A stretch of DNA of 64,000 bases from an uncultured delta proteobacterium (GTDB lineage Bacteria > Desulfobacterota > Desulfobacteria > Desulfobacterales > JAHEIW01), in contig CAVPNL010000006.1 in assembly GCA_963706575.1 (NCBI GenBank), forward strand, positions 32,001 to 96,000. The letters run 5' to 3'. The first letter of the stretch is position 1. Each line of letters begins with the position of its first letter. Shown in pieces: positions 1 to 64,000 of this stretch. The notes beneath the pieces are model-generated. The model did no database searches. It had not been told where the DNA came from and was given only the letters and a program-made list of their open reading frames with translations. A program made the translations under genes and the position numbers.

Positions 1-191
1 CACAGAAGCAGGACGAACATCAGAAACAGAATGGTTCCGATCAGGTAGCGGCCGATAATGAAGTCATAGACCATAAAGAAACCTAAAACCGGCAGGCCGA
101 CGAGCATACTGACATTGACCAGGTATTTCTGGTTATTCAATTCCATGGAATCGGGATGATTGACTTTTTCCCGGCTGATGACGGAGATCAT
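1..191 (-). CDS. Partial (N-terminal) membrane protein, possibly a sensor domain; runs off window start
   Basis: Manual translation from ATG at 191: MISVISREKVNHPDSMELNNQKYLVNVSMLVGLPVLGFFMVYDFIIGRYLIGTILFLMFVLLL, open to position 1 with two hydrophobic segments. Confidence 0.55.
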   Translation of the reverse strand, partial: MISVISREKVNHPDSMELNNQKYLVNVSMLVGLPVLGFFMVYDFIIGRYLIGTILFLMFVLLL

Positions 192-458
192 TTTTCAAAT
201 CCTTGTTTTTGAAAGTCGAATTGCAGCGTGTTTTTAGGCAATTTTTCAGGGGATAATGAATTCATTATACCGTTAAAATGATCAGATGCAAAATTTAATT
301 TGGCGCCGGTAGGCTTAGAGCCTCAACCTCAGTCGAGTCGAAACTACTTCCACCTCTTGCGGTGATCAGCCTAATATCTGGTGCTTTTTTCCGATATAAT
401 TTGTGGGATCCCGTTCAGCGGGAGATATTCGAGTATTTTGAAACGCTGATTTTAGGTT

Positions 459-2609
459 TTAGTTGGCTGCCAGCGCTTGCCGGACCGTATTGGCCAGATC
501 GCGCATGACCAGCGGTTTCATCAGGAAGGTTTGAATGCCCATTTCGGAGGCATTCTGGCGGGTAAATTTTTCGCTGTAACCGGTGCACAGAACGACCGGA
601 ATATCGTCGCGGATGTTTATTATTTTTTTGGCCAGCTTATCACCGGTCAGGTTTGGCATGACAATATCGGTAATCACCAGATCGAATCGATTCGGGTCTA
701 CTTTGAAATACTCCAGGGCTTCGATGCTGCTGGTTCGCGTGGCAACGCTATACCCCAGGCGTTCCAGCATTTGCCTTCCGATTTCCACCAGCGGTTGCTC
801 GTCATCTACCAGTAGAATGTGCTCACATCCCATCGGCAGCGGTGTGGAAATTTCGTCGTCTGGCGTTAATTTTCGCTTTATGGTGGGAAGATACACGTGA
901 AACGCAGCGCCTTTACCCACTTCGCTTTCAACCGTTACCGCACCATTGTTGGATTTGACAATTCCCTCGACAACGGCTAATCCCAGGCCGGTCCCCTTAC
1001 CTTTTTCTTTTGTTGTAAAATAGGGATTAAAAATGTGCTGCTGGACCTCGGGATGAATACCTTCTCCGCTGTCTTTGACACTCAGTTTCAGATAAGATCC
1101 CGTTTTGAGGCCCGGGATGTCGGCGGCGGCCTTTTGATCTAACTCGATGTTGCCCAGATGGATTTCAAGAACACCGTCTTTTTCATTGATCGCATGTGAA
1201 GCATTGGTGCAAAGGTTCATCAACACCTGGTGGATCTGGGTTGGATCGGCCTCAATTACCCCGGTGTCTTTTTCAATGTGATGCTGAATTGAAATCGTGG
1301 TCGGCAGAGAGGCCCGCAGCATTTTGATGGCCTCTTTGGCAATATGGGCCACCTGAATGGGTTTGCGTTCCTGTTTGTTCTGGCGGCTGAAGGCCAGAAT
1401 TTGCTTGACCATGTCCCGGGCGTGTTTGCTGGCGCTAAAGATTTCTTTTAGATTTTGCCTGACTTCCCCGTCGACATCTCCGTTCATCAATATCAGTTCG
1501 GTGTAACCAATAATGACCGAAAGAATATTATTAAAGTCGTGCGCGATTCCGCCGGCCAGTGTCCCGATGGCCTCCATCTTCTGGGCCTGCTGAAGTTGAT
1601 ATTCCAGGTTTTTCTTTTCTTCCTCAGCCTGTTTTTGTTCCGTGATGTCATGCACTACGACTGTCGCGCCTTTTGGTTTCCCATCGTCGGTATAAATAAT
1701 TTTCGAATTAATCAGAACATAGAATTCACGGCCGCTTTTGGCTCTGATTTTAAATTCAACCGATGACGGTACTTTCTGACCTTTAAGAATTTTGTCCAGG
1801 CGTTCAAGAAATTTTTTCTGACTGTCCTCCGCCAAAATATCAAGGGCGCTCATGGCTAAAAGCTCTTGCCGGGTATAGCCGGTGTACTCGCAGATGAGAT
1901 CATTGACGCTGACAAATGTTCCTTCGATAAAATCAACTTCGTAAATGCCGGCAGGTGCATGATTCACCAGCTGCCTGTATTTTGCCTCGCTTTCCCGCAA
2001 AGCCCTTTGTGACTGTTTTTGCGCGGTTACGTCGCGTGCAATGCCGCGAAATCCGATGGGGTTTCCCTCAGGATCTGTTATTAACGAGACGGAAGCATCC
2101 ACGTGACTTTTAGAGCCGTCGACTTTGATAATTTCCCAGTCAAAAGCCTTTGTGGGCTTGCCTGTTTCGTATACCCGATTAAAGGTTTTAAACACCTTTT
2201 TGGCGTTTTCTTCATCCATATATTCCCGGTTGTTCATTCCGGCCATTGCCGTCGCAGAATATCCGATTAACCGGCAGAGGGCATCGTTGAAATAGGTGAA
2301 ATTACCCTCGAGGTCGACTTCAAAATACCCGTCTTCGATATTGTCCAGAATGGTGCGGTATTTTTTTTCACTTTCACGCAGTGCGGTTTCGGACTCGGCC
2401 AGCCTGACCGCCACCCGGACAACGGCATAGGATATGATGGGTGCAATAATTGCCGGAAATACGATGGATTTGATAATCATTTCCGGATGCATTTCACCGA
2501 TAATCAGCGATATACCGATTTCAAGCGCCAGTGCCCCTAAAATTGAGATCATAGTGATGGCCAGAGCGGTTTTTGCCGCCCCCATTTTTTGCATCCAGTT
2601 CAGGATCAT
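459..2609 (-). CDS. Hybrid sensor histidine kinase (2 TM, 2 PAS, HisKA, HATPase, receiver)
   Basis: AGGIAHDFNN H-box, QVLMNLCTNA N-box, FNPYFTTK and GTGLGL G-boxes, C-terminal ILLVDDE...DLVITD receiver. Confidence 0.95.
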   Translation of the reverse strand: MILNWMQKMGAAKTALAITMISILGALALEIGISLIIGEMHPEMIIKSIVFPAIIAPIISYAVVRVAVRLAESETALRESEKKYRTILDNIEDGYFEVDLEGNFTYFNDALCRLIGYSATAMAGMNNREYMDEENAKKVFKTFNRVYETGKPTKAFDWEIIKVDGSKSHVDASVSLITDPEGNPIGFRGIARDVTAQKQSQRALRESEAKYRQLVNHAPAGIYEVDFIEGTFVSVNDLICEYTGYTRQELLAMSALDILAEDSQKKFLERLDKILKGQKVPSSVEFKIRAKSGREFYVLINSKIIYTDDGKPKGATVVVHDITEQKQAEEEKKNLEYQLQQAQKMEAIGTLAGGIAHDFNNILSVIIGYTELILMNGDVDGEVRQNLKEIFSASKHARDMVKQILAFSRQNKQERKPIQVAHIAKEAIKMLRASLPTTISIQHHIEKDTGVIEADPTQIHQVLMNLCTNASHAINEKDGVLEIHLGNIELDQKAAADIPGLKTGSYLKLSVKDSGEGIHPEVQQHIFNPYFTTKEKGKGTGLGLAVVEGIVKSNNGAVTVESEVGKGAAFHVYLPTIKRKLTPDDEISTPLPMGCEHILLVDDEQPLVEIGRQMLERLGYSVATRTSSIEALEYFKVDPNRFDLVITDIVMPNLTGDKLAKKIINIRDDIPVVLCTGYSEKFTRQNASEMGIQTFLMKPLVMRDLANTVRQALAAN

Positions 2610-2787
2610 TAAGGTTGTCCGGTTATTTTCTCAGAAATGTTAATAATACCTGCCGGTATGGGGCCTGTTTGGTAACAGCCCGTTGCTAAAAATTTTTTGC
2701 AAAAACTGTGCTACGAATCGCCTGTATGAAATAAAAGTGAATATTAAACCTAATAATCGGATAAGATTGAGATAAATCCTGTTTCTA

Positions 2788-2814
2788 TTATCGGTCGTTC
2801 GCCAGATTTCTTGA
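2788..2814 (-). promoter_or_regulatory. Sigma-28 (FliA)-like promoter upstream of the hybrid kinase
   Basis: Minus strand TCAAGAAA-N11-ACCGATAA resembles the TAAAGTTT-N11-GCCGATAA consensus. Confidence 0.5.
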
Positions 2815-2903
2815 AGAATTCGTTGAAAAATTGACGTCGGCGGGAAAAAGGTGCGGGAAAGTGGTAAAATTGTGCTCGACGATGGGCGAGCGAGGATCGA
2901 GTT

Positions 2904-5900
2904 TCAGCTCCCAACGAACTTCGCTTCCACCCAACCTTTACCGTAGTAGTCTTCCGGCAAATAGGTCAGCTTGGTGCCGTTGAGCTGTTTCATATAGACC
3001 TGGTCAAACTGGATGAAAAAGGTGGGCTGGGTTTCATCTCCGGGGATAGCGGCCAGATCCGGTGGTTGCAGAAAGGGTGCCGTTTTAAAAGATCCGTTTT
3101 TCCAGCTAAATGCTTGCTGTTTGGGTATGCGCATGTAGTCATTCTTACCACCGGCGGATTCAACTCCAGATAATACAGTGAAATAATATCCTTTATAAGG
3201 CTTGAGATCATATCCGAAGCGTTCTTGACCGGCTGGATCGGAATGAGCAATCTTCTGATCGATCAGCTTCATGGGTGTTTGCTTTTTACGGTCGTACAGA
3301 TAAAACATGCCGGCAATATCATCGCCATATTGGGTACGCTGCTTGCGCCTGGCCCGGTCAATTTGCTTGAGCGTCATGACTATTTCCCGTTGGTTTTCGA
3401 TACTCTTCTTAAATTGTGTGTAGCTGGCTTCATCCACCGGGCGCTGCTGCTGGTCGAATTGAATCGTCTTTTTGATTTTTTGAGTAGCCACATCAATTGC
3501 AAAGGTGGCCGGCACTCCCCAGAAATAAATTTTTTTCTGGTTGCCCTCGATGCCGGTATAATTATCCTTCCTTAGGCGACGCCCCCTGGCGTCGAAAGCC
3601 ATCGATTGGATGATCTCAGCTTTGCCGGCATCAAATGTGATTTCATTTTTGTTGAAACTGACCTTAATCGGTTTATTGGAAGGCAGTTTTTGAACGACGA
3701 TTTTGCCATCGGATTTTTTAACAAAGCTTAATCGGTGAATTTCCGATGCCAGGTTCATCTCAATCTTGCCGACGGCCGCATGGACTTTTTTGAGATCTCC
3801 ATTTGAAAGGCCGTAGCTGATATCAGAGGGGCCGTAAAATGAATTGCCGGACAGATAAACCGGTTCACGCTCTCCGAAAAAATGAACCTCCCATCGAATA
3901 TCACCCGTGAAGGGACCCTTTGGCAGGGCCACGTGAAGACTGTCGGTCCATGACATGCCGCCGGCCTCCCGCCAGTTCACTTCCAGACCGGTGAGGTCAT
4001 CTGCGCTGTAATTCACATAGGCCACCATCGGATGGCGATCATAGCGCAGTCTTTTGGGATTCTCCGGCTTATGAGACAGAGCCAGCTCTTTGCCACGGTT
4101 GAGATCAACTTCGATCTCAAATGGGTAGTCGAACATTTCCTGTACCACGGCGACGATGAGCGTGTGGATCTTTCCCTGAAAGCGAGCGGCCGTCGATGAA
4201 GAAGAGTTCATGGATTCACTGGAAGCCAATGACCGGCCTGTTTTGTCAAGAGCGAAAAGCTTGGCGGATACACCGCCGCGAAAGGTAACCTTGGCCACAT
4301 CTTTTTCCAGGCGGCTCAACTTCACCCGCACACCGGCGGATTCCCTTATGGTACCGGGTTTGTTGCCGGCTTCAAATTTTACCCTTTTCAAACTAACCGG
4401 CAAAGCGAGATTAAAGCGGATTTTTGCAGTCCCCAGCGCTTCTGCCGGGATGCCGGGTTTAACGTTCACATGGATATTGCCGGGTGATTCGCTTCCCGGG
4501 CTGATGATATGTTGAAACTGGTTTTCTTCGATCCGCATGATACTGGCACCATCCGTGGATACGACATCCAGCATCTCATAGGTCATCTGGGCCAGGGATG
4601 CATTGGGAACTTCAATTGTGTCGATGGCCAGCGTCATCCTGGGCTGGTCACCGAAGTCCCAGTAATTTCCGGGAAACAGACTTTTCTGAACCACAGCGGG
4701 GATCGTTTTTTTCAGGTTGTCGATATCGACGGTGCTTGATAAACGCGGCGGATGTGTGTAGCGGGCTGCAATCGGATCTTCACTGGGCGCAAGTTCCATG
4801 CCCTGGGCAAACAGCTGGCCGAGAGTAGCTTCCGACAGAGAGGCGAAAAACGCTTTGTCATGCTGCTCTTCCCAGTTAAGCTCGAGCATCAGACGGTTAT
4901 TTTTATGCTCGATTTTATGGCGGTAACGGGGATCGTTAAAAAGCTCGATCAGCTTTAAAACCATGCCGTCGGCATCGAGATCATCCGGGTTTCCCGATCG
5001 CAATTGCTGATAAATGCGGCGGCCATTCACTCCTTTGCGAAACTGCTGGCTATAACGAAGCACCCGACCGCTGGTTTTGTCCAGACGGAATCCGATTGCC
5101 AAAGATTCGACCCCTTTCAAGGGTTCGGATAATTGAGCCAGCACGCCGCCGCCCATTGCAGCCACCATGGCGGCCTGCGGGTTTTGCTGCAGGGCGGGAT
5201 TGCTCTGAATCTTTTTCTGCCAATCATTGCTGAAGTTTTCAGGAATTTTAACGGACAGCAGCACCAGATCCTGAGGCTGGGCGATTGATGCGATCATTTG
5301 CGCCACCCGGGTTTTGAGAATCGAGTCCTGTCCATCATTGAACACCCGGGATAAATTTTCCGGTGCAAAAACCGCTCTATGTTCAATAAATCGAACCCGA
5401 TAGCTGTCGATCGGAAAATTGTCCTGCTTGTCCTCGGGAATGATTTCTTTTTTGATGCGAAAGACGCCCTCGGATGCCGGTTCTAAAAATTGGAAATAAT
5501 TCCCTTGAGATCGCAGCTTCTTTTCCAGGCTTTTGCCCTTGTCACTCTCGGCTAAAATCACCGGCAGAAACGTGTGTTGCGGGTCCGGATACAGGTATAG
5601 CTGGACCTGATTGAATCCGAAAGACTTAAAAATGCCGGTGGTCATTTTATATTTGAGGTCTTTTTTATCCTCCGGCATGTTCTGGTCGATGGCCTCCATC
5701 AGGAGGGGGACATTGATTTTGGCTGCCAGGAAGGGTTCTGGGCGGGCTAGCGGCGCGCCTGCCCGTCTTATAGCCGACGTTTCTCGTTCTTTTTTAGAAA
5801 CAGTTTGCCTGTCTTTTTTGAAAATATTGTCTGCCCTGATTGTTTCTTTGGCCAAATGGCTTAACTTCGATCCGCTGTAGAAGACGCCGATAAACAAGAC

Positions 5901-6554
5901 CGCCAGGACGGCGGCTGCCGCCAGGGCCCAGGGCTTCCGCCACACAGGGGGTTTGGGGGATTCAATATTCTGAATGATCGGAACTTGCGGGGCCTGCTGA
6001 TCTTTTGGCGCTTCAGCGGATTTTTGCGCTGTTACCCTTTTGGAGATTTCATCCTTGAACGCGAAATCCAGGCCGGCAGCCGGGGTCAGTGACAGATTGC
6101 GGCCGCAGGCCTTGCATTTGGTGGTGGTCACCCCCGGCGGAATCTTGGCAGTGTTGATGCTGTACTTTTTGCCGCAGTATAAACAGGTGATCTCTTTTGT
6201 TTCGCTAGTCTGCTGGACCGTTTTCACCGGATCCGGTTTGGCCGCGGCGGCGACTTTGGGCTTTAGTGAAATTGTATGGCCGCAGGCTTTGCATTTGGTA
6301 CTCGCCACCCCCTGCGGGATGGATTTCGGGTTGATCTGATATTGGCGGCTGCAGTACTGACAGGTGATTTGCATCATTCCCGCCTTGGGCGATGGCGCTG
6401 CTTGAGCCGGCCTATCAGGCGGCGCCTGGGGCGCATCTTGACGCAGTGAGATTGAATTTCCGCAGGCTTTGCATTTGGTGCTGGTTACGCCGGATGGAAT
6501 CTTGCTTGAATCCACATTGTAGACTTTGTTGCATTTCGAACAGATGATTTGCAT
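2904..6554 (-). CDS. Large membrane-anchored protein with three N-terminal MJ0042-like zinc ribbons and a large extracytoplasmic region
   Basis: Three CxxC-x17-CxxC repeats (CSKC/CKAC, CQYC/CKAC, CLYC/CKAC), Pro/Ala linkers, one TM segment WALAAAAVLAVLFIGVFY. Confidence 0.8.
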   Translation of the reverse strand: MQIICSKCNKVYNVDSSKIPSGVTSTKCKACGNSISLRQDAPQAPPDRPAQAAPSPKAGMMQITCQYCSRQYQINPKSIPQGVASTKCKACGHTISLKPKVAAAAKPDPVKTVQQTSETKEITCLYCGKKYSINTAKIPPGVTTTKCKACGRNLSLTPAAGLDFAFKDEISKRVTAQKSAEAPKDQQAPQVPIIQNIESPKPPVWRKPWALAAAAVLAVLFIGVFYSGSKLSHLAKETIRADNIFKKDRQTVSKKERETSAIRRAGAPLARPEPFLAAKINVPLLMEAIDQNMPEDKKDLKYKMTTGIFKSFGFNQVQLYLYPDPQHTFLPVILAESDKGKSLEKKLRSQGNYFQFLEPASEGVFRIKKEIIPEDKQDNFPIDSYRVRFIEHRAVFAPENLSRVFNDGQDSILKTRVAQMIASIAQPQDLVLLSVKIPENFSNDWQKKIQSNPALQQNPQAAMVAAMGGGVLAQLSEPLKGVESLAIGFRLDKTSGRVLRYSQQFRKGVNGRRIYQQLRSGNPDDLDADGMVLKLIELFNDPRYRHKIEHKNNRLMLELNWEEQHDKAFFASLSEATLGQLFAQGMELAPSEDPIAARYTHPPRLSSTVDIDNLKKTIPAVVQKSLFPGNYWDFGDQPRMTLAIDTIEVPNASLAQMTYEMLDVVSTDGASIMRIEENQFQHIISPGSESPGNIHVNVKPGIPAEALGTAKIRFNLALPVSLKRVKFEAGNKPGTIRESAGVRVKLSRLEKDVAKVTFRGGVSAKLFALDKTGRSLASSESMNSSSSTAARFQGKIHTLIVAVVQEMFDYPFEIEVDLNRGKELALSHKPENPKRLRYDRHPMVAYVNYSADDLTGLEVNWREAGGMSWTDSLHVALPKGPFTGDIRWEVHFFGEREPVYLSGNSFYGPSDISYGLSNGDLKKVHAAVGKIEMNLASEIHRLSFVKKSDGKIVVQKLPSNKPIKVSFNKNEITFDAGKAEIIQSMAFDARGRRLRKDNYTGIEGNQKKIYFWGVPATFAIDVATQKIKKTIQFDQQQRPVDEASYTQFKKSIENQREIVMTLKQIDRARRKQRTQYGDDIAGMFYLYDRKKQTPMKLIDQKIAHSDPAGQERFGYDLKPYKGYYFTVLSGVESAGGKNDYMRIPKQQAFSWKNGSFKTAPFLQPPDLAAIPGDETQPTFFIQFDQVYMKQLNGTKLTYLPEDYYGKGWVEAKFVGS

Positions 6555-6638
6555 GGCGACTTCCTGATTTTATGGCTTTGGATGATTCGGGTACTCTGAA
6601 GATTTGTGTTGCTGAATTTAGCAGAGTGATTGTGTTAA

Positions 6639-6734
6639 CCCGTTAGCCGGCTGGTCCGATTGCCCGTTGGTTGGGTAAGATGGTTGTTGTTTTTTTAAGG
6701 TTACCGGTTAACCGGCTAACGGGCCAACGGGCAA
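6639..6734. repeat. Intergenic inverted-repeat element built from ~8-bp units
   Basis: CCCGTTAGCCGG (6639-6650) is the reverse complement of 6712-6723; TTGCCCGTTGG (6660-6670) is the reverse complement of 6724-6734. Confidence 0.7.
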
Positions 6735-7023
6735 ACCTACTAAAATTATCTCATATTATTTTGTTGTTCGCAAATTTTTTAACTAACCTCCTTAAAAGAT
6801 AGATGATATGAGCTTCGAACAATTGCAAATGAGGCCGGTGTGAAGTGAACAAGAGAGATCAATTGGCAAGAATCAAAATTAGGATTTGATTTATTTGGCA
6901 ACAACCCATTATGATGTTTGCCGTGTTCCTAAGTTTGCTTTACTTCGAATATGAATGCAAAACTGTGACTCACCCAGTTAGTAACCCGGGCACTAATTAT
7001 TTTTGATTGGATGGGAGTAAAAC

Positions 7024-7770
7024 ATGGAAGAAAATATATTAGCAACCGCCGGAAATCAGCTTACGGAGATCCCAAGGCAAATATGGGAGCAGCATGAAGG
7101 TCAAACATTACAAGACATATCTAAAATGCTTGGCTTTATGACAGAGGCGCATCATCTGATCCGCTATTTTGTCGTCAGGGAACTTCCGCGTATCGGGAAA
7201 CCCATGCCGCCGGAACTCATATCCGACGAACTTAACATACCGCTGTCAAAAACAATTGAAATTCTTGACGACCTGGAGAAAAATCTTTTTTTTCTGGTTC
7301 GAAATGAGCAGGGCGAAATCTCCTGGGCTTTTCCGGTTACAGCTGACAAAACGCCACACCAATTGACCTTCAGCACCGGGGAGAGGCTAAACGCAGCCTG
7401 AGCCGTTGATGCGATTGCCACGCCCTTCGTGCAGGGGCGACTGAGAAAAGAATCCATTTCAGTTACCATAGATACGGTATGTGCGCATTGCAATCATCCG
7501 ATTAAAATCGTGATAGACAGCGAAATGAACTGTGAGGTTGCCCGGGAAAATGCCAGCCTCCATATCTTTTCACCACAGATAGACTGGGAATCTTTTTCAG
7601 CACCGAATATTATTCCCGACTTCTGACAGAAATCCGTATTCTTCAGGTCAGAAGAACACGCGAGAGAACATCTAACAACGGCGGAACCAGTTAATGGATT
7701 GTGCTTAACCCTTGACCAGGCTGTTTATTCAATACCGATTTTTCAAGGTGCCCTCTTTGCATTTAACTAA
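7024..7770 (+). CDS. MerB (organomercurial lyase)-like protein, 248 aa, with two in-frame UGA codons (putative selenocysteines U126 and U201)
   Basis: ORFs 7024-7401 and 7429-7626 and the region to TAA at 7768-7770 share one frame. LNAA-U-AVDA aligns with MerB LYAW-C-ALD and PDF-U-QKSVFFRSEEHA aligns with QSF-C-CHVHFFASVPTA. SECIS-like hairpins follow both UGAs. Confidence 0.85.
7421..7439 (+). promoter_or_regulatory. Putative bacterial SECIS hairpin for UGA 7399-7401
   Basis: CGCCCTT-CGTGC-AGGGGCG stem-loop; loop begins 26 nt after the UGA, G at second loop position. Confidence 0.7.
7635..7660 (+). promoter_or_regulatory. Putative bacterial SECIS hairpin for UGA 7624-7626
   Basis: CGT-A-TTCTTC-AGGTCA-GAAGAA-C-ACG stem-loop; loop begins 18 nt after the UGA, G at second loop position. 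Confidence 0.7.
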
Positions 7771-7818
7771 GTCGCCCGGCGAACCATACTTTAATCACTT
7801 CAAAGGAGGAACCTGATT

Positions 7819-8664
7819 ATGAAGTTTGGTGACGTTTTATACGAATCGAAGGATCGAGTTGCCACGATCATATTGAATCGCCCTGAACGGTTTAACGCCA
7901 TCAGCGAAACCATGCCGGACGATATCGCCGCGGCGTTTGAATATGCCAACGACGATGATGCGGTTCATGTGGTGGTACTGACAGGTGCCGGCCGGGGGTT
8001 TTGCGGTGGCTATGATTTAAAGACCTACGCGGAAAAATCCGGCGAGAACCCGGCCATCCAGGATATGCCCTGGGATCCCATGATCGACTATAAATTTATG
8101 AGCCGCTGTACGCAAAAATTCATGTCGATCTGGCGATGCCATAAACCGGTGATCGCGCGCGTGCATGGTGATGCGGTCGCCGGAGGCAGTGATATTGCCC
8201 TGTGCAGCGACATTATCATTATGAATGAAAAAGCGCGTATCGGTTATCCGCCCTCACGTGTATGGGGCTGTCCGACTACAGCCATGTGGGTGTATCGATT
8301 CGGCGCCGAAAAAGCCAAACAAATTCTTTTTACGGGGGATTTAATATCCGGAAAAAAAGCAGCGGAAATGGGGCTTGTTTTTCAGGCGGTACCCCTCGCT
8401 GAATTGGATGAGGCCGTTAATCGGCTGACGAATCGAATTAAGGGCGTGCCAAAAAATCAGCTCATGATGATGAAAATGATGGTCAACCAGGCTTATGAAA
8501 ATATGGGCCTGGCAGGCACCCAAACCATCGCAACCCTTTTCGACGGTATGGCCCGGCACAGCCCCGAAGGGGTCTGGTTTAAAGAACGCGCCGAGGAAGT
8601 CGGTTTTAAACAGGCGGTCGCCGAACGGGATTCTGGCGACCCGATTCCCGGCAGTAAAAAATGA
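7819..8664 (+). CDS. Crotonase / enoyl-CoA hydratase family protein
   Basis: LNRPERFNA, GRGFCGGYD, VHGDAVAGG motifs; AGGAGG RBS. Confidence 0.9.
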   Translation: MKFGDVLYESKDRVATIILNRPERFNAISETMPDDIAAAFEYANDDDAVHVVVLTGAGRGFCGGYDLKTYAEKSGENPAIQDMPWDPMIDYKFMSRCTQKFMSIWRCHKPVIARVHGDAVAGGSDIALCSDIIIMNEKARIGYPPSRVWGCPTTAMWVYRFGAEKAKQILFTGDLISGKKAAEMGLVFQAVPLAELDEAVNRLTNRIKGVPKNQLMMMKMMVNQAYENMGLAGTQTIATLFDGMARHSPEGVWFKERAEEVGFKQAVAERDSGDPIPGSKK

Positions 8665-8819
8665 ACTCAAATGAAACTGTAGATATCAAGAAGCGCTAAT
8701 TGTTGAGATATTTGGCACCTATCCTATAAACAGATTTTGGGGGGTCAATCGAAATTTTGGTTTGCCTCTAGCACTGCCAAACCAAGTACGACCAAGGCAA
8801 ATCAGTTCACCCGCTCTTG

Positions 8820-9149
8820 TCATTTTAGATCGCGCACCTTTGTGCGGGCCTCGATGAGATATTCTTCCCACTCCATCGGCAGGAGTTGTTTTTTGGTGGT
8901 ATTGCAGATTTTGCAGCAGGGCACCACGTTGCCCCGGGTGCTTTTGCCGCCGCGCGAAACCGGCACGATGTGATCCATGGTCAGCGCTTTGGGCGCAGTT
9001 GCGCTCCCGCAGTAGTAACATTTGCCTTTGGCAAGCCGGCGCTTCCACCACTGGGACTCCCTCAGCTCCCGGGCCTTGCTGCGTTCGCGCTTTAGGTCCG
9101 TCTCTTCCAGATTGTAGGCAAAAGGATCTATGGATTTTCTTTTTTTCAT
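8820..9149 (-). CDS. Small HNH endonuclease (McrA-like)
   Basis: CYYC...TMDHIVPVSRGG...NVVPCCKICN motif. Confidence 0.9.
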   Translation of the reverse strand: MKKRKSIDPFAYNLEETDLKRERSKARELRESQWWKRRLAKGKCYYCGSATAPKALTMDHIVPVSRGGKSTRGNVVPCCKICNTTKKQLLPMEWEEYLIEARTKVRDLK

Positions 9150-9167
9150 GTCAATCTTTTAAATATT

Positions 9168-9261
9168 GTGTTTAGTATTTGGTTTTTAGTGTTTAGTGCG
9201 CCAAAAACGGACACACCTTCATTAATTTCAAACTAAACACCAAACACTAAATACCAAACAC
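9168..9261. repeat. Heptamer-periodic inverted-repeat element
   Basis: Left arm of GTGTTTA/GTATTTG/GTTTTTA units (9168-9198) is complementary to right arm of ACTAAAC/ACCAAAC/ACTAAAT units (9231-9261). Confidence 0.75.
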
Positions 9262-9286
9262 CTGTTGAATTTGCCTTTTTGCGATT

Positions 9287-10135
9287 TTATTTGGCCGGTG
9301 CACTTAAAGTACGCGCTAGCCAATTGTGAATTTCCCTTTTCAAAATTTCATAAAAAGCCTCCGAGCCGCCCAGGCCCCGGCGGCCGAAAAAATAATTTAT
9401 TTCAAGCATCAATGGTTTAATGTATTCTTTTACCGGCGCAAAGATGACATCGAAGCCGGCCAGGTTGATACCGGTTTTGTTGCAAAGATTTTTTACAAAC
9501 ACCTTCGCGACATTTTGCCGCTCTGGCTCCAGTTCTGTATCGATACGTGCTCCGCGGGACACACTGGACATAAAACCGTCGGTGTTTTCCTGAATCCGCC
9601 AATATGAAATCAGGGTCCGGCCGATGATGACCACCCGCAGGGTTTTACCTTCGGTGGGCACGTATTCCTGCAGCAAAAAGCCCTTTTGACCTGAACCTTC
9701 AAAATCAGCGGCCTGTTGCAAAACGCTTTTAAAATCTTCTCGTGAGTTTAACAGGTAAACGGTTTCGCCTTCACCCCCCCAGTCAAACTTAAAAACGCAC
9801 GGCAGCTCAAAGGCAATATCTTTTGGGCCGTCACCGTATTGCCGCCTGTAATCGTCCAGCGACGCATATGTTTCGGCGTGCGGGTGAGCCGTGCCGTTTG
9901 TTTGAAACAGGCGCATCTGGCCGATTTTCCCGGGATAATTAAAGCGGGCCTCATAATCGGGAAATACATGCCGGCAGTTGTCCCTGGCCATTTCATACAG
10001 GGATTGGCGGCACCCCTGGGGCAAAATAACGGCTTCGGCCGCCTTTACGGCCGCAAGGTCATCGGCGTCGGGCTCCCGCCCGGCACAAATGATGTTTTTG
10101 TCGGCTTCAAACATGGGATGAAAGGAAACGATCAT
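9287..10135 (-). CDS. RimK-like ATP-grasp protein
   Basis: PCVFKFDWGGEG, FLLQEYV, LAGFDVI, LEINY motifs. Confidence 0.8.
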   Translation of the reverse strand: MIVSFHPMFEADKNIICAGREPDADDLAAVKAAEAVILPQGCRQSLYEMARDNCRHVFPDYEARFNYPGKIGQMRLFQTNGTAHPHAETYASLDDYRRQYGDGPKDIAFELPCVFKFDWGGEGETVYLLNSREDFKSVLQQAADFEGSGQKGFLLQEYVPTEGKTLRVVIIGRTLISYWRIQENTDGFMSSVSRGARIDTELEPERQNVAKVFVKNLCNKTGINLAGFDVIFAPVKEYIKPLMLEINYFFGRRGLGGSEAFYEILKREIHNWLARTLSAPAK

Positions 10136-10367
10136 AAATATTTAGCTCATAGCTCACAGCTGAAAGCGCAAAGTCAAATAATTATTGCTGTACATCAATT
10201 CTGGTAGAAAATAACAAGACCAGCTATTATGTCAACTCTTTCAACTAAACGTGAGCGGGGAATATATCGGAGAAATCTCTGACGTTTAGGAAAGAATAAA
10301 ATGATAAGTCGCCCGGGCGAACTTTGATTCGACAGGGATACGTTTTAAAAAAAATAATGCCGAAGAT

Positions 10368-11267
10368 TTAAAAATCGCTTTTATTCAACTGGAGCAAAAT
10401 AATCGATACGATCACGATTATCCCGCCAGTGATCTGCAGCGGCCGCATGATTTCACCCAAAAAAATACTGGCAATCACGCCAGCTGATATCGGTTCCAAT
10501 GTCGCTGTAATACTGGCAGCAGTGGGCCGTATTCTTTTGATGCCTTCAAAATAGAGCCCAAAGGGCAAAACGGTTCCGAAAATACCAATAAAAAAAATCC
10601 AGCCCCATTGCACCGCCGAGTATCTGTGCAGAATCGCCTCCAAAGGCGGGTGCAGGATATTCCACATCAAAGCAGCGAAAAGCATACCATAGAGCAAAAC
10701 CGTCCAGGGCGCATATTTGCGCATGCCGTACTCACTTAAAACCGAATATACGGCAAATGCGACGGCGGCAAGCAGGCCGCTGATAATTCCGAGGCGGTTT
10801 AATTCCAATAGCTGCAGATTATAAGCACCGACCACTAAATAACACCCGACCAATGTCCCGAAAATGGCCAGGATGCTTATACGGCCGATTGTCTGTCGTT
10901 GAACAAACACAACATAAAGCGCGACGAATACGGGGCCGGTGTAATGAAGCAATATGGCGGCAGCCACCTTAATTTTGCTGATGGCAAACAGATATAGAAA
11001 TTGGGCCGCACCAATTCCGAAAACGCCCAGAGCCAGAAAATACGGCAAATCTGATATCGAAATCTTAAGAAGTGCCGAATGTCTCAAACACAGCCATATC
11101 AGCAGGCAGGTAAATGCCATTGTGGTTCTCAGTTGAATCAGCTGATAGGGGGTGATGCCGGAATGAAAAAGAAACTTGGCGGAGGTCCCGGATACGGCAA
11201 ACAAAACCGCCGCCAGGGCAACATAGAAATATCCGAGCCTGCCGGATTGTCGATCCTCAATATGCAT
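10368..11267 (-). CDS. EamA/DMT family transporter
   Basis: Ten hydrophobic segments in two repeats; ASITATLEP motif. Confidence 0.9.
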   Translation of the reverse strand: MHIEDRQSGRLGYFYVALAAVLFAVSGTSAKFLFHSGITPYQLIQLRTTMAFTCLLIWLCLRHSALLKISISDLPYFLALGVFGIGAAQFLYLFAISKIKVAAAILLHYTGPVFVALYVVFVQRQTIGRISILAIFGTLVGCYLVVGAYNLQLLELNRLGIISGLLAAVAFAVYSVLSEYGMRKYAPWTVLLYGMLFAALMWNILHPPLEAILHRYSAVQWGWIFFIGIFGTVLPFGLYFEGIKRIRPTAASITATLEPISAGVIASIFLGEIMRPLQITGGIIVIVSIILLQLNKSDF

Positions 11268-11280
11268 CTATGTCACCCTT

Positions 11281-12051
11281 TCAGAAGCTTTCGAAGCTAC
11301 CCCGGCGGCCGAGTCCGTCTGCGAAGCGAGTTGCACCCCGGCGCGCTTCTTCACGAAGCGGCCGATCTCCTTCAATTGCCTCATTGCGCAGCGCTTCAAC
11401 CAGATCCAGATCCCACTGACGGTGACACGACATTCTGTCCGCACGCATGCACACCTGCGGGAAGCGTGCGATCTCGGCCGCAAGGCGCTGGGCTTCTGGG
11501 CGTGCCTGGCCGTGTGGAACGACACGGTTGGCCAAACCCCACGTCAGCGCCTCATCAGCGCCCACCGGGCGACCTGTCAAAATCATATCCAGGGCGCGAC
11601 TCCCTCCGATTAGTCTGGGCAAGCGTACAGTGCCCCCATCGATCAGCGGCACTCCCCATCGCCGGCAGAAGACACCGAATATGGCATCCGCCTCCATGAT
11701 CCGAAGGTCGCACCACAAGGCCAGTTCAAGACCGCCCGCCACGGCGTACCCGTCCACGGCGGCGATCACCGGCTTGTTAAGAAGACGACGTGACACGCCC
11801 AGCGCGCCGTCACCTTCGGAATCGTACGACTCCGGGAAACCTTCAGTTGTGAACTCCTTAAGATCCCAGCCTGCACAGAAACATCCACCGGCGCCAGCAA
11901 GTACCGCCACCGCCGACGCTTCGTCCCGTTCAAAGGATTCAAAGGCCTCCCGAAGTTCGCCGGCGGTCTGTTCATTTACCGCGTTTCGTCGTTCAGGACG
12001 GTTAATGATCACTGTTTTTACCGGACCGCTCTGCTCAACCAATACATTCAT
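11281..12051 (-). CDS. Crotonase / enoyl-CoA hydratase family protein
   Basis: INRPERRNA, FCAGWD, GYAVAGGLELALWCD, GVFCRRWGVPLIDGG; start placed at ATG 12051 after GGAGGA. Confidence 0.9.
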   Translation of the reverse strand: MNVLVEQSGPVKTVIINRPERRNAVNEQTAGELREAFESFERDEASAVAVLAGAGGCFCAGWDLKEFTTEGFPESYDSEGDGALGVSRRLLNKPVIAAVDGYAVAGGLELALWCDLRIMEADAIFGVFCRRWGVPLIDGGTVRLPRLIGGSRALDMILTGRPVGADEALTWGLANRVVPHGQARPEAQRLAAEIARFPQVCMRADRMSCHRQWDLDLVEALRNEAIEGDRPLREEARRGATRFADGLGRRGSFESF

Positions 12052-12173
12052 TGTTATTCCTCCGTGAATAAGAAGGGGTTTTCCCATTTTTGGCCAGCTG
12101 TTCAGCTACCGGCAGCTGCTCAACCGGCGGGTAGCGATGCCGGAAAGGACGGGCCTTAAATTTGTCCCAATTG

Positions 12174-12737
12174 CTATTTATTGCGCTTAAATATTATCCG
12201 AAAGTTCGGGAAAAACATCGGTGTCCTTTTTCGATATTCAATATAATCCTCACCCAGCCGTTTTATGAGTTCCGGCTCCTCAATAACCTTCAGTTCCCAG
12301 ACATTTATCAAAATGAAAAGCGGTGTGAATACAACGAGAAGAGAAGCAGATCCGAGGAACACACCAAAACCAAAGAGCAGCGCAAATATGCCGGTCAGCA
12401 TTGGATTGCGCACATAGGCGTAAGGTCCGGTTGTGACCAATCGGGGTGGCGGGTTGAAAGGAACCGGCGTGCCCTTTGCTTTAAAAAAGTTTAGAACCGA
12501 CCATCCGAGCAAAAACAAAGCAATCGAAAAAATAGGTAAAGCCAAAATGACAGAAAGCGATCGGGGAAATATTTCGTTAATACCCAATAACCGATCCATT
12601 TGCAAAGCGACAACCACAAAAGAAAATATCAATAAGCCATAGAAGAATGCCCCGATCGGTGTAAAAAAGTTTCGGATTTTTCTACTGCCCGTCGCCACAC
12701 GATACAAAAATTCAATCCATTTAGATTTTATTGTCAT
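12174..12737 (-). CDS. Isoprenylcysteine carboxyl methyltransferase / PEMT family membrane protein
   Basis: LVTTGPYAYVRNPM and EEPELIKRLGEDYIEY motifs. Confidence 0.85.
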   Translation of the reverse strand: MTIKSKWIEFLYRVATGSRKIRNFFTPIGAFFYGLLIFSFVVVALQMDRLLGINEIFPRSLSVILALPIFSIALFLLGWSVLNFFKAKGTPVPFNPPPRLVTTGPYAYVRNPMLTGIFALLFGFGVFLGSASLLVVFTPLFILINVWELKVIEEPELIKRLGEDYIEYRKRTPMFFPNFRIIFKRNK

Positions 12738-13294
12738 GATTGGCTGAGCCTGACGGCTGTTCCGTACACTAACAGTTCAGCGGCACTGCCAATTACGCTG
12801 GTCGTCATGTAGCGAATATTGATGACGGCATCGGCTCCCAATTCAACAGCCTTAGCCGTCATTCTCTCGGTAGCGATTGACCGGGCGCTGCCCATCATTT
12901 CCGTGTATTCAGTTAATTCACCGCCAAGAATCAGCCGGACGATGGCGGATAGGTCTTTGCCAAGCCATATGGCATAGACGGTATGACCCTGGACCAGACC
13001 GAGAATCTCAGTGATTTCTCGACCGGGCAGTTCATCGGAACTCAACAGCAAAACCCTGCAATCAGATGCGGTCGTCGTCTGCGCTTCAGCGGATTTCCTG
13101 TGTGCCCGTTGTTCGAGAGCCAGTGTCGCCAATACCACAAGGATGCCCCCCAAAAGGCAGAAAACCGCCAACCGCAACCACCAGGGCACGACCGGATTAT
13201 CGGCAGTCATTACGTACCATGGCATCCCTACAAATACGGCAGTAAAAAGCCCGAGCACGAACGCCACCGAGCCAATGTGTCTAATTGCTTTCAT
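12734..13294 (-). CDS. YbjQ/UPF0145 domain protein with two N-terminal TM helices
   Basis: GGELTEYTEMM...LGADAVINIRY...ELLVYGTAV; stop overlaps next start (ATGA). Confidence 0.85.
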   Translation of the reverse strand: MKAIRHIGSVAFVLGLFTAVFVGMPWYVMTADNPVVPWWLRLAVFCLLGGILVVLATLALEQRAHRKSAEAQTTTASDCRVLLLSSDELPGREITEILGLVQGHTVYAIWLGKDLSAIVRLILGGELTEYTEMMGSARSIATERMTAKAVELGADAVINIRYMTTSVIGSAAELLVYGTAVRLSQS

Positions 13295-13314
13295 GGTTTC
13301 TCCTTTTTGACGGA

Positions 13315-16300
13315 TTATGCACCGCGATTTGAAAAAACTTTTTTAATCGGATCCGCATTTAGAAAGCCTGACTTCAGCTCATTGTCAGAGAGACGGTTTG
13401 CAGCGTCGTTGATGAGTTGAGCCGCCAGTCCCCAATTATCCCTTGCCTCGCTGGACCTTCCCGCATTATGGAAAGCAGATGCTAACGAGGCATACGCCTG
13501 CCACAGCTGGCGAGGGTTGCCCACTTCTTCGAGGATGTGAATCGATTCTCTAAGATAATTAAGCGCGTTTTCAAACTCATTTTGCTTGAGAAGCAACTCG
13601 CCTGCCAGGCGTAAAAAACATCCCTGCCGCTTTTTCATGAGTTTGTCTTTTGCCAATTTGAGGTTTTCTTGAATGATGGTATCTGCCTGAACCGTATCGT
13701 TTCTAATCAGCAGAATCTGGGCAGTTAAATAATTCATGCGGGATTCCCATTGGTGACGGAAGTAATTAAAATCTTCACCTTTTGCTTCCACCCTGAAGGA
13801 TTGTATTCCATTCCAGGCTTCATCCAAATTGCCCTGATCAAAATTATTCTCCATTACATTAATATAACTCTGAGCAAGCATTTCAGCATATTGGTGCCTG
13901 CCTATGGGGTATTTTATCAGAAGGCTGCGAGCAATTTCTTCTCCTCTTTTATTTAGCGCCGCTGCGCGCGCGATGTTATGGATTTCTCCGTAACAGTAAC
14001 CCAGACAGTTATACAGGCATGCGAGTCGTATCGAGACGCCAAATTTTTCGCAAACATCGATCGCATTTTTTAAAATCGCAATTCCCTCCTCAATTCTCCC
14101 GGTCTCTGCCAGAGCGGTGCCTCGGGTAAAAACAACATAGCTCATGCCCGTCATGTTAAACATCTCACGTGCGATTTCAGCGATACCCTCGGTCAACTCG
14201 ATGGTCTTTTGCGGCCGGCCAAACCACCTCTCTGTGACGGATCGATGTGCGCATGCATAGGCGATGACTTCGGGATTCCCGGATTCCGCGGCCATTCTTT
14301 CGGCTTCAATGTGGATTTGCTTTGCTTTGCGAGGCCGGCCGTCAAGAATCATTCGCGTACCCATTGACGACAGAATAGTACTCTCGAGGGCCATATCGCC
14401 CATCTCCTGGGCCCGGGCAATGCCTTCTTTTAGAATACTTTCAGCTTCAGCTTTTACAGGCCACATATGCATCAAGAAGCTATATGCAAAAAGATTCTCC
14501 TTTTCGTAGTCAATAAAGCCATGCTGTCTGCTGAGATCGATGGCCTTTCCGCATGCTCCCACGCTCTTTCCTATGGCACCGATGTCAATGTACGCATTGG
14601 TGAGTCCTGTGTGTATACGAATCTGTGCTTCTGGATCCAATGCGATATTATGCGTTTCAGCCACCACCAGTGCCTTTTCAAAGAAATCACAGGCAGTCTG
14701 AGCGGCACTATGCTGATTTGATTTTTCACCGGCCAGTATCAAATAATCGGTTGCTTTTTTTTGATTGCCGCTGCGCTCGTAATGATATGCGAGCAATTCA
14801 TAGTGTACCTCTAGCTGATGGGCATAAATTTCTTCGATCGCCTGGGCGATGCGACCGTGGAGCTCTTTGCGCCGCTGCTTCAGTAAACTCTCATAGGCGA
14901 CTTCCTGGGTAAGGGCGTGTTTGAAAATGTACTCCAGCTCCGGATACAGAACCTTTTCATAAAGAATTTCCAGCCCGACCAGGTTGGTCAGATGAGCCCT
15001 TAACTCATCTCCCAGCGCCATCGTATTTTTGAGCAGGCGAAACGCAAAATCTCTTCCGATGACACTTGCCACCTGAATCGTCTTTTTGAGATCCTCGCTT
15101 AACCGGTCCATTCGGGCTGCTAAAACGCCCTGGATGGTGCGGGGAATTTCTAATTTGTTGATAGGCTGTACGGATATATACGTATCCCCTTTCTTTACAA
15201 GTTCCCCGCGGTCAAGAAGCTCTCTGATTGTCTCTTCGACGAAGAAGGGGTTCCCACTGGCCCTTTCAATCAGTTTTTTTTCGAGGCCCGGTTCTAAAGC
15301 AACCCCGCCGAGTATGTTGCGCATCAGGCGGATAGAAGAATTAGAGCTAAGGGTCTCAAGTCCCAGCCTCTGATAATGAGCACCTTGCGCCCATGTGGGC
15401 GCACCTTCCGGGCGGTAGGTTGCAATCATAAGGATCTGGCTTTTAACGAAAGACCGTGAAAAATAGGTGAACAACTCTTCAGAAATTTTATCCATCCAGT
15501 GGACGTCATCTAAAAAAAGAACCAGCGGTTTCTTTTCGCTAATTTTAAAAAGAAGTTCTTTGACCGCTTCAAAAGTGCCAAATTTGCGGCCTTCAGAATC
15601 AAGCAAATCCAATATCGGGTCATCCACCCGCAGCGAAAGTAGATTCCGGTAAAATGGGATCATCGATGCAAGACCGTCCGTGGCTTTTTCCTCGATATGC
15701 CTCGAAATATCTTCTTCAGTCATTCCTTCTGCGATTCCAAACGCCAATTTGACCACGTCGATCACCGGCAGAAAGCTAATGTTGCGGCCATAATGGATAC
15801 AAATTCCGCTAAGAAATCTAGCCGCATTACCGAGCGTTTCACGAAATTCATATACCAGACGGCTCTTTCCGACACCGGCCTCACCCACCACATCCACTAT
15901 CTGGGCGTCACCGTTTTTAGCTTTTTTAAAAGCGGCCTGCAGGGCTTGCATTTCAGGACCGCGCCCGACAAATTGGGTTACCCCGCGCATTAAAACCGCC
16001 TCAAAGCGGGTACGCACGCCGGGCCGCTCCGCGATCACACAGTAGGTTGGCTGCGGCCGGGATTTACCTTTTAGCTGGATTTCCCCAACCGGCCTGTTTT
16101 GAAAGTAATCCCGTATGATATTTTGTGTTTCTTGACTTACCCACACTTCTCCGGGATTGGCGTTTTGCTGAATCCGGGCGGCGAGATTCGTTGTATCACC
16201 CACAGCAGTATAGTCCATCCTTAGATCATCCCCGATAGAGCCCACGATTACCGGGCCTGAGTTAAGGCCGATTCTCATACGAAACTCAGCCCCGGTCTTC

Positions 16301-16836
16301 TGTTTTATCTTTTCACAATATCCGCCCATTGCTTTTTGAATGGATAATGCGGCGGTACAGGCTCTCTGCGCATGGTCCTCATGGGCTAGCGGCGCACCAA
16401 AAAGCGCCATGACGCCATCACCGGTAAACTGGTTGATGGTACCCTCATACCTGTGAATCTCATCCATCAGGATTTTAAAACACCCATCCATCATCTGGTG
16501 AACTTCTTCCGGGTCAATTTTTTCTGAAATAGACGTATAATTGGCCACATCCGCAAAAAGAACGGTGACCAGCTTGCGTTCACCTTCAATGGAGCTGCGG
16601 GTTGTAAGGATCTTGTCCGCTAAAAATCTGGGGGTGTAGGACTGGGGTTCCGAGTAGTGAACTGGAGGGGCTATGGCAGGTTTACTTAAATCGTATCCGC
16701 ATTCATCACAAAATTTGCTGTCGGGTGTAATAAACGCATCGCACTTCGGGCAGGCAAGCTCTAATTTAGCGCCGCATTCCTTACAAAATTTGGCCCCTTC
16801 ACGATTTTCAAACTGGCATTTTGGGCACTTCACCAT
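13315..16836 (-). CDS. Double zinc ribbon + class III nucleotide cyclase + STAND/AAA ATPase + TPR protein (paralogue 1)
   Basis: CPKC/CKEC/CPKC/CDEC; VLFADV...FTGDGVMALFG...GDTTNLAAR; GEAGVGKS Walker A, LDDVHW Walker B; helical repeats at C-terminus. Confidence 0.9.
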   Translation of the reverse strand: MVKCPKCQFENREGAKFCKECGAKLELACPKCDAFITPDSKFCDECGYDLSKPAIAPPVHYSEPQSYTPRFLADKILTTRSSIEGERKLVTVLFADVANYTSISEKIDPEEVHQMMDGCFKILMDEIHRYEGTINQFTGDGVMALFGAPLAHEDHAQRACTAALSIQKAMGGYCEKIKQKTGAEFRMRIGLNSGPVIVGSIGDDLRMDYTAVGDTTNLAARIQQNANPGEVWVSQETQNIIRDYFQNRPVGEIQLKGKSRPQPTYCVIAERPGVRTRFEAVLMRGVTQFVGRGPEMQALQAAFKKAKNGDAQIVDVVGEAGVGKSRLVYEFRETLGNAARFLSGICIHYGRNISFLPVIDVVKLAFGIAEGMTEEDISRHIEEKATDGLASMIPFYRNLLSLRVDDPILDLLDSEGRKFGTFEAVKELLFKISEKKPLVLFLDDVHWMDKISEELFTYFSRSFVKSQILMIATYRPEGAPTWAQGAHYQRLGLETLSSNSSIRLMRNILGGVALEPGLEKKLIERASGNPFFVEETIRELLDRGELVKKGDTYISVQPINKLEIPRTIQGVLAARMDRLSEDLKKTIQVASVIGRDFAFRLLKNTMALGDELRAHLTNLVGLEILYEKVLYPELEYIFKHALTQEVAYESLLKQRRKELHGRIAQAIEEIYAHQLEVHYELLAYHYERSGNQKKATDYLILAGEKSNQHSAAQTACDFFEKALVVAETHNIALDPEAQIRIHTGLTNAYIDIGAIGKSVGACGKAIDLSRQHGFIDYEKENLFAYSFLMHMWPVKAEAESILKEGIARAQEMGDMALESTILSSMGTRMILDGRPRKAKQIHIEAERMAAESGNPEVIAYACAHRSVTERWFGRPQKTIELTEGIAEIAREMFNMTGMSYVVFTRGTALAETGRIEEGIAILKNAIDVCEKFGVSIRLACLYNCLGYCYGEIHNIARAAALNKRGEEIARSLLIKYPIGRHQYAEMLAQSYINVMENNFDQGNLDEAWNGIQSFRVEAKGEDFNYFRHQWESRMNYLTAQILLIRNDTVQADTIIQENLKLAKDKLMKKRQGCFLRLAGELLLKQNEFENALNYLRESIHILEEVGNPRQLWQAYASLASAFHNAGRSSEARDNWGLAAQLINDAANRLSDNELKSGFLNADPIKKVFSNRGA

Positions 16837-16901
16837 TGCGCCCTCCATTTTTAATTTTAGCTGTTTGAATCATTATGAAGGAATTTCTGATTGTCAGTCA
16901 G

Positions 16902-16956
16902 GAAATATCGTAATTAATATTTAATGTCAATTAAACGGACACTTAATATGTTGTGG
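16902..16956 (-). promoter_or_regulatory. Sigma-70 promoter with upstream NrdR-box-like site (cyclase paralogue 1)
   Basis: TTGACA (16925-16930), 17 nt, TATTTC; CCACAACATATTAAGT at 16941-16956; same layout at 25265-25319 and 49864-49918. Confidence 0.6.
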
Positions 16957-17052
16957 TTGGATGGCAAGAAGAAATGTTGCCTTAGCTTGTATCGCAAGTT
17001 TTGAGGGTAGGTCAATTCTGCTAGATGTTGAAGGTATCAATAATTTCGAAAG

Positions 17053-17085
17053 AAAAATAAAGCAGGGCCTCAGATGGCCCCGCTT
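17053..17085 (-). terminator. Rho-independent terminator-like hairpin
   Basis: Minus strand AAGCGGGGCC-ATCTGA-GGCCCTGCTT followed by a U-rich tract. Confidence 0.6.
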
Positions 17086-17357
17086 CGATAGTTTATAGCT
17101 AACCGGCAATACACATGGCTAACCTTACAAGAGACGAAAGTTTGAGTGAAACAAGTGTCCATTTCAGTAGGAGCGGCAAATTAATTGGCGAAGCGTCTCT
17201 CAATAGGCGAATATGAATCTGAGGGAGAAGAGATGAATTGAGGTGTGAAATTGAGTTTCAATATGCGTGCAATTGATATTCTAATATTTAAAATTTGAGA
17301 TAGATGTTAAGAAAAATACATTTATTGGTCAAACATCAAAGCGCTATGAAACGAATT

Positions 17358-18365
17358 TTAGTCGATTTGCCCGCGGCCGTGAAATATCCGTGACGGCATA
17401 TAACCATGCCAGATGATGTCTTTTTGGCTCAGGTACTGGCTGGCCGCTTCGTCCGGCGGGCGGTAAACGAGCCGAAATTGTTCGGACCCGTCCAGGGTGC
17501 CGATCTGCTTGACCTGGCCGTCGGCCTCGACCAGCCATCTTTCGGTGGAAAAATCAAAATCAAAACGCATGCGCTGCTCGGGCGCCAGGGTGACGACATC
17601 AACGTCGGAAGGCCAGGCGTCTTCGCACGGATTATGCGCCGGCGCCCATTTTTTCTTGGCCCAGGGCACCGCTTCCAGACTAAAAGAGCAATAATCCGGC
17701 AGATTGACAATTCCCAGTGGCTTTTCAGAAGCATTGGCCAGGGTCAACCGAACCGTGGCGCTTTTGGGAGCCTCCTCCTCAGAGTTTCCCCGCCGGTGTC
17801 GTATAACATGGGTGCCGATTCCCAGCGGGCTCCAGCGATATCCCCTTATTACCGCCTTGCCACCCGGGCTGATGGCGATTTCCATTTCCAACGGGATCTG
17901 GACGTCGGTCCAGTTCCCGCGGCGTTTTTCAATGGCCCGGCCCCGGCCCTGCTCGACAAAATAGGCTTCGATGCCGTAATTGATCCAGATCGGGTTGCTT
18001 GCCCGCAGGGTCCGATATGGATAGGGCAGGCGACCGGCAAGGTACATACCGTCTGCCGGTTTTTCGCGACCGGCATCCACCAGTTCATAAAGCCCGTTGG
18101 GACCCTCTTTCAGGGAGACATAAATTTTATCGCCCTTTTTTAAATCGCCGACACTGTCGACGCCTTTTAACCGGTTGACCGGAATCCGTGATATTTCATA
18201 ATTGAGGCGCACGTAATCACCCCTGAACATGTCACGCGGGTCAATGGGGGCGGTACGCAGATGGATGACTTTACCGTTGCGCAGGATATATTCGCGTTCC
18301 CCGGCCATGTAGGCCAGCACGATGAGCTGCAAAACGACAGCCAGTATGACAAATGATTTCCTCAT
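17358..18365 (-). CDS. GDYXXLXY domain protein
   Basis: PIDPRDMFRGDYVRLNY and YGIEAYFV motifs. Confidence 0.9.
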   Translation of the reverse strand: MRKSFVILAVVLQLIVLAYMAGEREYILRNGKVIHLRTAPIDPRDMFRGDYVRLNYEISRIPVNRLKGVDSVGDLKKGDKIYVSLKEGPNGLYELVDAGREKPADGMYLAGRLPYPYRTLRASNPIWINYGIEAYFVEQGRGRAIEKRRGNWTDVQIPLEMEIAISPGGKAVIRGYRWSPLGIGTHVIRHRRGNSEEEAPKSATVRLTLANASEKPLGIVNLPDYCSFSLEAVPWAKKKWAPAHNPCEDAWPSDVDVVTLAPEQRMRFDFDFSTERWLVEADGQVKQIGTLDGSEQFRLVYRPPDEAASQYLSQKDIIWHGYMPSRIFHGRGQID

Positions 18366-19669
18366 GGGGTTGCTCGATCAATTTGTTTCTTGGTTCTGGA
18401 ATAATATAGGCCCACTGAAAACAATGCAGCGCCGGCAATAAAAAAGACCAGGGACCGGACCAGCAGGCTGTGGAACAGGTCCGTATAGCGGGCTATGGCG
18501 ATGACGGCAAACAGCACACATCCGGTCACGGTGGTTTTCAGATTAAGGGTTTTGCAGCCGCTGACAATCATCATGATGCATTGATACAGAAATAAAATAT
18601 TAAAAACCGCCATTCCCAGCCACCCACCTAATGGTAGCAGGCCCAGTATGTTGAGAATCATAATAGTCAGGGTGGCCCATACACCGTAATATTGGCTGCT
18701 GATGACGCTGTCGGGCTGAACCTTCTTTTTGGCAGTCGGCCAGATAGCCCATGCCCAGGTGCCGATGGCTGCCAGGGCAAATGAAAAGAAAAACAAACTT
18801 TCCATGAATTGGTCGAAATCGACCGACCAGGTTCCCCTGCCCCGATGGTGGAAGCTTAAAAGGAACAGAATTGCTAAATAGACAAAAAAACCGATGAAAG
18901 AAAACACCGGGCCCATTTCCGGAAACAGGTTGCGCTGCCGCACCACCAGGCTCATTGCAATCAACATGCAGCCGCAGAAGAATACAACCAGAACCGCCAG
19001 ATCGCCTTCGAGCATCGAAGCGGATATCAACAGCGTTGCCAGAAAGCTGATCAGGCAGACGGTAGCCAGCACCCGGGATCGCCGGAGCCAGGCCAGCGGC
19101 ATGATGCCGCCTAAAATGAGGAACGGGGATATGAGGTGCGGGTTTTTAAAATCAAATGCTTCAAAGCAGTTCCAGAGCACAAACAAAAGGGTGGCCAGGA
19201 TTCCATGGGCCATGGACGGCAGGCTCCAGGCCATTGCCAGGGCGCCGAACCCCCAGAATAAAAAGGCGTTGGGGTAGTGCTCCTCGATGTGATAAATCTG
19301 GGCGATCAGCCAGATGCCGGCGCCGAAGAGCATGGTGCCAAGCAGGTGCAATCCTTCACCGGCGGTCTGGTATGAGCTGTTGGGCCGCCGCAGCCAGAAT
19401 CCGGCACCGTGCGCGCCGATGATGGCCGCAAAAATCACCACCAGTTTAACAAACTTGTGCATCCGCTGCCAGTTGTAGGCAAATAAAAGAATAACACCCA
19501 GCCCGAAAAGGATGGCACCGATGCTAAAAAAAATGATCCGGCCCCATGCCGGTCCTTCCACCGGTGCCGGATACCGCTTCTTGATTGCCTGTCCCTGTTG
19601 CGGCTCGATGATGCCTTCGCCTACCCACAGGTCGATTTCATTCAAAAGCCATTTGATGTGTCTTTTCAT
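18362..19669 (-). CDS. DUF2157 family membrane protein
   Basis: W..EGII, IGAILFGLGVILLFAYNW, LFGAGIWLIAQIYH; usual partner of GDYXXLXY; 4-nt overlap. Confidence 0.9.
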   Translation of the reverse strand: MKRHIKWLLNEIDLWVGEGIIEPQQGQAIKKRYPAPVEGPAWGRIIFFSIGAILFGLGVILLFAYNWQRMHKFVKLVVIFAAIIGAHGAGFWLRRPNSSYQTAGEGLHLLGTMLFGAGIWLIAQIYHIEEHYPNAFLFWGFGALAMAWSLPSMAHGILATLLFVLWNCFEAFDFKNPHLISPFLILGGIMPLAWLRRSRVLATVCLISFLATLLISASMLEGDLAVLVVFFCGCMLIAMSLVVRQRNLFPEMGPVFSFIGFFVYLAILFLLSFHHRGRGTWSVDFDQFMESLFFFSFALAAIGTWAWAIWPTAKKKVQPDSVISSQYYGVWATLTIMILNILGLLPLGGWLGMAVFNILFLYQCIMMIVSGCKTLNLKTTVTGCVLFAVIAIARYTDLFHSLLVRSLVFFIAGAALFSVGLYYSRTKKQIDRATP

Positions 19670-19886
19670 AATTGCTCGGTCAAATCAGGTGGATCCCATA
19701 ACTGGTCAGCAGTGTCTGCCCCGCTGTTTAAACCCATCTCAAAAAAGCATTGCCTTTAATTGTATCCTTTGTTTGCCGCAAATATCAAATTTTTTAAAAA
19801 GGGACGCTAGGCAAATTCTGCACCGTAATAACAGATAATCATACTGAATATAACTTTAACCATTTGAAATTAAAGCGAAATAATTT

Positions 19887-19902
19887 TGGCACATAATCTG
19901 CA
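19887..19902 (+). promoter_or_regulatory. Sigma-54 promoter (-24/-12) upstream of motA
   Basis: TGGCAC-ATAAT-CTGCA with canonical GG/GC spacing. Confidence 0.65.
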
Positions 19903-19942
19903 ATTATGATGCAAGCGTTGAATAAAACAGGAGGAATATCAC

Positions 19943-20761
19943 GTGCTGCAAAAATTAATTCTGCTCATTGGCATCGTTCTCTTTATGATCCTTTCCGGAA
20001 ATGCCATCGAAAACACCTCGATCATGTTAAATCTGAAAAGTGCCCTGCTGGTTATGGCCGGCTCGCTTTTAAGCGCGCTTATCGCCTTTCCGATGAAGAC
20101 GTTTCGGGATCTCTTTAAAAGCCTGCTTTCTGTTTACAGGCAGGAGGCCACCGATAATGAGCCATTGGTTCAGGAAATGGAAAAGCTCGCGGTCATCTGG
20201 CGGCGTCATGGAATCATCGCGCTTGAGAATGCCAGAAATACGATCGATAATGTTTTCCTGAACAAGGGAATTGAACTGGTGATTGACGGTTATAATCGGT
20301 TTGACATTCGCAATATTATGGAAAAGGACTTTGAGCTCTACTTTTCCAGAAAAGAGTCACAGGTCAATGTGTTAAATACGCTTGCCAAGTTGGCCCCGGT
20401 TTTCGGCTTCGTCGGCACCATAATGGGTTTGATAAAGGTGCTGAACAACGTCGAGGATCCGGCCCTGATCGGAAAAGGTATGGCTCTGGCGCTCCTGACC
20501 ACATTGTATGGTATTTTGCTTGCTAATTTTCTTTTCTTCCCGCTTGCAAAAAAACTTTCTGAACACGCAAAAACCGAAACAATCGTTTTAAACATTATTT
20601 TAGAAGGGGTAATGGATATTGCGGATCAAAAAACATCCAAATCGATTTCCCATCGACTGAATTCCTACATCGGCATCAATCATCTCAGCCAGCTGAATAA
20701 GAAGAGTAAATACCTGATCGGGGAGCAACCGCAACCGACCCCGCAAACACAATCACCGTAA
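19943..20761 (+). CDS. motA: Flagellar stator MotA/PomA-like protein
   Basis: LAPVFGFVGTIMGLI, GMALALLTTLYG, FLNKGIELVIDG motifs. Confidence 0.85.
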   Translation: MLQKLILLIGIVLFMILSGNAIENTSIMLNLKSALLVMAGSLLSALIAFPMKTFRDLFKSLLSVYRQEATDNEPLVQEMEKLAVIWRRHGIIALENARNTIDNVFLNKGIELVIDGYNRFDIRNIMEKDFELYFSRKESQVNVLNTLAKLAPVFGFVGTIMGLIKVLNNVEDPALIGKGMALALLTTLYGILLANFLFFPLAKKLSEHAKTETIVLNIILEGVMDIADQKTSKSISHRLNSYIGINHLSQLNKKSKYLIGEQPQPTPQTQSP

Positions 20762-20786
20762 CTCAGGCCGGAAGCGAGGGAAATTC

Positions 20787-21713
20787 ATGGCAAAGCTGGA
20801 AGGAGAAGAGCTTAAGAAGCGGCTTGAGTTCTCCGAATATAAAAGAGTGCTCCTGCAAAAGCGGTTGTCGAAGGGCAGTATCGAAGAGGATTCGACGCTA
20901 TGGAGCTTTGTCGATCTGATGACGCTGCTTTTGATCCTGTTTATTCTTTTTTATTCTCATGCCGTGACCAAGAAGGGTTCAGCCAGGTACATGGCAAGTA
21001 AACAGTCCCAGACCGTTGAAGCAGCACCAACCATTGAGGTGCATAAAACCTCAATAGCGGCTAAACCGGTAGCATATGATCCGAATCAGCCGGAACCGGA
21101 TGTAGTCAAAACCGAAAAGGAAAACCCGGACGAGGCTTTAGAGCAATTCGAACAGCAGGTACTGCAAACCGTCTCTGAGAAAGTTAAAAACGACTTTTCC
21201 ATCCGCTGGAATCAAAAGCGCCTGGTACTGGTGTTGGGCGAAAGAATTGCGTTCAATGTGGGGGAAGCAAACCTGCTGCCTGATTTTCAGCCGACCTTAA
21301 AACAGATCGCCGGGTTCATTTCTTCGCAGAAAGGTTATAACGTCACCATCGCCGGGCATACCGACGACACACCCATCAACAACACCCAATTTCCCTCCAA
21401 CTGGGAGCTGTCGGCGATCCGGGCGGTGAATGTGGCTAAATTCATGATCTTACATGGCGTCAATCCCCAGCGAATTTCGACCGAGGGATATTCAGCCTAT
21501 CGTCCATTACAGCCCAATACAACCGATGACAACAGGCACGCAAATCGTCGCGTAGAAATAACGCTAATCAAGGCACAGGAAAACGAAATCCTGGCTGAAG
21601 ATAAGGTAGATAGCACTGAGGAAGCTGACGCATCCTTGAGACACACCCAGGCCGACAACCTTCCCGTCTACCCTAAAAAAAGATACCATACTTTCCGTGG
21701 CTATCCTTTTTAA
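20787..21713 (+). CDS. motB: Flagellar stator MotB-like protein (OmpA-like PG-binding domain)
   Basis: WSFVDLMTLLLILF TM with conserved Asp; GHTDD..PI...FPSNWELSAIRA...NRRVEI. Confidence 0.88.
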   Translation: MAKLEGEELKKRLEFSEYKRVLLQKRLSKGSIEEDSTLWSFVDLMTLLLILFILFYSHAVTKKGSARYMASKQSQTVEAAPTIEVHKTSIAAKPVAYDPNQPEPDVVKTEKENPDEALEQFEQQVLQTVSEKVKNDFSIRWNQKRLVLVLGERIAFNVGEANLLPDFQPTLKQIAGFISSQKGYNVTIAGHTDDTPINNTQFPSNWELSAIRAVNVAKFMILHGVNPQRISTEGYSAYRPLQPNTTDDNRHANRRVEITLIKAQENEILAEDKVDSTEEADASLRHTQADNLPVYPKKRYHTFRGYPF

Positions 21714-21802
21714 AATGGTTCATTTTGACAGAATTTACCTATAAATCTTGGAATTTTCAGCTCGAATTGGTTTTAATCCAAAGTTAAATTTGTTCTCCAC
21801 TT

Positions 21803-24800
21803 TTATACCAGTTCCTCCAGCAAGACCTTAGCCTCTTTGAGGTCCGCGGTATCGAATCCCTCGGTGAACCAGCCGTAAATATCGGCTAGCATTTGCCGTG
21901 CCTCTTCCTGCTTTCCCTGCTGTTGCCACAGTCGACTCAGGCTCATCGCCGCCCGCAGCTCCAACGACTTTGCCTGCTGACGACGTGCAGTATCGAGAGC
22001 TTTCCGAAAACATTCCTCCGCTTCCCCCACCTTTTGCTCTTGCTGCATCAGCAAGAGCTCTCCCCTGCGCCTATGCAGCTCTGCCTCCCAATAGCGCTCC
22101 TCAGTTTTGTCCACCAATGCGAGCGCCTCGACCAACACTTTCAGTCCTTCTTTCGACTTCCCTGCTTCCCCATACGCCTCAGACAGCAGGGAAAGACAAT
22201 AGGGCCGCTGCAATTCAGCTCCTGTTCCCCGGTAAGCGACAAGACCCTGATGCATCTGGGCTATCCCCTCTGCTCCCTCTCCTTGCAGTGCCCGCGCCCA
22301 CCCTTGCAAAATCGTTCCATAGGCCAACCAGAAGGGAAAACCCTTTTCTGCCGATAATGCTATCAATGCCTCGGCGGGCTCCTGGACCGCCTGCGCCTCC
22401 TGGCGGAACTGACGGAGGAAAGTAGCGAAATGCAGAGCAAGAGTCAGGCTGAAAGGGTGATCAAGTTCCTGAGCCAGGGTCAGCGCTTCATTGATGCTCT
22501 GCAGGGCCTGGTCCGGATAGCCGAGCATCCATATGGCCCAGGCAGCAAATCCTCGGCACATTACGGCAGGGTCCTGTCCATACAAAAAGGCATGGGAGCG
22601 GTGTTTCTGAGGATTATAGAGGGCCATTCCCTGCTCGAAATGCTCTCGAGCTGCGGTTATTTCTCCAAACCAGTACAAGGTCTGCCCTATCACGCGGTGA
22701 GCCTCCAGGAGGAGCGCAGTGTCTTGTGCGCGCTGGGCCAGGGTGAAGAGCTGCTCCGCCAGCTCACGCGTCGTCTGCAACTCCGCCCGGACCATATAAA
22801 ACCGCCACAGCCCGTGCAGCACCGGAAAAAGCTGTGGGGTTTCTCCCACCTGCTGACAGAGTTCCCGGGCCCGGGCATAGGCGCGTTCCGTGTCAGGGGA
22901 CGATTGGCCCTTAACGGCCATCAACACCGGGCCAAGTGTGACCTGTATGTCCAGCTCCTGGCGGGCACGCTCAAGGGTGTCCGGCAGGGCCATGAGCACC
23001 TCCAGCCCCTTGGTGAGGTGGTTGATCGCTTCCACATGCGCCGAGCGCTGGGTGGCGCGCTTGCCGGCCTGGTACCAATAGCCAACGGCCTGTTCGTTGA
23101 GACCCGCCTCTGTGTAGTGATGGGCCACCAACTCGGGCTCGGCCTCGACCGTCTCGGAAAACTCCGCTTCCAACATCTGGGCAATCTGCTGGTGGTATTG
23201 CTGCCGGGTCCGCTTGAGCAGCGAGCCATAGGCCGCATCCTGGATAAGCGCGTGCTTAAAGATGTATTTGGCACGTGGCGGCCGACCCCGTTGGTAGAGA
23301 AGTTCTGCACCCACCAGCTGGTCCAGCCGCTCCTGCAACGTTGACTCCTCCACAGCGGCCAGCGCCCGGAGCATCTCGTAGGCAAATTCCCGGCCTAGCA
23401 CCGCTCCGAGCTGTGCCACCTCGCGCACCATGGGTAGACGATCCAGTCTTGCCATCAGTGAATCCTGCAACGTGGCTGGGATCGCAACGCTGGACAATGT
23501 ACCGGCCAGGGCATAGTGATCGGCCTCCTCCCGCAGGAGGTCCGATTCCAGGAGCATCTTTGTCAATTCTTCCACATAGAGCGGTACACCATCGGTCCTG
23601 GCGACAATGTATTGGACCACCTCGGCTGGAAGCGCCTTGCCGCCCCCCAGCTTCGTAATCATGGCCTCCACCTGGGGACGCTCAAGACGGTTGAGCGTGA
23701 TAGGGGTCATATGGGAGCGGTTGGGCCACGGTGGGACAAATTGCGGACGGAAAATCAACACAGCCAGCATCGGGACTGTGGGGACCTGCTCCACGAGCAA
23801 CCCGATGCTCTCGATTGTAGAGGGGTCTGCCCAGTGGAGATCTTCATACACCACGAGCATCGGCTGACGCTCGGCCTCCTCCAGGAGCCACGCTGTCAGG
23901 GCATCCTGTGTCTGCTCTTTTTCTTGCCGGGGTGTCAGGCCCAGGGGGGGATAGCGCCCTTCGGGTAACGGCAAGGAGAACAGCACAGCGAACAACGGCA
24001 CAACCTCCCTCAACGGGAGACTGGTCGTCCGGAGCGTCTGCTCCATTTTGCCAAGCTTCTCTGCAGGGGTATCGCCACGCTCCCAGCCCCACAAGCGCTG
24101 CAGGTGTGTGATCACCGGGTAGAGCGCACTGTTGGTATGATAAGGGGAACAGCGGTAAGTGGCGCGCATATACCCTTGGCTCGCTACCTGTTCGCGCAGT
24201 ACATCGGCCAGAGCCGATTTGCCGATCCCCGGCTCACCATTGATGAGCACCACCTGGCCGAATCCCTCCTTGCTCTGCTCCCAGCGCCGCAGCAACAGCC
24301 CTATTTCTTCGTCCCGTCCCACCAGGGTTGTAATGATGCCGGTTGCGATCTCCTCCTCATCGCTTTGTGCCACAATGGGCTTGAGAACTTGTGCGACTTC
24401 TATTGGCTCCGGCACACCCTTCATGCGATGGCTGCCCAGATCCTTTAGGACAAACGCACCCTTCACAAGGCGCTTGGTCATTGCACTGATCACCACCGTG
24501 TCAGGCTCCGCGAAACTTTCAAGACGGGATGCAATATTGGGCGTTTCCCCTAGAGCCAATTGTTCATGGCGCCCCCCACCGCCCATTTTTCCCACGACGA
24601 CCGGACCGGTGTGGATACCCAGCCGCACGGCAAGCTGGACGCCATACTCGGGTTCCATGCGGCTATTCAGCGTCCCCATGGCCTCCACAATCCCCAGAGC
24701 AGCGCGCACGGCGCGGTGCGCATCATCTTCGTGTGCCTGGGGGTAGCCAAAGTAAACCAGAAGCCCATCACCGAGATACTGCGCTATATGGCCGTCAAAT

Positions 24801-25198
24801 CCCTGAATCACGTCAGCGGCCGTTTTTTGGTAAGAGCGCACGACCTCGCGAAGGTCTTCAGGATCGAGCCGGGCCGACAGGTTGGTCGAGCCGAGCAGAT
24901 CGCAAAACATCACAGTCAGTTGACGGCGTTCCGCGTCTAGAGAGCGCGCCTCTGCCACAGGGGCTGTCGCCTGGATGTCGCTCCTGGCTGCTGTTGGCGT
25001 GGCATCCGGAGGCCTTGACGCATCTTGGGGAGGGGCTTCTTTGGGCTCGCTAAGATTATGTCCGCATTCATCACAAAATAGGCTGTCGGGTGTAAGTAAG
25101 GTACTGCATTGGGGGCAGATCAGATTGAGTTTGGCTCCGCACTTCTTGCAAAATTTAGCCCCTTCACGATTGTCAAACTGGCATTCAGGGCATTTCAT
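21803..25198 (-). CDS. Double zinc ribbon + class III nucleotide cyclase + STAND/AAA ATPase + TPR protein (paralogue 2)
   Basis: AERRQLTVMFCDL...YLGDGLLVYFG...GETPNIASR; GEPGIGKS; YEDLHW; C-terminal QQAKSLELRAA...WFTEGFDT. Confidence 0.9.
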   Translation of the reverse strand: MKCPECQFDNREGAKFCKKCGAKLNLICPQCSTLLTPDSLFCDECGHNLSEPKEAPPQDASRPPDATPTAARSDIQATAPVAEARSLDAERRQLTVMFCDLLGSTNLSARLDPEDLREVVRSYQKTAADVIQGFDGHIAQYLGDGLLVYFGYPQAHEDDAHRAVRAALGIVEAMGTLNSRMEPEYGVQLAVRLGIHTGPVVVGKMGGGGRHEQLALGETPNIASRLESFAEPDTVVISAMTKRLVKGAFVLKDLGSHRMKGVPEPIEVAQVLKPIVAQSDEEEIATGIITTLVGRDEEIGLLLRRWEQSKEGFGQVVLINGEPGIGKSALADVLREQVASQGYMRATYRCSPYHTNSALYPVITHLQRLWGWERGDTPAEKLGKMEQTLRTTSLPLREVVPLFAVLFSLPLPEGRYPPLGLTPRQEKEQTQDALTAWLLEEAERQPMLVVYEDLHWADPSTIESIGLLVEQVPTVPMLAVLIFRPQFVPPWPNRSHMTPITLNRLERPQVEAMITKLGGGKALPAEVVQYIVARTDGVPLYVEELTKMLLESDLLREEADHYALAGTLSSVAIPATLQDSLMARLDRLPMVREVAQLGAVLGREFAYEMLRALAAVEESTLQERLDQLVGAELLYQRGRPPRAKYIFKHALIQDAAYGSLLKRTRQQYHQQIAQMLEAEFSETVEAEPELVAHHYTEAGLNEQAVGYWYQAGKRATQRSAHVEAINHLTKGLEVLMALPDTLERARQELDIQVTLGPVLMAVKGQSSPDTERAYARARELCQQVGETPQLFPVLHGLWRFYMVRAELQTTRELAEQLFTLAQRAQDTALLLEAHRVIGQTLYWFGEITAAREHFEQGMALYNPQKHRSHAFLYGQDPAVMCRGFAAWAIWMLGYPDQALQSINEALTLAQELDHPFSLTLALHFATFLRQFRQEAQAVQEPAEALIALSAEKGFPFWLAYGTILQGWARALQGEGAEGIAQMHQGLVAYRGTGAELQRPYCLSLLSEAYGEAGKSKEGLKVLVEALALVDKTEERYWEAELHRRRGELLLMQQEQKVGEAEECFRKALDTARRQQAKSLELRAAMSLSRLWQQQGKQEEARQMLADIYGWFTEGFDTADLKEAKVLLEELV

Positions 25199-25264
25199 TT
25201 TATGCCCTCCTTTATGCGCTTATCAGTTTGAAATGGTGTGAAGGAAATAAGTGTGATTATCTGT

Positions 25265-25319
25265 TTAATATCTTAGTCATGCTTCGATGTCAATTATCGC
25301 GATAGTTAATATATTGTGG
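25265..25319 (-). promoter_or_regulatory. Sigma-70 promoter with upstream NrdR-box-like site (cyclase paralogue 2)
   Basis: TTGACA (25288-25293), 17 nt, TATTAA; CCACAATATATTAACT at 25304-25319. Confidence 0.6.
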
Positions 25320-25377
25320 TTGAGACTTGAGTTGCTTTTTGCAGATACCCCCTAGCAAAAACCAAATATCGCCCGGG

Positions 25378-25437
25378 TGGTGATACATTGTGAATATCAC
25401 CAAAACAGAAGACTTGTGATACGCAAGAATATCACAA
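25378..25437. promoter_or_regulatory. Tandem palindromic operator pair GTGATA-N8/9-TATCAC
   Basis: TGGTGATA-N9-TATCACCA (25378-25402) and TTGTGATA-N8-TATCACAA (25414-25437). Confidence 0.6.
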
Positions 25438-25506
25438 CCACCATAAATTAAAAACCAAAAGACGCTGGATCTAGCATTCCACCGCTAACGGAGTTGAAAT
25501 TTTTCT

Positions 25507-25535
25507 TTGACCTGCAAAGGGATTTTCTTTATATT
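25507..25535 (+). promoter_or_regulatory. Sigma-70-like promoter for the PrpD-family gene
   Basis: TTGACC-17 nt-TATATT. Confidence 0.5.
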
Positions 25536-25676
25536 CATTCCGATAAGATACAAGGTGTTATCTCTCACGGTTGGAGGTCCGACCCTGGCTTCATTTCATC
25601 ATGGATCGTGGATCATAACCGTGTAACCTTGAACCTGCCAAACTGTGAAGATCAATTTTAAATGGGGAGGTGACAT

Positions 25677-27068
25677 ATGGAAAAGTGGGTTACCAAAGAA
25701 CTGGCCGAATATGCAGTGGGCGTGCGCTTTGAAGATTATCCCCGAGAAGTTATCGAGACCGCCAAGATTTTGCTGCTGGACAACATCGGCTGTATGCTGG
25801 GCGGCAGTCAGTCCAAACTGGGCCAGGCCACACTCAAGCCGATCGAGCAGATGGGCGGCAGCGAAGATGCCACTCTGGTAGGAGGCCGCTGCAAAGTCCC
25901 GACCATTCAGGCTGCTTTTGTGAACGGTACCAATGCCAACGCGTTGGATTATGACGAAGTCCTGTTTGGCATCGGACATCCCGGCTCTTCCATTATCCCC
26001 TCTGCACTGGCCGTCGCCGAATGGAAAGGACTTTCGGGTAAAACGGTGCTCAATGCCATATTGGCCGGATATGATGTTGGCAATCGCATCGGTATCGGGA
26101 TCCAGCCGACGCCCGAGAGACTGCAGCACGTATGGGGTGTGGGCACCTGGCAAACGTTTAGTTCCGTCGTTGCAGCCAGCAAAGCCCTCGACTTTGATCT
26201 TGAAACGACGATGAACGCCTATGGTGTGGCCGGCGCCACGGCCCCTTTGCCCAATACCCAGAAATGGGGCTGGGATCTTTCCGAGCGGCCCCTGCACTGG
26301 GTCAAAGAACCGACCGGCTGGCCCGCCTGGACCGGTACAACGGCGGCCATATTGGCTGCCAATGGTTTCGTCGGTAACAAATACATACTGGATGGCCACA
26401 ACGGCTTCTGGATCATGGCAGGTTCGGACCAATGCGACTATGATGTTATGACCCGGGGGCTGGGGAGCGAGTATGAAGTCCTCACCAATATCGCCATCAA
26501 ACCGTATTCCGCCTGCCGCTGGCAGCATCCCACGCTGGATTGCGTCACCCTGCTCAAGGCCGAACATGATCTGAGCCCGGAAGATATCAAGGCGGTCAAT
26601 ATCCATTCCTTTGCCTGGGTCAAGACCCATGAGCTATACGGCCCTGCCGACATGGTGGATGCTGCCTTCTGTATCCCGTATACCGTTACCCAGGTCTTAA
26701 TGGGCGAACCGCCGGGATTGGGGTGGTATACCGATGAAAAACTTGAGAGTGAAGAGATATTGAACTTTTCCAAAAAAGTGAAAGTGACCGTCGATCAGGA
26801 GATGGACAAGGCTTATTTCGCTGAGGATCGGCTATCTGCACGTGTGGAGATCGTCACCACGGCCGGCGACACATTGGAAAAGTATGTGAAAATTCCTTTA
26901 GGTGATCCGCGCAACCCGCTGAGCAAAGCCGAGATCGAGGCTAAATTCAGAAATCAGGCGGCCCACTGTCTGGACCCCCAGACCGTTGACACGGTGGTTG
27001 ACAAAATCTATGATTTCGAGAACATCGAGGATATATCCACCTTTATGCCCATGCTGATCGCGCGCTGA
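25677..27068 (+). CDS. MmgE/PrpD family protein
   Basis: LLDNIGC, NANALDYDE...HP, IKPYSACRWQHP, PLGDPRNPLS...KF; GGAGGTGA RBS. Confidence 0.92.
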   Translation: MEKWVTKELAEYAVGVRFEDYPREVIETAKILLLDNIGCMLGGSQSKLGQATLKPIEQMGGSEDATLVGGRCKVPTIQAAFVNGTNANALDYDEVLFGIGHPGSSIIPSALAVAEWKGLSGKTVLNAILAGYDVGNRIGIGIQPTPERLQHVWGVGTWQTFSSVVAASKALDFDLETTMNAYGVAGATAPLPNTQKWGWDLSERPLHWVKEPTGWPAWTGTTAAILAANGFVGNKYILDGHNGFWIMAGSDQCDYDVMTRGLGSEYEVLTNIAIKPYSACRWQHPTLDCVTLLKAEHDLSPEDIKAVNIHSFAWVKTHELYGPADMVDAAFCIPYTVTQVLMGEPPGLGWYTDEKLESEEILNFSKKVKVTVDQEMDKAYFAEDRLSARVEIVTTAGDTLEKYVKIPLGDPRNPLSKAEIEAKFRNQAAHCLDPQTVDTVVDKIYDFENIEDISTFMPMLIAR

Positions 27069-27352
27069 AGCCACTGCAGGCAACCTTAACATTTTAGGCA
27101 GGACCATCCTCGGCCTGCCGGTAATGGTAATCGGGTACGCTCTTAAGATATTGATATTCAATCTATATTTTAATAGCGTCTTCGTTAGCGCTTCTTTTTT
27201 ATTTGACCCGCCTTTATCAAGCCTGCTATCTTCGAAAAAAATCGAGTCTGCGCTTATGGATTACATTTTAGACGTCGGAGAACTCTTTTTGTGACCCTGT
27301 CTTGAGATCAACCAGCTGATATGAAATACAGAGATACTGGGAGCATGCGTTT

Positions 27353-29386
27353 ATGGCGGAACAAATAGGTTTCAGGCGGAATATGGGCCTGTTTATGGCG
27401 GTAATGATCGGCATTGGCGCCACAATGGGGCCGGGGATTTTTGCCCTGCCGGGCGAACTGGCGCATATGATCGGTCCGCTTGGCATTCTCGTCTATTTGG
27501 CGATGGGTTTTTTAACCGTATTTACCGCCTTAAACTATAGCGAGCTGAGCGCAGCCATACCGTTAGCCGGCGGCGGATATTCTTTTACCCACAGAACACT
27601 CAACAGGCCCGTGGCCTTTTTTACCGGCTGGTTTTTCTGGATCGGCAACACGCTCGCCTGTTCGATGTACGCCCTTATTTTTGCCCTGACGATCCGCACC
27701 TACTTTTTACCGCAAGCCAGCATTGTCCTCCTCACCCTGCTCACCACCGTCGTATTCACTGCCGTCAACTTCATGGGAATGAAGGAAGCCATAATCGTTA
27801 TTACCGTAATGAATCTGGTGGAATTGGCGGTTCTGGTCGGTGTTGCCGGGCTCGGTTTCACGGATATTGAGCCGATTAATCTGGAGCCTTTAGCCCCGAT
27901 GGGATGGGGTCCTTTCGTTCCGGCGATGGCCCTCATCTATATCTCCTATGTCGGGTTCGAGCTTATCTCGAATGCGGCTGAAGAGATCATTCAGCCGGGC
28001 AAAAACATCCCGCGAGCGATTTTGATCACCTTGGGCATCAGTACCGCAATTTACGTTTTCGTGGTCGGCGTCATGATGGGCACCGTCAATTATACGGAGC
28101 TCGCCCAGAGCGACATCCCTTTCATCTTCACTGCTGAGCGGCTTTTCGGCGCCTGGGGACGCTGGGCCGGGGTCATCGCGACCATAATGGCGAGTCTTTC
28201 CGCATTCAGTGTGACATTGGGCGCTAGCGCCCGCATTTTATACGCATTGGGGCGTGACAAACATTTTCCCTACTTTTTTTCCAAGCTGCATCCGAGATTC
28301 CAGACGCCCCATATTGCGCTTTTTGTTTGTGCCCTGGTTGTGATTATCTTCAGCTCCTCAGGCATCGTTAAATTCGTGGCTTCTTTAAGTGATTTCGGGT
28401 ATTTAATGGGGCTCGGGATCATCAATTATGCGGTGATTCCATTGCACAAAAAAATGCCGAATCTGAGGCGTCCATTTCAAACCATGTTTTTTCCCTGGAT
28501 ACCGATCCTGGGGATTATTACCACCTGGATGTTCGTTCCGGCATTAGAATTCAGAAGTTTTGTTCTGGGAGGGATACTGACACTGATTGGCAGCGCAATC
28601 TATCTTTTCAATTCCGATAACCGCGCTGAAGTTTCCAAATTGGCAAAATTTTATGTAAAATCTTTGAAATCATATATATATAAATTAAGGAGAGTGCATA
28701 TGCGAGTACTTATCATAAGTGGCGCAAAACAGGGCCAAAATATAGCTGATCGACTCCTGGCAAAAGATGAGTATCGGATGATGTTTCGCTCGGCGGAACA
28801 TCAGGTAACCTTCATCGAAGAAAACGAGAAGCTATGTAAGGAACTTGAACAACGCTACAATTGCCCAATTTACCAGGGGGACGGCACCAAGAAGGAATTA
28901 CTGGGACAGGTCGGGCTGGATAATATTGATGTTGTCATCGCTGCCTTTGAAGATGAAGGCCGCAATGTGATTGCGGCCCTGCAGGCCAGACAGTTAAAAC
29001 TTGAAAAAGTCGTCGCCATTGTCCAAAATCACGAATACACCCAGCTCCTTGAGCAGAACAAAGTTGTGGTGGTAAACGCTCCCTGGGCGACGGCAGCGAT
29101 GGTTGAAAATATCATCGACAATCCTGTTTTAGCGCAACTTTTCGAATTTGGAATCGGAGCAGCAAGTCTTTTGGAAGTCAGCGTGCCTGAAAATGCGAAG
29201 GTAAATGGAGAACTCATCAAGGATATTGATATACCAAAAGGGAGCTTGATTGCCGCCATAATGAGGAATAACCAATTTGTGGTTCCGCGCGGCGTTACCC
29301 GGATCCAGGTTGATGATCGCGTAATTTTTATCGGGCCGGCCTCCGCCATAAAAAAAGCGTACGATATATTTATGCTCAACAAATAA
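27353..29386 (+). CDS. APC family permease fused to TrkA-N/TrkA-C (RCK) domains
   Basis: IGATMGPGIFALPG, YSELSAAIPLAGGGY, SYVGFE..AEEI..PGKNIPRAI; C-terminal MRVLIISG...QGDGT...VVPRGVTRIQVDDRV. Confidence 0.88.
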   Translation: MAEQIGFRRNMGLFMAVMIGIGATMGPGIFALPGELAHMIGPLGILVYLAMGFLTVFTALNYSELSAAIPLAGGGYSFTHRTLNRPVAFFTGWFFWIGNTLACSMYALIFALTIRTYFLPQASIVLLTLLTTVVFTAVNFMGMKEAIIVITVMNLVELAVLVGVAGLGFTDIEPINLEPLAPMGWGPFVPAMALIYISYVGFELISNAAEEIIQPGKNIPRAILITLGISTAIYVFVVGVMMGTVNYTELAQSDIPFIFTAERLFGAWGRWAGVIATIMASLSAFSVTLGASARILYALGRDKHFPYFFSKLHPRFQTPHIALFVCALVVIIFSSSGIVKFVASLSDFGYLMGLGIINYAVIPLHKKMPNLRRPFQTMFFPWIPILGIITTWMFVPALEFRSFVLGGILTLIGSAIYLFNSDNRAEVSKLAKFYVKSLKSYIYKLRRVHMRVLIISGAKQGQNIADRLLAKDEYRMMFRSAEHQVTFIEENEKLCKELEQRYNCPIYQGDGTKKELLGQVGLDNIDVVIAAFEDEGRNVIAALQARQLKLEKVVAIVQNHEYTQLLEQNKVVVVNAPWATAAMVENIIDNPVLAQLFEFGIGAASLLEVSVPENAKVNGELIKDIDIPKGSLIAAIMRNNQFVVPRGVTRIQVDDRVIFIGPASAIKKAYDIFMLNK

Positions 29387-29463
29387 TGAGAAGTAATTGA
29401 TAGGACCTGCCTTTTCGATTCGATAGATGCTTTCCATTTATATCAAGCGCGAGGAGGTGCAAA

Positions 29464-31113
29464 ATGCCAAATAAGGATTATTGGAATGGTGATGATGCGG
29501 CTCACCGGCGGATCATGTACAAGGGGGCCGGATATTCAGATGAGGATATTCGTAATAAACCCCACATTGGCGTGGCCAATACATTTACCGATGCATCGCC
29601 TGCCACGGCACACTTAAGAATGCTGGCTGAAGCCGTTAAACAGGGCATATGGTCCGCCGGAGGGGTTCCGTTTGAATTTGGTGTACCCGGATTATGCGGC
29701 AATATAGCGGTCGGACATGAAAACTGCAGATACGAGCTGGCAGAGCGTGACGTTGTCTGTTCCGCCATCGAAATTGTCTCTAAAATCAATAATTTTGACG
29801 GTTTGGTGACCCTGTCTTCCTGTGATGACATACTGGCAGGCTCCCTTCTGGGCGTCGGGCGCGTAAATATTCCCGCGGTGATGGTTACCGGCGGCCCGAT
29901 GATGCCGGGTTGCTATAACGGAAAGAAAGTCTTGGCACCCGATATCGAAGAAGTTGAGTTCGCAGGGGCCGCACCATCCGATTTCGCCGTATTGGAAGAC
30001 GCCGCCTGTCCCGGTTTCGGCTCCTGCGGCGTGATGGGCACAGCCAATACGATGCAGGTACTGGTCGAAGCCCTGGGGCTGGCCTTACCGGGTTCAAGCA
30101 CGATTCCTGCCGTGATGGCAGACAAAACCCGGGCGGCGAGGGAATCGGGTCGCCGGGTGGTGGAGCTGGCTCAAAAGGATCTAAAACCCGGCGATATACT
30201 GGAGAAAAAGGCGTTTTTAAATGCGATCACCGTGGATCTGGCCATTGGCGGCTCGACCAACGCGATTTTGCACTTGCTGGCCCTGGCCAGAGAGGTCGGT
30301 GTTTCTCTCACCATGGATGACTTCGATGCCGTCAGTCGAAACGTGTCCTGTATCTGTGCGGTTAGACCGAACGGCCCCTTTAATATGGTGGATCTTCACG
30401 AAGCCGGAGGTGTGCCCGCTATTCAAAAAGTTCTTGAAGGGGTGCTTGAAACGTCCGCCATCGGTGTTAGCGGAACTCGTCTTGCAGAGATTCTGGCTCA
30501 AGTCCCGTTCCAACCCAATGAGGTGATACGCACGCTTGAGGATCCGGTCCATCAGGATTGCGGCCTGGCGATTCTGCAAGGAAATCTGGCACCGGATGGT
30601 GCCATTATTCGACCCAGCGGCGTTCCCGCTGAAATGAAAACCTTTAAAGGTGCGGCCAGAGTCTTTGAAGATGAAGATCTGGCAATTGAGGCCATGAAAG
30701 CCGGCGATATCAAAGCGGGTGATGTCATCGTGTTGCGCTATTTAGGGCCCAAAGGCGGGCCCGGAATGCAGTATGCCCAGGCATCCTGTCAGGCGCTGGT
30801 GGGGCTGGGACTGCATAAAAGTGTCGGGCTGATTACCGATGGCCGCTTTTCCGGGTTTAATCACGGCCCGATCGTGGGACATGTCAGCCCCGAAGCGTTT
30901 GAAGGGGGACCGTTGGCGCTGGTCTGTGAGGGGGATCAAATATCGGTGGATGTCGATCAGCGCAGTCTCCAAATCGATTTATCTGAAGAAGAATTGGCGG
31001 ATCGTAAATCCAAATGGAAGCCGCCGGAATCAAATGTGAAAAGCGGCTGGCTGGCGCTCTACATGGCCAACTGTCGCTCCGCGAGTGAAGGCGCAGCCAT
31101 GCAGCCCTGGTAG
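29464..31113 (+). CDS. Dihydroxy-acid dehydratase (IlvD/Edd family)
   Basis: SSCDD, ACPGFGSCGVMGTANTM, AIGGSTNA, GPKGGPGM, LITDGRFSG, GHVSPEA. Confidence 0.92.
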   Translation: MPNKDYWNGDDAAHRRIMYKGAGYSDEDIRNKPHIGVANTFTDASPATAHLRMLAEAVKQGIWSAGGVPFEFGVPGLCGNIAVGHENCRYELAERDVVCSAIEIVSKINNFDGLVTLSSCDDILAGSLLGVGRVNIPAVMVTGGPMMPGCYNGKKVLAPDIEEVEFAGAAPSDFAVLEDAACPGFGSCGVMGTANTMQVLVEALGLALPGSSTIPAVMADKTRAARESGRRVVELAQKDLKPGDILEKKAFLNAITVDLAIGGSTNAILHLLALAREVGVSLTMDDFDAVSRNVSCICAVRPNGPFNMVDLHEAGGVPAIQKVLEGVLETSAIGVSGTRLAEILAQVPFQPNEVIRTLEDPVHQDCGLAILQGNLAPDGAIIRPSGVPAEMKTFKGAARVFEDEDLAIEAMKAGDIKAGDVIVLRYLGPKGGPGMQYAQASCQALVGLGLHKSVGLITDGRFSGFNHGPIVGHVSPEAFEGGPLALVCEGDQISVDVDQRSLQIDLSEEELADRKSKWKPPESNVKSGWLALYMANCRSASEGAAMQPW

Positions 31114-31129
31114 GAAGGAGAAAAAGCCC

Positions 31130-32221
31130 GTGAAGACATTTGGTATCTTTGAGTACATGAAAAAATATCAATACGAAAATATTTTTCTTTGTCAGGATGA
31201 AAAAGCAGACTTTAAAGCCGTAATCGCTATTCACAGCACCGCTTTGGGACCCGCTGCCGGCGGTATTCGCATGTGGCAGTATGATTCTGAAATGGATGCC
31301 ATCGAAGATGCCTTACGTCTGGCGCGCGGCATGACCTATAAATATGCGGCGGCCGGCGTGAACATGGGGGGCGGCAAAGCGGTGGTAATTGCCGATCCCA
31401 AACGCAAGGACAGGGAAGTTGTCTTTCGAACCCTTGGAAGATTTATCAACCGCTTAGGGGGAAAATTCTTCACCGGAGAAGACGTCGGCACCACCCTTGA
31501 GGACATGGAATATCTTTTCATGGAAACCCCTTATGTCATCACCCTGCCGCAATATCTCGGGGGAGTGGGCCCGATTTCGCCCTTGACGGCTTTTGGTGTC
31601 ATCCAGGGCATGCGCGCCTGTGCAAAGACTGTTTTTGGCTCAGACGATCTCAGCAATCGAATCGTGGCCGTCCAGGGTGTAGGATCGGTGGGCTCTTCTC
31701 TGGTTGAACAGCTCTCTGATTTAGGGGCCCGTGTCGTAATAACCGATATCGACGAGGCTCGCGTCGATGACATGGTCAAGCAGTTGGGAGCAAAGAAAGT
31801 CCCGCTAGAAGATATTTACGGCGTCACCTGTGACATATTTTCCCCGTGTGCCCTCGGCGCGATTCTGAATGATGAGACGATCCCGCAGCTGAAGTGCAAG
31901 ATTGTCTGCGGCGCGGCCAACAATCAGCTCGCGGAAGAGCGGCATGGCGATATCCTGACCGAAAAAGGAATTCTTTACGGTCCCGATTATATCGTCAACG
32001 CTGGGGGTGCGGTTTATGACGCCGACCGATTAGTCGGCGGCGTCAACTTAGAGCGCGGCAAACAGAAAGTGGCCAGAATTTATCAGACGACAGAGAAGGT
32101 GATTGAATTGGCGCAGGAGAAAGGCATTCCTACCTATCGGGCTGCCGATGTGGTTGCCGAAAAGCGATTGGAATCAATTCGCCATATAAAAAGTTACTGG
32201 AATACCATGGAGATTCGATAA
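31130..32221 (+). CDS. Leu/Phe/Val dehydrogenase (ELFV family)
   Basis: LGPAAGGIR, LARGMTYK, GGGKAV, GEDVGT, QGVGSVG, GAANNQL, PDYIVNAGG; GTG start after AGGAG. Confidence 0.92.
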   Translation: MKTFGIFEYMKKYQYENIFLCQDEKADFKAVIAIHSTALGPAAGGIRMWQYDSEMDAIEDALRLARGMTYKYAAAGVNMGGGKAVVIADPKRKDREVVFRTLGRFINRLGGKFFTGEDVGTTLEDMEYLFMETPYVITLPQYLGGVGPISPLTAFGVIQGMRACAKTVFGSDDLSNRIVAVQGVGSVGSSLVEQLSDLGARVVITDIDEARVDDMVKQLGAKKVPLEDIYGVTCDIFSPCALGAILNDETIPQLKCKIVCGAANNQLAEERHGDILTEKGILYGPDYIVNAGGAVYDADRLVGGVNLERGKQKVARIYQTTEKVIELAQEKGIPTYRAADVVAEKRLESIRHIKSYWNTMEIR

Positions 32222-32235
32222 AGGAGGTAAGGATC

Positions 32236-33402
32236 GTGGATAAAAACACAGTCTCAATTGTTAGAATAGAAGACGGTCAGGTGGAGAAAGCCGTGCGAAA
32301 TGCGGTTGATTTGATGGGTGGAATTGAGACCATCGTTAACCCCGGCGAAAAGGTTTTGTTAAAAGTCAACTGGTGTGTCGTGCCCGAAGATCCAAAAGTC
32401 GGTGTCGTTACAAATCCGGTGGTGGCGCGTGCTGTTGCCGACCTGATAAAAGAGGCGGGTGCCGAACCGATTATCGGGGATTCGGCTGCCAGGGGCGTCG
32501 ACACGGATTTGGTTATCAAGGCCACTGGCTATGGAAAACTGGCCGACGAAGGTTACCAGATCGCGAACCTGGATAAAGAAGAAGTGATTAAGCTAGAATG
32601 TCCGGATTCAGAACTGCTCCACACGATGAAGACCTTCGAGCTGGCAACCAAAGTCGATAAGATCATTGATATACCGCTTTTTAAAACCCATGATTCCGCT
32701 GAGGCAACGCTTGGTCTGAAGAATATGAAGGGTTTATTACACGATGATCAAAAATCGAAATTACACCGCGAGGGTCTTTATACAGGTATCGCGGATGTCA
32801 ATTTGCGCTTTCCACCGGACCTGGTTGTCTATGACGGGACCTGGGCCATGGAAGGATTAGGTCCGATGTATGGCATCCCCTTCGAATTGAACCTGATCCT
32901 GGCAGCCCGAAATGTGGTGGCCGGTGACGCCGTGGCCGGAAGCATTATGGGATTTGAACCCGGAGAGCTGCTCGTTACAAAAGTGGCTTACGAACGCGGC
33001 CTCGGAGAGATGAATCTCGACAAAATCGCTATTGTTGGAGCGCCCCTTGAGTCGGTCAAGCGTCGTTTCAAACGCGTCGAGGAAGATGATCGCATCATCT
33101 ACCCCAACGTCAAAATTGTCCATTCTGAAGGGACCTGCACCGGCTGCAAGGTCGCCATCATGAGCAGCCTTTTCGACATGAAGAACAAAGGAATCCTGGA
33201 CCAGGCCGAGGGTTTCACCTTTACAACGGGTGATGTTGAACTGCCCTATGGAATCCCGCAGGAAAAAGTGGTTTCGGTGGGCATTTGCGTTCCCAAAGAG
33301 AAGCGGGGAACGCGCTGGTCAAAGGGTTGCCCCCCCAATAATGTCTACACCATCGAAGCCGTGACTGGCGTGGAAAGCAAAGATAGTTATTCGACGGATT
33401 GA
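32236..33402 (+). CDS. DUF362 domain Fe-S protein
   Basis: VLLKVN, TNPVV, PLFKTH...TLGLKNMKG, AMEGLGP; C-terminal CTGC...GIC...GCPP. Confidence 0.85.
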   Translation: MDKNTVSIVRIEDGQVEKAVRNAVDLMGGIETIVNPGEKVLLKVNWCVVPEDPKVGVVTNPVVARAVADLIKEAGAEPIIGDSAARGVDTDLVIKATGYGKLADEGYQIANLDKEEVIKLECPDSELLHTMKTFELATKVDKIIDIPLFKTHDSAEATLGLKNMKGLLHDDQKSKLHREGLYTGIADVNLRFPPDLVVYDGTWAMEGLGPMYGIPFELNLILAARNVVAGDAVAGSIMGFEPGELLVTKVAYERGLGEMNLDKIAIVGAPLESVKRRFKRVEEDDRIIYPNVKIVHSEGTCTGCKVAIMSSLFDMKNKGILDQAEGFTFTTGDVELPYGIPQEKVVSVGICVPKEKRGTRWSKGCPPNNVYTIEAVTGVESKDSYSTD

Positions 33403-33418
33403 ATAAAAAGGAAATGGC

Positions 33419-34594
33419 ATGGGCATAAAGGCGGAGGTTGATAAATTAAAAAAAGAGCTGATTGAACTCAGGCGAGATTTCCACCAACACCCGGAACTGG
33501 GGCTCGAGGAACACTGGACTGCTGATAAAATAGAGTCCTATTTGAAACCGCTTGGATTAGAAATCAGTCGTATCGGCGCGACCGGTGTTGTCGGGCTGCT
33601 AAAGGGGGCTCAACCCGGCCGCACCTTAATGCTGCGGGCCGATATAGATGCCTTGCCGGTGCAGGAAATGACTTCTGTACCTTATAAATCCGTCCATGAA
33701 GGTATGATGCATGCTTGTGGACATGATGGACACATGGCGATGCTGCTGGTCGCCGCCAGGATCCTTTGTGAACATAAAGACAAGATAAAGGGAAACATCA
33801 AATTTTTGTTTCAACCCAATGAGGAAAATATGCACGCCGGATTTTTGGTCGAAAAAGGGGTACTTGAGAATCCAACGGTGGATGCCGCCTTTGGGATTCA
33901 CCTCATGACACCATTGGAAACCGGAAAGATCGGGATCGCATCAGGTGCGGTGATGGCGGGCATGCATACCTTTAAATTAGTTATTAAAGGCAAAGGCGGG
34001 CATACCGGGTTTCCTCAGGAATCCATCGATCCGATTATCGCCGCAGCCAACCTTATCCAGACGACCCAAATCATTCAAAGCCGCGAAATCGATGCCTTCA
34101 AACCAACCGTCATCGTATTCGGGCGCATTGCGGGAGGGACCACATCAAATGTAATCCCCGACCAGGTGGAGCTGGAAGGAACGATACGGTATTTATATGA
34201 TGCGGATGCAGCGGGTGAAGACCATCCCTGCAAGAAATTTGAGCGCATTGTCAAGCATGTATGTGAGACCCACCGCACCCAATATGAGGTGGACTATCCC
34301 TATAACCATCCGGCGGTCATCAATGATGCTGAAATGGTGCAGTTTGTGAGGACAGCAGCCGCAAAGGTGGTTGATACAGAGGACAAGGTCGTTCCCTTTG
34401 TGACAATGGTCGGAGAGGATTTTTGCGAATTTGCAAACAGAGTTCCCAGCGCTTTTTATTTCATCGGTGCTGGAAATAAGGATAAGGGCGCGGATTACCC
34501 CCATCACCATGCCTGTTTTAATATCGATGAGGCGGCATTACCCATCGGCTTAGAAATGCATGTTCGAAGCGCCCTAGCGTTTTTAAGGCAGTAA
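33419..34594 (+). CDS. M20D amidohydrolase
   Basis: RRDFHQHPELG, LRADIDALP, MHACGHDGH, FQPNEE, GEDF. Confidence 0.92.
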   Translation: MGIKAEVDKLKKELIELRRDFHQHPELGLEEHWTADKIESYLKPLGLEISRIGATGVVGLLKGAQPGRTLMLRADIDALPVQEMTSVPYKSVHEGMMHACGHDGHMAMLLVAARILCEHKDKIKGNIKFLFQPNEENMHAGFLVEKGVLENPTVDAAFGIHLMTPLETGKIGIASGAVMAGMHTFKLVIKGKGGHTGFPQESIDPIIAAANLIQTTQIIQSREIDAFKPTVIVFGRIAGGTTSNVIPDQVELEGTIRYLYDADAAGEDHPCKKFERIVKHVCETHRTQYEVDYPYNHPAVINDAEMVQFVRTAAAKVVDTEDKVVPFVTMVGEDFCEFANRVPSAFYFIGAGNKDKGADYPHHHACFNIDEAALPIGLEMHVRSALAFLRQ

Positions 34595-34628
34595 CGAATT
34601 ATTTTAACATAGAAGTGGTTTCAAAATC

Positions 34629-34910
34629 TCAGATCAAGCCTTTCTCAGATGCAAGTTCTTCGATCTCTTCAACCGACAGGCGATCCAGCTCTTCGATTGA
34701 TATGCCCAGCTCGGCTGCCGCTGATTGTTTTAAAGGCGCTACTTCGGGGTTATCTAAGAATTCGATCGAATGGGCACCGGAACCGTCTGCTTTGCCTTTA
34801 TGGCTTGATGATTCGTCTGCTTTTGTTTTGCGGGCCTGTCTTTTTGAATACCAGAGAAAAAGATTTAATGCGACTATGACAACGCCAAGCATCAGCAATA
34901 TAAGTTTCAT
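34629..34910 (-). CDS. Small single-TM hypothetical protein
   Basis: MKLILLMLGVVIVALNLFLWY then acidic helical tail; GAGG upstream. Confidence 0.6.
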   Translation of the reverse strand: MKLILLMLGVVIVALNLFLWYSKRQARKTKADESSSHKGKADGSGAHSIEFLDNPEVAPLKQSAAAELGISIEELDRLSVEEIEELASEKGLI

Positions 34911-35190
34911 TTTAAAATACCTCTTATAACATATTGGCATTTTTTGCAGATACTTTAGGGCGGGAAAAAAGAAAAGCGGCGCATCGACACCGGGGGCAGC
35001 GCCGTATATGACACCTTTGCACCGATCAGTGCTGAAACATCATGAAAAAAGGAGTCTTTCCTGTTGGGTAATTTTATGTTATATTATTATTCAGTTTGTG
35101 AGAGTCCAAAATCGGGGGGGCAGTTCATAGCGGGTTGCCCCCTTTCTTTAAGGCCGTTACAACCGAATCATATGCTAAGGGGGGAAAGCT

Positions 35191-35376
35191 TTGGGCAATT
35201 TCACCTTCATCGGTATTAGCTTAATTGGTTTCGCGATAATTTTTATTTTACTTCTGATTCTACCCAGGGTAAAAGGCAAAAGCGACGATCATTCAATACC
35301 ACAGAATTCTTCCCTTACCTCCCACCGCAACTCCCATCCTCAATCGACAGGCCCGAAGAGAGTCTACAGGATTTAG
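35191..35376 (+). CDS. Small single-TM hypothetical protein
   Basis: Hydrophobic N-terminus; AAGGGGGG upstream of TTG start. Confidence 0.4.
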   Translation: MGNFTFIGISLIGFAIIFILLLILPRVKGKSDDHSIPQNSSLTSHRNSHPQSTGPKRVYRI

Positions 35377-35420
35377 CCGGACGATACCCTTTTTTAAAAT
35401 TTGAAACCCTCAATTTAGGT

Positions 35421-35447
35421 TTAAGTTAATTCTCAAATTGCCGATAT
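35421..35447 (+). promoter_or_regulatory. Sigma-28 (FliA)-like promoter
   Basis: TTAAGTTA-N11-GCCGATAT. Confidence 0.6.
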
Positions 35448-35495
35448 AGCCTAGTGAGCGGAGCTACACGATGGTGCAGCCCACTCAATGGGTTG

Positions 35496-35525
35496 GGGTG
35501 GCTTCCCTCTTCCGGGAAGCCACCC
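35496..35525 (+). terminator. Perfect 12-bp hairpin (terminator or sRNA 3' end)
   Basis: GGGTGGCTTCCC-TCTTCC-GGGAAGCCACCC. Confidence 0.6.
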
Positions 35526-35557
35526 TGATTTCCATTTTATGTGAGGGGCTAATCTGA

Positions 35558-35749
35558 ATGGCTGAAATGACGAAACAGGAAAAAAACCTTCTCAAGAACA
35601 AGTTAGAGTATCTTAAATTAGCCTATCGTATTTCGATATACCGGCTATCAGGAGAAGAAGCACCCGAAGAACTTCTTAAAAAAGCCAGAACCACCAGAAT
35701 TGCGGCTGATTTTTCGAAAGAAGAACTGGATAATGTTTTAAAATGCTGA
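35558..35749 (+). CDS. Small hypothetical protein (63 aa)
   Basis: GAGGGG RBS; helical charged sequence. Confidence 0.55.
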   Translation: MAEMTKQEKNLLKNKLEYLKLAYRISIYRLSGEEAPEELLKKARTTRIAADFSKEELDNVLKC

Positions 35750-35832
35750 GTTTTTTCCATACCGTATTGTCCATCGCTATCGGTTTACTGGTAGTTGTCG
35801 TTATCTGGTTTCAATTAAAGCGTTTAAATTAA
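35743..35832 (+). CDS. Putative 29-aa single-TM microprotein
   Basis: Manual translation MLSFFHTVLSIAIGLLVVVVIWFQLKRLN; start overlaps upstream stop. Confidence 0.35.
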   Translation: MLSFFHTVLSIAIGLLVVVVIWFQLKRLN

Positions 35833-35836
35833 CATA

Positions 35837-35911
35837 ATGAAAAAATTACTAATAACAGCATTGGCCTTTATTCTATTTTTCCTGGCTTATGCTTCCAGCG
35901 CACCGTTCTAA
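35837..35911 (+). CDS. Putative 24-aa hydrophobic microprotein
   Basis: Manual translation MKKLLITALAFILFFLAYASSAPF, starting 4 nt after the previous stop. Confidence 0.35.
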   Translation: MKKLLITALAFILFFLAYASSAPF

Positions 35912-35925
35912 CCGAGGGCAACAAC

Positions 35926-36102
35926 ATGGCTAAAAGAAAAACATATTGTACCAATTTGGATGCCGAGCTGATGAAAGAAATCAGGATTCTTTCAGCCCTG
36001 CAGGTAAAGCGTCAAAATGACCTCCTTGAAGAAGCAATTAAAGATCTGCTTAAAAAATACAGTCATCTTGAACCTTCCCCGGGGCTTTCGATGGTTGAGT
36101 AA
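35926..36102 (+). CDS. Ribbon-helix-helix DNA-binding protein (58 aa)
   Basis: Manual translation MAKRKTYCTNLDAELMKEIRILSALQVKRQNDLLEEAIKDLLKKY...; GAGGG RBS. Confidence 0.7.
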   Translation: MAKRKTYCTNLDAELMKEIRILSALQVKRQNDLLEEAIKDLLKKYSHLEPSPGLSMVE

Positions 36103-36376
36103 TTCTAAAAACCCCTTGCTCCTCTCCTATTTAAGCCGGACAAATCCGCCTCACAGTCCTCTATCAAGCAACCCAGGCTCTCAAATTAATGAAACAGCAC
36201 GTAATTCCCGCAAAAGCGCAGCATCCCTTGTTGCGGAATTTTCTCATTGCTCCTTGAGTTGAAAGTATGCCATAGTTTTCAGGTTAAACCGCCGGAACCA
36301 GAAGCAATCATGTTTTAATCGCCTGAATATCGTGTATGCGGTTTTATAACACGCCAAAACCTAAAGAGGTCTTCTC

Positions 36377-37546
36377 ATGGAGAATCTACAACAACTGGTG
36401 AGTGCACAAAAAGATCGAATCATTGAAATACGTCGCGACCTGCATCGGATTCCCGAAACGGCCTACACGGAAAAGAAAACTTCGGCATATGTGGCCGATT
36501 ATTTAAATAATCTGGGGCTTGAAGTACAGACCGGAATTGCCCAATATGGCGTGGTGGGGCTGATGAAAACCGATCGACCGGGCCCGACCTTAATGATCCG
36601 TGCCGATATGGATGCCCTGCCGTTAATAGAAGATACGGGGCTTGTTTTTGCATCCGAACATGAAGGCGTGATGCATGCCTGCGGTCACGACGCGCATATG
36701 GCGATGGTTTTAGGGGCGGCGACCGTCCTCAACAAAATCAAAGATGAGCTCAAGGGCAATATCAAGTTTTTATTCCAACCGGCGGAAGAAGGACCCGGCG
36801 GGGCCAAGCCCATGATCGAAGCCGGCGTGATGGAAAATCCAAAGGTGGACTATTCGATCGGCTGCCATGTGTGGCCGGATATTCAAGAGGGAACCATCGG
36901 CGTTCGGCCGGGAGCGTTCATGGCAGCCATGGATCGCTTTGATATTAAAATAAAGGGAAAAGGGGGACATGGCGCCATGCCGCACCTGTGTGCAGACGCC
37001 CTTGAAGTGGGCACCCAGGTTGTCAATGCCCTGCAACGGATTACGAGTCGGCAGATGGATCCGCTACAACCGACCGTCGTAACCGTCGGCACTTTTCACG
37101 CCGGCAGCGCCTTTAACATTATCCCCGGAGAAGCCGAAATGAGCGGCACCACGCGGACCTTCGACCCGGAAACCTGGAACACATGGGAATCGCGCCTTGA
37201 AAAGGTGATTCGGGGCGTGTGTGAATCGATGGATGTCGATTTTGAACTCAAATACAGCCAGGGATACCCGGTTTTGGTTAACGATGAATCCGCAGCCGAA
37301 GTTGTGCGCCGCTGTGCAGAGAAAGTCGTCGGTAAAGATCGAGTCTTGGTGCCCCAAAAGACCATGGGAGGTGAAGATTTTGCCTTCTATCTGCAACAGT
37401 CTAAAGGATGTTTTTTCGCTCTCGGTGTGGGTCGAGAAGGCGCTGCGCCGATTCACAATCCCAAATTTGATTTTAATGAAGATGTTATGCTGCTGGGCCT
37501 GGAAACCCATTGCCAGGTCGGGCTTGATTTACTTAAACTTAAGTAA
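36377..37546 (+). CDS. M20D amidohydrolase
   Basis: RRDLHRIPE, IRADMDALP, MHACGHDAH, FQPAEEGPGGA, MGGEDF. Confidence 0.92.
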   Translation: MENLQQLVSAQKDRIIEIRRDLHRIPETAYTEKKTSAYVADYLNNLGLEVQTGIAQYGVVGLMKTDRPGPTLMIRADMDALPLIEDTGLVFASEHEGVMHACGHDAHMAMVLGAATVLNKIKDELKGNIKFLFQPAEEGPGGAKPMIEAGVMENPKVDYSIGCHVWPDIQEGTIGVRPGAFMAAMDRFDIKIKGKGGHGAMPHLCADALEVGTQVVNALQRITSRQMDPLQPTVVTVGTFHAGSAFNIIPGEAEMSGTTRTFDPETWNTWESRLEKVIRGVCESMDVDFELKYSQGYPVLVNDESAAEVVRRCAEKVVGKDRVLVPQKTMGGEDFAFYLQQSKGCFFALGVGREGAAPIHNPKFDFNEDVMLLGLETHCQVGLDLLKLK

Positions 37547-37566
37547 CGGATCTTTACCGCAAAATC

Positions 37567-38649
37567 CTACCGGAACTCCGCCGCAATTTCATCATCCACG
37601 CCGAAAATGTATGAAATTAACGCCGCGCGCATCCACATGCCGTTGCGTTCCTGCTTCCAGTAAACCGCACGCGGATCTTTGTCGACGTCAACCTCGATTT
37701 CATAACGGCGCGGCAGCGGGTGCATGAGGATGCAGTGGGATTGGATCACCGACAGATGCTCTTTGGTGAAATGGAAATTCGGGTAGACATCGGATTCTTC
37801 AGCCGGGGCTTCGGAATATTCTTTTTGAATGCGGGTCATGTATATGGCGTCCACATGGGGCATCACGCTGGCAAAATCATCGGTTTCGTGGAATTCGATA
37901 CGATGTTTTTTCAGGAAGGTTTTGATATCATCTTTCATCTGAAATATTTCCGGTGAGACAAAATACAGGCTGATGTCTTTATAATTTCTCATCAGATAAC
38001 TCAGCGAGCGCACCGTGCGGCCGCGTTTTAAATCCCCCACCATGGCAATTTTTTTACCATCCAGGCCGCCGATGTTTCGAAAAGAGCGCTCCAGGGTGTA
38101 GATATCCAGCAGCGCCTGGGTGGGGTGCTGATCGGGCCCGGAGCCGCCGTTTATGACAGCGACCGGCAGTTTGTTTTGATTCAGAATCCAACCGGTTTTT
38201 TCGGCAAACCCGGCTTCTGGGTGTCGAATAATGATCAGGTCCACATAGCTGGCAAATGTGCGGATGGTGTCTTCCTGGGACTCGCCTTTTACCTCCGAGC
38301 TGGTGGTGGTGCCGCGAATCTCCGATATTTTCATTCCCAGAATGTGGCAGGCATTGAGAAAGGATATAAAGGTGCGGGTAGAGGGCTGAACAAAATACAG
38401 CATGGCGCGCTTATGGGAAAGCAGGCCGCTCAATTTGCGGGCGCCCATTTTGGTCAGGGCCATTCGACGGATCTGGGTGGCCAGCCGGCACATAGAATCC
38501 AGAAAAGAGCGGTCAAACTGCTGGGCAAACAAAATATCCAGCATGCGGCCGTTGCGCATAAAGAAATCGAGCTTCTCACTTTTTTCAATGTTATAAAAGT
38601 CTTCCCAGCCCTTGTAGTTTTGGATCGTGACTTCTTTTGGCTTATCCAT
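37567..38649 (-). CDS. pyrB: Aspartate carbamoyltransferase catalytic subunit
   Basis: FVQPSTRT, KGES, QHPTQALLD, GDLKRGRTVRSL, MTRIQKE, MHPLPR. Confidence 0.95.
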   Translation of the reverse strand: MDKPKEVTIQNYKGWEDFYNIEKSEKLDFFMRNGRMLDILFAQQFDRSFLDSMCRLATQIRRMALTKMGARKLSGLLSHKRAMLYFVQPSTRTFISFLNACHILGMKISEIRGTTTSSEVKGESQEDTIRTFASYVDLIIIRHPEAGFAEKTGWILNQNKLPVAVINGGSGPDQHPTQALLDIYTLERSFRNIGGLDGKKIAMVGDLKRGRTVRSLSYLMRNYKDISLYFVSPEIFQMKDDIKTFLKKHRIEFHETDDFASVMPHVDAIYMTRIQKEYSEAPAEESDVYPNFHFTKEHLSVIQSHCILMHPLPRRYEIEVDVDKDPRAVYWKQERNGMWMRAALISYIFGVDDEIAAEFR

Positions 38650-38740
38650 GATGCCTATCCTTCCTTTATTAATTGGATTCTCATATAATTAAAGGAAGAA
38701 TTTTGGTTTTGCAATAACAAGTAAACATTTAAAAGCACCT

Positions 38741-39067
38741 TTAGAATATTTCGCCGACGACGGACCTAAACCATCCAATATTTTTTTCATCCAACTGATA
38801 GCAGGTAGCGGTGCCTTCGATAATGCCGGAGATCCAGCCGGCGTCTCTGAGCACCTTAAGATGCTGCGACACAGTAGCCTGGGCAATAGGGAGATATTCG
38901 ACAATATCGCCCGTGATGCATCCCGGATGAGTCACCAGAAACTTGATGATTTCAAACCGGATAGGATTTCCTAATGCTTTGAGCATACCGATCAATTGCT
39001 CCTGTTTCTTGCCGGAAATATTCAATGTACAGCATGCGGGAGGTATCACTGTTTTTGTCTGTGGCAT
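38741..39067 (-). CDS. ArsR/SmtB family transcriptional regulator (N-terminal CC)
   Basis: LKALGNPIRFEI, CITGDIV, AQATVSQHLKVL; start uncertain (39067-39106). Confidence 0.9.
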   Translation of the reverse strand: MPQTKTVIPPACCTLNISGKKQEQLIGMLKALGNPIRFEIIKFLVTHPGCITGDIVEYLPIAQATVSQHLKVLRDAGWISGIIEGTATCYQLDEKNIGWFRSVVGEIF

Positions 39068-39084
39068 GTTATTCGATTCCATCC

Positions 39085-39100
39085 ATCGTATTTTTACGAT
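39085..39100. promoter_or_regulatory. Palindromic operator upstream of arsR-family gene
   Basis: ATCGTA-TTTT-TACGAT; minus-strand TTGACA at 39127-39132. Confidence 0.55.
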
Positions 39101-39224
39101 AAACAATATCAGGCTGAATACGGGATTGTCAACCCCTGTCTTAATTATTTGATAAAAATTTTTTTGTGAGGTAGAAGAATCTCATTTTTTGCTAAAATAA
39201 GCGTTACGAATAACGGATATTCGT

Positions 39225-40574
39225 GTGAAAATTGAAATCAGGCGGCAAAATGATCATCCTTTTGTGAAGTCTCCCCATAAGACCCTGTTATCCATGTCTT
39301 TGCCGGTGCTGTTGTCGCTGGTGGCAGAACCGTTGACCGGCCTGGTGGATACGGCTTTTGTGGCCCGACTGGGAGCGGGATCCCTGGCTGCATTGGGCGC
39401 CGGTACGGTCGCGCTTTCAAGCGTTTTCTGGGCATTTAATTTTTTAGGCATTGGAAGCCAAACCGAAGTGGCCCAGGCATACGGCAGGAAGGAGCTAAAA
39501 CGGACAGCCGAAATTGGCGGCCTGGCAATCGCCTTAAGCGTCGCCATCGGAGGGCTTATGGTGCTTGGCGGCCTGCCGCTGGTGCCCATTCTATCCACTG
39601 TAATGGGAGCCGAGGGCGACGTCCATGACTTTGCTTCCCAATACATTCAGGTGCGCCTGTTCGGGGCACCGGCGGTCCTGGTGAGCCTGGCGGTCTTCGG
39701 TATCCTTAGAGGTTTGCAGGATATGCAGACTCCGTTCCGGGTGGCGGTCAGTATCAACATCTTAAATGTCATATTGGACCCCTTGCTCATATTCGGATAT
39801 GGGCCGTTTCCGCGACTCGGGATATTCGGTGCCGGACTGGCCAGCGTCATCAGCCAGTGGATCGGTGCCCTCTGGGCGCTGACGGTCGTCCTCCACCGCC
39901 TGGGGATTCCGGATCGCATCCGCCTGGGCGACGTTCTGAAGCTTTTTCAAATCGGCCGTGACTTGTTTGTCCGCACCGGCCTGCTGACGGCTTTTTTTAT
40001 CTTTACTACCCGGGCAGCGACGCGTATCGGCCCGGATGCCGGGGCCGCCCACCAGGCGATTCGGCAGGTGTGGGTGTTTACCGCTCTTTTCCTGGATGCT
40101 TATGCCATTACCGGCCAAAGTTTGATTGGATATTTTATGGGACCCGGCCGCCTGGAACAGGCAAAACGCGTGGCCCGGCTGGTTTGTGGCTGGAGCGCGG
40201 CAACAGGCGTTGTTTTAAGTGCGGCCATGTGGCTGGGTCAGGATTTTGTTGTCCGGCTGCTGCTGCCGCCATCGGCTGTTCCCATCTTTTTTTCGCCCTG
40301 GCTTATGGCCGTGATTACCCAGCCGATCAATGCCCTGGCTTTTGCCACCGACGGCATTCACTGGGGAACCGGAGATTTTCGCTTCCTGCGCAATGTGATG
40401 ATTTCCGCCACTATCTTCGGTGGAATTGCCATTTACCTGCTCGATGAAAGTGTCTCGGGAGCCCTGACCTGGATCTGGTTGATCACCATATGCTGGATTA
40501 CGATCCGGGCAGTCTTTGGGGTGATGCGGATTTGGCCGGGTTTGGGGAAGAGTCCCTTAAGAAAAAGTGACTAA
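39225..40574 (+). CDS. MATE (DinF-like) efflux transporter
   Basis: AEPLTGLVDTAFVARLG, GILRGLQD, NVILDPLLIFG, AAHQ motifs. Confidence 0.92.
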   Translation: MKIEIRRQNDHPFVKSPHKTLLSMSLPVLLSLVAEPLTGLVDTAFVARLGAGSLAALGAGTVALSSVFWAFNFLGIGSQTEVAQAYGRKELKRTAEIGGLAIALSVAIGGLMVLGGLPLVPILSTVMGAEGDVHDFASQYIQVRLFGAPAVLVSLAVFGILRGLQDMQTPFRVAVSINILNVILDPLLIFGYGPFPRLGIFGAGLASVISQWIGALWALTVVLHRLGIPDRIRLGDVLKLFQIGRDLFVRTGLLTAFFIFTTRAATRIGPDAGAAHQAIRQVWVFTALFLDAYAITGQSLIGYFMGPGRLEQAKRVARLVCGWSAATGVVLSAAMWLGQDFVVRLLLPPSAVPIFFSPWLMAVITQPINALAFATDGIHWGTGDFRFLRNVMISATIFGGIAIYLLDESVSGALTWIWLITICWITIRAVFGVMRIWPGLGKSPLRKSD

Positions 40575-40723
40575 AATGCCTAAAGTGAGCTAAAGTGACT
40601 AAAGTTATGGCGTCGCTCGTGCAGCGCAGGCGCTTGCGCCGCGTGGCGCTCCATCTTTTTAAATTTAAATGGCAGAATTCCTTAACTTTAGGCACTTTAG
40701 ATCACTTCTCACTTTAGTCACTT
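40565..40723. repeat. Nonamer-periodic inverted-repeat element overlapping the MATE stop codon
   Basis: Left arm of CTAAAGTGA-like units (40565-40607); right arm of TCACTTTAG-like units (40683-40723); GC-rich core. Confidence 0.8.
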
Positions 40724-40739
40724 ATCATAGGAGGTTTTC

Positions 40740-41207
40740 ATGCAAGCATATCGCGCTTGTCACCACTCAGAAATTGGGCCCCTTGAAGTTGTTGGGAGTC
40801 AAAAAGGTATTTTAACCATTACATTTGGTGCAGACGAATTTGAAACCGACCGCAACCTGCCGGCCCCCATGACGGAATGCCTGCGACAGCTGGCTGAATA
40901 TTTTAAAGGCCGGCGCCAAAAATTCAGCATTCCCCTGCTTCTGGAAGGAACCGATTTTCAAAAAGCCGTCTGGCGGCAGTTGCAAAAAATTCCTTTTGGG
41001 CAGACAGCCTCCTACGGGGATGTTGCCCGGGGCGTCGGTAGTCCCAGGGCCTTTCGAGCGGTGGGCAACGCCAACAACAAGAACCCGATTCCCCTGATTA
41101 TCCCCTGTCACCGCGTAATCGGCAGTGACGGCAAACTGGTCGGTTTCGGCGGCGGTATCTGGCGCAAAGAGTGGCTGCTGGACCATGAAAAACGGTTTCG
41201 ATTCTAA
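40740..41207 (+). CDS. ogt: Methylated-DNA--protein-cysteine methyltransferase
   Basis: GTDFQKAVW, SYGDVA, RAVGNA, IIPCHRVI active site. Confidence 0.93.
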   Translation: MQAYRACHHSEIGPLEVVGSQKGILTITFGADEFETDRNLPAPMTECLRQLAEYFKGRRQKFSIPLLLEGTDFQKAVWRQLQKIPFGQTASYGDVARGVGSPRAFRAVGNANNKNPIPLIIPCHRVIGSDGKLVGFGGGIWRKEWLLDHEKRFRF

Positions 41208-41374
41208 CCGGAATCCCGCTTAATACGGTGGACATTAACCTTCCTGACACTTGCCCTTATTGCTGACATTTATTGCCGCATTCAATGACAATTTTTGTAA
41301 TCTGCTGTCATTGTAAAATTCCAATAGAAATTTATCTAGTTGCAATTATTCATAAAAATTTCTTCGATGTCTGA

Positions 41375-41390
41375 TGGTATGGATTTTGCT
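41375..41390 (+). promoter_or_regulatory. Sigma-54 promoter (-24/-12)
   Basis: TGGTAT-GGATT-TTGCT; implies the real start is ATG 41428. Confidence 0.6.
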
Positions 41391-41427
41391 CGATTTTAAG
41401 GCATTATTTCGTCATCGGGGGAGAATT

Positions 41428-42231
41428 ATGAATCGGAAAAGAGTTCTCGGGATTTGTTTAATATTTCTGATGGTTGCTTTCATTTTTATTCAGCCGGCCT
41501 ATGCCGGTCCCGGCGGCCAGATTGCTAAAATCCTTGCCAAGACCTTCTGGGGGAAAATGGCCCTGGGTCTACTGACGCTCATCCTGCTGCCGGTCGGTAT
41601 TTATTTATACATCAAGCAGAAGCTGGCGGAGCGGCGGGCCCATAAAGATCTGAGGTTTATGGCGCAGCATGATCCAAATTTCGAATGGCGGCGGGCCAAA
41701 AAGCGTATTCTGGACTGCTTTTATCGGATCCACAGCGCCTGGAAAGACGAAGATGTATCCGAAGCCTGTGAGTATCTGACCGACTGGTATTGGCAAAACC
41801 AGCAACTGGTCTATCTGGATAGATGGCACCGGGAAGGACTGCGCAATGTCTGTGCAGTCAAAAAGATCCGGGCCATCCGCCCGCTGCTTTTCATTCACCG
41901 CAACGATGATACTGCCCATGGGGGCTCCCTGCTGGTGGTATCGATAACCGCCAATATGCAGGATTACCGGGTTCAGCGCGAGACCGACAAAGTGGTCGAA
42001 GGCGACCGGAAATTTAAGGATCGCGAAACCATCTGGACCTTTAGCCTGGTCGAGGGCCAATGGCGAGTGTCTAACATTGAAGCGGCCGGGTGTGAATTTG
42101 ACTATATCTTTCAGGTTAAAAACGTGCCCAGGATTGAAGAAATGGTTATGGGCCCTGCGAATCCGATAAAAATCGATGGTGAGCAAATAAATACGGGCAA
42201 CTGGAGCGCCGGTTCCATTGAGCCGCTTTAA
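41428..42231 (+). CDS. Tim44-like domain membrane protein
   Basis: Signal peptide ending AYA-GPGG, TM segment, DPNF...FYRIHSAW...VSITANMQDY...ETIWTF...WRVSNI. Confidence 0.7.
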   Translation: MNRKRVLGICLIFLMVAFIFIQPAYAGPGGQIAKILAKTFWGKMALGLLTLILLPVGIYLYIKQKLAERRAHKDLRFMAQHDPNFEWRRAKKRILDCFYRIHSAWKDEDVSEACEYLTDWYWQNQQLVYLDRWHREGLRNVCAVKKIRAIRPLLFIHRNDDTAHGGSLLVVSITANMQDYRVQRETDKVVEGDRKFKDRETIWTFSLVEGQWRVSNIEAAGCEFDYIFQVKNVPRIEEMVMGPANPIKIDGEQINTGNWSAGSIEPL

Positions 42232-42261
42232 GGAAGAATGGCTTATTTAGACGCGTTAGCT

Positions 42262-42738
42262 TTAGTGACTGCCGCCTTTCATCGGTATTAGCGGTGCTAA
42301 CTTAACGATCTGGCCGTTTTCATTTACCTCAACAGCCGCTGCACGCATGGCGGAATACCACACTCCGACATTTCTGCCGAGATGATCTAAAATGGTAAAT
42401 CCCCAGGATCGGGTGCCGCAGCCTGAGCCCTTGAAAGAAACCCGATCGATCAATGTGTGGAAATCTTTCGATTGGGTATCGATTTTCACCCACAGCTTTG
42501 AATTCAGATCGAAGTTTTTATTTATTCCAGCGATGACAATAGGGCTGCTAAATGTACCCCAGTAGTAATATGTGTGGTCCGGCATAATCTGATATGCTTC
42601 AAAAGCGGGTGTAATATCAGGAGTTGATTCCAGCCTTCCATAATTTGACATGGCACAGCCGCCAAGAACGGCTAAAGCGATGAAAAGCAAAATGATGCTG
42701 CCTGGCAAACTGCGGTTGTATATTTTTAATCCAATCAT
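42262..42738 (-). CDS. Hypothetical lipoprotein
   Basis: Lipobox VLGGC after hydrophobic stretch. Confidence 0.7.
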   Translation of the reverse strand: MIGLKIYNRSLPGSIILLFIALAVLGGCAMSNYGRLESTPDITPAFEAYQIMPDHTYYYWGTFSSPIVIAGINKNFDLNSKLWVKIDTQSKDFHTLIDRVSFKGSGCGTRSWGFTILDHLGRNVGVWYSAMRAAAVEVNENGQIVKLAPLIPMKGGSH

Positions 42739-42831
42739 TTGAGCAACCTTTCTAAGTTATAAAATCAAAATATGAGAATATCCAGACTGGGTTCCCTATT
42801 CAGATATCATAGCTGATAGTGTCCCTGTCAA

Positions 42832-43086
42832 GTGATAGGAAGTGATTTTTTCCCGGCCGCCGAAGCGCTGCCGATGACTGAAACCCTGGCCTTGACCGTT
42901 TTGGACCAAACTTTCGGCCTCACCGGAGATGACGGCGCTTTCCAGCGATTTGCGGCGGAATATGATTTAACCGATGCCATCGAAATTGCAGGGGGAGCGG
43001 TGTTTTACCAATCCGGCGACCTGCCCCGATTCCGCGACGTGGGCAAAAACGACCGCCTGTATTTAGAATTCAAATACAATTTTTAA
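42832..43086 (+). pseudogene. C-terminal remnant of an outer-membrane beta-barrel protein
   Basis: Amphipathic strands ending NDRLYLEFKYNF; no signal peptide or convincing RBS. Confidence 0.45.
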
Positions 43087-43171
43087 TTTTATTTACAGTA
43101 ATATATCTAAATTAAAGCTTTTGAATTGTAAAATCTCGAAGCTATTTGAATCTAAAATTAAAAAAAACTCC

Positions 43172-43214
43172 TTGACAAATAATTTTATTGTTCTATAATT
43201 CGATACATGTCGAA
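43172..43214 (+). promoter_or_regulatory. Sigma-70 promoter plus ArsR operator overlapping a probably leaderless start
   Basis: TTGACA (43172-43177), 16 nt, TATAAT (43194-43199); ATG 7 nt later; palindrome TTCGATACATGTCGAA (43199-43214). Confidence 0.75.
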
Positions 43215-43515
43215 TAATAAACTTGATAAATATTCCGGAATTTTTAAGGCGCTGGCCAACCCCAACCGGTTAAAGATTTTTATTAGCCTGGCAACCTGCT
43301 GCAAGCCCGGAACCATCGGGATCATCGACTCCAGCAATACCGCATGTGTGGGGGATATCGGTAAGGATTTAGATATCGTACCGTCTACAGTGTCCCATCA
43401 TATCAAAGAGTTGCGTCGGGCGGGCCTGATTAAAACCCACCGCAATGGGCAGAACATCGAATGCTGGGTGGATCCAGAGATTTTGGAAGAATTGAAGTAT
43501 TTTTTTTCTTTTTAA
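43207..43515 (+). CDS. arsR: ArsR family regulator
   Basis: FKALANPNRLKI, TCC...ACVGDI, STVSHHIKEL; upstream of arsM. Confidence 0.88.
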   Translation: MSNNKLDKYSGIFKALANPNRLKIFISLATCCKPGTIGIIDSSNTACVGDIGKDLDIVPSTVSHHIKELRRAGLIKTHRNGQNIECWVDPEILEELKYFFSF

Positions 43516-43544
43516 CGGGTGGTGCATTTTTTTTGCGTATATAT

Positions 43545-43560
43545 TTCGATAGATGTCGAA
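43545..43560. promoter_or_regulatory. Second ArsR operator upstream of arsM
   Basis: TTCGATAGATGTCGAA differs from the first operator at one position. Confidence 0.75.
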
Positions 43561-43586
43561 TAATTAAACAACGGAGGACTAAAAAC

Positions 43587-44390
43587 ATGGGAACGAAGAA
43601 TTCAGATCAAATTCGTCAGGCGGTCCGAAGCCGATATGGCGAAATTGCCAAACAGGAAACCTCAGGATGCGGCTGCAGCACGCTTTCATCCTGCTGCGGT
43701 GCGACACCCGGGTCAATTGAAAAAATGTCCCAGGCGTTTGGTTACACCAAAGAGCAGCTGGACAGCGCTCCTGAAGGCGCCAACATGGGGCTGGGCTGCG
43801 GCAACCCTCAGGCGATTGCATCCCTGAAGGAAGGCGAAACGGTTTTAGACCTGGGCAGCGGCGGCGGTTTCGATTGCTTTCTGGCAGCAAAATCGGTGGG
43901 CGAATCCGGCCGGGTCATCGGCGTAGACATGACCGCCGATATGGTCAGCAAAGCCCGTCAAAATGCCGAAAAACTTGGCGCTAAGAATGTTGAGTTCAGA
44001 CTGGGTGAGATCGAGCACCTGCCGGTGGCCGATGCCAGTGTGGATGTGATTATCTCAAACTGCGTCATCAACCTTTCGCCGGAGAAAATGGATGTATTCC
44101 AAGAAGCCTGGCGTGTGCTCAAGCCCGGCGGCCGTCTGGCGATTTTAGATGTGGTGGCACTTCAGACACTGCCCGCTGAAATCAAAAACGATATATCCCT
44201 GATATCCGGATGCGTCGGGGGCACCGAGAAAATTGAAGATATCGAAAAAGCACTTCAGGAAGCCGGCTTCCTGAATATCAACATACATCCCAAGGATGAA
44301 AGCCGTGAAAGTATCCGTGAGTGGTTTCCCGGGCGGAATTTGGAAGACTATGTGGCCTCGGCGACAATAGAGGCAAAAAAGCCTTTTTGA
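43587..44390 (+). CDS. arsM: Arsenite S-adenosylmethionine methyltransferase
   Basis: GLGCGNP, VLDLGSGGGFDC, GVDMT, ISNCVINLSP, GCVGG; N-terminal Cys cluster; GGAGG RBS before ATG 43587. Confidence 0.93.
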   Translation: MGTKNSDQIRQAVRSRYGEIAKQETSGCGCSTLSSCCGATPGSIEKMSQAFGYTKEQLDSAPEGANMGLGCGNPQAIASLKEGETVLDLGSGGGFDCFLAAKSVGESGRVIGVDMTADMVSKARQNAEKLGAKNVEFRLGEIEHLPVADASVDVIISNCVINLSPEKMDVFQEAWRVLKPGGRLAILDVVALQTLPAEIKNDISLISGCVGGTEKIEDIEKALQEAGFLNINIHPKDESRESIREWFPGRNLEDYVASATIEAKKPF

Positions 44391-44395
44391 ATTTC

Positions 44396-44429
44396 TCACG
44401 CAAAGGCGCAAAGCCGTGAAGGCGCAAAG
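44396..44429 (+). repeat. Short nonamer tandem repeat (CGCAAAGGC-like)
   Basis: CACGCAAAGGCGCAAAGCCGTGAAGGCGCAAAG. Confidence 0.55.
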
Positions 44430-44463
44430 ATAATTATAATTAAAACGAATCGGAGGATAGAAA

Positions 44464-44994
44464 TTGAATGCCCAAACAACTACTCGGGAGATCGTGCTGC
44501 CGGATGGAGATGAGTGGATTTTAAGGGTCAAGGAAAAAGCCTTTGAAAATATGAAACGCCATGACGGCTGCGCCCAGGTGATTGTGGATGCATTTATGCA
44601 GGAATGGGGAATTCACGATCCATGGGTGACGCGGTCTGCCACTGCATTTTTAGGCGGCATGCTGTCTTCATACACCTGCGGTGTTCACGTGGCCGGCATG
44701 ATGGTCCTGGGATTGCTGATTGGCAGGGAAAATATCGAAGAGGGTCTGGATGGGATTTTCCCTATTGCAATCCCAGGGCAGGAACTCATCCAGCGGCTCA
44801 ATGCGAAGATCGGCAGCCATTCCTGCAAAGAGTTGACCGGTGTGGACTTTACGGATCTTAATGCGGCGCTGGAATTTCATGCCTCAAAAGAGCATGAAAA
44901 ATGTTTTGACCGAGTGGCGGACGGCGCGGAAGAAATCGCGCTATTTATAAAAGAGCTCAACCAAAAAGGCGAATTGTTCCGGCTTTCAAATTAA
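44464..44994 (+). CDS. C_GCAxxG_C_C family putative redox protein
   Basis: GCAQ...FLGGM...TCG...GSHSCKELTG...C spacing; GGAGGA RBS. Confidence 0.8.
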   Translation: MNAQTTTREIVLPDGDEWILRVKEKAFENMKRHDGCAQVIVDAFMQEWGIHDPWVTRSATAFLGGMLSSYTCGVHVAGMMVLGLLIGRENIEEGLDGIFPIAIPGQELIQRLNAKIGSHSCKELTGVDFTDLNAALEFHASKEHEKCFDRVADGAEEIALFIKELNQKGELFRLSN

Positions 44995-45022
44995 TTTAAT
45001 TAAGAGGTCGAGGAGTTTTTCC

Positions 45023-45118
45023 GTCATTCCCGCGCAGGCAGGAATCCGGCCTTGTCCCCGCACAGATGGGGATCCAAACATAAAAGCATTTCTGGATTCC
45101 CGCCTGCGTGGGAATGAC
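45023..45118. repeat. REP-like paired palindromic element (ATTCCC-N8-GGGAAT type)
   Basis: GTCATTCCCGCGCAGGCAGGAATCC (45023-45047), inverted copy (45094-45118), degenerate middle copy. Confidence 0.8.
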
Positions 45119-45169
45119 AAACTTTTAATAAAAAAACTCCCGGATCCCAACTATTTTAAGGAGGCTGTT

Positions 45170-45499
45170 ATGAAACCTTTTTACAAAGGCTTGGACACCG
45201 AAACCCAATTACTGGTGGCCCTGGGTTCGGCCGTGGCATCCGGCTGCATACCTTGTCTTGAGAGTATTACCGGACTGGCCCGTGCCGAAGGTATCGATGA
45301 AAAAAAGCTGCGGGCCGCCGCCATCATCGGCCAGTTTGTCAAAGACCAGCCCGCCAATAATATGAAAACCACCGCCGACGCGCTTTTAGGCACCCATCTC
45401 CAATCGGCAGCTGCCCAGGCCGGGTGTCCGATGGAATCGGATGCGGCGCCGAAGGCAGTTGATTCTAATGAATCCAAGAAGGCCTGTGGATGTTCATAA
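45170..45499 (+). CDS. Carboxymuconolactone decarboxylase/AhpD-like protein with CxxC and Cys-rich tail
   Basis: LVALGSAVASGCIPCLE; tail CP...CGCS; AGGAGG RBS. Confidence 0.8.
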   Translation: MKPFYKGLDTETQLLVALGSAVASGCIPCLESITGLARAEGIDEKKLRAAAIIGQFVKDQPANNMKTTADALLGTHLQSAAAQAGCPMESDAAPKAVDSNESKKACGCS

Positions 45500-45657
45500 A
45501 TATGATATTTCAATCTGACAGTAACATAAGCCGCCTTTAATAGCGCTTGGCACCGGCACCATCAACGGCAGCAAAGAGCAAAAACAGGATGCCTTCACGG
45601 GCTCTTGCTAAATTAAACTTCTGATCCTGCAAAATGTTCAGATAGTATTCTCGAAGA

Positions 45658-46347
45658 TCAGGCGGGTTTTATTACATTATGATAGTGCAAATTGGGATGA
45701 TTACATATGTCGCATGGCGTCTTAGGTGCTTCATCTATAGTTGATCCACAAATCTCACATACGTGAAAGTCGAATTTCATTCCTTCTAATTTTTTCGCCA
45801 CATGTCCAAAAAAATATTTCGAATATTTTCGAATTTCACTTATTTTTCGTCTATGTTGCTGATGGGATTTCCATGAGTACATACAATTGATAACAGCTTG
45901 ATCATGTGATTCTTTTTTTAGTTCTGCAAGGAAACCCGGATAGGTTTTTTTGATCTTTTTTAACTCACCCGCTGTCGCCTTTATCAAATTTGCTTTCGTG
46001 TCCAATATTGAAATATCCAATTCAGGCTCTGTGGTCCCTGCACTCATTGAGGCAAGTATCCTTTTGTAGTTCTCAGCGTGTATTTTTTCAGAATATGCAA
46101 AGGCGGTGAAAAGATAGGCAATATTAGAATATTTTTCTTCAACCGCTTTTCGGGAATAACGAACATAATTTTCATATGTCATCTTTTCTGTTTCATAGGC
46201 GGTTTTTAAAACAGCGACAGTTACTGGGAAGCTGTCATTTTTTGCCAGTTTATTTTCATTTGAAGATGCAGCAGCAATAGACAATGGATATAAGAGTGAC
46301 AATGAAGCAATACGATAAAGAAAATTTCTTCTTGAAATTATTTCCAT
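45658..46347 (-). CDS. Rubrerythrin-like protein with twin-arginine signal
   Basis: ISRRNFL signal; ETE...SEKIHA...GE...TYP ferritin-like core; CEICG...CDIC rubredoxin-like tail. Confidence 0.82.
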   Translation of the reverse strand: MEIISRRNFLYRIASLSLLYPLSIAAASSNENKLAKNDSFPVTVAVLKTAYETEKMTYENYVRYSRKAVEEKYSNIAYLFTAFAYSEKIHAENYKRILASMSAGTTEPELDISILDTKANLIKATAGELKKIKKTYPGFLAELKKESHDQAVINCMYSWKSHQQHRRKISEIRKYSKYFFGHVAKKLEGMKFDFHVCEICGSTIDEAPKTPCDICNHPNLHYHNVIKPA

Positions 46348-46431
46348 GTTAAAAACTCCCGAAAAGCATTATTTCACCAAATTACAGATCCATTAAACGC
46401 ATTTTTCCTTATATTGCACACGCCGTGTCGC

Positions 46432-49400
46432 TTAAACTTCACGCATCACGGCCAATTCCTCTCTGACTTTATCCGGCTCGATCGGGGTGTCTAGGCGCTC
46501 GAAGATCTCCAGGGCCTTTGTTAGATACTCCCGGGCCTGGGCGATTTCACCTTGCTGCTTGTGGAGCCGGCCATAGCCTGCGTAGGCCATCGCCAACTGT
46601 TTTCGGCCTTGATCTCTCGAAAAATGGCGATGCTTTTCTCGAAGTGGGGTGCCGCCTGGGTCGGATTGGTTTTCAGGGCGATCTCGCCCAAAAGCCGTTG
46701 AGCAAACCCGACATAATACCTGACCCCACAGCGCTCTGCCATTTCCAGGCCTTCTTCGAACGTCTGTCTCGCTTTCTCGTCCTTTCCGGCCAGCCAGTAC
46801 CCCTCACCCAAAAAGCATGCGAGTGGGATTTCACTATTAATAAACCGTCCAGCGCGAAAAATCGCTAACACCGCAGTCAGAAGCTCAATTCCCCTTGTTG
46901 TATCTCCGGCTCGGCACAAGGCCCATCCAAGACTTCTCTGCGCCCACGCTTTGTCGGCAGGTGTAGGCGCTTTCTGGACCGCCAGCTCCCCATATTCGAC
47001 TGCCCGGGCCAGATCGCCTTGCCAGGTATAGGCTATCGACAGGTTCCAGGCGACAAAAGAGATCAGGCTGTTGTCTGAAAATTCCTCGGCAACGCTCAGC
47101 GCCTTTTGAGCTTCTTCCACCGCCTCATCCCAGCGACCAAGACATGCGTAGGCCCTTGAGGCTGCGGACAACGCATACGTATGAAAGCGAAGGTTAAACT
47201 GCTGCTCCATCGTGCGAAGGACGTCTTCTTTCAAGGCGAGGACTCGGTCGTAGTCGCCCCTATCCAAATGGCAAAATTGCCAGAACACATATGCATACCC
47301 GGCATCTTCAACGTTTCCAGATGCTTCAGCAAGTTCTGCTGCCTTGGTCAGGGTTTGGATGGCCTGATCAAAGTTGCCGAACGAATACTCACAGTGTCCC
47401 AAGCGGGCATAGAACGCCCCCAGCAGCTCTGGATTCCCTAACTCCCTCGCCATGGGCTCGTAGCGGGTCAAAAGGTCGTAATACTCTGGGTGCCTTAAGA
47501 GCAGAAAGAACACGATCCCCTGGTTTACCAACAGAGAGATTCGCCGCTGTCGGTTCTCTTCGGTCTCGGGCAGGGCATCGAGAAGTTCCATGGCCTCATC
47601 AAAATAGGCCTTAGCCTCCTCCATGGCGTTGAGCTTGACCGCCTTCTGGTTGGCCAGATCCAGATACTCCACCGCCTTGTCCGCATTGGCACTGCGCCCA
47701 TAGTGGTAGGCCAGCAGTTCGTAGTGTTCTTCGAGCCGATCCGGGTAGAGTGCTTCTATGGCTTCTCCTATCTTTTCATGAATCTCCTTTCTTCTTTTGA
47801 GAAGTAAGCTGTTATAGGCCACCTCTTGAGTGAGCGCATGCTTGAAGATATAGGTCGATTGGGGATATATTCCTCTCTCATAGAGAAGCTCTGAGTCCTT
47901 TAAAACGGATAGATGGGACAGTAATTCCTGTTCTGCGAGTCCCGTCACCTGCTTGATTAAATCGTAGCTGAACTCCCTCCCAACCACTGAGACCGGTCTG
48001 AAGCACGCCCTTCGCCCCCTCAGGCAGGGAGTCAACCCGGGCCATGATGACATCCTGAATCGTGGCAGGAATGGTCACCTCCTTGATATCTTTTGCTAAG
48101 CGATATTTGTTGTCCTCTTTCTCAATGATCTTTAGATCTTTAAGGGACTTTATAAACTCCTCGATGAAAAAGGGGACTCCTTCTGTCTTCTCAAGGATCA
48201 ACTCCTCAAGATCTGCTATCAAGCTCCTCTGTGCCCAGGAGATGAGATACCATGGTAAGGCTCTCTCGGTTGGAGAGCCGGTTCAAGGTCACCTGACTGT
48301 GATAGGACTTGGCGCCCCAGGTGTGAACAAACTCCGGCCGGTAGGTAAATATCAATAAGACCCTTGCCCCCGGTATGCTCTCTAAAACATATTTCAATAC
48401 TTCCTCTGAACTCTTGTCCACCCAGTGGAGATCCTCATAGGCCATGATCAGGGGCCGGATCTCAGAACCTTTAAGGACGATTCTGCTTTAATGCCTCAAT
48501 GATTCGATCTTTCTTCGCCTCAGGGCTCATGGGGATCTTGTCGATACCGCTGTCTTTGACCGACAAGAGCTCCAAAAGATAGGGAAGGGTCGAAGCTTCA
48601 TCTGCCCCCAATATTTTCAGGCCTCTTTTGACCTTTTCCCTGATCTCTGAATCTCCATCGCCCTCCCTGGATATCGAAGTTTGCTTTCAGGATGTCTATG
48701 ATGCGGATGATAGGCTACGCCCCTGCTGTAAGAGAGGCACTTTCCCTCCAAAAAGGTCACATCCTCGTTGGCTACAGCCTTTCTGAACTCATACAAGAGC
48801 CTGGATTTGCCTACCCCGGCCTCGGCCACGATGGAAAAGGCCTGCCCTCTGCCTGCCTTGGCCCGTTCAAAACCATCAAGCAGAAGCTCAAGCTCCCGCT
48901 CCCTTCCCACAAAAGGAGTCAGACCCCGCTCGGCACTGACGTCAAATCGTGTCCTTCTGGTACTGGGGGCGATCACCCGGTAGACATTGACCGGCTCTTC
49001 CTTACCCTTGATTTCCCTTTGCCCCAGAGCCTCAAACCGAAAGAATCCCTCGGTGAGCTTGAATGTATCCTCTGTCACATAGGTCGTTCCTGGCTCTGCC
49101 AGCCCTTCCATCCTGGAGGCCAGATTCACCGTGTCACCAACTGCCTTGAACTCTACTCGCAGATCATTACCCAGGGTACCCACAACCACCGGACCGGTGT
49201 GAATGCCGATTCGCATTTTAAGAGGCGGGAGCACCTTTTTTTTCTTGTTTCAATTGGTCACTGAATTTTGCCATTTCCCGGTGAATGGCAAGGCTGATCG
49301 AATCGCCCGTTGCGGTGCATCCTCCAAGGCAACTGGGGCTCCAAAAAGGGCCATAATTCCATCACCGGTCATCTCGTTGACCGTACCTTCGTAGTCGTGG

Positions 49401-49795
49401 ACCTTGTGAATCAGGATTTCATAGACCTGATCCATGATGGCGTAGGCTTCTTCAGGACCGAGTCTCTCCGACAGGGGGGTAAATCCCTCCATGTCGCAGA
49501 ACATCACCGTGACCTGTTTGCGTTCACCTTCGATCCTGTCTCTTTGGGATAGGATTTTCTCGGTAAGACCCTTGGGAAGGTATCGTTGAATTTTAGTTAT
49601 TTTTTCATCAAAGGAGAGGTCTTTAGGGGCTTGTTCAACAGGTAAGCTTAGCTTCGACCCGCATTCATCGCAAAATTTGCTGCCAACTCGGTTGGTAGCT
49701 CCACATTCGGGGCAGGTCAGTTCAAATTTGTAACCGCACTCATTGCAAAACTTTGCCCCTTCACGATTCTCAAACTGACAATTTGGGCACTTCAT
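46432..49795 (-). pseudogene. Zinc ribbon + class III cyclase + STAND ATPase + TPR (paralogue 3), multiply frameshifted (pseudogene or assembly indels)
   Basis: Fragments 49250-49795, 48617-49234, 48206-48445, 47878-48222 and 46521-48053 are collinear with paralogue 1 across changing frames; natural C-terminus ...EELAVMREV ends at TAA 46432-46434. Confidence 0.85.
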
Positions 49796-49863
49796 TTTTA
49801 TGCCCTCCTCTTTAGAATTGAACAGTTTGAATTGGAGTGAAGGAAATCTGAATGGTTTTGCCG

Positions 49864-49918
49864 AAAATACTTTAATTAGGGTTCAATGTCAATTATTTGG
49901 ACACTCAATATCTTGTGG
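49864..49918 (-). promoter_or_regulatory. Sigma-70 promoter with upstream NrdR-box-like site (cyclase paralogue 3)
   Basis: TTGACA (49887-49892), 17 nt, TATTTT; CCACAAGATATTGAGT at 49903-49918. Confidence 0.62.
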
Positions 49919-50003
49919 TTAAGTTTCGGGAGAGATTTTTGAAATTTCTTGTCACAAAACAAAATATCAGACAACTTCTGGAGATGTCTGGAATCGTGTA
50001 GCG

Positions 50004-50300
50004 TTAAGCATCAGTGGCCCTGGTGGCGGTCGGTCGAATGTGCATGTTGGGCTCTTTGGTTGGCGAGTCAAGAACAGGTATGATCTCAAATTCAACCAGA
50101 TCACTCCATTTTTCAATCCAAAGATTGAACAATTCAGAATCGTCTGTTTCCATCAACTGAAAACAGCGTGTTCCGTCTTCTGTAAGCCATGAATCGATGT
50201 ATTTAAGCCCATCAGGCAGCATACGCCCCTTTGCCTCATAGCGAGCATAGACCTTTTCTTTCGATCCCGGCTTGAACATCTCGATGACCATGTATTTCAA
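50004..50300 (-). CDS. DUF3303-like small protein
   Basis: YMVIE.F...GRMLPDGLKYIDSW...CFQLME...W.DLVEFEIIPV; GGAGG RBS. Confidence 0.8.
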   Translation of the reverse strand: MKYMVIEMFKPGSKEKVYARYEAKGRMLPDGLKYIDSWLTEDGTRCFQLMETDDSELFNLWIEKWSDLVEFEIIPVLDSPTKEPNMHIRPTATRATDA

Positions 50301-50552
50301 TTGTGCCTCCCTATGTTCCTTGGATGTGCCGCCTAATAACGATCATAAGCCGCGTCAAAATCAATCGACTGAGCTTCGATCTTTTGATTGATCATAAAAA
50401 CGGAAAACTTCTGATATGAAATCGATATCAAAGGTAGACGGAGCTTTCAAGGGCGGAGGGGCTTAGTGGAAATAGGGCTGGATTCGTTTAAATGTTCGTG
50501 AAATTGTGTTGTCTCAGATGGTTTGAACTTTCAGGGGGATCAAAAGGTTAGC

Positions 50553-50729
50553 CTATTTGATATGAAATGATTTCTTCATTATTTCCAACCAGGAAAACTT
50601 CACCGTTTTTGGATCTTTCTCTGCGCTGGTGGATTTTTTGGAAAACTCGCTATCCAGATATTCCTGGACAGGTTTATAATTTTCATACCAGATGGTTTCT
50701 TCATCTTGCATTTTAAATGTACCTTTCAT
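50553..50729 (-). CDS. Possible 58-aa hypothetical protein
   Basis: Manual translation MKGTFKMQDEETIWYENYKPVQEYLDSEF...; no family recognised. Confidence 0.3.
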   Translation of the reverse strand: MKGTFKMQDEETIWYENYKPVQEYLDSEFSKKSTSAEKDPKTVKFSWLEIMKKSFHIK

Positions 50730-50884
50730 TCACCGAGCACCTTTAAGCCGATTTTCGGCCAGATCTATTCTATTCACCTAAAAGCTGGGGTTTTTACCAG
50801 AACCCTACTCAAAAGTACAGCCTAAAATTCACTTTTTTTCACGAATCGTTGTTTTTTATTAAATAATTAGCAAAAGAAGTTAAT

Positions 50885-50940
50885 ACCTTATATATGGTGT
50901 TGTTTAATTCTTGACATACAAGATGTGGTACATATATAAT
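50885..50940 (+). promoter_or_regulatory. Tandem NrdR-box-like sites overlapping a sigma-70 promoter
   Basis: ACCTTATATATGGTGT (50885-50900) and ATACAAGATGTGGTAC (50916-50931), 31 bp apart; TTGACA 50911-50916, TATAAT 50935-50940. Confidence 0.55.
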
Positions 50941-51134
50941 ATCTCAACCGAAATCAACGATTTAATGAAATTTTTCTTTCGCTCAGCAGAAGCTCAACGT
51001 CGAAAATCACACCGAAAATACAGGTATCCTGAAATCGGCCAACCGAAAACTGACCCTAATTCCGCTAATTCAATAGAATTATTCTAAATTTTTGGCACAA
51101 TGCTGAAGCTTAGAAAACAAAGAGGCAAATAAAA

Positions 51135-51323
51135 ATGCAGCATCTGTTAGAGGTAGCGGATAAAATTCCCTGGGTAATGGCTCCCGCGTTAGTGATCGTC
51201 GCAACGATTGTCATTTCTGTGTTGTTCACTTTGAGAGGGTTGTTGCAACCGGCATCAAAAGCAATGATCGTTGCCGTGATGCTGGCAATGAGCGCCTGGG
51301 TAGTTATGATGCGAGCATTCTGA
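51135..51323 (+). CDS. Small 2-TM membrane protein
   Basis: Two hydrophobic segments; AGAGG RBS. Confidence 0.55.
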   Translation: MQHLLEVADKIPWVMAPALVIVATIVISVLFTLRGLLQPASKAMIVAVMLAMSAWVVMMRAF

Positions 51324-51424
51324 GGAAATTCCGGCCGACTAATCAAGGCGCGCAGCAGGTTCGTCGCCCGGGTTCGACCCGATTTTAGAAATGCGGCTGT
51401 TTCGTTTATGATACGAAATCACCA

Positions 51425-51667
51425 TCAACCCACAATACGCAGGGCCAGATATGGTACCAGGTTGAACAGGAATATCGCTATTTTAAAAAGCGCCATGCCG
51501 CTATAGTGAATGGCATCGAACTTTTCAATCGAGATTTTAAACCATTTACTGTGAAACCGGTACATCCAGTCGTGAGCCAAAATGAAAAATAAAAGCCACC
51601 ATAGCAGCGCTATCCAGTTTATTACGATACACCATGCCAGTGCATCACGAATGATTTCAAGCGTCAT
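51425..51667 (-). CDS. Small membrane protein (DUF6868-like)
   Basis: WCIVINW.ALLWW...H.KWF...FDAIHY.GMA.FKI..F.FNLVPY.AL; AGGAGGAG RBS before ATG 51667. Confidence 0.75.
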   Translation of the reverse strand: MTLEIIRDALAWCIVINWIALLWWLLFFILAHDWMYRFHSKWFKISIEKFDAIHYSGMALFKIAIFLFNLVPYLALRIVG

Positions 51668-52007
51668 TGTCTCTCCTCCTTTTTTTTCAGTCCAAATTTT
51701 GCGCCTATAGACACCTCTCATCGCACTGCACCGGTCGGAACCTTCCCTGTGAAGCAAACAGCCTTAGCATTGATTTCCGGATAACATGTGAATGTCCCGC
51801 TGCGGAAAGGGTATCGTTATTCCGGCCTGCACCAGGGCATTGTAGACGGCCAGATTGGCCTGATACAGGGTTTGAAAATATTGTTTGGTCGGTACCCAGT
51901 AACGCATGCCGAATATTTTTCTACGGTTGCGAGTTCTTCTTTCATGGGAAACCGCCGCACGTTAAGCAGTTTAATATTTACTGACGGTTTTTAGCAATCC
52001 TGTTCAA

Positions 52008-53615
52008 TTACGGTTTATTCACCTTTATAATGACCAGGGTAATGTCGTCTTCTGTTTTATGGCCATCGATAAATTGATTGATTTCATTGTAAACTGCATT
52101 GAGGATATCATCGGCCCCCGCCGCGGCGTTTTGGCGGATAATGTCCTTAAAACGCTTTTTGCCGAACATCGTTCCCTTTTTATTAAACGCTTCCCAGATG
52201 CCGTCAGTGCCGATGGCGATAATCTGCCCGTTTGTGAGCCCTTCGCGGCGGTTTTCAATGTATTTAAAGGCTTCATTAACGCCCAGCGCCACCCCGGTAC
52301 CTTTGAGTTCCACAAAAGTGTCCTGTTGCGGGTCATATAAAATGGCAGGGTCATGGCCGGCTCGCACCCAGTCGATATGATCTTTTTGCAGATCCACCGT
52401 TAAATAAAAAAGCGTCATAAACCGTCCGGTTTCTAATACATCCCGGGTCAGGTGAAGATTCATGGCGGTGATGATTTCCGACATGGTTCCGGGCTGGGAG
52501 GCGCGCATGCGCAAAAATGCCCGGGCCGATGTCATCAGCAGCGCGGAGTCCACCCCGTGGCCGGTGATGTCGCCCACCGCTACGGTAAACGGGCCGTCCG
52601 GTTTTTCACGTCGCCACAGAAAATCAAAGTAATCACCGCCGATTTCATCGCAGGATACATTCCGGCCGGCAATGTCGAGGCCGTGAACGTTCGGTTTGCT
52701 CTGGGGCAGCAGGCTTTTTTGCACCTCACCGGCCAACGCCAAAGCTTTTTTATGCTCGGTCATATCGGTTATGAAGGCCATGTTGCCGATGACCTCCCCC
52801 TGATCGCCTCGAAGGGTGTTGCCGTGTACTAAAATCGGCACATGCCGCCCGTCTTTGGCCACCACGGTTCCTTCAAACTCGCGATATTCTTTGGCCAGGA
52901 TCTCCTCCCGGTTGGCTGACATGAACTGCCTGAATTCATCAGTCGCCAGGTCAAAGGGGGTTTTGCCCAGGATCTCCTCGCGGGAAAAGCCGAGCATTTT
53001 ACAGTAGGCGTCGTTGGCCTCGGTAATTTTCAAATCTTCGCCCATGAGGATAAATCCCTCTCCGGCAGTTTCCACGATGCGGCGAAATTTTTCTTCGCTT
53101 TTGCTCACCTGTTCTTCAGCCAGCTTGCGGCTGGTAATATCCACCAGCAGGCCCTGGTTGAATATTTTGTTGCCCTGATCGTCGCGCACCACCGAAGTCT
53201 GGTCTTCTACCCAGCGGATCTGGCCCTCTTTGGTCATAATCCGATAAAGCTGGGTATATTCTTCGGCGTCTTCTTCCATGTACTGCTTGATTTCCTCACC
53301 GACACGCTCAAAATCATCGGGGTGCACAACATCTTTAAAATGGATCTTATCTTCAAGAAACTCTTCGGCCGTATACCCCATCTGGCGGATGTTGTCGGAA
53401 ACATACACCAGGCGAGGTTTGTCACCGGCCACCCGCCGAAAGAGAACCACCGGGCTGTTGTCGATGATCACCTGGGCCAGACGAAGTTCTTCTTCGGCAC
53501 GATCGTGCAATATGCATTCTTTTTCAAAAGAACTTGTGTGCTCTTTAAATTGCGTCTTGAGGGCCGTTAATTCCCTGATGAGTTCGTCTTTGGTTTTGTT
53601 TTTGTCGGATTTCAT
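52008..53615 (-). CDS. PAS-PAS-PP2C (SpoIIE/RsbU-like) serine phosphatase
   Basis: VQKSLLP, IGGDYFD, VGDITGHG, RAGHDP, GTDGIWEA, EDDITLV. Confidence 0.93.
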   Translation of the reverse strand: MKSDKNKTKDELIRELTALKTQFKEHTSSFEKECILHDRAEEELRLAQVIIDNSPVVLFRRVAGDKPRLVYVSDNIRQMGYTAEEFLEDKIHFKDVVHPDDFERVGEEIKQYMEEDAEEYTQLYRIMTKEGQIRWVEDQTSVVRDDQGNKIFNQGLLVDITSRKLAEEQVSKSEEKFRRIVETAGEGFILMGEDLKITEANDAYCKMLGFSREEILGKTPFDLATDEFRQFMSANREEILAKEYREFEGTVVAKDGRHVPILVHGNTLRGDQGEVIGNMAFITDMTEHKKALALAGEVQKSLLPQSKPNVHGLDIAGRNVSCDEIGGDYFDFLWRREKPDGPFTVAVGDITGHGVDSALLMTSARAFLRMRASQPGTMSEIITAMNLHLTRDVLETGRFMTLFYLTVDLQKDHIDWVRAGHDPAILYDPQQDTFVELKGTGVALGVNEAFKYIENRREGLTNGQIIAIGTDGIWEAFNKKGTMFGKKRFKDIIRQNAAAGADDILNAVYNEINQFIDGHKTEDDITLVIIKVNKP

Positions 53616-53786
53616 AATTCTTACCCATTTAATTCGGATACGTTTTTACTTCAATCGACCGGAAGTATTTTATTTAAAACTATTACCTCTAAATTAGCAG
53701 GTCAACCGTTGAGAAAGGATAGAGTAGAAAAGTATAGCTTATCAATGGTTTTCTTTTGAGCATTCGAGCCGAATTTTTATAACCAA

Positions 53787-53804
53787 TTAGACCGGTCGGT
53801 CTAA
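53787..53804. promoter_or_regulatory. NemR-type TetR operator upstream of the phosphatase gene
   Basis: TTAGACCGGTCGGTCTAA (TAGACC-N4-GGTCTA). Confidence 0.75.
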
Positions 53805-53854
53805 TATGAGTAAAAGATATTCCGCCATTTGTTTGGCCGCAGCACCACTTATGG

Positions 53855-54436
53855 TCACTTTTTTAAGATGTAATCAAAAATAAATTTACGGTGATTTTTA
53901 AGGGGAGCCAGGTTTTGAGACAGCTTCATCTGTATGATAGCGCCATGCCAACTGGCGATGATGAAACTGGCCGTGTCATTTATATTTAAACTTTTCAGTA
54001 TTTTGCGATCGTTCTGAGCCGCTACCAACACCTGGCTGTAAGCGTCGACCATCATATCGATGGCTTCGCTGAGTTTTTTGCGAAAGATCGGGCTTAAGTC
54101 CCCCATTTCTTGTGCGAGATTGCCGATGGGGCAGCCGCCGGAAAAGTTTTGGGATTCAAAGTATTCCATGAAGGCGCTTAAAAACCGATAGATCCGGTTG
54201 AGCGGTGAAACCCGGGTGTCTTCCAGTGTTTCTTTGGCAATCCGCTTAAAGTGGGCCGAAAAATAATCAATAACTTGAAGCCCAAACTCGTCTTTGCTTT
54301 TGAAATAATTATAAAAAGATCCTTTGGGCACATTGGCGGCATTCAGGATTTCCTGGATACCGGTATGGTTAAATCCCTTGCGATGGATGATTTCGGCCCC
54401 GGTTTCAATGATCCTGTCTCTGGTATTGGCTTGCAT
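53855..54436 (-). CDS. TetR family regulator (NemR-like)
   Basis: GFNHTGIQEIL...VPKGSFYNYFKSK; GCPIGNLAQEM. Confidence 0.92.
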   Translation of the reverse strand: MQANTRDRIIETGAEIIHRKGFNHTGIQEILNAANVPKGSFYNYFKSKDEFGLQVIDYFSAHFKRIAKETLEDTRVSPLNRIYRFLSAFMEYFESQNFSGGCPIGNLAQEMGDLSPIFRKKLSEAIDMMVDAYSQVLVAAQNDRKILKSLNINDTASFIIASWHGAIIQMKLSQNLAPLKNHRKFIFDYILKK

Positions 54437-54486
54437 GCGGATCTCCCCATTGGTGTTTTTACGGAAATGTTATTGTTCATACAAAA

Positions 54487-54511
54487 TAGACCGGTCGTCT
54501 CGATTTGTCAA
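54487..54511 (-). promoter_or_regulatory. TetR autoregulatory operator within its promoter
   Basis: TAGACCGGTCGTCT (54487-54500) next to minus-strand TTGACA (54506-54511). Confidence 0.65.
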
Positions 54512-54580
54512 GTTTTTTGCCCGAACAAAAATCGGGGTTTTCATTTTGAAAAATACTTGACAAATAGTTGAATTAGTATT

Positions 54581-54606
54581 ATTTAAGTATATACTAAAAT
54601 ACTTAA
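54581..54606. promoter_or_regulatory. ArsR-family operator upstream of the regulator
   Basis: ATTTAAGT-ATATA-CTAAAATACTTAA with TTAAGTA/TACTTAA dyad; TTGACA at 54557-54562. Confidence 0.65.
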
Positions 54607-54623
54607 CTTGAAGCTGGGATATC

Positions 54624-55037
54624 ATGAGTTTAGAACCTTCTGAAATGTTTAAAGCCCTGGCGGTTGAATCCCGCGTGAAAATAATTGATTTATTAAAATC
54701 CAGGGGACCCACCGGCGCAAAAAAAATTGCCGAACTGCTCGGTATCACACCGGCGGCCGTGTCACAGCATTTAAAAATATTAAAACAAGCCGGTTTTGTC
54801 AGAAGTGAGCGCAACGGCTACTGGATACCTTATTCAATCGATGAGGAAGCCCTGGAAAATTGCGGAGAAGTACTAAGTGAAATCTGCACCTGTGGCTGTC
54901 AGGGAACCGGCGATTTCAGGGAAAAAGAACTGGCGAGTTCAAGTTTGGAATCTCTCCGAAAATATGAGCATGAAATCGAAAATGAGCTTAGAATCGTCCG
55001 CGATCGGATAAAAGAACTTAAATCAAGTGATAATTAG
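54624..55037 (+). CDS. ArsR/SmtB family regulator with C-terminal CxCxC and coiled coil
   Basis: FKALAVESRVKII, TPAAVSQHLKIL, C...CTCGC. Confidence 0.9.
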   Translation: MSLEPSEMFKALAVESRVKIIDLLKSRGPTGAKKIAELLGITPAAVSQHLKILKQAGFVRSERNGYWIPYSIDEEALENCGEVLSEICTCGCQGTGDFREKELASSSLESLRKYEHEIENELRIVRDRIKELKSSDN

Positions 55038-55057
55038 CTAAAAATTTTTAAGCTAAA

Positions 55058-55083
55058 ATTTAAGTGATTGCTAAAATACTTAA
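55058..55083. promoter_or_regulatory. Second copy of the same operator, upstream of a micropeptide
   Basis: ATTTAAGT-GATTG-CTAAAATACTTAA. Confidence 0.65.
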
Positions 55084-55110
55084 TCAATAACCGGAAAGGA
55101 GGTGATGAGC

Positions 55111-55212
55111 ATGGCTGGTAAAAAGAAAAATTGCGGCTGTGGCTGTATCGAGCAGAAGCCGACTAACCAGAAGGGCCCTAAAGGCAAAAAAAAGACCAAA
55201 AAAGTCAAATAG
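55111..55212 (+). CDS. 33-aa Lys-rich CGCGC micropeptide
   Basis: AAAGGAGGTGA RBS; manual translation MAGKKKNCGCGCIEQKPTNQKGPKGKKKTKKVK. Confidence 0.7.
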   Translation: MAGKKKNCGCGCIEQKPTNQKGPKGKKKTKKVK

Positions 55213-55231
55213 TTAGAGCTGAAAAGCGATG

Positions 55232-55298
55232 GAAAAAGAGGGCAGAAGAAAAAACGATCAGACAGCGCGACGATATCTTCTGCCTTTTTTCTTTTTTA
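55232..55298. terminator. Probable bidirectional terminator between convergent genes
   Basis: A-rich tract, GGCAGAAGA...TCTTCTGCC stem, T tract. Confidence 0.55.
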
Positions 55299-55300
55299 GG

Positions 55301-55708
55301 TTATTTTCCCATCCATCGCAACCAGATGGCCGCAGTCCATCCCCAAATGGCGTTAAACACCACCACGAACAGAGGGGTAAGCATCCCAAGATCGATTCCC
55401 ATCATGCCCTTGTTTGCTTTCATCGGGAAAACCACGAAAAGCTGCACCAGGGTCGGGCCCAGGCTGAAAATAAAACCCCGGGACCAGATGCGCGTCTTCA
55501 GCATCGGCAGAAGAAACAGGATCCCCCAGATGCCGCCCCACACCAGTCGCGGATATAGCCATGCAGCCGAAAGTTTAGGGGCAATTTTTACCCCTAGAGC
55601 CGCTGTAATTCCAAACTCTCCGAAAGCCCAAACCGCCAGACTGTTGAGCAGACCTCCCAAAACACCCGCCGCAAACACCAGACTCGTATTCCTTGCTAAG
55701 TTAGGCAT
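55301..55708 (-). CDS. Hypothetical 4-TM membrane protein
   Basis: Hydrophobic; WLYPRLVWGGIWG; AGGAGG RBS before ATG 55708. Confidence 0.75.
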   Translation of the reverse strand: MPNLARNTSLVFAAGVLGGLLNSLAVWAFGEFGITAALGVKIAPKLSAAWLYPRLVWGGIWGILFLLPMLKTRIWSRGFIFSLGPTLVQLFVVFPMKANKGMMGIDLGMLTPLFVVVFNAIWGWTAAIWLRWMGK

Positions 55709-56088
55709 CTCGATTTCCTCCTTTGCTCTGAAAACTGTTCGCAATAAAATAATCATCTTTATTGCCAAGTCCAAAAAAACAAGCTCAAAAAGTGATTAGA
55801 AGTGGTTTGAAGACCTCAGATCAGGTTTCCCGCTTGCGGGGCAACGCAGCCATTGGGTCTTGGGTAACCGCTTAGTATTTAGCGGTCGTGTTTCACATAA
55901 AAAATGCGGTGCAGCAAAATTATCGTAAATAAGCTTGCTTTTTTAAAAAAGGGTGTTATGATTTAAGTAATCAATAAAGGCCCGCTCTTAATTGGCGGGC
56001 CGGTTTCGTTCTTAAGGAAATATCCATTTGTCAAAGTGGCACCCTGAAGTATGGAACTATGAGAATTATTTGAAAGGAGGATGTCACA

Positions 56089-56289
56089 ATGGCTAGTGGA
56101 ATCGTAAAATGGTTTAACAGCAGCAAAGGCTATGGCTTTATAGAGCAGGAAGACGGCCCGGACGTATTTGTTCATCATTCAGGAATCAATGCAACCGGTT
56201 TTAAATCTCTGTATGAAGGCGACAGTGTTACGTTTGACATTGAGCAAGGCCCCAAAGGTCCTGCAGCAACCAATGTAACCGTTGCCTAA
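56089..56289 (+). CDS. csp: Cold-shock protein (CspA family)
   Basis: [28 protein letters not shown]. Confidence 0.97.
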
Positions 56290-56307
56290 GCAGCTGTTTC
56301 AAAGCTA

Positions 56308-56354
56308 AAAAAAGGGCATTCCCTCAAATTGCGAGGGAATGCCCTTCTTATTTT
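56308..56354 (+). terminator. Rho-independent terminator after csp
   Basis: AAGGGCATTCCCTC-loop-GAGGGAATGCCCTT flanked by A and T tracts. Confidence 0.85.
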
Positions 56355-56478
56355 GTATAAAAGAAACTATTATTTCAGGTTCAAAAAGTTATAAGCCTTT
56401 TTGAAACTGTCGATTTTAGCGGATATCAAAAACCGCTGTCGCGCTTATCGGTCAGCCCGAATTTTGGGGCCAGGTCGA

Positions 56479-56709
56479 TCATTCCAGAATTTCAAGGACG
56501 ATGCGCCTTTTAGCCTTTCCGGATGCTGCGCTCAATATGGTACGGATCGCCTGAGCCGTCCTGCCGTGCTTGCCGATAATCTTTCCCATATCCTGCTTTG
56601 CGACTTTGAGTTCCAGTATCAACGTCTGACCACCCTCAACTTCAGTAACCGTTACCTCTTCCGGCCGGTCTACAAGTGCACGTGCAATTTCGCTGATCAA
56701 ATCTTTCAT
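56479..56709 (-). CDS. khpA: KH-domain RNA-binding protein KhpA (YlqC)
   Basis: [12 protein letters not shown]...[20 protein letters not shown]. Confidence 0.92.
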
Positions 56710-57000
56710 AGCTCCAGGTCCTTTGTTGGCTGTTAAGTATTAAGGTATCCCGAGCATCGAGGATTTATCCGGAATTCCGCTCGATTTGGTCAGGCCACAG
56801 CATACCTGAAGTCCGGTCGGATGTCAAAAGAAGAAAATTCAGGGAGAAAGATTTAACATATTAAATATCGCTAGGTTAGCCCGTAGGAATTGATTTGTAA
56901 AAAGTGATCGGGTGCTATATGCCCCAAGGCGATGGCGGTGCAGCTGGCGGGTTAAAGATTGCCCTACCGGACGTTTGCCCTAAAATGTTTATATCCGGCT

Positions 57001-57087
57001 GTAAAAGAAGGGCGGCTCATAGGAGTCGCCCGTCAAGGAGGAGAACAGATGAAGGTCTGTAGGCTGCAGATGAACACCTGTCCTTGA
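57001..57087 (-). ncRNA. Candidate small RNA (~85 nt) with its own promoter and terminator
   Basis: TTGACA (57114-57119), 16 nt, TACTTT; CAAGGA/TCCTTG-closed hairpin containing CTCCTCCTT; terminator GGGCGACTC-CTAT-GAGCCGCCC-TTCTTTT. Confidence 0.55.
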
Positions 57088-57441
57088 TTAAAAAGTAAGA
57101 CTTTGTAAGGATATGTCAAACCTAAAATGATTGATGGCTGATTCTAATCCGACGCAGGTGGATCTTCGACCTCGACAATCGCTCAATTTAGGTCATCCTT
57201 GATAAGGGCTGCTCGCGAAAGGTGCATCTTTGCGATAGGTTCTAAATCAATCGGGATAAGACCGTGATCAGCAGCAAGCATATGCCAAACCATATCAGAG
57301 AATTAAACCAGTTATTTTCTGGCAGGTCTTTTTTTTGTTTTCTTGCGGCAGACATTTTATAAGCCTTTAACTGAATGTTATCACCGGATGCAACCCGTCT
57401 GAAGCCCTTCATCGGACCTCAGACGGATTTTTAAGCCAGTA

Positions 57442-57939
57442 TTAGCGCGGTTTTCGCATGAGCGTCTGAGCCTGTTCCTGGGTGATGGTGCCATCTTCAA
57501 TACCTTTTTCAATCAGCTGACTCATAAGCTCTCGTCGTTTGGAGCGGTTTTCCATTTTTGTGAGAATGTCTTCTTCCTGCTCCGGCGTAATGGTTTTATT
57601 TAAAGCAGCCTGTTTAACCTGTTCTCTGAATTTAACCTGCATCACGCTGCGAAACGCCTGCCGGTCAATGTTTAGCTTTTGCATTACAGTGTGCATGCGC
57701 TGATCTTTGAGTTTGGCTTGAACGGCTTCCGCCGATTGCCCCGTCATCTCTGAAAGGGTCTGAACCATCAGGTTTTTTTGCTGATATTTTGCCAGCAGCA
57801 TTAGGCCGCCTGCTTTATGGCGGTGTTTAGATCCGAAACCCCTGCGATCACCTGCTCCTTGATTGTCCGCAAGCGCCAATCCGGAAAGAATGATACCCAC
57901 TACCAGAACGCAACTGATGATGATGTGTTTTGTTTTCAT
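57442..57939 (-). CDS. Exported helical protein divergent from baeSR (Spy/CpxP-like role suspected)
   Basis: Signal peptide ending ALA-DN; duplicated TIT(P/Q)EQ motif; AAGGAG RBS before ATG 57939. Confidence 0.7.
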   Translation of the reverse strand: MKTKHIIISCVLVVGIILSGLALADNQGAGDRRGFGSKHRHKAGGLMLLAKYQQKNLMVQTLSEMTGQSAEAVQAKLKDQRMHTVMQKLNIDRQAFRSVMQVKFREQVKQAALNKTITPEQEEDILTKMENRSKRRELMSQLIEKGIEDGTITQEQAQTLMRKPR

Positions 57940-58020
57940 GATAATCTCCTTACGGTTTGTTTTAAGATTTTGCATTGTAACCAGACGATATGTGTACACT
58001 GTGTTTAAGCTAACAATTAA

Positions 58021-58183
58021 TTGTGTTGGAAATATGAAGAAAAATTGGGGAGATTGTAGAGATTGTGCCACCGGGATTTTTAAACCGACAGCACATTCGC
58101 CCCTAAAAAATGGTGCGGTTTAATTACATCATAGGAATCGATTGTGGAGAAAATATGAAGAACCGATGGGAAGATCATGAAGG
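58021..58183. promoter_or_regulatory. Direct-repeat OmpR-family (BaeR-like) binding sites
   Basis: TTGTG.....AAATATGAAGAA...TGGG.AGAT occurs at 58021 and 58142. Confidence 0.55.
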
Positions 58184-58265
58184 AAGCAGTATTGTTTTGA
58201 AATCGGTCTTAAAGTATTATAGTAATTTATAAAACAACACGGAAACGCTATTTGAAAAAAAGACG

Positions 58266-59723
58266 ATGAATTTCAAACTTTCTTATAAAATTTTTGTGGC
58301 CTTTACCTTAACCGCGTTTTTGGTTGTGGCCCTTATGGTTGGACTCATAAGGTTTTATGTTGCCCGCAATTTTGCAGATTACGCCAACAAAGCGCTGCTG
58401 GAAAGATACAGCGATGTCTCAGCAGCTCTGGCCACCGAATATCAAACCCACAAGGGCTGGCAGGCGCTCAAGGATAACCCCAGACGCTGGCAGCAAATAT
58501 TGCGGTCCAGTCTGCCGCGAAAAGTTTTTGCCAATCGCAAACAACCGCCACGACCGCGCGAAATTGAAAACAAAGGATCCGGCAGCAGTGATCCAGGCAT
58601 GCTTACCCCGAGGCCTGCCAGACGAATTGAGAGACTGACCCGCAGGCTGGTGCTTTTTGATGCGGATAAACAGCACATTGCCGGCGGGCGTGCCGGGGTT
58701 TCCTATGACGGCTACACGCTGCAGGCGATTGCCATCGACGGCAAAACCGTGGGCTGGTTCGGTCTTCATAAAAAAGAACACCTGGCCAACCCGCTGGCGG
58801 TTGGATTCTTAAAACAACAATCCCAGATTCTTTATATTATTGGCGGCGGTATCTTGCTGCTGGCGGCAATAGTGGCGTTTCTTTTGTCGAAACACCTTCT
58901 GGCGCCTGTCCGCAAGCTCACAGCCGGGACACAGGCTCTGGCGTCGCGTCAGTTTGATACCCGTATCGAGGTTGAGTCCCAGGATGAACTGGGCCAGCTG
59001 GCCGCTGATTTTAATGCCATGGCGCAAACTCTGGGAAAATATGAACGCATGCGTCGGCAGTGGATTTCCGATATTGCACATGAGCTCAGGACGCCGCTGT
59101 CGATTCTGCGCGGCGAGATCGAAGCGCTGAAAGACGGGGTCAGAGAGATCAACCGCGATGCCCTGGACTCGCTGTATTCGGAAGCCTGCCATCTGAGCAA
59201 AATCGTAAACGATCTTCACGAACTGTCTCTGGCCGATGCCGGGGTGTTGTCCATTAACAAAGTGCCGGTTGATCCCGTGGCGGTTTTAAATGAGACCCTC
59301 GGCCATTTCAAACAGAGCTTCGCTGAGAATCAGATTGGAATTGAAAACAACCTGGAAAATCAATCCTCGGTTTCCATTATCGGCGATGCCGACCGCTTGA
59401 AACAGCTCTTTTCCAACCTGATGGAAAACACCCTGCGGTACGCAGATGCTCCCGGCACCTTGAAGATCGGGCAGGGGCGCGCCGAAAACCGATTGATTTT
59501 GTTTTTCGAAGATTCCGGACCCGGTGTTCCCGAGGAAGCCTTGGACCACCTGTTTGACCGGCTGTATCGGCTGGATCGTTCAAGAAGCCGCACCCGGGAA
59601 GGCGGCAGTGGGTTGGGCCTGAGTATCTGCAAGAGCATCGCAAAGGCCCTCGGCGGAGAAATTCGTGCCGTCAATGCGCATTCAGGCGGGCTTCGAATTG
59701 AAATCGAGCTGCCTCTTGCTTGA
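58266..59723 (+). CDS. baeS: BaeS-like sensor histidine kinase (HAMP)
   Basis: DELGQLAADFN, SDIAHELRTPL.ILRGEIEA, QLFSNLMENTLRY, LFDRLYR...GGSGLGLSIC. Confidence 0.85.
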   Translation: MNFKLSYKIFVAFTLTAFLVVALMVGLIRFYVARNFADYANKALLERYSDVSAALATEYQTHKGWQALKDNPRRWQQILRSSLPRKVFANRKQPPRPREIENKGSGSSDPGMLTPRPARRIERLTRRLVLFDADKQHIAGGRAGVSYDGYTLQAIAIDGKTVGWFGLHKKEHLANPLAVGFLKQQSQILYIIGGGILLLAAIVAFLLSKHLLAPVRKLTAGTQALASRQFDTRIEVESQDELGQLAADFNAMAQTLGKYERMRRQWISDIAHELRTPLSILRGEIEALKDGVREINRDALDSLYSEACHLSKIVNDLHELSLADAGVLSINKVPVDPVAVLNETLGHFKQSFAENQIGIENNLENQSSVSIIGDADRLKQLFSNLMENTLRYADAPGTLKIGQGRAENRLILFFEDSGPGVPEEALDHLFDRLYRLDRSRSRTREGGSGLGLSICKSIAKALGGEIRAVNAHSGGLRIEIELPLA

Positions 59724-59805
59724 TACTATAAGTTATCTCAAAAATGTATAAAAGTAAGTGAGCTAAAGAAAAAACAGCTTCCCATTAACCTGGAAGACTC
59801 TAACC

Positions 59806-60495
59806 ATGACTAGCAAACACATTCTTGTTGTCGAAGACGAAGAGAAAATTACACGCTTGATTTGCGACTACTTGAAGGAGGCCGGTTTTCGGACCGCTTC
59901 TCAGGACAATGGTGACCGCGTTATTGCTCAGATTAAAAACGATCCGCCGGATTTGATTTTATTGGATATCATGCTGCCGGGCAAAGATGGGATGGAATTA
60001 TGCCGGGAGATCCGGCAGTTTTCCAATGTACCCATCATCATGATCACCGCCCGGGTGGAAGAAATCGACCGGTTGCTGGGTCTGGAGTTGGGCGCCGACG
60101 ATTATATCTGTAAACCATTCAGCCCCCGGGAAGTGGTTGCCCGGGTCAAGGCGCTATTCAGAAGGGTGCACCCCGAACCCCGAGAGGATCGTCTGGTTGT
60201 CGGTTCGATTTCGCTGGACGATGAAACCCATCAGGTGATGATCGAAAAAAAAGTGTTGAATCTGACGCCCAATGAGTTCGGGCTTTTAAAAATCATGATG
60301 AGCCGGCCCAATCGCGTGTTTTCCAGAAATGAGCTCATTAGCCGAGTTCAGGGGTATGACTTTGAAGGCTATGACCGCACCATCGACACTCACATAAAAA
60401 ATTTACGGAAAAAAATTGCGCAACGGCTTCCCAAACAGGAAATTATCAGCACTGTTTATGGTGTCGGGTACAAGTTCAAGGCGCCGCTCGACTGA
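59806..60495 (+). CDS. baeR: BaeR-like OmpR family response regulator
   Basis: ILVVEDE, LLDIMLP, TARVEEIDRLLGLELGADDYICKPFSPREVVAR, DRTIDTHIKNLR. Confidence 0.88.
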   Translation: MTSKHILVVEDEEKITRLICDYLKEAGFRTASQDNGDRVIAQIKNDPPDLILLDIMLPGKDGMELCREIRQFSNVPIIMITARVEEIDRLLGLELGADDYICKPFSPREVVARVKALFRRVHPEPREDRLVVGSISLDDETHQVMIEKKVLNLTPNEFGLLKIMMSRPNRVFSRNELISRVQGYDFEGYDRTIDTHIKNLRKKIAQRLPKQEIISTVYGVGYKFKAPLD

Positions 60496-60613
60496 TCTTG
60501 TACTCGCAAGAAAATTATCGTATTAAAAAATAATGATATCACCAAGGTTCATTTGAACGTTTCCAGGCTGCAGAAATAAATCATGTCCGGCAAACTATTT
60601 TTAAGGAGTGCTT

Positions 60614-61585
60614 ATGCGAAACCTGGCTTTAGTCCTGACACTTTTGGGCGCCCTTCTCTTCTCATGGCCAATCGCCCTTGCTGCCGACCCCGCAGAAAAA
60701 TCCGAGGGCTTCAGCGGCAGGATTTCAGCCGGCGCCGGATTTATGACCAGTACAGATCAGCTTAAAACAACGGATGAGAATAAAAGGATCGATTCCTTAA
60801 GCGGCGCTGCGGATTGGTACGACAAATTCATGCCGCTGCCACTGTTTAACCTGCGTTACACCTTTGCAGAATCGGGCAGGCAGGTCTATTTTGGAACCCC
60901 TCCAGAACTCTCCGGTCCGCCGGGGCTTTCGCTGGGTTTTGTTCAACCCTTCTCAGATGGCAGCAAATTGGACCTGTCTGTTTTTACCCATTTATTTTCA
61001 GAAGTCTGGCGGGATCCTTACCTGACCAACACCGGCCGTAAAGAATCCCGGGAGTACAACTACGGCACCCGTATCGCGTACGACAAGATTCTCGGCACCG
61101 GCTTTAAGCTCTCATACGCATTTTCCCGCGTGGACGTTAATGTGGATGATATCGGTGATCGATTCAATGACCTGGAACGCGATGGCTACATGCATAACGC
61201 CGAAGTCGAATATGACTTTCGGCTGAGCCAGTCCATGTCGCTGGTTCCGGGCTTTGAATTGTCCATCGGTGACATAGACGGTGAAGCCAATGCCTACACC
61301 GGATATAAGTTGGGACTGGGCTTTCGCAAGTATTCAAAATCATACCAGCTCAGGTTGAAAGCAGCGATCGGCTGGGATGACTACGATGATACCCACCCTG
61401 TTTTTAACAAAACCCGCAATGATACAAATTATTCCGTTTTTGGGATGTTCACCCGCTCTGATCTTTTCGGGAAGGACTACCTTTTCGGAACCTTGATGGC
61501 AGGATACCGCTATCGGGACTCTAACATCGGCTTCCTGGAAGCACAAACTTTTCTGAGTGGCGCGATGATCGGGGTTGAGTTTTAA
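60614..61585 (+). CDS. Outer-membrane beta-barrel protein (DUF2860-like)
   Basis: Signal peptide; EVWRDPY; YDDTHPVFNKTR; C-terminal Phe. Confidence 0.75.
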   Translation: MRNLALVLTLLGALLFSWPIALAADPAEKSEGFSGRISAGAGFMTSTDQLKTTDENKRIDSLSGAADWYDKFMPLPLFNLRYTFAESGRQVYFGTPPELSGPPGLSLGFVQPFSDGSKLDLSVFTHLFSEVWRDPYLTNTGRKESREYNYGTRIAYDKILGTGFKLSYAFSRVDVNVDDIGDRFNDLERDGYMHNAEVEYDFRLSQSMSLVPGFELSIGDIDGEANAYTGYKLGLGFRKYSKSYQLRLKAAIGWDDYDDTHPVFNKTRNDTNYSVFGMFTRSDLFGKDYLFGTLMAGYRYRDSNIGFLEAQTFLSGAMIGVEF

Positions 61586-61683
61586 AGCGTAAAATTCGCG
61601 CGTAAAAATTTCGCGACAGCTTCCCGGCCAGGAAATCATCAGCACGGTTTACCGTGTCGGGTAATAGTTAACTGGAGGAGAAC

Positions 61684-62103
61684 ATGAAAGACACCTTAAA
61701 ACCCGGCCTGACCTATCAGTTTAACTATGAGGTTCCGGAAGATAAAACCGTTCCGTTTCTTTACCCTGAAGCACCGGAATTGCAGCAAATGCCAAAAGTT
61801 CTGGCCACCGGGTTTATGGTGGGCCTGTTTGAATGGACCTGCATCCAGGCCATCAACCCGCACATCGACTGGCCCGACGAGCAAACCGTGGGCATCGGGA
61901 TAAACCTGAATCATCTGGCCGCAACACCGCCGGGTCTGACCGTTAACGTGGAGGTTAAACTGGAAGAAGTGGACGGAAGAAGGCTGGTCTTTTCAATTGT
62001 GGCCGACGACGGCATCGACATCATTTCCAAAGGAACCCATGAACGGTTCATCATCGATGCCGCTAAATTTAATAGGAAGGTCGCAGAAAAAGTGAACAAA
62101 TGA
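61684..62103 (+). CDS. Fluoroacetyl-CoA thioesterase (FlK)-like hotdog thioesterase
   Basis: VLATGFMVGLFEWTC, TVG, HLAATPPG, GTHER. Confidence 0.88.
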   Translation: MKDTLKPGLTYQFNYEVPEDKTVPFLYPEAPELQQMPKVLATGFMVGLFEWTCIQAINPHIDWPDEQTVGIGINLNHLAATPPGLTVNVEVKLEEVDGRRLVFSIVADDGIDIISKGTHERFIIDAAKFNRKVAEKVNK

Positions 62104-62202
62104 GCTGCATCTTAAATGATCATATATATTCGCCATATCTACAAGATGCACCACGATTAGCGGTAAAGTGTGAAAAAAAAATAGATTTTATGTTTGCACC
62201 GG

Positions 62203-62682
62203 TTACCGCCAAGCTTCAATCAACTCAAAATGATAAAAGACAAGCTTCCATTGACCATTTGTTTTTACCCATGTGGAAGACCATCGTTTTTTAGCAGATA
62301 CCCACGGGTACTCTTTGTGTTTCCTTGAGATTTTGTAATTCCCGCAAGCGATACCAGTTTTGCCAATCACACCTGCTTGCGAGGTCACAAAATTGAAATC
62401 GTAGTATTCATACTGAGATAGCAATTCTTTCAACTGCTGTTTCCAGAGTTCCTTATCAATGATTTTATGATTCGTAATGTATTCATACCTGAATGTAAAT
62501 CCAAAAGCGTCTGCTTCGATATCGGCAATAATGTCGACATCCCAATGAACCAAAGAATCATTATATCGTTTAACTGCTGCTTTAAATTCCTCCAAGTCGT
62601 CGGCGCGGGCAATAGAAGTGTTCATCGCCAAAGCTAGCATCAACAAAAGAATAAGTGGCATAAAAACATTTGGTTTCATCAT
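62203..62682 (-). CDS. Exported NTF2-like (DUF4440-type) protein
   Basis: Signal peptide; R.SSTWVKTNGQWKLVFYH. Confidence 0.75.
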   Translation of the reverse strand: MMKPNVFMPLILLLMLALAMNTSIARADDLEEFKAAVKRYNDSLVHWDVDIIADIEADAFGFTFRYEYITNHKIIDKELWKQQLKELLSQYEYYDFNFVTSQAGVIGKTGIACGNYKISRKHKEYPWVSAKKRWSSTWVKTNGQWKLVFYHFELIEAWR

Positions 62683-62951
62683 TTCCTCCTTTTGTTTTGT
62701 TTATAACAAACTCTGAAATGGTTATCTTTCGGTATCATTTCAGCGCAGAAGGAAAATTATAGCTACGGGAATTCAGATTGACTGGCAGCAATAAGCAGGG
62801 AGATTCCGATATCTGAATGAAATACGGCGTGAGAGTGTGCGATAGATGATATCCTCTCACATAAATATAGATGCATATAATTGTCAAGAAATATACCTTA
62901 TCGGTGCCGCCAAATTTAATGCCGGGGTAGCTGACAAAAGAAATTAGGAAA

Positions 62952-64000
62952 TCACCCCTTTTCCTGGAAAAACCAGGATTTCAGTCGAGCAGGCCAATAT
63001 CGGGGGCTGCGCAGTTTTTTCCAGGAGAGTTTGGCCAGGGTCATCTGCTCATCATCTAGCGCCACTTCCCCGTAAACAACCAAGTTGAAGGCCTCGACGA
63101 TTCCTCCTATCTCTCCAGTGAGAGACGGGAACTGCTTTTTGAGGCGTGAACCATATTCGGCAGGGGTCTCGCTCAAAAGATGCGGCAGACCGCTAAGGCG
63201 CCCCCACTGCAGAAAGGCACGGTAGAGCTGAACTGCATCCTGGTAACCCTTTAGCCTTTGAACCGCTCTTTTCAAGCCCATACCAAGGGCCGCCCACAGC
63301 CTTTGAACCCACCATAACGCCAGTTGCCAATGAATGTATTTTCTTTCTTCTTTAGACGTCTTCGAGAATAGCCAGCGCAGCAGGTACCACGCACCAACCA
63401 CGCAAAGAAAGAGGCCCATCAACAGCACCAGGCCTAAAACCCCTCCTCCCAAGATTTTCTGGATCGGCTCACTAAACCAGCTGCTTTCACCGAGAGGGAT
63501 GTACTCCGCCTCACCCTGGCCGGTCGCGGGAAAGGACAGCTCTTCCTGCGGCAGGTTGCCAAATAAAAAAAGCAACACCCGCTCCAAAACAGGGAGCAAC
63601 GGCCCGGCTGCTGATTTCAATACCGTATGACCTGCCTGGGCAGCAGCACTTAGGTAGGTCATGAAAAACAATACCAGGCCGGCCCCAAAGGCAAGAACCA
63701 CCACGGTAAAGCTTAGTAGCATCCCAACTCCCCGATAGCCCGCAAGGAAATGCCTGCGTGTACTGCTTCTGTTTCTGGCCAGGCCGACAGCCAAAAGGCT
63801 GAAGATAAAAAATGGAAACAGCAGGAGCGCCGGTGCGGGATCCCTTACCTCGACCCCCCATTTTACCAGCAAAATCGATTTTAATACAAAAAGACAAAAG
63901 AAGGCGGCCACTCCGTAATCGAAACGGAGACATATGGAGAGGTACGCAGTTGACCTTCTGGACAAGGCCACGCCTGCCAGCCAAAAAACCAACGCAAAGA
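62952..64000 (-). CDS. DUF4129 domain membrane protein (5' end outside window)
   Basis: Multiple TMs; C-terminal LY..FL.WG..SG....SETPAEY...F....YG. Confidence 0.8.
   Translation of the reverse strand, partial: FALVFWLAGVALSRRSTAYLSICLRFDYGVAAFFCLFVLKSILLVKWGVEVRDPAPALLLFPFFIFSLLAVGLARNRSSTRRHFLAGYRGVGMLLSFTVVVLAFGAGLVLFFMTYLSAAAQAGHTVLKSAAGPLLPVLERVLLFLFGNLPQEELSFPATGQGEAEYIPLGESSWFSEPIQKILGGGVLGLVLLMGLFLCVVGAWYLLRWLFSKTSKEERKYIHWQLALWWVQRLWAALGMGLKRAVQRLKGYQDAVQLYRAFLQWGRLSGLPHLLSETPAEYGSRLKKQFPSLTGEIGGIVEAFNLVVYGEVALDDEQMTLAKLSWKKLRSPRYWPARLKSWFFQEKG

Follow-up and report, generated by a model that had tools for sequence, protein, structure and literature searches.

A widespread MerB-like protein with predicted selenocysteine at both catalytic positions, hidden from annotation by two in-frame UGA codons

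What is encoded by a reading frame that is interrupted exactly twice, each time by TGA, and then runs on to a TAA? Such a frame lies on the plus strand of the window, the whole stretch of 64,000 nucleotides analysed here, which comes from the genome of an uncultured delta proteobacterium (contig CAVPNL010000006.1, positions 32,001 to 96,000). The preliminary description of this DNA took it for a single 248-aa protein akin to the organomercurial lyase MerB, with selenocysteine (Sec) at both metal-binding positions, and the read-through is borne out by the undivided frame with its terminal TAA, by the Pfam MerB match of the product and by the same pair of TGA codons in its relatives. The feature is real, widespread, hidden from annotation and, on the literature searched, undescribed, and a part in mercury chemistry is a good hypothesis for it. 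Its elements are collected in Table 1, where branch A denotes the group of relatives to which the gene belongs; the two TGA codons are called site 1 and site 2 below.

Table 1. Elements of the MerB-like gene, in window coordinates
Feature	Position	Strand	Basis
Full coding sequence, predicted double-selenocysteine MerB-fold protein, branch A (Sec/Asp/Sec), 248 aa	7024..7770	+	homology, profile alignment, model
Ribosome-binding motif GGGAG, ATG 6 nt further on	7013..7017	+	seen in sequence
N-terminal extension, about residues 1-38; beta-hairpin and helix in the model	7024..7137	+	alignment, model
TGA, Sec126 (site 1), equivalent of MerB Cys96	7399..7401	+	profile alignment, conservation
Asp129, equivalent of the MerB proton donor Asp99	7408..7410	+	profile alignment, conservation
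SECIS-type hairpin 1: 7-bp stem, CGUGC loop, 26 nt after UGA	7421..7439	+	conservation
C153-x-x-C156	7480..7491	+	profile alignment, conservation
TGA, Sec201 (site 2), equivalent of MerB Cys159 and SaoL Sec162	7624..7626	+	profile alignment, conservation
SECIS-type hairpin 2: 6-bp stem, AGGUCA loop, 18 nt after UGA	7639..7656	+	conservation, covariation

Two UGA codons, two hairpins and the selenium machinery of the host

Judged from the sequences compared here, both TGA codons are almost certainly recoded as Sec. The opposite view, that they are true stops in a pseudogene or split gene, or tryptophan codons of an alternative code, can point to the protein databases, where residue 125 is the last one in 97 of the best 150 of 449 representatives and where 40 of the best 120 of 3192 matches of comparable length carry Trp at both sites; the Trp/Trp entries presumably result from gene callers reading TGA as Trp. 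The conservation of the codons makes this view very improbable. Among 37 genomic loci (L001-L037), retrieved with peptide patterns that excluded both TGA sites, the 26 close ones (38-86% identity) are TGA/TGA without exception (26/26), 10 distant ones combine TGC at site 1 with TGA at site 2, and a single fragment shows TGA at site 2. In a sample of 401 genomes of the host phylum, 74 matched the family profile and the closest matches were all Sec/Asp/Sec (26/26, a count that includes the host's own genome and three loci identical to earlier ones). The best 80 of 530 confirmed metagenomic loci were likewise TGA/Asp/TGA (80/80), with the reservation that these search patterns overlap the hairpin-coding peptides, so that drifted Cys forms may be under-sampled. 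Within the same genus the gene is found in 5 of 12 sampled genomes, with two TGA codons in each. Altogether, the 132 branch-A loci have TGA only at the two sites, never TAA or TAG, and the segments downstream of the TGAs are conserved as well as the first segment. That random nonsense mutations were very unlikely had been argued beforehand; the naive chance that two random stops would both be TGA at exactly these two codons is indeed about 4e-6, and the TGA/TGA conservation is much stronger evidence than that estimate.

The database entries also explain why the gene has been overlooked, as had been foreseen. The 125-aa proteins start at the same ATG as the present gene, their cluster is named only 'hypothetical protein', and NCBIfam contains no family that the 125-aa first ORF matches by itself at E<=1e-5. 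The remainder of the best 150 of 449 representatives consists of 7 proteins with Cys126 that end at residue 200, 3 Ser/Cys and 3 Gly/Cys proteins, 9 with other residue pairs and 31 other fragments; among the best 120 of 3192 matches of comparable length, 59 are Cys126 proteins that stop at 200, 16 stop at 125, 5 are of other kinds and none contains U. No Cys/Cys member was present in either set, in contrast to canonical MerB. The expectation that homologues would carry TGA or Cys at the two sites therefore holds for the TGA/TGA and Cys/Sec forms, the existence of Cys-for-Sec homologues at site 1 being a further point against stops or an alternative code, and fails for a minority of derived Ser/Cys and Gly/Cys proteins and a degenerate branch. 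The genes of these Ser/Cys, Gly/Cys and triad-less derivatives have kept their full length. Five branch-A derivatives of full length (P0020, P0021, P0043, P0073 and P0129) have lost the catalytic residues and kept the N-terminal extension and the fold motifs; a locus on a long branch is Sec/Gly/Sec (L126:3001-3627), another is Sec/Gln/Val (L121:3001-3591), and L012 and L093 each have a second branch-A copy that is apparently frameshifted.

A second line of evidence comes from the RNA. According to the bSECIS model, a stem of 4-16 bp stands 16-37 nt behind the UGA and bears a loop of 3-9 nt with a G in its first two positions (PMC13188914); both hairpins of the present gene agree with it, each with G at loop position 2. 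The loop of hairpin 1 is identical in 114/114 distinct branch-A sequences. A bSECIS-type hairpin follows site 1 in 113/114 distinct branch-A Sec sequences against 8/28 Cys sequences, and site 2 in 178/180 Sec sequences against 2/11 others. In 27 close genes the synonymous sites hardly vary at codons 134-138 and 206-211 and for the most part vary freely in the rest of the gene, by a naive binomial statistic on sequences that are not independent; the frozen codons include GTG (27/27), TTC (27/27) and GGG (26/27), against codon backgrounds of 0.27-0.63. Hairpin 2 also covaries: its loop-closing pair in 123 branch-A sequences is U-A in 89, C-G in 30 and something else in 4, and on a tree made with the hairpin residues masked the two closing positions show 12 and 10 changes, with only 13 joint changes. 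The C-G/U-A swap replaces Arg by Trp at one of the two positions and leaves the amino acid unchanged at the other, and this coupling of an Arg/Trp exchange to a synonymous Ser codon change makes hairpin 2 a clean case of a SECIS element shaping a protein sequence. In the relatives, C-G or U-A closes the loop around GGUC; the window's own copy has A and A at the closing pair (position 7645), a variant also seen in L008. The support from covariation comes from this larger set and not from a 40-sequence alignment, in which covariation measures did not beat shuffles (43/500), and single-sequence folding-energy z-scores of the two hairpin regions (0.58 to -1.07) were not significant. Rfam gave no match over 6500-8700, and promoter and terminator scans at the locus stayed at chance level. 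Conserved and covarying hairpins, like conserved downstream segments, are not what stops or Trp codons would leave behind.

The host itself supplies what such recoding would need. In its genome (91.8% complete), selA, selB, selD and tRNA-Sec (selC) all score over cut-off, as the preliminary description had demanded, and selD is matched twice, each match with a TGA of its own. TGA is an ordinary stop in 731 of 2431 long frames, and the only tRNA with a UCA anticodon is tRNA-Sec, which again speaks against an alternative code. The gene thus combines the marks of a bacterial selenoprotein: UGA codons aligned with conserved Cys of homologues, a bSECIS element behind each UGA, and sel genes in the host. 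Beyond the host, selA is over cut-off in 33 of the 37 genomes behind L001-L037, and its co-occurrence is uninformative within the phylum, where the background is 371/401. In two RNA libraries (X1 and X2), short contigs of relatives, mostly 80-95% alike, lie over the gene; their word shares are small and are not evidence of expression.

Other recoded genes may be present in the same genome. A genome-wide hairpin scan returned 39 of 8122 candidates, mostly chance; one host gene (C6:896638), which we take to hold a formate-dehydrogenase-type Sec motif, has a GGUC loop at 18-nt spacing, as in hairpin 2. Three further places (G000, the host, C3:379690 on the minus strand, C4:552847 on the minus strand and C10:18841 on the plus strand) combine in-frame TGAs and GGUC-loop hairpins with a Cys-rich or HdrA-like context, and are likely to be selenoproteins as well. 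A tRNA-Pyl gene adjoins PylS, which scores over cut-off, at G000:C15:118432-119394, and the host appears to use both selenocysteine and pyrrolysine.

A MerB fold with both catalytic cysteines exchanged

The MerB domain emerges from the read-through product only, which scores 55.9 bits against Pfam PF03243 (cut-off 27) over residues 106-234, in keeping with the proposed kinship. The single protein found no match among PDB sequences with phmmer, but a profile of 47 family sequences matched the solved structures of MerB2 (E 9e-22) and MerB (E 2e-16). The profile alignment places residue 126 on Cys96, 129 on Asp99, 153 on the structural Cys117 and 201 on Cys159, which confirms that the two stops fall on the two catalytic Cys positions and that the Asp is kept. 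Asp129 is retained in 80/80 metagenomic and all full genomic branch-A loci and is invariant in alignment A4; C156 is replaced by Ser or Thr in some members. An alignment-based structure model, in which Sec was entered as Cys, reached a pLDDT of 94.6 and a pTM of 0.92 (single-sequence prediction gave a pLDDT of only 40). All 11 significant Foldseek matches of the model were MerB (E 6e-11 to 1.5e-6), and VIA-align put Hg-bound MerB2 first (Z 22.8, rmsd 2.4, 206 residues aligned) and MerB at Z 20.9, the first unrelated match having a Z of only 5.1. By Pfam threshold and modelled fold the protein thus belongs to PF03243. It scores below the cut-offs of the NCBIfam MerB equivalog models (NF033555, 36.9 of 200 bits; NF009710, 42.3 of 193 bits), and no model of NCBIfam release 20 is passed at cut-off by the 248-aa protein.

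Compared with MerB (PDB 3F0P, 3F2F and 1S6L) and MerB2 (5C17), the present protein shares the fold over about 205 residues and the positions of Cys96, Asp99, Cys117 and Cys159, yet differs in several respects: (i) both catalytic Cys are Sec here, Cys160 is absent and identity to solved MerB is 16-21%; (ii) it has the N-terminal extension of about 38 residues, which is typical of branch A and missing in the branch B and Cys/Sec sequences of the alignment; (iii) its scores fall under the NCBIfam MerB cut-offs; and (iv) its gene lies outside a mer operon, in hosts that mostly have no MerA. Of the canonical signature Cys96, Asp99, Cys117 and Cys159 (PMC8261052), it keeps the equivalents of Asp99 and Cys117 and has TGA/Sec for the other two, and a Sec126/Asp129/Sec201 site would be chemically analogous to that signature while literally different from it.

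The nearest known parallel is SaoL (NF040728), which has Cys99, Asp102 and a single Sec162 that aligns with MerB Cys159 (bioRxiv 10.1101/2022.07.06.499078). Both are MerB-like selenoproteins of anaerobes that carry Sec at the Cys159 position and are truncated by gene callers. However, SaoL contains a single Sec, usually as part of a CU motif, has Cys at the Cys96 position and belongs to a nine-gene SAO locus, whereas the present protein has two Sec, no CU motif (site 2 is Phe-Sec and site 1 is Sec, not Cys) and a place outside the SAO locus. We considered and rejected its identity as SaoL: it scores 53.1 bits against a cut-off of 140, where true SaoL loci score 147-176, and neither the CU motif nor a SAO locus is there. 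SaoB and SaoC were not found in the host genome (91.8% complete) and were found in the control G405; two other genomes with SaoL-scoring genes also have neither. The claim of an arrangement unlike the SaoL CU motif therefore stands for the Sec at the Cys96 position and for the presence of two Sec, and not for site 2, whose Sec is shared with SaoL Sec162. Relative to SaoL, the novelty lies in Sec at the Cys96 position, in the simultaneous presence of Sec at the two sites, and in a distinct family that is found away from SAO loci.

Double selenoproteins as such are known. MbdU, MduS, UXX-star, NF041115 and others share two in-frame Sec codons with the present gene (PMC13188914); none of those listed in Table 1 of that source is MerB-fold, and the only MerB entry among the 119 families of the table is SaoL, with one Sec. 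A term search of PMC12013277 found no mention of MerB, and the literature searched, passages of PMC9312934 and PMC13326102 included, has no description of a double-Sec MerB; Haft and Tolstoy 2025, the bioRxiv supplements and BSepDB Table S2 lay beyond its scope and could mention such a protein. Within it, at least one and probably two undescribed double-selenocysteine families are added to the bacterial selenoproteome, together with several single-Sec MerB-like lineages outside SaoL. Nature would here have exchanged sulfur for selenium throughout a metal-binding active site, and Sec/Sec, Cys/Sec and Ser/Cys variants of it could be compared with one another.

Branches A and B and other selenium-bearing lineages

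Branch A comprises the Sec/Asp/Sec proteins, among which Cys/Sec, Ser/Cys and triad-less forms are nested, and constitutes a single group with an SH-aLRT of 100. The closest named relatives of the present gene are Desulfobacterales MAGs, and members also occur in records titled Nitrospirota, Chloroflexia, Actinomycetota and others. A second group, branch B, is Sec/Glu/Sec and has two copies in the host genome (L038, G000 C1:178126-178485, plus strand; L039, G000 C18:86648-87007, minus strand), which gives this genome three Sec-bearing MerB-like paralogues. Branch B occurs in 38 of the 401 phylum-sample genomes, A or B in 53 and both in 11. The two branches have in common Sec at both catalytic positions and the same hairpin after site 2, but the branch-B paralogues are only 17-19% identical to the present protein, and branch B has Glu for Asp99, no N-terminal extension and a different hairpin 1, with 17-nt spacing and mostly a GGUC-type loop. 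AU tests rejected neither the joining of A and B (p 0.90) nor that of A and SaoL (p 0.99), on deep branches that are poorly supported and with a free tree search that missed better trees. An independent origin of Sec126 in A and B, for which the different site-1 hairpins give only a hint, is not supported by the trees; one origin and two cannot be told apart on them.

Other Cys/Asp/Sec lineages exist, true SaoL (147-176 bits) among them. A distant single-Sec MerB-like gene of this type (L130) shares an operon (L130:452-4549, in G417:C9) with merT, with MerA over cut-off and with genes for a thioredoxin-domain and a ferredoxin-domain protein; L129 is similar and lies near a MerE-like gene. Sec at the Cys159 position is thus compatible with a mercury locus, and the L130 gene is a candidate for a selenoprotein of a mercury-resistance locus. 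Haft and Gwadz knew of no selenoprotein in mercury resistance (bioRxiv 10.1101/2022.07.06.499078). Further single-Sec lineages outside SaoL (L027-L034, L036, L037, L133, L136 and L137) come from records titled Rokubacteria, Acidobacteriota and Chloroflexota, and in most of them the GGUC hairpin recurs behind the TGA at the Cys159 position; the record of L027, titled Nitrosocosmicus, has no selA that reaches cut-off, and the contig of L027 is probably mis-binned. Near branch B there is also a Cys/Glu/Cys MerB-like lineage (L140, L142-L147); in 6 loci the gene immediately upstream of it is flavodoxin-like.

Candidate function and the mercury genes of the carriers

In MerB, Cys96 and Cys159 chelate R-Hg, Asp99 protonates the carbon, and Hg(II) is regarded as passed on to MerA (PMC10114901, PMC8261052); in computations it can also be removed from MerB by thiols (PMC4525700). 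By analogy, the reading to which we incline, with a confidence a little short of even, is that of a stand-alone, cytosolic seleno-organometal lyase of MerB fold. SelB, acting on the in-frame hairpin after each UGA, would insert Sec at 126 and 201; the two selenolates would chelate the cation of an organometallic soft metal, methylmercury being the prime candidate, and would thereby weaken the metal-carbon bond; Asp129 would deliver the proton, and the hydrocarbon would be released. With selenolates, the protein would be able to capture traces of its substrate even where thiols and sulfide compete for it. Since carriers are mostly without MerA, cellular thiols or sulfide would take over the metal, or else turnover would be low. 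The gene itself stands alone, is patchily distributed and lies outside mer and SAO operons. We infer substrate, catalysis and metal release from the fold and the triad positions, which are those of MerB: the fold extends over the whole domain, the catalytic triad positions are kept and Asp129 is invariant. Against the lyase reading count the absence of mer and SAO neighbours in branch A, MerA in only 1 of 26 carriers, the absence of a Cys/Cys member, the low equivalog scores and identity, and the persistence of Ser/Cys, Gly/Cys and triad-less forms. Hg-Se bonds are, moreover, harder to break than Hg-S bonds, which together with the absence of MerA counts against it.

The neighbourhood leaves room for a different use of a genuine double-Sec site. 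We compared 209 loci, 132 of them from branch A, with flanks of at most 3 kb; many were short and some duplicated. The branch-A neighbourhood is not conserved, and neither mer nor sao genes appeared among the recurring neighbour clusters of the 209 loci. MarR-type regulators recur upstream in 18 loci, SAM methyltransferases are neighbours in 4 + 4, and an enoyl-CoA hydratase adjoins the gene in 7 branch-A loci; in branch B, a peroxiredoxin-like protein and amidases recur. The protein could be a redox or electrophile enzyme that acts in the MerB pocket on an organic substrate through a diselenide or selenenyl intermediate, with no metal. We consider this somewhat unlikely. Most selenoproteins are redox enzymes (PMC13188914), the neighbours just named are not metal transporters, three Sec paralogues in one genome exceed the apparent need for trace mercury, and a MerA link is missing; yet a simple dithiol redox site needs no proton donor, and both branches keep Asp or Glu at the MerB position, related lineages lie in mer loci (L129, L130, L132), and the cited literature describes no redox activity for the MerB fold. 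MerR-family regulators near 6 branch-A loci, also upstream, score under the cut-offs of the metal-responsive MerR, CueR, ZntR and CadR models; on the side of the lyase reading, they and the MarR-type regulators would suit inducible detoxification.

Selenolates bind soft metals tightly, and the same site could serve as a non-catalytic or single-turnover scavenger or chaperone that holds Hg, Cu or Ag between two selenolates. With this would agree the lack of MerA in 25 of 26 carriers, the persistence of half-site Ser/Cys forms and the ability of the MerB site to bind Cu(II) once Asp99 is changed (PMC10114901). The strict conservation of Asp129 points instead to proton transfer, and a stoichiometric sink that needs two UGA recodings would be expensive to make and poor in yield; we hold this possibility to be unlikely, more so than the redox enzyme.

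None of the gene's neighbours in the window is a mer gene. Downstream of it an enoyl-CoA hydratase is encoded, upstream the opposite strand carries the gene of a zinc-ribbon protein, and an HNH protein and an ATP-grasp protein are further neighbours. The upstream gene (2904-6554, minus strand), divergent from the MerB-like one, has a product of 1216 aa, with three zinc-ribbon repeats at the N-terminus and a long stretch that matches nothing in Pfam. The best MerA model score in the host genome (91.8% complete) is 344 of 454 bits, under cut-off. A mer operon with a MerA partner, the usual setting of MerB, is thus not found here; it is not a strict criterion, and about half of the genomes with merB also have no merA (PMC8261052). 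In the phylum sample, MerA is present in 1/26 branch-A carriers against 15/375 others.

It is possible, though doubtful, that a large family of organomercury lyases, equipped with two selenolates and independent of MerA, lies hidden in sulfate reducers and related anaerobes. If so, about 13% of the sampled phylum genomes (53/401) would hold one and half of these would also methylate mercury (HgcA in 26 of the 53 genomes with branch A or B, MerA in 1); all such genes, cut at the first UGA, would be invisible to merB surveys; and there would be an enzymatic route for the unexplained mer-independent degradation of methylmercury to methane and Hg(II) in anoxic sediments, tied to selenium supply. 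Anaerobic methylmercury degradation that proceeds with no mer operon has no validated enzyme (PMC10114901). For this process the double-Sec MerB-like gene is a concrete, assayable candidate that metagenomic merB counts miss. A 2020 survey recorded MerB in 10 deltaproteobacterial genomes, and no MerB-only genome there had HgcAB (PMC8261052). An apparent association of branch A with HgcA (14/26 carriers against 105/375 others, p 0.008) was lost in genomes of at least 4 Mb (11/18 against 34/76, p 0.29; up to 8 genomes had no listed size). The host has an intact hgcA match at G000:C24:15398-16375 and a second, hgcA-like match in three pieces at C6:512100-513080.
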